This document shows positions 1-64,000 of a DNA stretch of 64,000 bases, one piece after another. Numbering within the stretch: position 1 is the stretch's first letter; each line of letters opens with the position of its first letter. The position numbers were made by a program, and so were the translations under genes. The stretch spans positions 53,320,001 through 53,384,000 of the forward strand of contig OZ365109.1 of assembly GCA_977030845.1 (NCBI GenBank), read 5' to 3'. The notes below the pieces were generated by a model that made no database searches, had not been told where the DNA came from, and worked only from the letters and a program-made list of their open reading frames with translations. The stretch is from Fimbriosthenelais zetlandica. Its lineage: Eukaryota.

Positions 1-2309
1 ATATATAGAAATTTATTCATCAGTTGTGTAGAAAGGGGACCTATGAGGCAACTTAGTGTGTCAGTATAATCAGCAAGACTGCATGGACTCAACGTTTGAA
101 TGCATTTATAGATTAATCAAAATCTTCACCACTGAACTGTGACCTTATACATGGCTCAGATGTGCGGATGTTATAATAATTATTTCATACATCACTATAT
201 ATAGTTATTTCCTTTCTATAAACGCCGACCCTTTTTTCCTTATGATCCCTTCTTTGTGTGTAAGCCTACAGTGTGCATATTTGTTTATGTATGAGAACCG
301 TATTAATCTATAATTCTGGGTTAATACATGCATGTCCATGGATTGGACTGTTGGCTCTATTGTCAATGTGTATTGGTCCTATGCCGTTCGTTGTCTAACC
401 ATAAGCTAAGTATTTATTACTTTTACATGGAGGTCAATGTCCTTGCTTGCTTGTCTGGAAGCATTGAAAGATATATCTTGAGATTCATTTGATTCGGGAC
501 AAATATTTTAGGCGCCAATTAAGTGGTTGTACACTGCCAAATACTGGAGCCACCCCCTGTTGTAGCAAAGATGACCTGGGGGCCAATGCATTGGGCCAAA
601 AAGTTGTCATAGTCGCAATTTCTAAGAGCTGGACTGCGTTTCTCCAGGGGATTGTTAGACCGCGCGCCTGATCGCGCATATAGGAAAAGCTGATCAAACA
701 TGCAGGAAAAGTCTTTCACTAGGCTGCAAGTCAATCATTTTAGTATTGCCCATTTAATTCGGTTATTTCTGTTGTGACAGTTTAGTTGGTCAATTGTATT
801 AATTAGAATGTTTTGAAAACATTTCTAAACCATGCATTGCTAAAGAAACTGAGTTTTCTTTTGGCCTCAACTGAACCCTATGTTATATTTCTTTCTCTCT
901 TATCTCGAGGTTTGGCGTGGGTTGTGGGTTGCCCTGGCAAATATACTTTACGACCACTGACTCTTGTATTCCCAAGGCGACCAAGGTCACACAACGCAAG
1001 GTCTGTTTTGTTGCCAGTTTAGCTGGCTGTGGAACTGTATTATAACTATATTGTTCAAGTGATGGCCCATTCTGGAAATGTGTTTTATTTAATTCCAAAC
1101 AATTATATAGTATCTACTGTATCCCATTAGATCCGAGAGATCCCTTAAAATTGATCCGCCTCCATGTAGCCTACTAAGACTTTGTCCTCAGTCTGAGTAC
1201 GTGGGCGTTGTACAATCCCCTCATCAAATGATATTTATAATTATAGCCTGCCTCTGCTTAGTTCATCAATACACATTCTTCTTTAAAGCAGGCCTTCCTT
1301 TTTACCGTCAGAGGAATGTGAGAGGTAAATCCAGTTCTCGGTCGAAACAAAAGTCCTCAATCAATCCAAATAAGCCTTCCTGAGTGCAACATTAGCCTAC
1401 GTCTTAGTGAGTGTGAAATCATCACATCTATATGAACCACAAGAAAGCAAATAGCAAGATTATTCCCGTTCCTTCTCATGCAATCGATGCTTATGGACCT
1501 AGTGGACTGTTTTACAACACCAGGCAACATTTAATTGTCTCAGAATTGTTTACAAATACCATGCATTTTCCCCTACATTTCCCAAACAATTCAATGATTA
1601 TCATATCATTTTCAAAATGAAAGGTCTTATAATTTGGAACATCACCCCCTGCTGATTTGGCTTCGTGGTAACAGTATCGAGTATAGCGCAATGGTTGGCT
1701 TGAGTTGTAGGGTTGTAGAGCATGAGATGGCTGGGATTCAATACTTGGTATGTGTTCCTTGGAGGCCGATACGGTGGGCTCGAGGCCATTGTACCAAGAC
1801 TTAATAGGCTTACATGGTATTCTTTTCCGCATCACTTCACAATCTCCGATGTTTTCTACCGCCCTCTTGGCATCCCTTGGAGACTGGTGGGAATTGAAGA
1901 TGCTAGTTACGTTCTAAGGGGGGAATCCACCATTGGACCATCTGATCAACTGGAAAAATTAACTGGCCACATTTTTACTGTACGCCAATGCATGTTACTG
2001 TTAACCTGTACCGGAATTATGTGATAATTATAGTTGTAGCTATATTTTCTTTATAATGTATTTGCATAATGAGTGGGCTGCTTTTTCATCATAAATAAAG
2101 GACAACAATTCCTATATATAAATACATGTTCACAAAAATTGAGGAACCAAGTTCCTTGTCCTGGCTCCTCAATTTTTCATTTTCAACACTTGCTTTTATG
2201 GTCAGTTTATAAACGTCATGCCTGCGCAGACTTTAACTCAAAATAATATCCTTCAGCCATGATGCAAATCTGGCCGACAGACAAATGACTTGCTCGTGTC
2301 AATAAAAGA

Positions 2310-2900
2310 CAAGCCAAAACCGGAAGTCACAGAGATACTGGGCAGGCGTACGTTAGGGACCAGTCTATCATCTCTGCTCGACATTGAAGTATAGCCACCT
2401 GCCACATCATCCAAAAAGTTTTTAAAACCACCAAACGATGTTGCTTTTTATCTGTCTTCTTTTCCCATGCATATTGCCCGGAAGTCGCTTACGGCCACCG
2501 TAGACCCACTTCCTGTAAACGCCTGGGGACATCTGTTTGCTGATCAAAGAAAATCCGGACGTTTACGAGTTCGTTTTCTAAAGAGAACTTTCGTGGCAGC
2601 CATAGACGACTTTATTTCCCCACATAAAGCAACCGCTGGTACCAATCCCCAACGCAGGCGAGATGCAAATGCTTTATCTTGACATCGAACTTCCATTCCT
2701 GGTCGCGTACTTCTGTCGACCCCCTCAATTTCATCCATGCAATATGATTCATCTAAATCACTTAATGGCCACGTGGGCAGTTAGCACTTTAGCATCGATT
2801 TGTGTCCATAATATTTCAATGTAAGACCATTGACATTTATATCGCCTCATTTAGGGGGATCATCCGTTAATGCTATAAGCGTTCCATGACGTCATCTTAC
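2310..2900. promoter_or_regulatory. possible promoter (CpG-rich, ETS/E-box/CRE motifs)
   Basis: CCGGAAGT at 2320-2327 and 2478-2485, CAGGAAGTG on the minus strand at 2507-2515, CACGTG at 2770-2775 and TGACGTCA at 2887-2894. Local CpG density is visibly higher than in the flanks. No associated gene identified. Confidence 0.35.
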
Positions 2901-5900
2901 AAAGAACTTATTATAAAAGGCCTCACTTGGTCACGGGTAATGACGTCTTAAATTGAGGTTATATGTTTATATTTGTCTATGCATTTAGAACTAATATTAA
3001 TCTATCTCATGTCAAACTACAATTTACATTTCTTTCGTCTCCAACGATAGCGCTTTTGTTTAACAGTACATCGCATATTATGAGGCTGCACTTGTATAAT
3101 TATTTCTGAAATATACACTTGAAATTTAATGTGTGTTTGCCCATTGCATTCTGTGATATTAATAGAATTGCAAAATAGGCTTCATTCAATTGAAGGTATT
3201 GGTGATAGACAAAAGTCTGTCAAATGATTGAATGAATGCGTGGGTGTATCACTTCTATATGTGGCGTTCATGACAAGGGGACCGTTTTAAAAGTAAATTT
3301 TAGTTGGTACATTAGCCCATAGGCTTACCATAGGTTAATGTAGAACAAATTTTGCGATACAGGCCCCTGAAGATGACGGAGTTCACCTCTGGTGTGGTAG
3401 TGACAGGGGTTTGTCACGGAATGTCACCTCGAGCTGACTAACTATTGATCCTTGTGAGACCCCACTACCTCAACCATGACAAATGACGAATGAGATGAAA
3501 ATAGCACCTTCCTATATACAGGCTATTCCTAAGATTAGCAGTTGGCTTTGGATCTTCATTATATTATATATTTGGCTGAATTTGGGTTGTATATATGAGC
3601 ATAATGTTATTAAATGTTTCATTTCTTTCTGTCCACCCCAGTATATTAAGTGACCTCTTCCGCCCAGTCCCATACTTCGGTCACCTTCTGGGACTTATTC
3701 CTAAAGCAGACACCTCCATGTTCATCATCCCCGACCCCACCCATTCTGCATACACACCCCATTACTCCCACCCTCACCCAAGCCCATTCAACCCTTCCAC
3801 CCAGTCCAATATATCCTCCATCGACCCTCAATGTCCCCTGCAATGTCCCTCAACACCAGCCCTTCTATACTGGCTTTGAGCAAAGCTGCCCCGACCTTTA
3901 ATTTGTTCCATGGTGCATGTACATTGCCCACAAAATGTCATGATTGACTGCAGGGTCTGTGGAGGGGATGGGTCTATTTCTGCTTGTCTGCCCTCATTTT
4001 TCCCGAGGACACATCCTATATAGCTATAGGCTACTTGTCTATATTGCAATTCGCTATATACTCACATAGGTAAAAGTCCGTGTCCTCTGAAAGAATGCAC
4101 TTTTGGACGCTGAGAGGTATTTAGAAACCTTGAATTTCTGAATTTAATAGTTTTGCCCCTCCTCCTTGTGGATCGACCACGGCCTGCACACAATAATGAG
4201 GCCCTAGGTCAGGAATGCCATCTGTTTGCTGGGGAATACCCATTCTAGCCGCCCAATATCGCAAGCCTATCAGTGCCTTTGCTGGCTTGGCTGTACGCTT
4301 GACCGCTTGCCGCTGGCTTGTATTGTGTCCCACCATTGACATAGGCCTCCAGCGAATACTGCTACATCCTACCCACTCCCAGTACAAGTTGGCGTTTCAC
4401 TAACAAGGGGCCCTCTCTAATTTTTAAAACTTTAAAAAGAAAGTTCAACCAATTTTGCCATGATAGATAGTCCTGGCATTCATGAGACGAGCTTGGGTGG
4501 GTAGGGGCATATATATGTGGGCACGTTCTGACAGTGAGGATGAATTGGGCGGGTGGTAACACAACTATTCCACTAGGTTTAAACCTAGACTTACCCCGAC
4601 CAAAACATTAGACATTATAATGTCATTAAAATCATACATCAGATTTCTTTTAGATTATTTTATAGATTATATAGAAGAAGACACGCTGTCATCTCATCTA
4701 TTGCCTCTTCCTCATTCTGTTCCTCCCACTTATCTTTTTCTGTGATCGCGCGTCACCTCTTCTTTTCATTCTTTCTATCTACGTGTACTTATTTTCTATT
4801 CCTCTTTTCACAGTCTTGTCTTGCCAAAGTTAGATCCATTATCTTCCTTTATAGCCGTGGGCGGGATTATAAAGATATATTGATCTTGGAGGCGTGTACC
4901 CTGACATCCAGTCGTTGACATCGGTGTAAATCTAAATTGCAGATTTCGGGTGATTTTCTATTCTGACAATGAATTATATCTTCTGTTACAAAAAGATTTA
5001 TGGCGCCATCTCCCAGCACGTGATATATTAGAGACGTCCTAATCTTACTTTAGGCGACCTGCATTCCTTACGATATGCCATACAATGCGATGATACCGGA
5101 CCCTGTTTCATTAAATAATGGAAACAAGGAAAATGTCAAAAAATGACCTCTGTCTAATTTCAGTACGGGAATATTTATGCCTAAAAGTCTCTTTATATTT
5201 CCTTGACTGGCAAATTCAGAATGGCTGTAAGTCGACTTGATTCTGTAGATACATGAGGAGACGGCGCGGCTTGTATATTGGCCGGAGGATACGCTCAATA
5301 TGGCAGGGCGAGCAGGACAGAGTAACTCAGAGATGATGAGCTGCATGGGAAGATAGAGCTCCTGCATTACTTACCCACAGGCCATAAAAGCATGGCAGAA
5401 AAGCAGGGCACAGAAGAATGTTTAGACGTATAATGCATTCAATGGAGTGGTTTATAGAACGCATATAGACGCAGGCCAAAAAACCTCCTGACTCCAGTCC
5501 TGTAAGAAATTCCCTGGGATAATTACGTAGAGGCTGGCCTCCAGCACGGAGTTTAGTCAAATATGCATAGGAGAGTTAATGAAATTTCCTTGGAAAAGGT
5601 ATTATATCGCGGCAATTAAATGCTGAGTCATTCCGATAAAAAATCAAACCGGACTCATATTCATAATAGAGGATCAATTAGTCAGTCATTGATTGCACTT
5701 GGCAATAGACTAGTGAATATTTCATGCATCCCTCTAGTTCTGTATTCTCTTTGAATGGAAAGAACGTATGTCATTAAAGGCTGTAGCTAAATGAAAGTCT
5801 ACAGCATTGCAACGAGGTAACGACATGCCATGCAGACTCTCTCAATGACGATGGTTTAAAATGCCTTACTTGCATGCCTGGGCACCCTTATTGGAACCCA

Positions 5901-6032
5901 TGGCAGATGTCTGGTGGAATGGAAGGACGATGAAGACTGAGGTTTACTTAAATTAAATATCCCTGTAGATATATATCCCTGTTCTATACTTCCTGGCATA
6001 TATTATATGCAGATTGAGGCATACATGTACAC

Positions 6033-6357
6033 CACCGCGGTGGTGTAGTGGTTAGAGTGTCCGCCCCGTGTGTGGAAGGTCGCTGGTTCGAACCGCGGCC
6101 GGGTCATACCAAAGACTGAAAAAATGGGACTAGTGGCTCCCTCGCTTGGCACTCAGCATAAAGAGGACAGTGCTAGGACTGGTCAACCCGGTGTCAGTAT
6201 AATGTGACTGGGTGAGATATCATGTCATGTGCCTGCGACGTGATACCTCAGTGAGGCAGCACTATAAAAGAGCATTGGGCTCACTGTCACAAGTAGGCAC
6301 CGTCATGATATAACTGAAAAATTGTTCAAAAGTGACGTTAAACCCCATTCAATCACA
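6033..6357 (+). mobile_element. tRNA-derived SINE, full length, probably of the Meta-domain type
   Basis: A box TGGTGTAGTGG (6041-6051) and B box GGTTCGAACC (6085-6094). Central GGGTCATACCAAAGACT...GCTTGGCACTCAGCAT resembles the MetaSINE core as I recall it. Flanked by 8-bp direct repeats ATGTACAC (6025-6032, 6358-6365). Confidence 0.85.
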
Positions 6358-9300
6358 ATGTACACATTGAGAATTTTAGGGACTTCTCAGATAAGAAGGC
6401 TGGAGGGTGGTTGAGGGAGGCTAAAGAAAAAGGGGGCCAGAAACACTTCCATGCAAGAAGTTGTTGCTATAAATTAAATAAGCTATTGTTATGAAACAAA
6501 CGATCCCCTGTTTGGACACATTTCAGCATTTAATATTTATCCCATGTGATAAAGGATGAGGGGATGGAATAGACGGAGATCCGAGTCCAGAGTAGTTATA
6601 ATCACTATAGTTAGTGAGCTGATGCGAGTAGGTCGGCGTAGCGGCCAGTTTATAACCTATTTATTGCACCTCGGTACAAAATTTAGTTTTGCTTTTGCTA
6701 TCCAAAACACAAACTAGCTTTACATGATATTTACAGGCCAAGTAATCTTTGTAAGATTTGTATATGCATGCATCATTATACAATGTAGTTCAATTATGGA
6801 CCTCTATACTTATTACAGAATCGTAGAAATTCCCCAAGTATTTGTAATAACCCCAATTAACGCCCATGAGCTCATTCTATAGCAGCAGGCCATTATAATG
6901 GATGGGCTAGATGAATGAGGCTCCATGCAACCAGCCCATTAGTGCCTATTGTAATAAGTAATATACAGGCATGTCTGTGCCTGGCACTGAGAGTGCAACC
7001 TCAGCAAAAGCTAGGTGACCGTGATTTTCCGACAATCGGTACTTGATCATTGAAGCCTGGTTATATAATATCTGTGGCCATAATATCAATGCAGTTATAG
7101 GCTTAATAATAAGTAAAAGCTTTGAAAAAAAGTATGCATTATTATGGGACATATTTTGAATTGGGTCTTGTTATGGAAATCTATGGAAAGACCAAAACAA
7201 CTCGCATGATATACAATGGGTCAATCATTTTATATCTATTATGGATTAAAACCTACATAATAGCACATAATTGCTGTATGACTGAATCTTTTGATCAACT
7301 TTATATGGAAGTCATTAAAACGATTTTAACCCAGTGCCGGTAGGGATTTGCCCGCCATTCTCTGCAGATGAATACACCACCGTGAATTCCCATAGAGTTA
7401 ATTACATGGGCGATAATAGAGCTTTTCAGAAATGTCAACGTAGTAAAGCCGGGATTTAGTTTAATAACGAGCCCCGGGAGAAGTTTTACACGTTGCAAAG
7501 CGAGCATTCTCTCTAAATCAGAGCAGATCATACCCGTCCCTGGAATAATTCTTCCTCCTCCCTAATCAATGACAAACAAGCTGCTCCTTTCTATTTTTCC
7601 GCGCCTCCGCGCGACAGTCGATGAAATGACTGTCTGATATGACGGTTTCTTTTATTATCGTCATGGCGTGAGGGCCTGAATTATCGTCAGTTGAGACTGT
7701 TCACTGGACGCGAGGAAACCTTCCTCATTACGTCAAATGATTATGACGTCACAAAGCTACCAAGAGAAGTCAATCTAATTGAGAGGATTCTTCATGCCTT
7801 TTCTCTTTAGTTGCCCCCTTTCCGATCTCTGGACGAAAAAGGAGCCTGATAAATTGTGTCAACTGTAGTATCTTTTGCGTTTTAGGCTTCCTCGAGCTAA
7901 TTACTCTTGGGCTGCCTTAACCAAAGAAGAATGGAGTTTGCTATACGCCTAGCTAGGATTTTACTAGCTTGATTGTTATATACGCCCTCCCTTACATTCA
8001 GCGTTGCAATGAACAAAGAGATATAATGGCTATTCAAACGACATAAATGGCTTTTCTTCAGTCAGATCCATCTTGTTTGGAATCATTTCAATAAATTACA
8101 GCCTCTGATTCATTGGATCTGTACATATAAGAAGGTTATAGAGGGCTTAGGTCAAATCGATTTGTCTATTATGAGTTCTGAGAAAGTACCTTTCCATTAG
8201 GACTGGAAATAGGAAGGCTTTATGTCTTTCTACCATCGTACCACGCCATCTGTTTCCCAATGACCCCATATTGTACTCCCCCTCATCTTAGTGATCTCCT
8301 GAGGATCCTTTTCTTGACGATGCAAGTCCTTCTTTTAAACAACAACACAGGAATCCCGACAAAACATGTCTCCTTACCTACAATACCCTCAGCTCTACTG
8401 CTTATTTCAGACACGTGGCCTTCAACATCCGGCCTTATTTATTTTAGGCCAAAGATCAATATCTCTTATTTCCACTCTACCTGTCATTGGCATTGTATTA
8501 CTCTTTAAAATGACTCGGTACATTCTTCTCTAAAATCAGAAATGAATCCTGCCTCCTGAATAAAAGTGCATTGTTCGGTCAAAGCCAATAATAGGGACCT
8601 CACATTTAATTGATAAACCTTATAATGCCCTCTACACAATTGCTGGTATGCCGGGTGGTATTATATACCTTTAATGAACCTACACTGACTGCGACCTTTG
8701 GTCACTTGCGTTAAGGACAATATTGCCCGCCTCCAAGACAGTGTTCTGAGCTATTCAGATATCCGATTGAGGTAGAATCTGATATCGAACAAAATGTATA
8801 GTAGGTTGCAAAAACCTCTGCTAGGTATGACATTTTGGAAGAATTCAGTTAGTTAATACTTTCTTTACATTATCCCCTTATTCTAATTCCTGTCGGGACC
8901 ATTTTATGAATAATATTCAAATCTTGTCAATGGAAAACTATGGTTTTGTTAGTGCATAGTTGTCTTGAAACAGGTCCATGCAGTTTGGGTATTCATATTT
9001 GGCCCGAGGGACAAGAGAAAGGGAGAGGGCATGAAAAAGAAGAGGAGTGGAAGCAATGGTGGTCACGAACAGTTCAATCACAACAATTTCAATCACTTCT
9101 GAGCTGATGTGAGCAGATCATATGTTTGATTAAGTTCAAGTTCATAATTAAATTTTGCCTTATAAATTGGATGATCTGATAAGGGCAGCCTGCCCCTGGT
9201 AGAAACTTGCACATCTACAGTAATCGCAAATTTGAATAAATTATTTTCAGGTTTCGTACTTTTTTTGCGTTATATGACGTCTGACGTACACACTGAAAGG

Positions 9301-12300
9301 ATGACATTTCTGGAGGAAGGGTTAAGCCTCCTGAGATGTCAGGAGCCACCAGCCCTCCTGTGGATTGATCTTATCAAGTTTTCTTGAAGAAATCAATAGC
9401 TTTTGTTACATTTACTCTCTCCCATCAGGAAATATGTGAACATATATATATATATACTGACTTCGTTGATACATAATATAGAACTTCTGTGTATTTTTCT
9501 CTACTGTGGAGAATAAAATTGCCCATGGCTGTGATAGATATGGCAAAATAGGACAGAAAATATGATAACAATTTTGCAAATTCAAAGAATTTTATTGTTT
9601 CGTAATATTTTGAATTTGACTTCAAAGATTTTAAAAAAGCTTCTTTCACACATGCGATACACATATAGATACAATCATACCAGTACCTTGCCTTGTCTTA
9701 TAACTAGTCTTTTCGGCCCTTTCCACATTGTTCAGGCACTGTGCATCACTATAACATAATAGGGCATCACTATAAAATAATAGGGCATCTGCCCTTCATG
9801 CCTAGCAATGAGCATCCCTGCATGCATCGGCTCAACATAATATTATCACTATCTCAATATATTGGCCTGTGTTCTCCAATGCCCCAAGATCCGTGAGGAA
9901 AATCTATATCAATATATATCAGGCCTATGTCTTTCTTTGGGGGCATTGCGTATCACTATATGATGCCTTCTCATTGAGCCTGTGACCTCTAATACTCCAG
10001 GGGCATTTAGAATATCTCCATTTTAACTGGGCTGTTCTCTATAGGTCTACCATGTGTTGGTTCATATAGTAATCATATTTAAAGCAAGAGAGTAGAGGTA
10101 ATTCCTGTGGGTAGGGTTTTTTCTACATTTTGTCCTCTTCTACTTTGTGCCATTGTCATGGCTGGTCGGTTCAATATAATATACTGTTGTGGCGACAGTT
10201 GCTGCGATTTTGCACTGACATCAGTATAGGGAAAAGGGACTCAGTAAGGTTTAGATGATGTCGCTCGGTATCAAAAACCTGTGTTGGGTATTCAGTTAGA
10301 TGTGTTATAGTGACTGCTGTGGAACAGCACTTAGAAATATAAGTGCTGGATCGTTTAATGATAAATTCCACAGATAAATAGATAGGTCTGTGTAGGCCTA
10401 CAGCTTGGCCAAATGAATGTCATGTATATCATAAATATTCCTTTGGAAAGGCACTATGTTTTGTGAATGTAGAACAAGAGAAAACACAGAAACACAAAAA
10501 CACTTAACCTAATCCTTTCCTCAAAGATTAGTTCACGTCATTGAGCTACTCTGAGCTACTCTGAGCTAATGCCCCTCATAATGACATGCCTATAATTCTG
10601 TGCAACTACTGAGGCTTCACTGCCAAATCTAATAAGTTCATTCAACAACTTTTAAAAGGATAGGCTCTTCCATCGTTTGACCGGGGATCAAGCATTACAT
10701 AGAGACCCATGAAAGAATCATGAAACGGAGGAGTCATGCTAATGGATAAGCAAAGGAATGTATAATTCCCATGGGAAAGACTCGATTGATTCTTCATAAC
10801 AGCGAACCATGTGGAGAGTGCACAGACATGATCTTATCTGACAATATACCTTTGTTCATGTGCCATCCATTCCTCGGCTATAATAGAAGTATGCGGAGAA
10901 ACATCGATAAAATGTGGTAAAAATCACATCCAACAATAAACATCCACAATCGATATATTTCGCCTCATCAGTTCTAATAGCTCTCAGAGCCTCGGGTGGT
11001 TAGGGTATTGATTAGTTGGGAAAGAAGCCAACACTCACACCATCAGCTTTTATGCGAGGTAGAATGTCTTGGACAGGATTTTTTGCTAAAATCAAATATC
11101 CTTGAATCAAGATGATGAGGCTCTTTTTCTCCTATGATGCCTTCTCAAAATGTCGATTTTCGTAGGGTATAACTTTTTAATTACCTCCAATGGGATGACC
11201 TAGAATTGAGACGGGATGTTGACAATATGGAGTTGGTGTTATGATTCTGTGATCCAAAGATTTAACTAAATGTCTGTGCGGCACGCAAAAAGGCAGAATT
11301 TAAGAACAGTCCGTCTTCTCTCACGTGTATTGATTTGGTTTCCTGTTTAATTCGGTAACCCAATCCACTTTTCACCTTTGAATTTTACCCTACTCCATTT
11401 TAAGGCTCTTCCCTTTTGTGTACATAACTTTACTGAATCAACAACCGAGTGTATTCCAAAGCTACAGATTTAAATATAATGAAGTAGACACTATAGAAAG
11501 GAATGAAGATGTAGATTTAAAGAAGATTAGAACAAATCAGTTTTTTTAGCTTAGTGTATTATGTTTTTAAACCTTTACCGTTGTGAGCAAAAGTGTGAAG
11601 AGTTTGTGCAAATTGTGTCAGAACAAGGAGCTTCTCAGGCGAACTAATTACCTCCTCGACCCAGATAAACCCAATACCATTTGACACCAAAGTGACAAAT
11701 ATTTGCACTTCCTGGACAATTAGCTCTGGTCTTGTCATCTGGATTAGCTTTCATTGTAGTTGAATAAAAAGTGTACGTGAAAATAATATTTACTTTGGGC
11801 TTTGCTGGTTCTCTGTGCTGATGACAATGACCCGAGAAAAATGGTCCCATGATAGGAGAGATCAGGTTGTGGTTCCCATTGAAATTCCATGGCACATGAG
11901 ATGTTATGATGAAATATTTGAATGCATTTGTGGAGGCCCCTTGAATATAGATTCATTTCAATTAACATGAACACGACCATTTTGCCTAATACATTTTTAT
12001 AGATCGATGCATAATTTATTTTGGTATTTAATCTAATATTTCAACTACATAAAAGCCTCCTCATTTGTACCATGTACATTTTTTGTGATGTCAGTTCAAA
12101 GTCGACCCCCAACCCCCCAACAAAACCCAAACAAAACAGTCTCTTGTCATATTTAATTGTTGTCTGATCGTCCCATCTGGTATATAGTTCACAATGTCAA
12201 ACATCCTTGTTATTCCATGCACGTTGTAGCTACAATTCCTTTGGCTGAGATAAGTCCAGTGCCATCCTGCAGAATGCTGTCATGCATGCAATGATAAGGC

Positions 12301-15300
12301 CATGTGCTCGATCAATATGCAGACTGGTGCTGGAGGGTAGTATTAGGTCGCCAATGGCTCGAGCTTCTCCAATAATACTATACCAACTCCCTATACCAGT
12401 CAGTGAGCCACTCATGCAAGCTGGCTTATGATGATAGCCCGCATCTTCAATTGACCTCCCTCCCTTGTATATTGTTACTTATATCCCTCCTCTACCGGAT
12501 GATACCAGGGAGGGATGTCATTTATAAAGAATAACACTCAAACTTATATTTCTCTTTTACTTGTGGTAAACAAGGTAAGAATGGCTATATTATATGCTTA
12601 AAGTATATTATAAAAGTATATCTGCAATATACCCACATAATATATGCCGTACCCTGATGCAGACCACGGTGTACTATTAATTATTTAATTTGACTATGGT
12701 TTGTTTTACAATTCGACTCGCCCTTCTCCCAAGACCACCCTTCCAACCATTCAATCCCACTTTGAGCCCCACACGATACTTACGACCCCACTCTCCCACA
12801 TTTCCTTTCAAAGTCCACTATCTGATGCTTCGCTTTGGTAGCGATTGAGAGGGCTGAGATATCTGATGCCAAGGGGCATTGTTGGTATTCTACACAGGCA
12901 GAGTAGCTGTGAATGACTAGTTTAGCCTCCATCTATGTTACAAAGCCAGACCTCCCAGGGCTTAAACACATCCTGGCCGGCATATGGTATAAGTCTCCCC
13001 CTGGATAAACACTGCACAATTGAATTTAATCGCTATGATAGATCTACTAAATGGAGTCAATGGCTATTCCTCGTTAATACAAGGGCCAGGGCAATGGGTT
13101 TTTAGTTAGGTACAAAGTGTTAGAAGAAAAAAGAGTGCCTGCTGCAAGAGCGCTTGGCCGGAAGCTCTTGGATTTTAATTGACGATCCCGATTAAAATGG
13201 CCAATGGAAACCTATAAATTTCACTGAAGGTGGTTGCATTGATAAAAGTTCTCCTCCTGATCCTCAACTGTGAGATATACCATTGTCAAACAGCTATTAT
13301 TGATCCGGCAGGATCTGAAACTGACTAATTAACATTGCCAAAATGCATGGCATTGCATTAAATGTATATTCTTTAAATTGAAATTATGAACGACATTGAA
13401 CAAACATTCCTGGGCAAAATAATAATTACTGTTTGGAGACAAATTATATTGGTAAGATATATTGTGCAAAGCCATGATTGAAATTTGAATTTCCACTTGA
13501 GATACAGTTTTATTTTCACCCAGAGCTGCTCAATAAGCAGACCTTCTAACGGAGCACTATCTCCCCCTAGTGTTAAACGACAACAGCGAGAATTAGGTCT
13601 GTACTGTGCTTTGAGCATTACTACAATTTGCCTGAATATCCACATTCTTCAGATGCATGTGCAAACTTTGTTTGCACTTTGTATTCATTGGGTCATTCAA
13701 CCCATTTGTTGCTAAATTGTTCTGGTGCTATTTAGAGCACTGAAATAACTGAGTCACAAGAAACCATTTGTCTAGATATATAGATCGTTATGTTTCGATA
13801 GACAAATAGACAAAATACAGCATTTAAAATTGATTTGAAAGCATTTATTTGTTCGGGGTAATTACACATATAACCATTCGTCACCAGTTAAAAGATTAAT
13901 TCATCCAAACCAAGTTGATAAAGGAATCGCAATGATTATAAGTGACCGACGTCATCTAATTTAATAAGGAAATCACAGACACGTTACAAAGTAGTACAAC
14001 TATAGATGGTTAGTAATGAGATATCCAGCACTGGAGGTACGAAATTGGAAATTTCTTAGGAACACTGGGCGAGCTGAATTAAATAGCTTTAATAATAAGA
14101 AGTACCAACCCTATATCCACTGTGAGGGTGGCACGACCAATGCATTAACCAGTACTTCTGAGTGTAGTTTTGTATCGAGCTATTATTCCCATATGGAATT
14201 CTTATTTGACATTCATAGAATGCTCTGTATAATAAATTGTTTTGGTCCAACCAAGCAGGATCAATCGTAACCCTAATAACGAATATCGGAGATTTTACCT
14301 AAATTGGATTTCGGCTTTCATTCAACACATGAATTCTTGCTTGCTATGACTGTAGCAGAGGTAGGATGTGAACATCAAGATGTTGATGAAAAAGTCTAAG
14401 CTATATCTAAATATCGGCCCAGAGTCTCAGAATTACGGTTGACACATTTGCTGGTCGATTGAAAGACTTTAATTCTGCATATTTAACTTCACAGATATGA
14501 ACTGAAATGCAACGCATTTTAAAGTATTTGCAGATGATATCAAACGCCACAGTGGATATCTTCCATTACTAGATAAGTAAGTTTGGACCATCTACATCTT
14601 GCAATTAAGAATACAGCAAATGTACATGCAAACTACAGTAAAATAAGGAATCAGTAGAAAAACGGGGAAAGACAACTGACATGATGAGAAGTTCTACAAT
14701 ATTTCATTGAATATCAGACATTATGGTTTCGTTGCATTTGAATCATGGGTTAATTTCGTTGTGGTGCATAATCATTATGTGAATCAATTAGGTTTGGGAG
14801 AACACATTCTGGCACTTGAGAATATCGTATACATGTCGAGCACCACTCAGATAGCAATCGATCTATCCACCTTCTAATTATGTATCTTTAAATGAATCCT
14901 TCCGGCTACAGGATTGCAATATAATCATCTTAGCTTAATCTCATTCGATAAGTGTGTCTCTTCTTTTCTAATTTTACAAATTGTGTTCAAATCAAAAAGT
15001 GTACAACCCACGGTGCTTTAACATAATATGCAACAGAGCTGTGTGTATTTGCTTTCGTTACACTCTTTCAATACTTATTACCTTTTTGAAGTGACTGACA
15101 TGATTAAAATCAAGTTAAAATCAATATTGTTCTAACATTATGACAGGATTGTTAATATCATGCAGTAAAGAACTCTGTTCATCATGGTAAAGAAGTAATA
15201 TTAGAAACAACCAAGTACACAGAATATAATGGAATGACAATAGTCTGGTCATAAGAATCCTTCACATCGTGACATCAGAAGCAATGTAGCCTTTGTATAA

Positions 15301-16602
15301 TACTTACAGTGAAAAATGAGTCAATTATATATCTAAAAAAACAGAATATCAACCTCAACAACCATGACTTATATTTCTCAACTAAGAATTGTGCCTTAAG
15401 ATTTTGGCTGCCATTTTAGTTAATTCCTTCCAGGAAAAGATCTCAAGAGAATTTTTCTTATCATATTAATATTTGGTTGTATAAGATTTTGTGAAAATTT
15501 GTATTTTTCTGTTGTGAAGCCATATTCTATCATGCACGAATTTCTATTCAGTTGGAGCGTTGCCCATTGATTAGCCACGATCGCAAGTCAATTGAAATGA
15601 ACGAATCGAGTTGTATTTCTTTGACACCATGTAGCATAACAAACTGAATATTTCTACCTTATTTTTAAGTCACAATGATAAAATCATGAACGCAGTTCAC
15701 AAACACAACTAGTCTCTAGTACTGACAGAGTAGTAGCAGCCTATACAAGGGCTTCCTCGGGCCCGCGCCTATACTTCAACAGAATTGAAGATAAAAGAGA
15801 ACGGTTTTGGTATCACATCAACTCGTTCCTTGGTTCACCTAACTCGAGGATTTACTATCCTGTGGTGGGAGGTTTTCAGCATTTTTGTGGTTAAGAAATT
15901 CATCGGCCAAACTCATCAGCAAGGCTGTCAATCTCGAACAGATTCGACTTCAAAAATATGAAAAACATTTTTGGAAAAAAATAAGAAACGATTGATTATT
16001 TCGTCGTCAAAATCAGGGATCTGCTTAATAATACATGTATATGGCAGAGCATTTTCTCTTCTGAGAGGTCCCATGTTTTCATTCATTGCATTTAGTTAGT
16101 TCTGGGTTAGGTTATCCACCAAGGATAGATTATTCAAGGGACGAGTAGAGAGAGACCAAGGATTTTACCATGGCTTTTATATCAGCAAAGCCACACGAGA
16201 TTTCCAGCAGTGTATCAAAATGTTGTGATGTCCCTTCACCTATACGATGAGTATCCTTGAATTTTTCATTCATACCGGTGAGATGTTAAAAATACACATG
16301 TATATATGAAATATATACACATATTTTTCAGTCTACTTATAGTTTAGTCTCGTGAAAATCACTCAGTTTGAATGCCTCTCATAAGTCATGACAATTTATC
16401 ATATGTATGCCCGTATTTTGGGTTTTCCTCCGAGGAAATTCTTCTATTTATCATTTATCCATAAAGCATCATACTTTTCGATGCATATAGCCATATAAGG
16501 CAGGTATATACTATAATTATTTTATCATTATGCAATCTGTATAATAGCCTAGGTTGGAATATGTACACCGTTGTAGAAAAGTACCCACTAAGACCAATCA
16601 CT

Positions 16603-17049
16603 TTACGCCATTATGTGTGGCGCTGAAAACAAGATGGCGAACGTTGACACAATGGTAAACAGGGTAAACATCCATAGGCAAAGCCTATCAATAACCATGG
16701 CTGCAAACTTCCAGTCATTGCAATGATCATCAAAATCTTCATCTTTCTTCATCTTCTCAGTTAGAAATCTGAGTTCTTTTAAAATTTCCCGCAGTTCCAC
16801 CTTCCCAGGATACATATGAAGCGAATTGTCATCATTTCCAAGTTTGACACTAGTGTAATGGGGGGCGCTATTCGCCCGGAAGTCATCGTCCAGGTCAAGG
16901 ACATTGGCCAACAAACTTTTGGAAGAACGCTCTCTCAATTCTAAGTCTCGCATCTTAGCATTTTGGATTAACTTCTTTCGCGTAATTTCTTTTCCGGGCC
17001 GCTGCATTCTCAGCAACCAAGCTAGCCACTCGCAAACACCCTTCTTCAC
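16603..17049 (-). CDS. CHRNA7-like: nAChR last exon (exon 10 equivalent): intracellular loop + M4 + stop
   Basis: Acceptor TTCTGAACAG|GTG, phase 0. Encodes [19 protein letters not shown]...[15 protein letters not shown]...[40 protein letters not shown]. Confidence 0.96.
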
Positions 17050-17315
17050 CTGTTCAGAAGCAGAATAACCGTTAGCCTATTTCTTAAAATGTACACGAAA
17101 ACATTCTCGAAAAATTCTAGAAAGCCAAGAACCACATACCAAGGATACATCGAGCCTCGTTTGGCTCGTCTAACTGTTTAATGCATGTAGGTTTTGCAGA
17201 AACAGTAACTGATAAAAGTATGTTCTCGCAATCTTGGAAAAGCTCATAACATTTGGTGACATAATATATTGCTGATGACAAATATGACAGTTTTGAGAAC
17301 GTAGACTATACTAAC

Positions 17316-17425
17316 CCACTGGGGCATCTCATGCGTGTCCGGTGTTCGATGATGGTAGTTTAATACCAGGACGGTGAAGACGACAGACAAGGAACACATC
17401 AGCATGATACAGGCAAAGTACATAC
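17316..17425 (-). CDS. CHRNA7-like: nAChR exon 9 (M3)
   Basis: 110 nt, TGTAG|GT ATG ... TGG|GTTAGT. Encodes (G)[36 protein letters not shown]. Confidence 0.95.
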
Positions 17426-20130
17426 CTACAATCAGATCATAGCTCCTGATAAATGTGTGAAAAAACATCACAAACCTTTACCAACCTCCGCTTGAAAAGT
17501 CCAGGGAAGCTGGGAAAATATCAACATCTATATATAAGAGTTATGTGGTTCATATTATGTTATGAAGACAAAAGTCATGCCATCGACATTTATACGTGGC
17601 GTGATTTGATGATCTTAGTAAAATGCAGTGGAAACTAGATATGAAAAATATGCGATGTAAGCATATAGAAAACATAACTTAAAAACCTCAGAGTACCTTT
17701 CAAATACCTTCTGGCATTGAATCTCTTACGTGACAAGAAAGATAAGAACACAGAAAGAAATGAATTGAACGAAGAACTCTGTCAGGAAATCAAAATGTGC
17801 ATTTGAATTCTATGAGGAATTTATAATTAGAATATATCTAGATTGAGCATAAAATAATATTCAGAAACAATCTTAACTAACTAACAACTCTTCAGAACAT
17901 CTCTTTGCATACGTGTTAGTTTCCTAGCTAATCAGCAAATTACTATAAACTATAATTTCAACATTAATTTAATCCAAGAACCTAAAATGAGATCATTGTC
18001 AATTAACCGGAATTCATCAAGTCTTTGACCCAATACTGCCTTAAACCTTAATCTAGTCCTCACCATTTTTTTTCTCGATTAACTTCAAATTTTATCATTT
18101 CGATCAATACCTACCGATACGTGAGGGCTTCCAGGGTAAACATTAGCCCCTTATCATAATACTGTACCCTCAATGTGTTGTAGCAAGCAACAAAGGCCCT
18201 TCACTAGTCACTTTTTAGTAGTGGTTGTAACCTTTTTCGTCCAGGAAGAACGGTTGATGGTGAAGGCGGGTGACTTTCCTGACCCTCATCAACTTTATGC
18301 CAACACTCAGCAACTTAAAGACCTGGTTTTTTTGACAACACATTCTTATTCCTGTTGGGGGAAAATGATAAAATAGAAAAAGAAGACGCCGGGCGACCCC
18401 TCCTGGAAGCCAGCAATACCCCTGCCCCACCAAACACTTTTACTGTGGTTGCCATGACAACAAAAGAATTGGACATAGAGAGTGTACTGATTGCTTGAGT
18501 CTGAAGCCTCATTAAAACAGGTATAGCAGCATTATGGGCGAGTCGGTTATCGCAGAATTAATGAAAGAATTTAGTTCAGTTATTCCATGAACATGGTGCG
18601 AATCAATGCCACTTCATAAAGGGTTCAGAAGAATTTGTTCATCAGTTGGAAAGTGAGAGATAAATTTGATCCAAAATGCGAATTAGCAATGTAAATATTG
18701 AGGTGATCAGTGTTTTTTGGCTTGAAGTCCACCCGGGGAGAAAGCTGTGATTAAAAGATGGAGATGGAATAATTGGGTTTTGGCATAAGGCTAACTTGAA
18801 CTTTATAGCTTTGTCAAACTGTACCCCACTAGGTATGAATCTCAATAACATCTTGGGCAATATCTCTTAAAAACTTTAAAAAAAAGTGTCAAAAGTTGCA
18901 AAAAAAAACATTATAATTACAAAAGAAAACTGGCTTGGAAAATCTGCATCTCCAAGTCAGGAAATATGATTTATATCTGGAAAAGTTAAAGGTTGGCTAT
19001 AAAGTTAAAGCTTTTCTCACTTGGAAGCATTTGGGGGAAGATTTGACCAGGGTATGGGAAACGCCAACATAGCTTTTTATAGGCACCCGATGAAGGATTA
19101 CAGAATCAAATCAACCAATAAAGCTTGGTACATGGTGAAAGTCTGGTACATCCCAGAATTTGGTTCTCCTTAGTAAAGAGACTTCCAGAGAGGATGTAAA
19201 CCATGCACAGATTGGGCCTTTCCTTCAATTTGGCAGTAATTTCCATAGAGAATAGTTTGCTTAATAGCACCAGCTGGTGAGGAGAATAGAAGGCAGGTTA
19301 ATGGAAAAGGCCTGGCAGTTGTGTGGTCGTAAGTCAGGAAGCCACGGTACCTACCACTCAACTGGTAGGAACAAGCATGTGGCAGATATCTGGCATAAGT
19401 ATCCTGAGTAGTTCAAGCCAGGAGTTCCATCTCTCCGTCAGGCCTAGCAGCACTCATTCAGCATGTACAAATTTCAGCTTATAGAGAGGACTCATAATCT
19501 CGGTGAAAAATCACCCATACATGGTGAGAATGAAAGGCTGAGAAGAATGCAAGAAATGCTGGAGTGTTCTTCAGCAAATACCAACTGCCTCTTTATCATC
19601 ATAATGTTCCTTGCAGCAGGCAGCCAAAATTCTCGCAAATTGTCAAAGACTTCAGTTAAAAACAACAATGCAAAATTAGTGATTAAGATGGAAAGCTGAA
19701 AGCTATAGTATCAAGTATGCAAAGATGAAGAGCAAAATTAGCACAAAAAAAGTTAGTAGGTCTACAAGCAAGCAAGTGATGATTGATTTACAAATATAGG
19801 TGTTCTCAAACAAGCAAGTGGTTGGTTAGAGAATGGCATGCATGTTTAGTAGAGTACCATATATGACCTAAGGTGGTTGTTAAATGTAAGGAAAACCCGT
19901 GCAGATATATGATATTTAGTCTGAGGTGGTCCATATTTGTCCTCATGGGCTACTCGTGAATATCAACCCTTTAGCGTTGGACATGTCCTGATGTTCTCCA
20001 ATATTGGGCTGCATTGACATTCTCTACTGTCAATTGGATTTGCCAGAAATGTAGCAACTTTCATTACACCATTCTTATTCCCATATTTTGATATATTTCA
20101 AGTTTTTAGACAGGTATGACCTGAAGGGTT

Positions 20131-20385
20131 GGGAGCACAGAATGGTCTGACTTAAATATTCTGGTGCACAGAATGATTTGGTCTGGAGATTTGGTGATAA
20201 TGGTCTGACATAAATATTCTGCATGGTGCATAGAATGCTCTGGCCTAAAGATTTTGTTGCAGAGAGTATTCTTGTATTCTTGCCTAAAGACTGTGCACAG
20301 AAGGGTTTGGCTTATATTCTGGTGCACAGAATAATCAGTCCTAAAATTTGAAGCACAGGATGCTCTGGCCTAAAATCCTGGCGGA
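20131..20385. repeat. degenerate ~30-bp minisatellite in nAChR intron 8
   Basis: GCACAGAA-like motif at 20135, 20166, 20228, ~20258, 20295, 20324 and 20353, with recurring TCTGGCCTAAA / TATTCTGGT segments. Confidence 0.65.
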
Positions 20386-20502
20386 TTGGTTGGGAATTAC
20401 ATTTACGTTAACCCCAGCTAAAGGAGGACTGTGACTTGAACATGTTCACCGCCAAAGGGTTAAGGAAGTGAGACGTATCATTTGATGGGGCATCCCTCTC
20501 AC

Positions 20503-20589
20503 CTATTAGCGGTACTGCGTCCGAGGTAGGGGGCATTGTTTCTGCTACCAGTAGGAGAAACACGGTAAGGGACAGTAGGATAGTGACGC
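20503..20589 (-). CDS. CHRNA7-like: nAChR exon 8 (M2 and M2-M3 loop); too short for the ORF track
   Basis: 87 nt, CTCCATTCCAG|GC ... ATA G|GTGAGA. Encodes (G)[28 protein letters not shown](G). Confidence 0.95.
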
Positions 20590-22283
20590 CTGGAATGGAG
20601 AAACATCAGAAAACTCAGAATCATGAGTAAAAGCTCTAAAATATCGCCTCCAGCTTGAGGGGACTCGTAGAAAATTGATTATATAGCTATTTACTGCCTG
20701 GATTGGAATAAGTTAAGTATAAATCAAGATAATTATGCATAACCAAAGGATCCGAAATAGAGATTTTATAGGTGTTTGGATTTTCATATGCAATGCATCT
20801 ATATTCCTCTCAAAAGAATCTTAAAATTAATATTTGAGTATCAATTTTCAAGTGGCCCCTCTTAAATCAGTTTAAATTCTCACTCGCACAACATCTAATT
20901 AACTAATTGCTGCCTGAAAGAATGGTTTTTGCTGCTTCAAGAAGATTCCGTCACTATACTTTTATAAAAGTGTGTATCAATCTACCGGTAGAAGTATGTT
21001 TTATCGGGGATTTTTGTGTCAGAAAAAGTTCCCTTTTCTTTGGAGTGTTTCAATGGAGAGTTCAACCTGCCCTATCACAGGCATTTTCCTTTCAATATTG
21101 GTAACTTAAAAGCAGCAGCAAACCAATCATCAGCATCCCATTTATGAAACACACAACTGTGGATACACATTTATAATTATAGTCTACCACTATACTGTGA
21201 TAACAGTTATACATGATACATAAGTACTATATCAATATGATATTTACATTCCTCAATAACACACATCAAACACTGAAAATGACACAGCCAAACGCTGGGA
21301 CCAATAGGTCTACACTAGGGCCCTCAGGCGGCCAACTGTGTCATCTCATGTGACAATACCAGTAGTGCCCTCTAGCAGAAACTATGTACATTTCAATGGC
21401 AAACGCTATGGCCATCTGGTGAGGAAAGCGTGCGGAGTGAAGGACATCAAAAGGGCCTTGGGTCAGGGGGATCATAACTTTTATACTTTTTTTGAATATC
21501 AATGATAATTGACGACATAACATATTATTTGTAAGATTTTGTTCTAGGGCACGAAACGTCTATCCATCTTCTGATTATTAATGACTATATGACACGTACG
21601 TAACAGTCAAAACGAATTGTATAAAGTCATGAATATAGATAAAACGACAATTTTCTAGTTTGCTTTCAAGGAAAATTATTGAAAGGTATCAATCAAAAAT
21701 ACTTTTGATAAACAGACCTGAAAGCATAATCAAATTGAAAAGGAAACGTGAACATGGTCCAATTTCCTGATAGTTAGGGAGTTTTGTTTTTTTTCATAAT
21801 ATCAAGGTACCGGTATGTAGGCCAATAAATACGTTTCTTTCATGCATCAAGACCTGAAACACATTTACTATTCGGGCGAATCTCTGAAAATGACCTAGTC
21901 GTTCATGAATCGCAGATAAAAAATAATCTCAATTTCGTAATTATTTAACGTCGATATGATCGTTTCCTACCATTATAACGCTTTTCAATAACACATGTTT
22001 CTACAAGGAAAGATCGAGTCTTCAAAAGTTTTAAATAAATTTGAATTTTCGGATTAAAATGCAGCATTCTTATTGATTACAGGCCAAGAAACTGAAATTG
22101 AGGAGCTGAAAGAAAGAGCTTCAAAATTAATGATTTCTGGTGTTTTCTTTCGGACCCAGTCCAAAACACAAACATGCAAACAGGAATGTTCAAAAGTTTA
22201 AAAAAAGTGATGGTGAGAGGTCATGACGTCAGAGGCCATGATGATGATGACGTCACACATGGTCATGTGATAATAGGTCTTAC

Positions 22284-22478
22284 CTAGGGAAATCTTCTCC
22301 CCAGCATCGGGAGGGAGGGTGAATGTCAGCAGAGCCATTGATGATATCAAAACACATGGGATAATTAAGTTAAATCCATAATAAAGCGTTCTTCGACGTA
22401 TGTGAATGGTAAATGTAATATCTATGTACTGTTCAGGGCAGCAATCGTATTGCACTACATTGCGTTTGGCTGGTACAC
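22284..22478 (-). CDS. CHRNA7-like: nAChR exon 7b (canonical alpha7-like copy: loop C, M1, M2 start)
   Basis: 195 nt, phase 1-1, TTTTCTCTTCTAG|GT ... CTA G|GTAAGA. Encodes (G)[64 protein letters not shown](G). Confidence 0.95.
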
Positions 22479-22564
22479 CTAGAAGAGAAAACATGGGCAA
22501 CTGGTCAAAAACAAACATGTCGGCATCGCCTTAGATGTGAAAAGAAGAGTTAGAGGAGACCTAC

Positions 22565-22759
22565 CACATGCAATTTTCTCTCCGGCATCAGGGGGCATGG
22601 CGAATACCAGTATCGAGAGTAGGGAAAGCATGAGGCAGGGTACAACCAAGTTAAAAACGTAGTAGAGCTTTCTGCGTCTGATTTTGACGGTAAAGGTTAT
22701 ATCGATATATTGCTCGGGGCAACAGTCGTACTGTACAACATTCCTGGAGGCAGGCACAC
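22565..22759 (-). CDS. CHRNA7-like: nAChR exon 7a (divergent tandem duplicate of exon 7; putative mutually exclusive exon)
   Basis: 195 nt, phase 1-1, TCTTTGCAG|GT ... TGT G|GTAGGT. Encodes (G)[64 protein letters not shown](G). No stops or indels; 46/65 aa identical to 7b. Confidence 0.88.
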
Positions 22760-24984
22760 CTGCAAAGACACGACACCAAGTTTACTCCTGTTCTCCTTTT
22801 TTCTCAATTCCCCCCGCATGCACAAAGCTGCTCTTTGATGATGCTGCCAATCTGATGGTCTTTTTAAGGGGAGACTTTGGGAACGCCAGAAGAAACATTT
22901 TAAGACATGCTCTTCCAACTTATAACTTCCCAAATGTTGTTTCCGTTCTGAAGCCATATGCAGGTCCTTCAAGTGCATGGAGATCAAAACCAAAGCCAGA
23001 ACCAATGTGGAGAACAGGAATTATCCAGAAGTTATTAAAACCAACAAGCAAGGTGGTCGAACAATTAGTGCATGGGAAACTGTCTTTTGGCAAGTCACAC
23101 CAAGCTTGTAAAAGAGCTCAAACTCAAAAATTGGACATAATAGCAAAAGGCTCATGTAACATTTTTAGAAAAATTGATTCCCCAAATATATTTAGAAAAG
23201 TAGAATCCAATGAAAGATTTTACATAGAGTTAAGTCAAAGTGATGAAAGTAAAATCAAAAAAGCCATTTCAAAGTTTGCAGCGAATTGATTCAAGGAAAA
23301 TACACAAAATTGAAAAAGCATGTGGAATTCTGGTTAAACTGAGGGGCATTCACAGGAACAGATGATTTGTAATGATGACATGCAATGGGATTCTAATCCA
23401 CTGCTTGGAAGGAAATTGTTATTAAGATAAATCATAATCCTTGCAGTCTCAGCACTATTCTAATTGGTAATTTCAGTTCTAGAGGTTTGGGCCACATTGA
23501 TGAACTAAATGTGCTTGTTTAAGACAATTCACACTCGTTGTGAAGTAATATGATAGCTATGTCGAAGAACAGAGACCCAAGGAAACAGTGTTTCGGCATG
23601 GCCATATTAAACTTTCAGGCTTTGAACTATTGTATGGACCAACTTGGACAAGTACATTTGTGAAAATGCAGAAACACTGACACACTTCGTAACTGCCTCT
23701 AGGAACACACGTGTACGGTACAGCTGTGCCCATTTGTGAGAAATTTTGTCATCCAAAACTTGTAAATTATAATTATGATCGAGTGATAGAACAATTTTGA
23801 GGTCGAAAAAATGGATAGGTGTCGCAAATATGAAGACCAGAAAGCTCCATAATTCAATCCTATGTACAATAACGTACAAAATAATGTTAAAAATAGTTGA
23901 TATCTAAAGTTTATCTATAGATAAGTGTTAGAAGTTATAGATTGAAAGAAACACCATCATTAAAAATTACTCTCATCTAGAATGCAGGGTTTAAATACAG
24001 CTCAAGCTATAGCAAGGAGGCATAGTTAAATCAGAGAGGTAATTAATATATCCGGTTAAAATTACAAGCCTGTGAATTTAAGTTCTTTAATCAAATTCAA
24101 ATATTACGAAAGAAATACGAACTCAAAAACCAAAGACGGTTTGTCGCGAATAATGGAATTAAAACATTATTGGTGCCATAAATCCATGTCATAAATTATC
24201 CATGCAAAGGGTTAATTAACGAGAATTTCATCACAAATTGACATCAAGTTGCCAGATACACTGACAAGCCTCGATGGGCTATGGTTGAATATATACCATA
24301 TCATTATGTTGGACTGTATAAAGTTAAGGATATTATTTTAGTTTTTAAAGTTATCTCTCGTTGCTTCATTTTCACAAATAGTTTTGCCTTTGATTTTGCC
24401 AGTGCAATATATCAGGTATATTTTAAGCAGGATTTTTACTGACGTGCTACATGTGAATGGTTTAATGTACATTCTACTTTTACTGTCGGAAGGATACATT
24501 GTGCCTCTAAATTTAAATAACTTAATACAGAAACAAAATCAATTGTATCCTAATATTAGGTTATTAGGGGTGTTATAATATAGGTAGGGGTTGTGGTTAG
24601 ATATCAGCCTTTCACACTTATTGGTCTCAATCATTCTCACTCAACTCAGTTCATTCATATCCGTTAACTGTAATCAGTTTACCCCAATTATAATTTTTAT
24701 ACCCATTCCCGAAATGTATTGGACTGTGCATAATTTGACTAAGCGGTTAATAGACAAACTACAATAATTCTAACATAGCTAGTGATAGATTATGGAGGTT
24801 AGCAATATGTTAGCTGTCTTGCGACCCCACCCCCATCCGAATCTCTTTATCATTTCTTGCCCTTATCTCTCAATATTTTCTCTCCTCTCAGATTTACCTT
24901 ATTGCTGTCACATAGTTAAATTTGGTTCAATCTATATCTTTGTCTATCGTTTTCACTTTCTGTGCCATATCTCCCAGTTTCACT

Positions 24985-25085
24985 GAGTTTCCTTCTTTTT
25001 CTCTTCTCTCTTTCCTTTCCTCTCCCTCTCTTCCTCCCCTTCATTCATTCTTCCATTCTCTTCACATCATATTCACTTTTTCTCC
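24985..25085. repeat. CT-rich (GA-rich on the transcript) low-complexity tract at the start of nAChR intron 6
   Basis: Near-pure pyrimidine run on the + strand directly after the exon 5/6 donor. Confidence 0.8.
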
Positions 25086-25107
25086 TATTATGTATGTGTG
25101 ATCTCAC

Positions 25108-25361
25108 CCACAAGCTCCCACTCTCCGTTGGGTATAAAACTGGAGATGTCGCCACCTTCGCCTTGAAGTTGCAGATCGATCGCAAACCCATCATAGGTCC
25201 ACGACCCGAACTTCATCGTACATTTTTGGTCATCAAATGGAAACCATGTAATATCTATTTTACATGTGCTCAAAAAAAGTCCCGGTGGGACCCAGAGGCA
25301 GTCCCCATTTGATGAGACGACTACATTGGTTGGGAATGTACTGTCGATGTCTTCGTCCGCA
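25108..25361 (-). CDS. CHRNA7-like: nAChR fused exon 5+6 (loop E, Cys-loop, loop B, loop F)
   Basis: 254 nt, CTTATTTCTAG|T GCG ... GTG G|GTGAGA. Encodes (S)[84 protein letters not shown](G). Confidence 0.95.
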
Positions 25362-25902
25362 CTAGAAATAAGAGAATGGTAACGATGAATCCATCATCAG
25401 TTTAGATATAGTTTTGGTAGATCCGCAGTCGAACGCATCATAAGATGCATGGCTAAGCTAAGTCAAATAACTAATGTTTAAGGACATAATAATCATAGGC
25501 CGTGCTCATATAAAACAGTTGTGTTATAAGTTATTTTGAGTTCTTAAAGGGGCCAGAAATCAACCTCAATCTTTTTACTTCAGACTCAGTGGCCGGGTAC
25601 ACTGATTATCGCCCGGTCTGAGCCTTCAGGGTTACACACGTCTTACTATGGGACTTGAGCATGATGATCTTGACATTTGTACCAGTTTAAGTTGTAATAA
25701 TTTCTTAATTATTCTAATTACATTATTCACCAATCAGCCTTTAGTGTCAGCAGTGACGTTCCCCAGCCTATTTTTGCTGTAACTTGCGGTTCTTATTTAG
25801 TTTCCTTTACATGTATAATTATTGGAACATGGACGTGTTTCAAGACAATAGTAGCAATTGTTCCTCGGGTTAAAGAGTGATAAATTATTAGTGATTCCCA
25901 AC

Positions 25903-26012
25903 CTGTTATACATGAGTATGTCTGGCTTCCAAAGATACTTTGGAGGGACTCGTATGCTTTTGACCCCTCCATATTCGGTTTCGTTCCAGCGTAGGTTATA
26001 GTCATTCCACAC
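25903..26012 (-). CDS. CHRNA7-like: nAChR exon 4 (loop A)
   Basis: 110 nt, CTTTCTAG|GTG ... AAC AG|GTTGGG. Encodes [36 protein letters not shown](S). Confidence 0.95.
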
Positions 26013-28569
26013 CTAGAAAGCAAGAAGAATATTGAAAAAACACATAGCCCTACATTTGAAGATAGAGACAGTTCATCATAGTTTATCTTATATATTATTA
26101 TATGTTAATATTTGTGTGTATTCTTGTTACCCCATTTGATGCACTTTAAATTAATTTATCAATTATATGGTTTAGCAAACAAAAGATATAATTATCAATA
26201 ATCAAATTTTTTAAAAGACAGATATTCTGTTTTGCAATTACGTAAATAATAGTTTAGTTTTATGTGCTATTCATAAAAGTCTTAAATTTTAAATGTAATC
26301 ACGTTATAATACATGGATTTATCAAATGCATTTAGAACTGTAATTTGGAAACAAAATGTCAACGAATAATTATAACAAGGATGACCAAACCCTAAAATGA
26401 TAAAAAGGCCTTGTGAATTCATGAACAAAAGTCGGATTTTATTGAGGTGTAAATAATATATTGGTGTAATTTAATCAATTTAAATGTTGACGTCTTATTG
26501 GACTGTATAATATTTAAATATTGTACTGGCTCTGCAGAATGATGGAGGGAAGGGACAAGGAGGAGATGAGCTGTATTTTTTTTGGCAATGTTAGTGGAAA
26601 ATTTAGATGGGAAATTGACAAAGAAAAATCACTCCCGCGGGTATATGTGGTCTACAACTGATACCATTTCTGTACTGGTCAACCCCCGTGTTTGTATCAT
26701 GCTATTAAGATACTATTATGTCAGTACTATTACTTCCCTCGGTAGAGGAAATTGGTTCTGAAGTTTTAATATAAGCACGAGGCAGGGTCTGTCAGTGATA
26801 TAATTTATATAATGGTAATGCTGTATAAGGGCAAGGGATTGGAGGGGCAATCATATGCCATCTTTAATTTCTCCATATCTCAACTCTACCATTAGAACTT
26901 TTACAATGGAATTTTCAATGGGAAATATATGTGAAGGGAAACGAGTGGGGATACTATTGCTTGTCTACTGGTGCTCTAGGGTCAAGTACTGGAAGATAGG
27001 AGGCAATCCAGTATTATTAACCTTGTCTACTTTAAAACCTCAAAATGATAAATTTAACCCTCTAACCTTTTAACCATTGGTCTTAATTATAGGAGTTTCT
27101 TATTCAGACATCACACCACATATATAGTCACCCACACACTGATGTACGTACGTTTGTATAGACACATTATAACATAAGGCAGACTTCTCATTTCCCCCAA
27201 ATTAAAACATAGTAGAAAAACTGCAGAGACAAACAGGCACGCACAAAACTTAGTTGGTATATGTATTTCTTTTCTCCCCATGGTGAATAATTTACTCAGC
27301 GCATACTGCATAATCTATTATGCATCTTGGGAATGCACTTCAGAAAAATACCCGAGTGCAAGACCAGACTCAAAGTGTTTCAGTTCCATTTGAAAATAGG
27401 CTGAACCAGGTGAACTAAATTCAGCTGCTCACACCTGAGGCTTGGGGTATTCAGTAACATTCTCACTATAGTATGAACGGCTAATTCCATGGCAAATTCC
27501 TCACAGAGCAAATGCTTGAGTGTTTACATGAAAATTATACTTCTAACTCATTAGGTTAGTACCAGATGCATCAACAAGGAGAGAACTGCCATTTCTCTTT
27601 CTGACTCTATAATAGGCTTGGCCAACCTGTGTGGAAGCATCAAGCCATCGTTGCATCCATCATGACCATGTGCTGAAAAAAGCTTTTGGAAGATGCTTTC
27701 ATCGCGTCAAGTTAGATATAGATATACATGCCTCAGATTATATTCATATCGCACACACCATCAATATTAATATTCAGCATTTCTCTCCTGGCTTTGGTAT
27801 CCGATGAGGCAGTGAAGCTTGACCATATTTATAACCATGGTAATAATTTGACCACTAATGATTTGGACTCCTATATAATAATACTGTATGGAGTCCTGAT
27901 CGGTTATCAATTTATCTATAGATATCAGACTGGCTCGCTATAGAAGGCATTAGATGAAGGCTGATAATTATCATCTAACCGCATCAGCTCTGGAATCCTG
28001 GTGGATTGTCAAGTCATTGGGTCATAAACACATGTGTATCAAGGAATTGGATCCATTACTCATAAGTACAAGCAAGCAAAACCCATGCCAAGACACACAC
28101 GTGTTCTGATACTATGTAAAAGATGATGGTCATTTGTAACTGCCACCTTGAACTGTGAGCAACTCAACAGGTTAGACACCTTTGAAGAAGTCGATAATCA
28201 TTTTTTGTCTACCTGGCTCCATTTCCAAACTAGGCAGCAGCTGTCTAATCCATCTACATCTCCAGAGACTGAGATGCTAGGTTAGAAATCTCCTCCTCTG
28301 GCTGAAGTTCAGAAAAAACCTCTACGGACATAAATCACTGCCGAGGTGGAAATAGATGTTTAATTGCCTGCGGGGAGAAGTAAAGGGTAGTGGAAGAAGA
28401 TCATAAGGAAATGCTCTACATGTTTGCGTCTGTGTGCCATTTGTCATCATCTGAATACCAGCGAACATCCCAGGTACGAGTGAGTTAATACTGAGCACCT
28501 GTGATGGTGATGATGATTCATGGCCAGCCAAATATGACCACTGGCTAATGGGGACTTTACTCTTTTGGC

Positions 28570-28670
28570 ATCTAAAGGCAGAGAAAAGTGGCATCACTGA
28601 GGTTCATGGAGAAAAGGCCATAATTCACATATCGCCTTTCAGGTTGGCATGGTTTTAAAAGGTTATGAAG
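28570..28670 (+). repeat. dispersed repeat, copy 1 (copy 2 at 29599-29750)
   Basis: TCTAAAGGCA(G/A)AGAAAAGTG and ATCACTGAGGTTCATGGAGAAAAGGCCATAAT...CACATATCGC...CAGGTTG(G/A)CATG occur in both copies. Confidence 0.7.
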
Positions 28671-29598
28671 CTTTACCTTCTTTTAAACTTTAGCACCTTT
28701 CGATTATTGTGGTCCTTTGCTTCATTCAATTTTGGACATGGTAGCATAGTTCATCATATTGAGAATGTTTTCCCTTTTTGTCAATAGTAATTAGGCCTAT
28801 AGTAAAATATACCTTATATTATAATTGTATAGTATAATGGTATAGGAACCCTTCATTGTCTCAATGAAAATCTAGCTCTGTGTTTGTGGATGTTCTCATT
28901 TTATAGGTAGGTTATTCAAATAAAATAAGTATTCCTGATTCCAGAATTGATCCCCAGTTGTAGACCATAGGATTACAAGTCAATGGCTTCAACCTTTTAG
29001 TTTTAACTTGATCATTCAGAATCCCCTGTGAATGAGAAAGGAAGTGGTGGGAGGAGGGCTTTGTGCATTTCATTCGGGTTGAATTCTTTCTGACTTCAGG
29101 CTTACGACCTCAAGAAAAAGAATAAGAGAAAAGTTATATTTTCATTCAGATGATTATTCGGGTCGGGGTCTTTGGGGTGTCTACTAATGGTCGGAATCCG
29201 AACCGGAGGGAAAATGAGTCAATAGGTAAAAAAAGATCAAAAGAATTCAAAACATCAAAAAATAGAAAAAAAATCGTTGTTGATAATTGACAAAAGCAGG
29301 TCAGTCAAATCAATATAGATAATAATTTATATTTAAGACTTCTTGTAAGGCATTCAATTAAACATCCTAAAAGTATTCATTTACTATTATACAAATTTCT
29401 ATTTTGCTAGTATCTCATGATGTAAAGGTCGTTGAACGACAATAAAAATAATAAGTCAAATGATAGTAGTCATTCCCACGTTCACTTGATTGCAGGTTTG
29501 TATGATAAAAAAAAATGCAAAAAAGTGTATGCATACTTATCGGCCTAATATGTATAATAATAACTTATTATGCATATCATATTGAGTACGAAAGTGAA

Positions 29599-29750
29599 AT
29601 CTAAAGGCAAAGAAAAGTGCCGTCTATTCTTATATGATAAAGACAAGGAGTGAGTCACTTTAACTGACTTGCACGATCACTGAGGTTCATGGAGAAAAGG
29701 CCATAATGCACATATCGCATTACAGGTTGACATGCTATTTAAGGTTTTTG
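29599..29750 (+). repeat. dispersed repeat, copy 2 (about 55 nt extra relative to copy 1)
   Basis: Same two blocks as 28570-28670, separated by additional sequence. Confidence 0.7.
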
Positions 29751-31257
29751 GAACTCTCACCTCCTGTTACTTTGAGTCCTCATTACCAATTAACCTCTCG
29801 ATTAGTCTCCACCAGAATTCTCACCCCAATGTACTTGAATATTCAGTAACTGTCATAATGTCTCAGCAAATGATGCTGGAATTGTATTCACCATTAATTT
29901 TATACCTGTTAATGCAAGGAAGGGACACTCCTTCAATTGGTTTAATTAATATTTTTGATACAAACTTAATGAATTAATGTTGGCACAATGATTTTAGGGA
30001 TAAAGTCCATTAAGATTGCCAGAAGTTTAGAGGGGTGCAAATTCAGGAATTGCAAGAGGTGCGATAGTTTAGGCCTCAAAATACCAGGGGGTGAGGGTTC
30101 CGGTGACACTATTTAGGACTGTGTTGACTTATTTCGATTCTTAATATTTTGCGGCTATTTTGAGAGCATGAGAGCAGGTTTTTGGATGGGAAAAATGGGT
30201 GGATGCAGTATAGAAGGGTTTGATGGAGATGTGAAGGGTTACCATGCATGGCAGCTTTATATTAGGGATCTGCTTTAAAGACTTGGTCATGCACTTTTTA
30301 TTAGGCTTTCCTTCTCTTATTTCCCCCAGGGTGGCAAAATCACTGACTATATTATCAGAATTCTTTACACAGCTTTTATTAAAAAATCTTATATTTAGTT
30401 CCTCAATTGATATTTTTTTTTATTAAAAACCCTTCCGGATGTGTTTTCGTATTTGGTTTAGGCGATTGCTTTTAGATAGAACCCATGAACATAAATCGAA
30501 CGATAAATAAACAACCTCTGGAAAAACAATAAATATAACACATTATAAGGATCTTAAAACGGCAGAAAGCACCAAAGCCCACATATAAAACATGTTACAT
30601 GAAGAAAAAAATGTAATAGAAAAAGAGTATTAAATATAGTAGAATATACCAATATTAATTAACCAACCGATAGGTTCCTATTCCACAAACCACCGAACAC
30701 ATATCTTCTGGTCTCAAATACAAATATATATATGCAAAAATGACGTGTTGGGACAACATCCATATAATACACCACCCTGAGTATATATATATAAATATAT
30801 ATATAGGGAAAGCATTCAAGAAGTTGATACCCCTTAACTAACAAATCAAGTACACGGAGGATAAAATAGGTTCATGTACATTTATTTAAATCAATCGAGG
30901 ATAAAATAAGTTGAATATATTTATATTATTTTATTTTACAGCTCATCTAGAGATTATTGCCCTACGGGGAGAGGGTTGGTAAACTATTTTATTAACCTCA
31001 GTCTTTATACACGTAGGGGGAAGCTAAGAGGCCATTGTTCACCTAAGGTTTGATTATTATTATTGGGATGGGGTTATATGTCTGCAGAGGTAGTGCATCA
31101 GTATGTAAAACAACACACATTATTATGTATATATAATACATATGGCAGTTATCATCCGAAACGTTTTTGATTTCTTTTCCTCACTAGCTTGGCATTAGTT
31201 CAGCCGGTCAACTTGTTTTATCCTCATTGGCCATTATCGTTAAATTTTCTGACTTAC

Positions 31258-31302
31258 CAAATTTAACCAGATATTTGTGTTTATGATTTGATTCTTTTCA
31301 TC
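31258..31302 (-). CDS. CHRNA7-like: nAChR exon 3b (loop D; putative mutually exclusive exon)
   Basis: 45 nt, TTTCTCGTTTCTCTGCAG|GAT ... TTG|GTAAGT. Encodes DEKNQIINTNIWLNL. Confidence 0.9.
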
Positions 31303-31414
31303 CTGCAGAGAAACGAGAAAGATTCGGGTTATTATAGTAACGCAACTAGGTCACGTGAGGGTTACGGTTCACATGACCCGTCACGTGGGGTTTTCATAAC
31401 GCTGATTAACTTAC

Positions 31415-31459
31415 CATATTCAACCATATATTAGATGTTAATATTTGGTTCTTTTCATC
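31415..31459 (-). CDS. CHRNA7-like: nAChR exon 3a (loop D; putative mutually exclusive exon)
   Basis: 45 nt, TTTATTTTTCCCAG|GAT ... ATG|GTAAGT. Encodes DEKNQILTSNIWLNM. Confidence 0.9.
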
Positions 31460-32817
31460 CTGGGAAAAATAAAAAACAGATATTATTAGTTAGCTGCACA
31501 AGAAGTTTGGGTCAAACCATAAACAGAGTGCGAAGAGCCCTGAACGTGAGGTACTCGTGTAAGGCAGGAATAAATTAATCTGAGCAACCAGGAGAATAAT
31601 AGTAATTATGTGCGTAAGAACTCTCCAATACCATTTAAAGTGAGTCAGAATTCGTACCTGAGGCAGCATAAATCAATAAGCACCAAAATGTTAAATAGGT
31701 GATATTCTTGCAGATAGGAATGCACTCAGATAGAAAGATGAGTGATTATATCATAGCTCTTGGTGCATCAACTCTGATTTAACGAAGTTTAAACATAAAG
31801 TATTGGATTAGAAAGTAAATTAAACTAGAATATAGTGTATTTCTCCGTATTGCTGTGGTAAATATAAATCCCATCGTATAATAGTCCAGACAGAACAGGG
31901 ACTAGAAAACTACTTTTGAAAAGGACATAAATTGTTAATTCTTATGCTAACAGCACACTCTACACTAAAATTGGAGAAAACTCTGATAAAGTTCCACGAT
32001 TCTATAAAATACGTCTATTGAAATCAAAGAATGGATAAAACACACATTAAAAAAGAAAATATCTAAGAAAATGCACCATTAAATCTAAATCTGTAAAGAA
32101 TCTACACAAAAATAGCTTAAACTAAAAGTATTTTTCTAGATTTGGATTCTTTTAAATAAACGGTCCATGTTCAAAATGTAAATTCATTTCTTGTGATTTC
32201 CCAGACAGCGGAGAATTTGATATTATTGCCAGTACTTCCTACTTGCTGAGGTAGTGGCAGCAATCTTATAAAATAATTCAGACGATGAGATAAACAGACG
32301 TGTGTAAAACAAACAAAACTATTAATGTGAAATACAAAGAAAGGTTGAATTAGTGGTGTTCATTTGTCTCCATAATTGAACTGCATTGGCCAACTGCAAA
32401 TCATGCAAGAACTTTGGGAGGAACATTGTTACATCGTAGTGCAAAAGCAGCTTAAACTTTTAGAGATGTAATCATGTGTTTGAGTTTAAAAGCAACACCC
32501 AGATATCTACATGCATGCAATTAAATTCTTATATTTGTTAAACTTTTATTTTAACAATATATGAATATTTGTGCATCATGGAACTGACTAAACTTTATGC
32601 TTAAATTTATAAAATAAAAATGTTATTACAATTGTTCACTAAAGGTTTTCTGCTCTTATAGTTAATATAATACCAATTCAATATTATACTAAGTAGGTAG
32701 GTCTACATTTTGTTAAATAATACTGCTTATAATAGTTCTTTAATTTGACAAAAATAACCTAGTTTTTCATCTCAAATATATCCATGCATTGGAAAGAGGA
32801 TAGAAAGAAATCTTTAC

Positions 32818-32957
32818 CACGTCGATGATCTGTTGCAGTACGAGTCCAAAATAGACGGTCAAAGCTTCACTTTCGTTTGCAACTGGACGTTCTAATGTGT
32901 CGTAATTCTTAAAAATGTCTGATAAAAGCCTTTTTTCGTTTGGACCTTGGTAGGTAC
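32818..32957 (-). CDS. CHRNA7-like: nAChR exon 2 (mature N-terminus)
   Basis: 140 nt, TTTTCTTTTCCAG|GT ... GTG|GTAAAG. Encodes (G)TYQGPNEKRLLSDIFKNYDTLERPVANESEALTVYFGLVLQQIIDV. Confidence 0.95.
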
Positions 32958-35900
32958 CTGGAAAAGAAAAGATAGGTGGAGGATTAGAAGAAGATATTTC
33001 TATATACATCCACAAAAGTTGTTTCCACACTTCCTCTGTGAATCATCTATAGTCTAAGGAAGCACCTGCCTGAGAAAGGAAGGTATAGACTATGTGTGAA
33101 GAGAAGTTCAATGAGTTATATACATTCATAACCCATTTGGCATAACAAAGTGCTTTGCCATTGTTTTAAGTAGTACAGTAGTTCAAAGTAGTTCAAGGTA
33201 AGAGTGATGGGTAAGCCGGTATTGCAAGCTCCATCAATAGTTTTGTAACTGATGCTAACCTTGCCCAGGAAGCCGGCAGGGGTTCCAAACTAAATCAAAA
33301 ACACCATTAGCTCCAGGTAAACCACCATCCCTAGCACACCTTCTGATTTTTTTTTTTACATTGAAATAACATATTAGTAGCCATTCTCGAGCACCTTGAG
33401 TGGTGGAAAGTGAAAACATGAGGGTAGATGCTGGGAGCACGTGTTTTTGACAGAACAAGGCCAATCATCCGCCATGTTGGATTCCAGAACCTACTGCTGG
33501 TACCTAACCTCATAGCTGAAACCCAGCAAACAGCAGGCGCCCCTGGCATAACGCCCCCACCTATAGACCAACAAGTGTTTTTTCTGAGCAAAGCATTAGC
33601 TAGAACCATTACTATGATGTAGCCCCTATAGAACAAAGATCATTAATGTAAATTTCAGAATCAGATATATAAAACAATTGTGGTCAATTTTATCCTCATT
33701 CTGGCGACAAAAGTTTCTACATATACTTAAAATTTTTGTGTCAAATGCCTTTCTTAAAATTTGAATCAGTTAAACCTTTCAGCAGTCCATCTGCGAAGGT
33801 TGCCTATTATGGTTCTCTATTTGCGTGCGGTGTGGCAGATATGGCAGTTGAGGTCATAGAAAAGTCGGCCACAAGGGATCGCCGCAACCCCATGAACAAA
33901 CTTTCTTCAGGCAACACCACTCAGAACGGTGCCGTGGCAATTGACCACATATTTTCATACATTCCATTCCCCTGGTTGGTGATAAATGAAAGCTTTCCCG
34001 TGTATATATGTATCAATGTGGCAGTCTTTACGCGCAAATACCTGTATGATAATATATCAAATCTGGTAGACATCTTCGATGCAGTCATACTGAGAGATCC
34101 TGCTGCGACATTACTGACAAGTGACATATTAACCAGCAATATGTAAGATGGCTGCCATCAATCACTAACACTTCTCTCACTGAGGAATACATGTATTGTA
34201 CGAGTGAATGAAAGAAAAAGATTTGCAAGACACTGTTAAAGAATAAACCAAAAATTCTATTATGCACACTGATGGATGTGTTGGCGATTTTGTACTGGAT
34301 TTTTATCATCCAGGCCTGGCATCTCAGGACAAGACTTCCCACACTTACAAGTGTGAAGTGGAGGAGGTAGACTTGTAGAAGGTTTTTAGACCACGAGTGT
34401 TACTCAGTAAGGTGCGATTTATCAACTCCACTCAAGACACGTGGACAGAATCTGTCATCGACTCCTGCCTGTCCGAAATCTCGAGCAAATCAGGTGGTGC
34501 TCGCAACTTGGCCTTCCCTCTCGACCTCCTTTTCAGGTAAAGAGATAGCTCGAGTATGTTGCGTGTCCATAGTGCCTCTGCCACTACATTTCTGAGGTGT
34601 GCATCGCAGGTTTTTATCAGTCTATGTTTGTTTTTTGGGCTCAGGTTTCAGCTAAGAATGTAGGATTAGGGCACTTCAGGTGCAAAGTGCTCCAGTTCAT
34701 CACTTAGACAAACTGCTCTGTCATTATGAGTAAGATTCTCTCTCGAAAAAGCCAAATTTATTGACAAAAGCGGTATGATAGGTGCACATCTGTAGTCATT
34801 TTCTTGATTTAATGGAAAACAGTTGATTTAATGACCAAACAGTTTTTCTCGGGCTCACAATCTGAATTCATTACAGATACATTTAAGATGGTGGGCTAAG
34901 ACCAACTGTTTTCAATATTGATCAATTCTATGGGCAGACATCAAGGAGAGTCAACCTGTAATCAATTTGGGACTGTTCATGACAGAAACCATAATACCCG
35001 TGCCACCCACTGCCCCCACCCTCCATACCTTGGAGACCTGACCCTCCAGGGTTCGACCTCATCATGGGTCTCTATTGTCTGGGGGGTTGGTATGGAGACC
35101 TGGGAGCTGCTGATCAGCTGGCGCCATTAAAAGCCACTCCCATATGGTTCAAAAGGGAAGATCCATCGGCTTTCCCTCTAGATTTGTTAGGGAAGATATC
35201 CAGAGCACATGTAGAAATAGCATTATTTGGAATGAAACAGTTCTGAATTCACTGAAATATTGTATATATGCATATATATGGACTTCCTGAAGGTTTCCTG
35301 TTAAATCTATTCATAGAAAGTATAGTCATGGGAACCTTCAGCATACAATGTATCTGTTTCTGGAATACTGGAACTTCCTTTCACTGAAGTCTATCGGTTC
35401 CCTGGATGATTATTCATAACCACAGTTTATAGGTGCCAGGAGAACGCTAACCTAACTCTGTTAGTCAGTTCCCTAATCACCCTTGAGCCTTGCTTATTTT
35501 GTTCCCCTTGAATCTTACAAGGCAGAGAGCCGCCGATTGCAGCAATTACAGGAAGAATATTTCATGACGGCCTTCTTTGTTCTCTAGCCACAAGATCTCG
35601 ATACGCTTCAGCGTCTTAACAAAAGGCTGGAGTTCGTGTTTCAGAAGTCCCATACAAAAGGAACAGGCCTGGGATAAAGGCTGAAAGAACAACATAGAAA
35701 AGCTATTGCTCCAGTCACGAGTTCCAGTACTCGAGTCAGGGAAAAGGCTCTAGTAATCACCCTCTGCCTTTGTATTTATGTCAAAAATCAGGAGAATACG
35801 ACTGTGCTCTTACGTTTTGAGCACCTCATGTGTAATCAGGCGAATGTCAGAGAGTACCAATACACTGATTTAACTGGCACTGACGCCATGGTCGTTATGG

Positions 35901-38900
35901 GCAACAGTGGAAGGTTGAGCTAAAAGAGGAGCAGAATATAGGCCTTTAGAGTGGGTATAATATATTTAGACTCTTAGCCAGGTACCATACTATCGGAGTC
36001 ATTAACAAAGGAGTGCAAAAAAAAATCTAAGTTTACCCTTCAATTGAAGCCCCCTTCACACTGGAATAAGGATGTATGTACAAAAGAAACACTTTGGGCT
36101 GTTTCGAATGATGTTCAGAACGTTGGTTATTACAACGTGCAGAAAAAGTCACAACACTAAAGATGAGGCAATTGACCTCACACAAGGCAGGTCTTGCTTA
36201 CAATTCATCACGTTATTTTTTCCTCGTGGCATTCCATCAGCAAAAATATTGTAAGCATTTCTTCACTATCATGACATGGAGAGACTTCAACATGTGAAGA
36301 CACACACTGACTCTCAGGATTACAAGCCATTCATTTTGTATATTCTTTTTTGCAGATGGTTTCAGGTTTCAACCTGGATTGTTACATTCGTATTTCTAGT
36401 ACAAAAGCTAACACACTGAGTAGGGGAATGTTTATAGTCTTGGTAATCTTAGAAACTATCGGAAAATAAAGATGAAGGTCATACAGACATGTTCTTACAT
36501 CTTCTGGTGCCCTTGCACCACATTTTGCATGTAAAATTAGGACTGTTGGGACCCATGGAAATCCATAAAAAGCCCTTTGGTTTCCCTGTTCCATCATTCC
36601 CTCACCACAGTTCCATATGGATGAGTATGGACCTATATCAATTCGTCTCCCTGTACTAGTCCCTTGGGAGGCAGAAACCTATAACTGATAATCCATTGTG
36701 AGAAGGTATATAGTACAATGTATCAAGAGAGTTGTCCATGCCAAACATGTGGGCAGAAACTCCAGCTGGAGTTTTGTTCCTCTGAGCTAGCAAATCCCTT
36801 GGAAAAGTAGCCACATTGATAGCAGCCATTCACAACCAAGCGTGAGCCTGGATTTCTTTATCGGCTTAACCGAAATCTCGCGAGATTCCTGGCGTCCCTT
36901 CCTGTTGAATGACATGGCGATGCAGCGCTATCTCTTGGGACGGCAATCTAACTCATCCCTATTATAGTCCCACATGTTGAAAGCGCCATGGTAAAGGGGG
37001 GTCAATGGGTGTCAGTTAAAAGCCGCCGGGGTGTGCTAAGGTGGTGTTTCCCTGTCACTTGACGAGCACTTCACTATTCCTCTTCCTTGAGACGTCCCAG
37101 GAGGACCCTGATGAAAGACAGATTGGTCTTCCACTTCCGCCTACGCCTGCTCACAAGACAGGGATGTGTTGGTCTTGTTCTGGGGCGGATTTACACAGGC
37201 TAAAATCGCTGAGATTAGAACAGGCTAGGCTGAATTATCATGGCATTCAAACACAAAAGATCAAACTCCATCAGGTGCAGTTGTCATCAATGGTTGGCAT
37301 TTTCCTATTGTGTTGATTTATTTTTTTTATTTGTTCACACTGCCAAAATACTGACCTTTCCCTAGTCATAATAGATCCATTTAAGCTTTTGGATATAGCA
37401 TATCAATTTCAGAAGGTCCTTTCGTTTTGTCTGTCTTGGAATTTTCATCTTCATCCACATCACTTGTCTTGTTTTAGTGGTTGGCTAAACTTTTTCCAAA
37501 ATTGTAGGATGAATAGTTCAAATCCCTCCAGTGTTTTGGGTGCCAGATCACAAAGAACCCCCAAGTGGTCATTTAAATGCCAAAATATGAACTAAACGCA
37601 GGAGGAATTTTTGCTTGGAATTGCAAACCAAATCTGATATAGAACAGTGGGGGATGTTGGGTGTTGGGCAAGCGAAGCACACTTCCGCCTCTTGCTCCAC
37701 TGCTATTCACCTCCCCAGGCTCTCTCTCCTTTCAGAATGGAAGATGAGAAGGTTTTAGTTTCGTCTTTGGAGAGCTGGACATCCAGCACATCTTCAACTT
37801 ATCAGCTCCCCCACACTGCAGCACAAGAGTGAGGAGAGAGGATGAGGAGGGGAGGGATTAACTCCCCCAGCCCTATCACTACCTTCAGACGTGTTGCCAA
37901 ACCGGCACAATGATCTGGAGTGATTAGTTACCACCGGTAACATGGAACAGTGGCTGGGACTGGGAGGTGGAAGATAATCCCCCACCAGTCATCATGATGC
38001 TCATCAAACACTCTGCTAACTAACAAGTACCGGCTTATTTCATTAGGCTAACTGCTATGCTTTTGTGTATTATAATTAATGCTTCTGCTATCGGACCATA
38101 AACCATAGGTTTTGAGGTGCCAGAGGGTGGTAGACATATGTCTGTCATGGATGATTTCATTATTTTAACCTTACAGACCTTTGGGTCATAATGCACCCAG
38201 GAAGGTTTTTGTGATTGATGTTGCAATCTTTCTTGGCAATAAAAAGTACAATTTCTACAAGGCTAGTGATTTAGTGTATAATTATGCGAAAAGAAATGTA
38301 CTTTATTTATTTGTTTAGGTCAACAATCTGTTGGAAATAGATTTTATATTTTTTTGAAACCAAACGGCGTCAGTGAGTGAATATGCCATAAAATGAAGTG
38401 AGCAATATAATTCTCAGAAAATAATGTGTAGAATTATATCATTGAGTCTGTGTGTGGGAGAAGCTGTAGTAGTCCTTGGTTGTAAGCAAAACACCTTGAT
38501 GTGACAGCTGAAGCCATTTGCCGACACAAAATGAACATACATCAACGTTAGGATGCGAAAATAAATGAACTTTCAGGTCTTAAACTGAAGGCAAAATCAC
38601 TTTTTAATTAATGGATATACCGTGTGTTGAAGAAGACAGAATATTTGCAGAATACTTAAAATTGCAAATGTCTTGTGACATATAATTCTTGCTTCAAATT
38701 CTGCCAGTTGCAAACCTAAATTTACAACATAGATCTAATGATAGAAAGAAATATTAATTTTTGTCTACATCATTCTACATGTAGTCTACAGATTTATGGG
38801 CAATAAATTTGAGGCGTGCTTGGTTCCTGGGGCATCCACTAAATAGCCACCATGTTCCGAAATTGTCTTTCGAATCCCAACGGTACACTTGCCAATTTCC

Positions 38901-40888
38901 ACCGTAGATTCTAGCGTTAAAAAGTGAAATGATTTTAGAAATGGATACTGCCAGACATGTGGAAGCAGGGAGGGACGTGGGAGGAGGATATGAACTGAAG
39001 TTATGATGTCTGCCTCCGTCCTTAACTCACAGTGCCAACACTTCCAACCATGATTAACTTCGGGCAAGTCTCAGGCAAAATGAAATACCGTTTCCCATCG
39101 AACTGGTGCATTTCTATATCATTCTGATTTCATAATGTTAAACTTGCCATGGGAGCTACTCACATTATATTTTAATATTAATTTCTTTTCGGATAATTAC
39201 TGAAATGGCAATGTAGGCTAAATATTGGAACTCATTATGGGATATGTGGGAAATGAAACGAGTTATATTTGGAAATAATGCAGCGGCAAAAACGAAGGTC
39301 GACGTATATAATGGAATATCTACATCTACGTAATCTTAAGACTGGTCAGGAGTGATATGTCCCTAGACTTTGAACAATTAAGATGTTTGTCTTGGCCTTG
39401 TATAGAGGCACTCAGCGAGTGAGCGAGCACTGTCTGTGGTGAATGATGTTCTCAAGGTGATGTGAAGTGTCAAGATGCCGCTAGGGGACGTGTTAAATGG
39501 AGCCACCTCAAGGCAGCACCGCCAGCAGTCCTGCTTCCATCTCCTGCAGAAAAAGCCCAACCATTCCTCCCGCTTCCTCATTGCATCAACACATCCATTC
39601 CATTTCCTCAACATGATTCTGCAGGACTGACTTTGAAAAAAATGATTAATCAAATTCACTGGCTAATTTCAATCACGCATTCAAGCATTTTAATAATGCC
39701 TTTCCTTTTTCACAGCGAAATAAATGAGGGCGTTAAGAAGGGGGAAGTAGAAAGGAGATTATCGCTATCAAGATAACGCACGGAGCCGTCTACAGATTAA
39801 ATTAACTTTTAAGAGAGAAAATTGTCTAATGGGAATAATAATAAAACTTAGGCTGGGTGAAATATTGAACGTACATGTACGTACATCAATATGGAACTAA
39901 CTATATTTATGTCTACAGTTCTCCCAGAGTAAATTCAGCAATGCTTCCACCGAGGATATGGCCAGAGATTTTTATCTCGGCTTTGGCTGATTTATCACTA
40001 TACATTCATTGACCACCAGGGCCTGTTTGTAGAGCATATAGACACTGTCTTATCGAGCTTCATTATCTCTCTTCAAAGACATTTTTCTCTAACATAACTA
40101 CATTCTTCATCCTGTTCCCTTGTAAGCACAGTCCGCTCCGCCTTGCCAGACTTGGCAGCACCGATAAACAAGCGTTCACAGATCACGTGCCTCCATGTCA
40201 TATTGCCTATTTGCCATCACTTTGGCTAATGCAGTTGAAAAAAATGACATTCCTCTTGAGAAAATGATGAATTTCTGAAACAGCAAATCAATGAATGTTG
40301 GCTATTGGGAATGGGACTCGTGGAAATGTACATGTAATACATGCGCGGCCCAACCCTCACTGTACAGAGGCACTGAATGTCATCATTAGCCCAAAATACT
40401 CTCAAACTTTTTCCCCTAGTACTGTCGTAGGCTTGTCTCAAGATTGGCACCACCCACCAAACCTGACGTTTCCTTAATCTCTAATTAGCAGCTTCTCAGC
40501 AGAGACATTTTCTTCTGATGGGTTTGCAATCTAGCTGCTGGTGTAATGAATCGAATCCACAAAATATCGGTGAACGTTTAAATCATGATTCCGTCACAAT
40601 TTGGGTCATTGTGTTATTGCTACCAATCATAAACCAATCATAATATCAACTTCTCGCTCACCACCTTTCTATTGCTTTCATTTACCTGCCAGTACATTCA
40701 CTACCTGAGAGAGTCAACAAAAACAAACAGTGTGCACGCCTCTGAATCGAAACATTCTTTGAATATGATTTTAATGAAGCCCTGAGAGGACGTGTGAGAA
40801 TTGTGATCAATGTAGCCAATGTTGATATGACAGAAACCTAGGATATAACTATAAGAGTCAGATGAACCAATAACTGGTACACATTTAC

Positions 40889-40976
40889 CTACAGCATTGA
40901 GCAATAATAGAGGAAAATCCCACTGATATAGGGACCTAACAAAAAGTGATATACCAGGATCAGTGAGGAGCCCCAT
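40889..40976 (-). CDS. weak candidate for nAChR exon 1 (signal peptide)
   Basis: ATG-initiated MGLLTDPGISLFVRSLYQWDFPLLLLNAV(G) ends in phase 1 at TAG|GTAAAT, which is compatible with exon 2. The hydrophobic core is short and the region also loosely resembles a Harbinger transposase fragment. Confidence 0.15.
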
Positions 40977-43900
40977 GTATTTTGATCTACTATAGGTACT
41001 AGACATTCCATTGCTGATTTCCTCATGGCATGCACGTACAAATCACACGCACTTCACAGCTGCTCAAGTGGACTGCTGTTACAGATAAACCGAATAAATG
41101 AAAAGGAAGGGTGAGTACATTCAAATCAAGGGACTGGTGTGTTGGAGGCAATACTGCATTATCAGGGTCATGTTATTTGACCTCTCCTTCAGATGTATTG
41201 AACATTTTACAACTTCCTCATCTGTGCATTGGGTGTAGTTTACTCGTATAAACTGTCATTGTGCACTTTATATCGTGTTTCATTCAGTGAAGATCGTACA
41301 ACAGTAACTATAATGGAATAATTATTTTCTTCAACTTTGAAACTCAGATGAAACAAAACTAGGCTACTCCATTTACACTATACTATTCAATATGGTAGGT
41401 GGGCTAATACATTTTTAATGTTTCGAAAACTGATCTGGTACCTTATTATTGCATGCTTCTGGAGGTTAGTTAAATAAACCATCTTGATGGAATGATATGA
41501 ACTCAGAAATTGACTTTGCCACCAAAGGGAAAAAGGCCTTGCATGTCAACAAGCATTAACATAATGCCTGTTGATTGGGTTCCTGTTTTTGATGGTAAAA
41601 TAATCGCAGCAGCATGTTTCCTGCATGTTCCCTTTGCAGGAAATGAAATGTTCAGTATCACCCTGGCCCATATTTTTTCAAGTACTCCTCAATGATACTC
41701 TGATGAATTACTCTCAGGTTTTGGCACTAACATCAATTCTATGAATGTTCATACTTGCAGGCAAAGTTTTTACTGTTGAAAACCAAGTTTCGATGATTAT
41801 TCAGTGAAGTAGTTCCCATCTTGCCTCAGTGGCCTTTAGTAGGCTAAAGTGAAAGATAAAAATGAAGTTGGAATCTATAGACTGAGGTCCCACTGACAGC
41901 CCATTTGACACATTGATGCCCTATTAATTACTTCATGAGAGACCTAATCTTATAGTACTAATATTTAAGATGGTCAGTTTAGATCTGGCCAGGGAGGGCG
42001 TGATATCCTGCTATGACCGGTTCCCATCCTGCTGGTTATGGCTATGATCTACACTGTCTATAGTACTACTCTGCTCCCAGGCCTGCTTCATGGGTCCATA
42101 AAGAAATATTATATCACTATAACACTGACTGGTGTTGGTCCACCAGGAATAAGTGTGGTCCATGCCCATACATTGGACATAAAAGAATGGACGAGACAGC
42201 AGCAGTATTATGCAAGCAGATCTATTCAGAGCAAGAGGTATTGTCCGTATCTAATCAGGTATGCTAGTATGGAACATTGATCTCTCAATTTGTTGAAGAA
42301 TTATACAGTATTATAGTTATTTATTCAGAGGCTCATCTTATGAACAAGCCCATGCTTCCTAGAACCGATTATATGGGAAACTATAGTCATATTTAAAGAC
42401 AGCAATTCCCAGATATGACGGGGTAATACCTTTACTGCACTGTCACCTCACCCAGGCATGTCAATTGAGGTAAATCTCCCTGTTGTATTTCCTGTGCTCT
42501 TCACTGGTCTTTCCTATCTTCTCTTCAACGAAGGGCAGTAGGCCTACATGAGCCCCAAGAGCACAAGGCAAACACTTATACTATTCTTCACCTTTGTTTA
42601 AAGTACAAACACCTCGCAGCAATGTGGAGCCTGGGGGTGAATGCAACCCAACCCGGACAGAGTCGGTTGTGGTATCAGGGATTCTGGCCCTGTGTATGCA
42701 GGAGGAAAGTTGAGAGGTAAAGCAACTGCATATTGCTTCCAATGGCATCCTTCGAGTGCATGGTGTATGCAGCCAGAAAGCTTTCCACTTCAGTTTAAAC
42801 TATCTATAAATCACAATTACAAAGAATAATTGACAATACAAGATTTTAAATATCCAGTATAAATAGGCCTAAGCAACAGACAAGTAACCGTCTAAATGCA
42901 ATGCTTATAAATGCATCGTTTCTGCACGGTCATCAGTGACCAAGCCTTTCCCAACTGCGAAAACCCACTTCCAGGCACTCATGACCCACTTGAAAGATCA
43001 TCAGGAGCCTGTTACCTGAGGTGAGCAGATAATATTACTGTTTAGCATTGATTATATAATACAGTGGGAACGAGGAATCCAGTATTGTGGGAATGCATCC
43101 AGCCGTCCATTCCCCACCATGCAGTCTTGATAAGGTTGGGTGTAAACGGTATGAAGCTTTATGTATTATGTATGGTGATCGGTTACGTCATGGGATATTA
43201 ACATTGGCTAACATGAAAATGTACATCACATAAGAGTCTGGACCAATATCTGAGTCATTACCCTTTGGTGTATTTTTTCTTAATTGTTTGGATTCAAGAC
43301 CTCAGCAAATAAACAGGGCATTTTCTAGGATACAGGCTGTTCATCTGACATATCCTTCTTGTGAAGGATTATGGATTGCTTTATTCTTGTGCAAGAAGTC
43401 CTGACAGGTACACCTACTTTAAGGTGTACATACGCCTCAGCCATGCATCAATTGCTACTATTTGCATTGAAATTGGGTTCTATGCAATTACAGTTCCCAT
43501 TCGCTCCTTCAATGATGCATTTAATATATTAGATGGGAAATCGTTATGTTATTCTCAGCTGGTGGGGTAACAAGGCCTGGCAACTTGTCGTTCCTTTGTG
43601 CAAAAGTTCCTGCTGGCTAGTGGTTGTTATCGATCGGTGAGAGGAGAAGAAAGGGCAATGTTCACGGTTAGATGATGGGATGGTGTAGTGGTATGAAGAT
43701 GATGACTGAGGCAATGGAAGCCAGGGATGCTATATTGCCAATCTCACACCCTCAATACATATAGGATCGCTATATGTATATGAGGTTATCGACAGTATGT
43801 GAAATGCCTCAAAATTATTGATATGCATGCATTCTTATCTGGGCAATATTATAAGGATGATTTTATGAGATTTTTACAAGGCAATGTTATTGCAATATTC

Positions 43901-44719
43901 TTCAGCTTTGAAAAACGTTAACGAAAGAGCAATTTATGAAAAATACATTAATTAATACATCATATTTTAGTTAATTACTTTCAAAATAAAGTATTTTGAA
44001 TAAAGAATATTCCACACTGATATAGGTCATGTAATATGTTCCCTATCGATGAGTCAGCTCAACCATTTTGGTCGTATTTTTATTAAAGCAGTTTTTCATC
44101 TATTGCTTTTAGGTCTGGGACAGCAGACATGTATTTTTCCACATGAGAAGAAAGGCACCAGCCATAAAGCTACCCATCACCAGTAGGCAGGGCTTCTGAG
44201 AGGTAAAGCAAGCAAGCGGACATTGACAGCGACTGCCTGTGAATGAGGGCCAGGCACTGAAAAAAGGTATTTGATTCCTCATTCTATTTGGGTTACATGT
44301 CCCATTTCCAGTGTGAAATCATATATATATCAGACCCATTCGGGTCATGTTACGATGAGCCTCGTACACTGCGCGAGGCCCTCGTCTTCCCCACAGTTTT
44401 ATGGTACAATCGCCTCGTGAGGATGTTTCAAAGTACATTTTTGCGCGAGATTAAATAGTATGGGGCTATTAGTTTAATAAGTCCAAACGCTAGCAAATAT
44501 CTTGTTTTCTATGAGCCCTATAACACTCATATATGTCCATTTGCCGATACTGCTATACGTATACGGCGAAATTCGGACAGGTCTAGCCTACTCACTTAAA
44601 TGTGAGTTACTGTATTACATGAATCATTCTGATAACCATTAAGGACCCATTAACAGATCATTATCGGTGCCATTATTTCAAACACGGTGAAAAACATCAT
44701 GAATCACTTTAACATCCTT

Positions 44720-45000
44720 GCTTCACAAGGCATGTGTATTTGGCGGAATCCTTCACCAGTAGCCACATCCTTTTCAAAATTCCGAACCCGACCCCACTAT
44801 CACATATTGCAAGGTAGAGTGGATATTGAAGGGGGATGGTGTCGGTGTCTGTGATGGAATGGTCATCTGACATCCAGAGCCAGACCTCTGTCAGTAAAAT
44901 GATTGTCAAAAAGGCAGGCATGACGATGGTTGATCCCTGCACTCTTACACAATCAATATTTTCAGTCAATGCGAGTACAAAAGGGGTAGACAGAGGCCTG
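44720..45000 (-). mobile_element. decayed LINE (L2/CR1-like) APE endonuclease fragment
   Basis: LLTEVWLWMSDDHSITDTDTIPLQYPLYLAICDSGVGFGILK resembles the LTETWL...DD..I.D.TP.GY...H.PR.SG.GGGV pattern of LINE endonucleases. Visual similarity only. Confidence 0.45.
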
Positions 45001-48000
45001 TCTTTAGACCCCTTGACCATAATATTGTATAACCATAGCAGTACAGGTGGGCCTGGAAGCTTGGGTCTGCTGTTTGGCGATTTGAATTTATGTTGTACAT
45101 TCCTGTGTCAGAAGGGTTTAAAATCTGGAAGTCCAGGGGGGCATAATAGGTCAGGATTGGTGTTGGGTCCTGGTCATCATTCATGGAGCTAGGGTTGGGT
45201 TCATGGCAATAGAAGTTATAGAAGAGTAAACCAGGAGCTTTCAGCTTCATGGATGCTCTTCATAGCGGAACAGGTGTGGCTGAGGCATGATAATGTTAGG
45301 TCAGAGGGAGAGGAGGACCGAGGTTGATGGATCAGGTTGGAGACAGGACCTGTGGTCTTGGGATTAGGCTAAGGACGGCAGGTTAGCCTTTAAAAGAGTG
45401 AATTACACTATACATGGTGTTTAGAGGCTCTTCAGACGCACGAGGAGACCGGGTGAACCAAGTAATTAACTTGAAATTACTACTATATCTTTTTCTAGAG
45501 ACACCGTAGCCCCATTTTGGCTCCATAGCTCTTGTATTTTCACCTAACACCAGAGCAAAGAGACACTATTATTATGCTTTACCTATTAATCTAGGTGGCA
45601 CGTAATTAACACGTCTGTGCTAATGTTCATATCTCCGTCTTATAGTAGACTGTATTGATCAGTAACAATATAAGTCTGGCCTAGTGGGACAGATGGATCT
45701 GCCCTAAAAGCTGAAGGCAGCGATTAAATGGTAAAATTTGTCCAGCTTCCTCCATAGAGAAATGTCTGGGCTCTTAACTGCAGAATGATACTGTGCTGTT
45801 TCAAGGTGGGAGGACACTCACACTGCGAGGGCTTCATCTGTAGTCTACCATCGGTGAATTGTGGGGCCCCTCTAGGGTCAATCAAGGCGGGTAGGAACGC
45901 TGGAGGGCATTCCTCTCTCACACAGACCTCCTTGACCACTTATCTATCCCCACTTTGCTCAAGTCTTGACCACACAAAGCGTGACCAATGCTGCTTTTCA
46001 GAGCAAATAAAGACACTCTAGCCAGCTTGTCTGTAGAGCCTGGCCATGGCCGAGGTGCCCCAAACCACATCTAGCTAAGCCAGCCGATCGTTAGGGGCGG
46101 TGTGGGATTCTGGCAGATAAGCAGGACATATAGATGATCCATTTATATCTGTAGATACAATAGCCAAGCCTCAAACAACCAGCCTGACCCGCTGTATTGT
46201 AACTGGCAAGTGATGCTGTAATTCAGTATGAGGTGCCTCCAGCTTCTCACCAAGCTGATTCTCCTTTCATGAACATCACTGGCCGTACCCATAAATGACA
46301 AATTTCAATATACACGTCTGGTTTTATTTCATTTCTTTTTGCCTCAACAGTGATCTCACGAAGGACTGTTTTATAACTCAATCATTCCATTTTGTGAAAC
46401 CCTCCAGAATGGACTTTACACCATGTCCTTACCAGATGCTATTTACTAGTCTCCAAGAGAACTGTTGAATGAAAATTGAAAAGATTAAAAAGAAACATGG
46501 AATATGACTGTAAAGATGTTATGCATGGATTATCACTATATCAGATTAGACTTTAAATAAGATACCTCTAGTCAATCTTTATACGTAATAATTATATTTG
46601 TGAACAATGATGTGACGGTCGTATGCATTGGATAATTGCTTGTAGATTTTAGGTCAAGACATGTGGAATATGAATGTATGGATCACAATTGAAGACTGTC
46701 AACAACAGTGATTTGAGTGGCACATATCTGTAGAAGGACCCAACTGATTGTAACCAATTATATAGGAACCAGGGACTGCTCAGAAAGCATTTAGTTGTCA
46801 GGTACCCATTTAAGACCTAGAGTTTGATCAAATGCAACCACTTAAAGGAACTTCTGGCAACAAGGATGTCTAACAATGACCCTAAAACCAGTGAGAGGTA
46901 TCGGCAGGATTGGGAGCTGCTTCATGGTCCTATACAGTGTGCTAGCACTGATTAATGAAAGTTAGCCGTCTGTAAATAAGTATATAGGGAGGTGGACGAT
47001 GTCTGTCTAGTAGCATGAACCCTGAGGGTCGGTTAGATGCGAGGCCATGTAGGCAGCCAATCACCATCTCCAGTCATCTGTGGAATAATCAAATTAATCG
47101 CTGTCTCTTGTTCAAACCATGTTTCTATCTCCTCTTCCATGGCCGCCTCGCTGGGACGAAGGCTTGAGGCTGAACTAGCCAGCTGGCCACCACTGATACA
47201 GCATTAGTTCTGTTTATATGATCTCCATATATACTGGCCATAGTGGTTTATCATTTAGCTCAGCTTTGTAAGTTGTTATCACTTGTGATTTAGTTTGGTT
47301 GGAGTCCCGACATCAATTATTTCTTTCTCGATGAATGTGGACGATAATAATATACTTTATGGTTTATCTTGTCTAATCAACCTGCACATTATTCTACGGG
47401 AGATTTATTTTGATTTCATTGGCAAACCAAGGTTTCAAGTTCAGGAAAGGTGCTCATGTATATTTTGCACAGCTTAATCTCTTGTGTAAACAGGTCTTGT
47501 CCGGATGATTCAGGATATCAGTCTCCGTTCAAGTATAAGAGTTGTAGGAGTAGAGATAGGCTGCACATCATTGTGATTTTTTATAATCATTGGTATCCAA
47601 GAGAAGTCTTGTAATTTTTCTTTATTTTTCCTTAAGGATTTGAAGGTGAGTGTTTGAACTGCTGCTGGCTATATCTGTAGATGACCTATAAATTTACTCT
47701 CCTGGAATAGTGGGAGGAACTCATTCGATAAATACACAAGTATTTTTCACTCATCTCCTCTCTTATTGATAGTTCTGAACATTATCCCACGGGGAAGCAG
47801 TCTGGTTCCAGTTGGCTAAAATATTCCATTGCGCATAGCACATAAAATACTGCATACATGTCCGTGGCATCGGTGATATATTCTGAGAATAGAAGGACTG
47901 TTGAATCTTGTGCGAATATATATTATATATTGAGAAACATATTTCTACGAAAAACCTTCAGAGCAAACATTTGCAGACTATACCACATGCCTGTCATAAT

Positions 48001-50321
48001 TGAAACGCCTGAAGCAGGTTCAAATCTTGCACAACATGTAGAAGGAATACTTCGATTGAATCTTCTGTGAAAATATATTATACGGAAGCAGGAAGTATAC
48101 AAGAATCGACAGATCAGATCCAACAAAATTGCAGACTACAAACTTCCATGATTGAAATAGTTGAAGCAGGGTCAGTACGGGGCCGCAAGCCAGACAGTCA
48201 AGTCTTTTAATACCACCCATGGTCTCAGAATTCATTTCTTAATCCAAGTTTTAATCAGCTAACTTAAGGAGAGGGGAAATCAGTGATGAAGCAGGGATTC
48301 CTTTACCTGGAGGGCACTGAGTGAGAATGGGGCCTGAAAGAGTTGGGCAGACAGGAGCGACAGAGGGTCAGCAGAGCTGGATTAAGATTAGTACATGATT
48401 AGGATGGAATGTTGAAGAGATCAGAGAACTGCATCCATCTCTGCCACTCCCCCCTCTCCCGCCAGCTAATCACAGGCAAGCTAATGGTAGCGAGGGGCCT
48501 TGGGGTTAATTTAGGTGTGTGTTTGCACTGCTTGTTTTTGACGCAGCAATGATTAATCTGGGGGGTTGATTGGCAGGGATATCTGAAGGATCTGCTATGG
48601 ATGGCTTGCCATAGACGCCATGCCAAAAGACCGCCTGGGGAAGCATTGACAGGTAAGAGAAAAAATCTCTCTTATTCCTCAAGCAGGGAGAAATTTATGG
48701 CTTGCGGCAGATTCCCATAGTGGAGATCGAACAGGATGCAGATTGACCCTGAGACGCGACCAGAAATTATGGAATCTGGATTGGAATCCTGAGAAATTCA
48801 TCCAGTCATGATTGCCTGACAGAAAAGACAGTCCAAATGCATTTCAAATTTTTTTTTGTCTTTAAAATATGGAATTTCATTTAGAGAACACTCTTGGTAG
48901 ACTGCCTTTACGATTCAAGATCGTTAGTCCAATCGACAAACTCACCTCTCCGGAACATAACTGTATCTGAATGAAAGTTTGTATTATATTGATTATAAAT
49001 GTGTTCCTAATAGGTGAGCAAATAAATCAAAGTTCAAATGGCAACAAAAACCTAAAGCTGATTTTCATCGACCAAAAGAATCATCGTCCATAATGGTTCC
49101 AGATTTCCAGATCATTTCAGCTAATCATATGCCCATTCATTACCATGAGTAATCGGAACTGATAAAACTTTCAGCCTTCACATCGACTTGATGGAAAGTT
49201 TCAGTATTTGTTTCAGCCACCAATCTGCTCGACTATTACTCATGAGTTACTCATTGTGTGGGGGGATCAGGCCGGCTGGGGGATCTGCTCACACAGCTGG
49301 TGCTGGTGGATTAGTCGCGGGTATTTAGGAGCACCTCTCTGCCTATAGGACAGGACTTTAGTCTCACACCACCAACTAAGCCCAATCGATCATGGCCAGA
49401 TTATGAAGTCCTGAATCAAATTGTCAAGCGGGCTCTGGAACCTGATTCGAGGAAAGGTCCATTTACATCAAAATGCAATCAAGATTCATCGTTCATCAGC
49501 ACGAAGAACTTATATAAGAATGTAATTAACATAAATATGTGAAACAGTCATTAATAATACATCCATCTTCAGCGGTGGAAGATAAAAAGTTGTAAAAGTT
49601 ACAAAAGAAACCATTGCATAATTATATTATATGCATACAGATGTAAGTTAACACCTGTCATCCATAAAATATTGATCATCTTCAGACACAAGGCCTTGTC
49701 TACAACACAGATAATGAAGGTCATTAGGAAAATACATGTAGCTCTTGCATATTGGAATTCTTTTAAAACATTTTGTAGGACAAATGTTCTCCGGCCATGT
49801 TGTCTATAGGATATTACATGTATTATGCGTTCATCTGTACGGTTTTCTATACGGCATACTTCCTGCTGCAGCATACCCCACTTTGTAATTGTTTGGCGAA
49901 AAATCGACGGCGACAATAGACAGTAGTCTCATCACCAACAAAGATGACGAGACTGTCGTGGCTACTCGTCGCCAAAGAGGTTTCTATGAAATTTGGACCG
50001 TTGCTGAAAAACCAATCAGGAGACACTGTCCTTGTACATTGCAATCGTTGGACGAGGCCTCGCTAACCCTCATCATTGACGAGGTTACTTAATTGTGCAA
50101 CGCCCTGAACATGTATACATTTTTAGGTCTATGGAGTGAATGTATTACAGGTGTAACAGCCCATTTTAACCCCCCTCCCGTTTTATACCCGGGTATACTG
50201 TAGCCTAGCCCATTTTATACCCCGGGGGTTAATTTAGGCTAGCCCAGATTATACCCCGGGGCTATTCCAGCCTAGCCTACAGTATACCCCCCCAGCCCAG
50301 TTTATAGGCCTACACCTACAC

Positions 50322-51152
50322 CCCGGGGGGGGGGACTCGCTCTATGAGGGTCAGTAGGGGTGTGCCGCCCTTTAGGGTAGCCTTTTTAGCCTTTTGGTAT
50401 AGCCTTGACCCCTTATCAAAAGCCATCCGAGTCTTTCAGTAGTTGGCCATTTTCAAATGATGAAGTAAATTCATGCGTTTTGAGATCCCAAAATTCAGGC
50501 AACATTTCAAAGTGGAGTATTAACATCCATTGACCAGACCCTCAGTGACCAGTCAGTCAGTCGGTCGCGTGGGGCGTCTGGTTGGCGGGGATAGGACATT
50601 GTTGACGGAGCTTTGATGTGTGAAGTTACGTCATGGGAAGGGAAAGCTTTGTTTTAGCGTCTTTGGGGTGAGGGAGGTTAAAACTGACCCATGATCACTT
50701 GTATCACAGGTGTTTGTAGAAGGGTTGACTTCTTTGGAGTATGAGGTGGGTGGGTGAAGGGGAGGGTGAAGTGACGTGTGGGTTCAATAGGGAAGAAAAT
50801 GAAATGAGGATAACAGAAAAAGATAACGTTAAATTACATTAGATTTAATTGTGAAAGATGGGATTTTGTTCGTTGTAACCGAAATTTCGTTTTAAGCGTG
50901 TTCGTTATACGCGGACTCCACTATATTTATATTTTTATTTTCATAAGCATTGTACTGTAATAAAGCAGATTCCCTGTTAAAAGATTTAAGTGTTAAGTTT
51001 TAATTCTTGGTATAGGTATGGGATGCAAAAAGGTATGTTTGGTATAGAGTTGGGGTGGTTTTTGGCCCATCAAGGTGGTATAAACCTCGGTCTATATTCT
51101 GGGTCAGGGCGGCACACCCCCGTGCATTTACTGGGCGAGTCCCCCCCCCGGG
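50322..51152. mobile_element. nested non-autonomous DNA transposon (831 bp) with 8-bp TSD
   Basis: Termini CCCG(10)ACTCGC / GCGAGTC(9)GGG. Subterminal inverted pair GGGGTGTGCCGCCC (50357-50370) / GGGCGGCACACCCC (51107-51120). Perfect TSD ACCTACAC at 50314-50321 and 51153-51160. Superfamily not assigned. Confidence 0.88.
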
Positions 51153-51160
51153 ACCTACAC

Positions 51161-52100
51161 ATATAGAACAAGGGGTATAATCTGGGCTAGCCCAGTTTAT
51201 ACCCAGTTTATAAGGGTATTATGCCCCGTTGTTGTGTTAGCTCTATATGTGTAGGGGTATAAACTGGGCTAGCCCAGATTATACCCCTTGTAATATATAG
51301 CTAACACATCAAAGGGGTATAATCTGGGCTAGCCCAGTTTATACCCCTTGATATATATAGCAAACACAACCAAGGGGTATAAACTGGGCTAGCCCAGATT
51401 ATACCCCTTGGTTGATACCCCTTATAAACTGGGTATAAACTGGGCTAGCCCAGATTATACCCCTTGGTTGTGTTAGCTATATATTACAAGGGGTATAAAC
51501 TGGGCTAGCCCAGATTATACCCCTTGGTTGTGTTAGCTATATATTACAAGGGGTATAATCTGGGCTAGCCCAGAATATACCCCTTGGTTGTGTTAGCTCT
51601 ATATGTGTAGGGGTATGAACTGGGCTAGTCCAGATTATACCCCTTGGTTGTGTTAGCTATATATTACAAGGGGTATAAACTGGGCTAGCCCAGATTATAC
51701 CCCTTGGTTGTGTTAGCTATATATGTGTAGGGGTATAAACTGGGCTAGCCCAGATTATACCCCTTGGTTGTGTTAGCTATATATGTGTAGGGGTATAAAC
51801 TGGGCTAGCCCAGATTATACCCCTTGGTTGTGTTAGCTATATATTACAAGGGGTATAATCTGGGCTAGCCCAGAATATACCCCTTGGTTGTGTTATACCC
51901 CTTGGTTGTGTTAGCTATATATTACAAGGGGTATAATCTGGGCTAGCCCAGAATATACCCCTTGGTTGTGTTAGCTCTATATGTGTAGGGGTATGAACTG
52001 GGCTAGTCCAGATTATACCCCTTGGTTGTGTTAGCTATAATATATTTCAAGGGGTATGAACTGGGCTAGGCCAGATTATACCCCTTGGTTGTGTTAGCCA
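51161..52100. repeat. about 15-copy 60-bp tandem array with a palindromic core, inside the foldback element
   Basis: Unit is AAGGGGTATAAACTGGGCTAGCCCAGATTATACCCCTT plus a ~22-nt spacer GGTTGTGTTAGCTATATATTAC. The 60-nt period is visible as identical successive sequence lines at 51481-51900. Confidence 0.93.
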
Positions 52101-55100
52101 AACCCCTTGGTTTTCCCTGTTTTGGGCACTGTTTTAAGGGGGGTGTATTTTGGGCTGGGGGGGTATACTGTAGGCTAGGCTGGAATAGCCCCGGAGTATA
52201 ATCTGGGCTAGCCTAAATTAACCCCCGGGGTATAAAATGGGCTAGGCTACAGTATACCCGGGTATAAAACGGGAGGGGGGTTAAAATGGGCTGTTACGCC
52301 TGCTTAACAATAATGAAAAATGGGGGAATCCTAGCATCCAATGCAACGGGTCCAATATATAATAGAAGTGGCCTACTTATGACCCGACCAGGACACCGAG
52401 ACGGGGGTCAGGGTATCCCCAGGGAAATTACTGCCGTCACGTGGTCTTAGTCTCGTGACGTAATATGAGTACTTCCTGCACAAGCCTTCAGGTGGTCTGA
52501 CCCACTGTGTCAGAGTCAATAATCGCCCCTTGAATGTTCATCCCCTCCGGAGTGTCACCATGGAGGGGGTCTTAAGGACAAGCGACTGCCATTTTATGAC
52601 TCGAGGCCAAAAGTGAGAATAGTCATGCAAGGGACTTCTTCAGTGGAACTAATATAAAACTGATATGAAATGGTCTGTATTGCAAGAGAACACTCCAATG
52701 TGTCAGAACCGTGAAGGCAATGGGGTCAGGTTAGATGAACTGTTACTAAATGAGATAAATACTATTGCTTTGGATCTGTAGCGAGCCATCCCACAGGGGG
52801 ATACTCATTGTGGGTGTTGGTAGCGTGGAGAAACTGCCCTCAGTTGTAGCTAGGTGAGCGGTGGTGCCTTTGTAACAATGATGGTATAGATAGCATTGAG
52901 TATTGAGTGTGAATGCAGACAGGCAATGGTAGACAGGAGGTAGAGCCGTCAGTGGCTGGGTGTGGAGGGATTATTGGCTGTATGAGATGGATTCTTGAGG
53001 CAGGTCCGTGATGCTGTGTATTCATGCTTGTCTTTAATGGGAACGACAGCCATGGCAGGTTGGGGCAGGCAGTTCTGATATTCTGATATTACTTCTGTCT
53101 GGTGGGATGGATTGAATTGATATTGTTACCATGTTGGACAATGTCTACGGATGGGTTTGTTACAAGGAAAATTGTAAGTGTAGGAACATCAATGCTGGAT
53201 TCGTTTCCCACTTGGCTGAAGGCGGGGACATTTGTCCCAAGCTACGTCCTTAATGCAATGACAACTGCCACAAGAAATGTATTTCATGCAGCTGGGTTTT
53301 CAAATGTTGAATGGGACAATGGTATAAGAGGACTACTTTGATTCGCATTTATACTAAATATATCTTGTGACAAATTACTGGGTTTGTCATTGCCATCAAT
53401 TCTTTTTGTTGGATAAAACGTTTTATGAAATCCAGTTATTTGCCTTGCAATAAACACCTTGCAAAGAGCCTTGCAATAAATTCCTTGGAACTGAAACTTG
53501 AAACTTGTTGATGGTAATAGAATATTATGAAATGTTGGATATTCCCAATCCAAGAAGATCTCAAATGCATGGAAGATCTGAATGTGAAGCATTGACAGAT
53601 TACCTAACCCTGCCTGAAACCTCCATTGTGAAGTGAGGAGCTCACTTGAGCTGTGAGAAGCCCTGGCGGCGATGGTCAGCAAATATAATCGGTGGACATC
53701 TGAGACATGTCAACATGATTCTTTCTGACAAATGCGACCATTTATCAATCAAACCCACCTATAGAAATACAGCGGTCATCCCTTTCAAAGTGCTAGTCAC
53801 GGGAGATGTGCCCCCATTAGGGTGCCTTTGGAGTGCCCGCTCGGCACGGTTATGAGTACTTTGCAAGGGCGTTCCGTGAGCAATTTGGTCCCATATTTGG
53901 TTGTCAATACCTCGAACAGTTATGATTTCACATATATGTAGTTGGGGCAGTGCCCTACATGCTACGCCTACATTGCCAACAGAAATTCATGGAAATAAAA
54001 ATATATTTGTTATTTCCATGTAAATTTGTATTGTTCAGCAATTCACCATTTGTATAGAAATACAGTATAGTTACAATGCATCCAAATACTTTCCACATGA
54101 CTTTGTCTTCAACTGTAAATTACAGATGTCGAAAACCATCACTCAAGGTCAGACTGGTTTATTGACATGTCCATTTAGCGTTCATTCCATAAGTCTGGTA
54201 GCCACCCTCTAAATGTGGCACTATTGACAGGATTCAAATAGGAGGAAACGCTATAGCCACCAGGTCAGATTGGTTATTCTGAGGAAAATTCTCTGCAATC
54301 ATACATGCCAATGATGTATTTTTTTGAATTGAATTACCATGCACCAGAAGAGGAAGTGTCCCAAATATTGAGATTGAAGACCGGGCAGCAAGAATAATGG
54401 CTGCGCTTAATCGCTGTATAGCCTTAAATGAACACATAGTTTGGAAACATACTTAGAAGTTAATGATCGGCATCAAGTTACTTCCTCTGATTCATGAAAC
54501 CTTACATAGGCCTACAATGTCAGCTATGAACATATGGATGGTCTTTGATAAATACAGACCACAAGGGTTGTGTCAGCTTTGAACAGCACACAGCAGCACA
54601 AGTTAGGTACAACCCTTGAAGCAGTATAAATGACAGGGCAATAAAACAATATGTCATTATGTGCTTGGCAGCTGCTCGATAGTCATCCAGCGAGTGTTGT
54701 TCATCAAGTGCAGCATCAACACCAATGATGATCATTGCTCTGATAATGCTATGATGAATGGATCCCCATCAAGCCTGCTCGTCCATGATGATAAAGCCTC
54801 TTGATTTGCTTGAAGCCTTTTTGGAGTTTATTTTAAAAAGGCATAAAAAGCCTCCCATCCCTGATTAATGAAAAAGGGAAGATTTATGCTCCAATATTTT
54901 AGTCTGGTTGTAGAATAAAACAAATTGAATGGGATCAGAGGGCTGTGTTGAATCTCCCTGATTTCTTTCAGGGTAATTTCAAAGCTATTAATACACCGAG
55001 TTATTGGGTAAAACGTGTGGTCTGGCCGAGTGGGCGTCATTGTTGAAAACACGTTCACAGCAGTAAGTGAAGCCTGTCATTAGGATGAGGTGATGAAGAA

Positions 55101-57898
55101 TCCAAATAATTTTCGGAATGTAGCAATTTTTGGTGAGCGTAACCTTTTAATCCAAACGAATATCCCTGACTTTAAACATGTCATATTTATGAGGGATATG
55201 AATGTAGGTTAATTAGTATAATTGGATAAGGTATAATCCACAAGATGCTGCAAAATACATCAGAACAAAAGAGAAGATGGATTCTTTTGGAAACAGTTGA
55301 TGCGGTTGAATATTCCAATAGTAATGTAATGTCGAATAGTAATGTCAGCTGTACAGCGCTTTGTTACAGGTTGCATAATGTTTAGGACTTTGGTTATACA
55401 ATGGCCTGAATGTCCTCGAAGAAATTACCGAGACTCTTACATAGACAAACCTAAGTGCAAACCTTACTTCAGAAGAGACTTATCTGGGACTGTGAAATAC
55501 AACTTCTGAAAAGCAATCCATGCATAATGTCACTTCTTGCCTTTCCAACGAGGTTGACATTTGTCGAGGAAATGTGCCATGATATTACGATAGGAAGGGC
55601 TTCACCACTTGCCCTACACCTTTGGCCTGCTTACTGCTAATAAGCGGCTACTTACATAAGAAGCCCCTCCAACTGCTGTTTGCCCTCTTTTCAGTACTGA
55701 TCTGGCAACAAAAACTTTGCACTAGAAAAACTGCTGATATAAATTGATTTTCCCTTGAATGTAAGAGTAAGAAGGCAATCTATCCAACTTGGAAGCTTTG
55801 TCTTTATGTTTGGAAGTAACGAGGAGGAAGCCATTGTTTTGGGGTCAGTAGGGAAAGAAGGCCATGGCGCATCTTTTGGCCAAGGAGACAAAACCTTGCA
55901 TATACTGCTACTGTGAAAGATATATCAACGGAGCCTGTAAACGTTCAGTTTCTTACAAGTGACCTCAAAGATATACACAAGGAATTGTCCCACTAAAAGA
56001 GAGGCTACAAAATACTAAGGCACATCCTGCTGTGGTTAACTACTTCCCTAACTATAAACATTGCCCTCGGTCAGGTATCAAAAACATGTTTTATCTTGGA
56101 AAATGTGGCTGTTGCTCCTGAAGGCAATGGAATTATAGGCACTCAATCCATTGCTATGGGTTATATATATCTAAGGGATGGGCAAATGAAAAGGATATGT
56201 GTACACAGGATGAAATAGTGGGAGGTCTTTATACTGAGTCTCAGTTATGTGGAAGTGGGGGCGATGCAGACATAGCACAGATGTGGGTGGTTCTCCGAGG
56301 AAGTTAAAGCAATGGGATCTGTTGCACCAGAGATGATGGGAAAGAGAAGGAAGCAACATGCGGCTCAAGGAAGGAAGAGGAATGAACAAAAGAGGCAAGA
56401 AGGAGAAGAACAAAGACTTAAGTGGCATAAGTAAAGGACATATACACTGTTGTGTACTGCAGAAACTCAATAAAAGCTATGCTCGGAAAGAATCCAACTT
56501 AATATGGAAGTACTAAAAAAAAGTACTTCGGGAATAAGGTCGTTAGAGGCAGTTGTGAAGTTGGACTAGAAGGAAGTGAAAGGAAGGAGGATATGCAGGC
56601 GTAATTTCTAATGTAGAACGTCTCTGGAGACACACAGGAAGGCATCCAAACACCTGACAACACTAACGGCGGAGGGGGATCTACATTGTTTGTTTGTGCT
56701 GTGTGAAGGGGCCAATGCCAGGCGCATCATCAGATCCCTCCGCGCCAAGGGGAAAAACTAGACGCCGAGGTAAACACTGGCTTATGTCATCAAAATAAAG
56801 CCACATGATCTAAGAGTCCAATAGTTGTAGAGAAAGCCTGTCAGAACATCAAAATTGTAACCGATCTCTGAAGTACTCAGTCCACGAGACTTAAGTAGAT
56901 GCAGGCCATTTCGATCACAACATTGCCTCAGGTTAGAACAACATGCGGAAATGTTCTCTAAAACAGATGATTGATCTAAACATATAATAAAAAGAAATTA
57001 AAAGATAAACCAAGTCTGTAGCACACGTGATTTACATCAGTCCCAAGCGAGTCCTTTGAAGGCAGACACAATTTGATAAAATTTTTCACAAAATCTCAGC
57101 TGAATTTCTGCCCCAATAAAAGCACAACCAATACAGATTTCCTGGATTATAAACCTTGGGTTTGTCATATAAACCATCGAAACATGTAGGGTGCTGGAAT
57201 ACAAACTGCATGTACTGCTCTGAGGTGCACTTATATATTCCCAATGTTACCGAGTAACACTCACATACTGTAGGTAATCGGAGTATTTGCTGTCTGTGAA
57301 AATACTCGTCTCAAGGAACCCAAGGGGTGGAATATGGGACTAAATAATATACACACAAGGATCGTACTGCCAAGTATTTCCCTTGGTTTACACTGGAAAC
57401 ACTAGGAAAATATTTTTTGGATTGCCAGCAGCAGGTGGTTAGTCCAGCAGCTAGTAATGGCTTGTTAAAAGCAAAATGATATATTCTCTCTTAATAACTC
57501 ATTTTTAATAGAGAGAGTTTAGTGATCGAATTTCACCAAGCTGGTTGCTAAACGCGGTGCCATTATTCCAGTTTGTGCTTAGCTCAAGCTAGTTCAAAAT
57601 GTTTTCTGGAATAATTATGAGTAGATAGCGACATACTCTTCATTATGAGGTATATTGTAAAAATAATAACTTTGTAATGTAACGACAGTCATGTTTTACT
57701 AAATTCTTTTGATCCGGAGTATCTCAAAACCTTGGAATAAATTATTGCTTCTGTCCAAGAGACAATATTCATGTGTTTGCTTCTATGATATGTACCATAA
57801 TTCATAAGAACTTTGCTGCTATGAAAAATATGATTTATTTGGCAAATTTGATCCAATAAATATTCCCATTTTGAGAGCATGTCCCTCCCGACTGCATA

Positions 57899-57919
57899 CC
57901 CCCCCCCCCCCCCCCCCCC
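57899..57919. repeat. poly-C/poly-G homopolymer (21 nt)
   Basis: Direct count of 21 consecutive C. Confidence 0.95.
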
Positions 57920-60900
57920 GACACTAACCCTATGGATGAACAATCCTTGGGGCGGAAAAAGTATGGAAACTGTCTGGAGACGACATTTGACATTTGTTAT
58001 TTACATTTGTATGAGGCTGCTGATCAATATTTTATGGCAAAAGGTCGCCATTTGTAGTATAAACGTTGGAATAATGGCTGGATGATAAGTTACGGCATTG
58101 ATACTTATTCACATATATGTAAGCTTGGTGGAGTTTCCGGGACACCGGCTGGTGGACTGGACTATAGGACTTTCACGCAGACATCAAGGAGGTAAAATCG
58201 ATGAAGGTTTCTCCTAGATCATTCACCATGTAATACAGATAGACAGGGACATGCAATGTGGGTATAATCAGGTGTATTACTCACTCTCAATGCAGGATTA
58301 TGTGGAGAAATTTGGACCATTTACTCTGATTCGGTCATTTTTCTACCTCATGCTTTTCCAGTTTTGATGGCGTTTGGGTCATGCCTCATTGGGAGGTTGA
58401 GGATGAATGGTCTGACTTGAGCTTATGACTAGTGACCTATGCTGGCACCTCTCATTGAGATCTGTCCTATGGCCTGTTAGTCATAACCCTTCCTTGTCGG
58501 TGTGGGTAGACTGCACTGCCAATGATGGACACTCAAAGGTCGTGAATAAATGACTTCACATTTGACCCACCGTGTATAATTATCTTATAATGTTTCACAT
58601 GTGAACACTCCATGTCAATGAACTCAGATAGAGATGGGTCATTACGGTAATGGAATCAATAGTGGCACTTCCAGTGTAGGGCTCAGTGCTCAATAGAACA
58701 TACAGTCAGTCCAATGCATATCCTAAGCCGAAAAGCTGAATTGTTTTGCTTGCGAATAATAACCCATGGATACACTGAATATAAACCACTGAATGTGTAT
58801 GACCTTTAAGCATGGATATCCACAAGTGTGAGATAAAAAGTACAGGAAAAACAAAAATATTAACTCAAAAGGGTTATGACAACCGGTGCTTTAAGTCATC
58901 CCAATCGATGGCTCACGTGATACCAGGATCCGGACATGGTAAAATTGATGCATTTGTTGGCCTGGCTTGGTCTGACACAAACCAGTCTGATTTGCTGGCG
59001 TTCGCTTAAAGGTATCAGTTGAATCGGTCAATCCCCGGTCAGCCAAAACCCGATTGAAATATCAGCCTGGGCAGTCTGGTCGACAGCTGTAATTCTTGAT
59101 GTACTTTACCATTGATCAGTCACCTTAAGAAATGGCTAATAGGAAATTCCCAACATCCTTTACTCCCTCCCCTCTGCTACTAAAGAAAGGCAACCATAGT
59201 AAGCACGAGGTTGAAGTTATTCCCTGCAATGGAGTTCTTCCTTGATTTTCCCAACGAGTATAGAATTCATGGACATGGGATTTATTATGGGCATGTGATT
59301 GATATTAATATATAATTATTCCGATTATTTAATGGGATTATTTCAAGAAAATTGTCTGAAATTTGACTGAAATTCAACAGCGTCTTTTTCACTTGCCTGT
59401 TGCATAAACAATTATGTTATCTTATCTGGCTGGGAGGAGCATCAGCCTTTGTTTTTGCAATCAATTTCCAACATTAATTCCACGTGACAACCTAAATGGA
59501 ATTAAATGAATATCCTAATTCAGAGTTATGATTGGGTAAACTGAAGAATGCAAAAATGGGAGATTTCCCTAATTCCATAAAGATATTGACAGGAAGCATT
59601 CATTCACTGGATATGCGGAGGTTTCGGGCTCTCACATTACCCAAAAATGTTAATCGGTCATTTTGTGCTATCTACGTGGCTGTCATTCAAAATGTTCCAA
59701 CTCTTACAAGCAAACCAGAAGAAGAGAATAAAATCAATTCATCAACAGCATAGTCTCATTCCAGATACACACAAATGGGCTAACAATGCAAACACGTCTT
59801 CATGAGTAGCACCGTGTTCTATCCACTCTATCAAACAGTTCTTTTTTGAAATCTTCAGGCGTTTCAATATGCAAATATGAGAGATAAAACAGTATAAAAT
59901 CATTACAGTGTTACGGGAAAAAACTCTGAGATAACAATTCGGTGCCTGCAAGAGCATTCAAGCATCGGAAGACCAAGTGTGCTGATGCATTTGATTCAGA
60001 GGCAAATTTTGCCAAGGAGCAGTCCATATCACTGCGAGGCAGGGCAATGTGAGTGGTACTATAGAGATTTCTAGATTGTTAAGCTCTCTATAGAAGATTA
60101 AACCTGGTGCTTGTCACAAATCAATAATTGTAATCTATATGGGTAGAAAAAGTCATTGAAAAGCTTTCTAAATCAGGTATGGCTTGAAAGATGGGAGCGT
60201 GATGGATGGTGTCACTGGACTCTCTCTTCATCATCGTCGATTATGCTGAATGTGCAGGGATAAAGAGGCATACATGCCAGGCAGGGATCATCCAGTTTGT
60301 AAGAACACATCAAATCAACTTAATCTCCCAATGCTCAATCAATCATGGATGGTTTCAAACTAATCCCTATTATAATTTATCATTGGATTTGACACAATTC
60401 AGTCAATCTATTTTGATATAAAGCCACTCCTCCCATAGATCGAAATCTATCAGGATCTGCGAATATTCAGTTTTGTCTTTTGAAAATGTTTCCAAATGAC
60501 TGCTCCCATGTTTCGATTTAAATGTGGGAAATGTTATTCTTCTTCTTTCATGCAAGAGTTTCCCTTATACAAACACTGATCTCACACATCCTAAGTACAG
60601 TACCGCGGACTCCATTATTATCCCCAGTACAGCCCCAGTAGTTGAACCAACCATTTCCAGTGCACTAACACGGCCTTACCCCAAAGAGGCAACCAGGACA
60701 AATTTTATGATGTTTGCTCCTTGTGGTGTGAATTTTCTTTTCATCGATAAAGAAAGCTCACATTGAGAACATTCTAGGTCAAGTTATGAACTCAAGTACA
60801 ATCTTGACACGATGATGAGAAATGATGGATGGATGTATATATGTATGTGTCAGATTCCAAGCATAACAGATATGATCAAGCAGTACCTGCTATAGATAAG

Positions 60901-63900
60901 ATGCACAGTCGAAATAAGGAGATGCAATCAACGTCAATAATTATTATATCAAGGTTTCTATGGGTGCTCAACACTCCAAGAAGGATAGAAAATGAAGGGA
61001 AAGGGTTTATAGTGATTGATTGTATATAGTTCGGATTTCCTATTCTGGGGAATGCTCTTTGTTTTTACAAACAAAGAGTTACATATGCCAGAAACATTGT
61101 ACTACCAAAAAAGTTGTCGCATACATCAAGCTCCATTATTATCGGAGTCTGGTTGTGACTTAGACAATATGAAATCATTTGTCACTGTAATATTCCCCCA
61201 GCGGGCTCTAATCAATGATGAAATTGGCGGTGCATTGTGTCCATGGAAGTTAGCCTTTTAGAAAGGGATCAATGGCGATACTAAATCAATGGACATTGCC
61301 TTTTTTGGCAGAGACAAGGCATGTTCTTGCCTACATATATATATGTACCTTTTCCTCCAGATTCCACATGGCTGAACAGTATACTGTGCTCTCTCCCAGA
61401 CAGTGATTTCGGATCAGGAAAGGTTCCCGTAACTAGCAGTGTGAAAGAACGTACCTAGAACATTGCAGTAGCCAGCATCCATTACTTGGTGAGATCCGAT
61501 GAGCAATAGCTTGAGAAATGGGACATCACAATCAGGTTAGGAGAAGGTTGAGAAATGAGAATGGCAATTTATTGGGTATGAGTTACGGCATAATATGAGC
61601 AATTGTGTACCCTCAGAGGGACAGGACAAACAATCAGGGACAAAGTACACAATCTGACCATCAATACCTGGTTGGGGAAATGCAGATAAACTGTTATCTC
61701 CCCTAGCAGGTGCTATTGCTAGATTTCCCGATCAAAGATGTGATATGCCATAAAGAATGGGGAATGTGTTTGGCTTGTTTTCCTATGGTGCTCTATCACA
61801 ATGGTGTTAGCCATAGTAGGCTGGGGCTTCGCTTGCAGAATGGATAGGTACATTACCTTCTAACAGCTTTGATCTCTATGGTGGAGCACATCAGTATCAG
61901 TACTGCTAGGATGCTACTTGACGTATGAAAGGTACACAGGCTATTGTACATGGACTCTCCATTCATTTCACTTATTTCCCTCCATACCTAGTAATGTACT
62001 AACATCAAAGGTTCGTTTCAATGAGGATATATGAGTCAACCGTGACTGCACGAGGAAAAGCAGAGGTCTCTTTGATGCCAATGAGAACAGGCATAGACAT
62101 GGTCCAGCGAAAAGCTGCTATTGCATCCTTACAATGATGGGCCTCATGCAAGAAGGACTTTAAATAACAGTAAAAGTGGAGTAGCTGCTGCAAAAAAGTG
62201 CATCGTTCAAAGGAGGCACAAGGATTGCAAGAGCAATTACATGGAAACAGGATTGTCTAGGTTTAGTAAGCCATTGAGCATCCTGGACATTATTGTGGTT
62301 GCACAAAGGTTGCCATCCTGTGTAAAGTAGCAGTACTATGCCTTTACATGCAAACAAGTGTCAATAGGCGTTAAAAAGTATTCAAAAGGCGTTCATGGGT
62401 CATCATGACAACTATTGTAGAAATTACAGATAGGCCAGTACAGACCAGAGGAAAGGGTATAGGTTAGTGTGACTGGAAATCATGGATGTCCATAAACAGC
62501 TATAAATATAATTCTTCCATCAAAAGGCTTATAAACAAAAAATATCATGAATGGGTGACTTTGGTTATGTAGCTTAGACATGCATGGTAAACTGCTTTGT
62601 TGAACACTTCACTTTGGGTGAAAGGGACAAGTTCTAAACAACAAATTGAGGCAATAAGTTTGGCGTTAAGTTCTGAGCGACAAGAGTTTCAACTCGCCGT
62701 TTAGATTGTTGAGAGGTGCTGTTCGTGAGATCCTCCATGCACTTCAACAGTCGTGGCCGTACTTGAACAACATTGAGGAGCAAATTAGTGTCCATTTCCC
62801 CAACTCACCTTGGGGGAAACTTTTATAGGAACCTTAACAAGGTACATTGCACTAAGCTTGGAAATCAATCGGATTAATGGGACTTTTGGAGTCTTTCTGC
62901 TTTAGAACTTGGCTAGGGTAGAGTGGTCTATAGCCACTGGCAGGGTCATGTCTCCAACTTCAGGTTCCTACCTCTATTTAAATTGCACTGAGTGTAATGA
63001 CCAGTTTCTCATGAATGGCAATACATATAGCACTAGAACCGATATATATCAAGAGGAAATGGATGTAGCAATATAAATCATTATCAGACAGCTTTCCACA
63101 CAAGAGCAGCCCATGCTGGGGAAAAATAAGGCAACCTTGTTATGGCCTACAGCAAGCCGATCACAACAACGGCAAGAAGAAAGCCTGCCATAAATCACAG
63201 CTGAGGTTGTATTATGAGGTCATATTCTACTGGGAATAATGACTTACTTTATTGTTGTTTTATGATCACCACAAAGGGCTAAGGTGTTATGCCTGTAAAG
63301 CATGTGCTGGTTTGTCTTGCAGACAATGCAGCCTGAGTGGATTGAATGGCAGATCTTAGTAGGTGCCCACTTAGGGTGTAATGTTGTATTCTTATTACTT
63401 CAGCCATTAAGTGCTAGGATGACGATCTATCATTTGTGTTCTTATGGTTAAGATAAGGCGAGATTTGTATAAGCCTGATGACCTTTGTTCAAATTGTGTA
63501 CATGTACCTGTATGGAGATAAAACTAAACGTGCCCTCAGTTTGTGTCACAGATGGCTACACTACGCTCCACCACTCGTGACACTAACATTGTGAAAGGTA
63601 CTCATGTTCTGGAAATCCTGCCCTGATGCGCAACCCGAGTTAAGCTTTTTATGCCCTGGGAAAATTACATTGTATAAATTGCTTGTTTACTGTTACATTT
63701 ACTATCTTCATGTACAAATGGTACATGTAAATCTGCATAAGCATAATTCTGTGACCATAATAGGGCAGATCAGTTGGACTGATGCATGGCAAACAGTCTC
63801 TCACAGGTAAATCTTAATATTGTTGATTCCTTAAGTTCATTGAAGTCCTACCTTCAGCATGTCTCAATGGTCATGAATGGGCCAACCACTTTGCTCCGGT

Positions 63901-64000
63901 CCCTCCATATTACATACAAATTACATCACCTTTTGCCATAGAATCAACTCAACAGTGTCTAACATGTACTCAGCCTACTGTAATCTCAGTGCCCTACTAC

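Follow-up and report, generated by a model that had tools for sequence, protein, structure and literature searches.

A canonical and a divergent copy of one 195-nt exon stand in tandem in an alpha7/alpha6-type nicotinic acetylcholine receptor (nAChR) gene of Fimbriosthenelais zetlandica, and the two probably constitute a functional, essentially mutually exclusive exon pair within this single subunit gene. The analysis was carried out on a contiguous stretch of 64,000 nt, referred to below as the window, and the gene lies on its minus strand. Both copies encode loop C with its vicinal cysteines (YDCC), the pre-M1 segment, M1, the M1-M2 linker and positions -1' to 3' of M2. They are termed exons 7a and 7b and are arranged as follows:

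22565..22759, minus strand: exon 7a, 195 nt, the divergent copy; falls in the 7a clade and matches Neur_chan_memb
22479..22564, minus strand: intron between 7a and 7b, 86 nt, with the donor GTAGGT
22284..22478, minus strand: exon 7b, 195 nt, the canonical alpha7-like form and presumed default copy; matches Neur_chan_memb

The two exons are of equal length and share phase 1-1, in which two bases complete a codon at the 5' end and one base opens the next codon at the 3' end, so that they are interchangeable. Each copy is preceded by a pyrimidine tract and AG and followed by GT, in the form GTAGGT at 7a and GTAAGA at 7b, and neither contains a stop codon or an indel; the encoded peptides end in GEKIAC (7a) and GEKISL (7b). 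Identity between the copies amounts to 127/195 positions (65%) in DNA and 45/64 residues in protein. The copies have 64 whole codons, of which 15 are shared, 30 carry silent differences alone and 19 encode different residues, with 18 of these replacements located beyond loop C; within the first 23 whole codons, 15 silent differences are found next to one replacement. The Nei-Gojobori estimates for the two window copies are pS = 0.89, which is saturated, and dN = 0.22. A preliminary description of the same DNA had reported two same-phase exons of this size, 86 nt apart, with AG/GT borders and without stops or indels, and both coordinates and sequence agree with it; its counts of silent and replacement differences, early in the exon and past loop C, proved to be exact, and its flanking junction positions at 25108 and 20589 are correct. 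It had also been noted there that the frame survives when 7a is joined to 7b, which is the case. When the exon peptides were compared with the whole window by tblastn, exon 7 was recovered twice, the exon encoding TM2 once and a 45-nt exon 3 twice.

The gene around the pair was modelled using a Capitella protein as guide in combination with splice sites. The following exons were obtained in addition to 7a and 7b:

32818..32957, minus strand: exon 2, 140 nt, from the Capitella-guided gene model
31415..31459, minus strand: exon 3a, 45 nt, encoding loop D, DEKNQILTSNIWLNM; found by tblastn, with AG/GT borders
31258..31302, minus strand: exon 3b, 45 nt, encoding loop D, DEKNQIINTNIWLNL; found by tblastn, with AG/GT borders
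25903..26012, minus strand: exon 4, 110 nt, from the Capitella-guided gene model
25108..25361, minus strand: exons 5 and 6 of the vertebrate numbering, fused and constitutive, 254 nt, with the Cys-loop; from Pfam and splice sites
20503..20589, minus strand: exon 8, 87 nt, encoding the rest of M2, single-copy; from tblastn and splice sites
17316..17425, minus strand: exon 9, 110 nt, encoding M3; from the Capitella-guided model and splice sites
16603..17049, minus strand: last coding exon, with the intracellular loop, M4 and the stop codon; from Pfam and splice sites

The reading frame is open from exon 2 to the stop codon with either 7a or 7b and comprises 461 residues from exon 2. The exons match the Pfam families Neur_chan_LBD and Neur_chan_memb, and the Cys-loop in exon 5/6, the vicinal loop C cysteines in both exon 7 copies and all four membrane segments are present. 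Among solved structures, human alpha7 is the best match for both copies: its residues 178-241 are matched by 7b over the full length of the exon peptide (86 bits) and its residues 179-240 by 7a (70 bits). The succession of exon sizes, 140/45/110/195/87/110, is one that we take to match vertebrate CHRNA7, and the intracellular-loop motifs agree with those of the Capitella protein and presumably also resemble insect alpha6. Because of the Pfam matches, the best match to human alpha7, the exon sizes and the Capitella-like intracellular-loop motifs, the gene is assigned as the alpha7/alpha6-type nAChR orthologue of a spiralian. Among named sequences, the annelid Capitella teleta is closest to it: in the same alignment, exons 5/6 and 7b are 85-89% identical to Capitella, in comparison to 61-71% for the gastropod Bulinus. 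The tandem 45-nt exons of the exon 3 pair encode DEKNQ...W.. (loop D), like exon 3 of insect and arthropod alpha6, and the pair is also found in Capitella.

Residues changed between the two copies were numbered according to human alpha7 through its alignment with 7b. Fixed throughout the 7a clade are the replacements, from 7b to 7a, of G211 by V or I, I215 by V, I216 by V, V219 by L, F or M, M224 by L and L231 by M, together with two pore changes, S240 (2') to T (A in the window) and L241 (3') to C or M. The changes T207 to K and A225 to S are usual without being fixed in the clade; position 225 of alpha7 presumably belongs to the transmembrane modulator site. Loop C (YxCC), P217, C218, S222 and the segment G-E237-K with the -1' glutamate are unchanged in 7a. 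Judged from the aligned residues, exon 7a is predicted to exchange one M1 face together with the residues that line the pore at its innermost end, while retaining loop C and the -1' ring. Two subunits would thus arise from one gene, sharing the agonist site and differing in the membrane/gating module and the inner mouth of the pore. Because of what is generally known of Cys-loop channels, use of 7a would be expected to alter conductance, gating or sensitivity to modulators.

The distribution of the pair was followed by an exhaustive profile search with 7a, which returned many ORF-like invertebrate pieces, mostly from environmental assemblies, and the contigs bearing a tandem were then examined. 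The relatives' loci considered here are L001, L003 together with L004 and L005 (one species), L006, L007, the short contigs L008 and L009, and the Capitella locus L011. A 7a-then-7b tandem with intact frames and splice sites is present in four further invertebrate genomes (L001, L003-5, L006, L007), and 7a occurs alone on the two short contigs. In Capitella teleta, 7a lies at 6423-6617 and 7b at 6768-6962 of L011, and the gene model CAPTEDRAFT_221893 holds both 3a+3b and 7a+7b. All copies inspected in DNA (window, L001, L003, L006, L007 and Capitella; 7a of L008 and L009) show a pyrimidine tract and AG at the acceptor and GT at the donor, and the 7a donor is GTAGGT everywhere except in L008 (GTACGT). 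The intron separating the copies measures 54, 75 and 76 nt in three relatives and 86 nt in the window, and is longer in Capitella (150 nt) and L007 (795 nt). The protein sequence of the single exon 8 that follows is identical in L001, L003, L006, L007 and Capitella. In L006 the M1 cysteine of 7a is lost and GEN replaces GEK, so this copy may be decaying in that lineage, and the Bulinus locus carries an exon of the 7b type with no 7a copy. Searches with the window's 7a also found further 7a-type ORFs with the signature RRRKLYY[VI]FNLVVPC...EK[IV]T[CM], all of them short genomic ORFs. In the flatworm Macrostomum lignano, gene models include a 7a-like copy and 7b. Among full-length proteins, for which a collection of 5.8 billion was queried with the 7a regions of Macrostomum and Capitella, the 7a-type exon was recovered only in the models of these two species; most of them include both copies and one Macrostomum model (P0156) has 7a alone, in a collection whose clustering at 90% may hide isoforms.

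A maximum-likelihood tree of 70 exon peptides over 63 columns, rooted on human alpha7, places 19 7a-like rows, including those of the window, L001, L003, L007 and Capitella, in one clade with support of 94/81; an inner group of 14 7a-like rows that includes the window is supported at 96/91. With an ACR-16-like sequence as root, the same 7a clade had been obtained in an earlier tree (97/73). The 7b-like copies from the species of the 7a clade fall together in an unresolved grade. The 7a copy of Macrostomum groups with its own 7b, and the data are still compatible with one origin for all 7a-like copies (AU p = 0.30); the M1 half of the Macrostomum copy carries the 7a signature, and its loop C half appears to have been homogenised within the species. 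Tandem exon-7 copies of crustaceans (barnacle, isopod and two further contigs) nest inside the arthropod clade, which suggests that the crustacean duplication was independent of the spiralian one.

Paralogous comparisons of 7a with 7b give pS values of 0.8-0.9. Orthologous 7a copies yield omega values of 0.10-0.25 in all comparisons that allow dS to be estimated, and orthologous 7b copies values of 0.01-0.03; the 7a copies of L001 and L003, for example, differ by dS 0.31 and dN 0.079. Since omega is far below 1 in each, both copies appear to have been retained as coding sequence, with 7a the less constrained of the two. That the duplication is old and both copies are under selection, as had been supposed from the window, is borne out by the intact pair across species, the 7a clade and these omega values; the homology search and dN/dS analysis proposed for this point found 7a intact in relatives, with the L006 copy looking degenerate. 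In the contigs of three close relatives, 7a has the fewest nucleotide differences among the exons compared (Fisher p = 0.002 and 0.005), with 13/218 and 15/229 differences in 7a against 74/530 and 79/585 in exons 6, 7b and 8 taken together. Regulated alternative exons typically show extra constraint at silent sites.

The RNA evidence is drawn from relatives: a search with a 5-kb stretch listed no RNA run of the window's own species, and among runs of any kind even the best shared no more than 6% of the sampled words. Four runs of relatives were aligned to the window at 80% likeness: X22 and X24 (both labelled 'RNA?'), X6 and X2. The last two are DNA, and both exons are present in them. In X22, a 649-nt contig with a depth of 42 is collinear with exon 5/6, 7b and exon 8 and skips 7a; its joints coincide with the exon borders, at 20588|22283, where the gene strand reads GT..AG, and at 22479|25116. 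This contig is spliced mRNA that contains 7b and lacks 7a. The sole 7a contig of the same run is 288 nt long, also matches intron sequence on either side (17 nt upstream, 6 nt downstream), and has a depth of 4.8, the same as that of an intronic contig; 7a is thus represented in X22 by unspliced material, with no sign of its use in that sample. The picture in X24 differs in its geometry. Here, a 3841-nt contig with a depth of 26.6 begins one base (G) ahead of exon 8 and its loose end is the start of exon 9; because this end reads into exon 9, the contig is spliced. A second contig of 252 nt, with a depth of 14.9, matches the 7a core at 22623-22682 with 3 mismatches and, by position, overhangs it by 29 nt on the side of exon 8 and by 28 nt on the side of exon 6. 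For sister exons that share one last and two first bases, a bubble branch at k=31 is expected to measure 195 - 3 + 2 x 30 = 252 nt, and the one-base overlap in this calculation is independently predicted because the 3841-nt contig starts at that very base. The geometry indirectly points to a spliced 7a that competes with another upstream exon. No read or contig that directly crosses a junction of 7a with exon 6 or exon 8 was seen in the relatives' runs. The mutually exclusive use proposed in the preliminary description has therefore gained a spliced contig with 7b alone in a relative and, for 7a, the indirect assembly geometry, and is accordingly likely.

Two other readings accept the tandem and differ as to what becomes of 7a. 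According to one of them, 7a is a real exon outside any strict switch, being joined to 7b or contributing to non-productive or regulatory transcripts that lower the amount of functional receptor. Double inclusion is neutral for the frame, the gene models of Capitella, Macrostomum and crustaceans do join both exon-7 copies, the longer introns of Capitella (150 nt) and L007 (795 nt) present no steric bar to splicing of 7a to 7b, and for exon 3 of this gene family inclusion of 3a and 3b in tandem is documented in silkworm and tick. We nevertheless consider this reading unlikely: purely regulatory use would not maintain M1-like hydrophobicity, the Pro-Cys pair, GEK and the clade-fixed residues at an omega of 0.1-0.25, the mRNA contig of the relative carries 7b alone, and models with both copies are most simply explained as annotation artefacts of in-frame duplicates. 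The other reading, in which 7a is an unused relic of the duplication, a pseudo-exon that never enters mRNA, is very improbable. It would account for the restriction of 7a in X22 to an unspliced context at intron-like depth, for the degenerate appearance of the L006 copy and for the fact that no annotated isoform with 7a as its single copy was found outside Macrostomum. However, an unused segment would not hold its frame, its acceptor and its GTAGGT donor in the window, in Capitella and in five assemblies while silent sites are saturated, nor would it be expected to have an omega of 0.10-0.25 or to be the best-conserved exon in DNA among close relatives, and the contig geometry in X24 agrees with a spliced 7a.

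It might also be argued that the pair is the exon 8 cluster (8a/8b/8c) of insect alpha6 under another numbering and has thus been described already. The gene is indeed an alpha6/alpha7-type orthologue with an exon 3a/3b pair common to arthropods, some papers place 'part of TM2' in exon 8, and exon 7 as defined here also holds the first residues of M2. This identity is scarcely credible, as skipping of exon 8b in insects deletes TM2 in frame and exon 8 corresponds to the 87-nt exon after the duplicated one; this TM2 exon is single-copy in the window, L001, L003, L006, L007 and Capitella, and in genomic ORFs of the dipteran type the loop C/M1 exon is separate and has the same boundaries. The skipping of exon 8b in Plutella and the exon copy numbers led us to reject the identity. 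A mutually exclusive 7a/7b pair in a spiralian subunit gene is accordingly the reading that we carry forward.

On this basis, one copy per functional mRNA would be expected, since a transcript with both 7a and 7b would encode an additional, in-frame membrane helix and one with neither would lack M1. Exon 7b would represent the canonical default and 7a a faster-evolving version that is nonetheless selected. The tandem duplication would predate the divergence of the lineages in the 7a clade, including Capitella and the window's species, and possibly the split from flatworms. Somewhat more specifically, the balance of evidence tips slightly towards an ancient switch of M1 and the 2'/3' positions that leaves the agonist site untouched, that possibly goes back to the annelid-flatworm ancestor and that stands beside independent duplications of exon 7 in crustaceans and of the TM2 exon in insects.

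The way in which the choice between the copies might be made was approached through the introns. The frame is kept when 7a and 7b are included together and when neither is included; because double inclusion is in frame, nonsense-mediated decay cannot enforce exclusivity. In the window, the intron between 7a and 7b contains the branch-point-like sequences CTCTAAC, 10-16 nt from the donor, and TTTTGAC, ~27 nt from the acceptor. In view of the intron lengths in Capitella and L007, a short intron that excludes joint splicing sterically was rejected as a general mechanism, and the idea of a steric block at the branch point does not extend across species; in the window, the candidate near the acceptor lies at an ordinary distance. 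Steric hindrance may contribute in some species, not in all. An incompatibility of U12 and U2 splice sites was discarded as well, as the donors are ordinary (GTAGGT, GTAAGA). The sequence elements that could be involved in regulation are the following:

22817..22821, minus strand: GCAUG, within UGCAUG, 62 nt upstream of the 7a acceptor
22906-22910, minus strand: second GCAUG, upstream of 7a
22173-22177, minus strand: third GCAUG, 107 nt downstream of 7b
23656..23675, minus strand: downstream arm of an intronic complementary pair, inside the conserved island 23644-23682
24360..24379, minus strand: upstream arm of the same pair, inside the conserved island 24359-24384

Within 300 nt on either side of the pair, GCAUG was observed 13 times in five species against 3.8 expected (Poisson p = 2e-4 in a post hoc test), and in Capitella it is found 11 nt from the 7a acceptor. 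The two islands are the sole ones between exon 6 and 7a that align with the contigs of relatives. Each arm is a 20-mer, the two being complementary at 18/20 positions (90%) and unique in the window (2 matches in comparison to 0.02 expected); the complementary pair was not found in the more distant loci. Both the GCAUG motifs, which are of the Rbfox type, and the intronic pair are putative regulators of the choice.

Several known systems help to delimit what is new in this locus. Exons 3 and 8 of insect alpha6 have reportedly been described as mutually exclusive by Grauso in 2002 and by Rinkevich and Scott. In vertebrates, exon 7 is constitutive and is not known to have a second copy; that of CHRNA7 has the same 195 nt, phase, encoded segment and neighbouring exon sizes as the exon that is duplicated here. 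The exclusive exons of insect alpha6 comprise 3a/3b and 8a/8b/8c, in agreement with the preliminary description, and their counterparts in vertebrates are treated as constitutive (Jin 2007, PMC1919356). According to the literature, insect exon 8 encodes TM2, and the absence of exon 8b from a Plutella transcript removes transmembrane domain 2 while the frame is kept. The exon 3 pair is present in the tick as well, which is one of the two species with tandem inclusion mentioned above. The insect gene is of the same lineage as the one analysed here and likewise swaps a module through tandem exon duplicates, a 45-nt exon 3 pair among them, and the tempo is comparable, with 8b ultra-conserved and 8a/8c faster there and 7b ultra-conserved and 7a faster here. 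The second cluster, however, consists in insects of the TM2 exon 8 and here of the preceding 195-nt exon with loop C, M1 and the start of M2, while exon 8 is single; moreover, the 7a/7b duplication has been found among spiralians, in the annelid Capitella and perhaps in the flatworm Macrostomum, and not in insects. A length estimate derived from identity percentages, which did not fit an 87-nt TM2 exon, was left out of the argument on insect exon 8.

A parallel is found in alpha6-like genes of the barnacle Amphibalanus (KAF0300447.1) and the isopod Armadillidium (KAL7640434.1), in which the same exon stands in tandem with both copies intact and the gene models wrongly join the two. These crustacean copies lack RRRKLYYVFNLVVPCL and the EK-x-T-C signature of spiralian 7a and belong to the arthropod clade. 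Exon 4 of insect alpha4, exon 7 of Bombyx alpha8 (TM2-TM3), exons 3/6 of RDL and exon 3 of GluCl are also tandem alternative exons, yet none of these exchanges loop C, M1 and the cytoplasmic end of M2 in the literature examined. An exclusive exon-7 pair, of which the preliminary description had known no example in any nAChR, was not found in full-text literature on mollusc, lophotrochozoan and crustacean nAChRs or on exons encoding the first membrane segment, where insect and tick cases alone were retrieved with partial open coverage, so that absence is not proof; splicing is not treated in the main comparative study of lophotrochozoan nAChRs. What is new here is the exon, the swapped module and the animal branch, whereas the principle and the gene family were already known.

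Mutually exclusive exons in nAChRs are a textbook case from insects, in which alpha6 is the target of spinosad and the modules swapped are loop D or TM2. The pair described here would add a third module, M1 with the cytoplasmic end of the pore, in another branch of animals, and would offer a natural experiment on how M1 and positions 2' and 3' control gating, conductance and sensitivity to allosteric modulators in alpha7-type channels. If the ancient switch outlined above is real, the alpha7/alpha6 gene has been a repeated target for the construction of modular receptors via exclusive splicing, and the 7a module, with its M1 face including position 225 and its 2' ring, would define a physiologically distinct class of channels in spiralian nervous systems. 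The pair would also expose a systematic error of annotation, in that the Capitella, Macrostomum, barnacle and isopod models predict a spurious extra membrane helix.

The tandem arrangement of exon 7 is not the only one in the window gene, as exon 3 forms a second tandem pair, whose 45-nt copies encode DEKNQILTSNIWLNM and DEKNQIINTNIWLNL. A pair is also present at the Capitella teleta locus (L011).

Window 31258-31302, minus strand: exon 3 copy, 45 nt, AG/GT splice sites
Window 31415-31459, minus strand: exon 3 copy, 45 nt, AG/GT splice sites
L011 4311-4355 and 4614-4658: exon 3 pair of Capitella

Since the window pair, shared with Capitella, matches the known exon 3a/3b pair of arthropod alpha6, the exon 3 duplication may be older than the protostome split. 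For exon 7, the loop C/M1 exon also occurs twice in tandem in crustacean alpha6-like genes (P0004, Amphibalanus amphitrite KAF0300447.1; P0005, Armadillidium vulgare KAL7640434.1; P0003; P0007), and the public models of these genes retain both copies, resulting in the prediction of an extra membrane helix. Judged by their position in the tree, the crustacean copies look like an independent duplication inside arthropods. In the flatworm Macrostomum lignano, the gene model P0153 contains two TM2-exon peptides in succession, VTIMLSLSMFQLLVADAMPQTSESVPLIG and one of 29 residues, which suggests, at the level of the predicted protein, that exon 8 is tandemly duplicated, similar to the tandem exon 8 duplication of insects.

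At L006, which carries the 7a-7b tandem, 7a is far more diverged, lacks the M1 cysteine and presents GEN in place of GEK; its open frame and splice sites are retained, and 7a may be undergoing loss or repurposing in this lineage. At L007, a second locus with the tandem, a short stretch (GDLSSFIRNGEWDLI) matches the last part of exon 6 an additional time; it could be the remnant of an incomplete exon duplication or serve as an alternative 3' portion.

L006 6079-6270: 7a copy, 48% identity to the 7a of the window
L007 6917-6961: additional exon 6 match, located approximately 700 nt 3' of the complete exon 6

The Bulinus truncatus locus (L010, JAGDYQ010000002.1) contains a single exon 7 copy, of the 7b type only. 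Its public model, KAH9524882.1, is scrambled: pieces resembling exon 3 and exon 4 are placed beyond the 3' end, and exon 4 has two matches, one at 12066 and the other at 40273.

Two intronic elements were detected around 7a and 7b.

Window 23656-23675 and 24360-24379: 20-nt arms of an inverted pair, intron between exon 6 and 7a
Window 22224-22231 and 22248-22255: perfect CRE-like palindromes TGACGTCA, 24 nt apart

The arms of the inverted pair are complementary at 18 of 20 positions and unique within the window. Each lies inside an island, and these islands are the only intronic ones that align to the contigs of relatives; no such pair was detectable at the more distant loci. The palindromes are located 30-60 nt 3' of the 7b donor, and TGACGTCA occurs four times in the whole window (0.43 expected).
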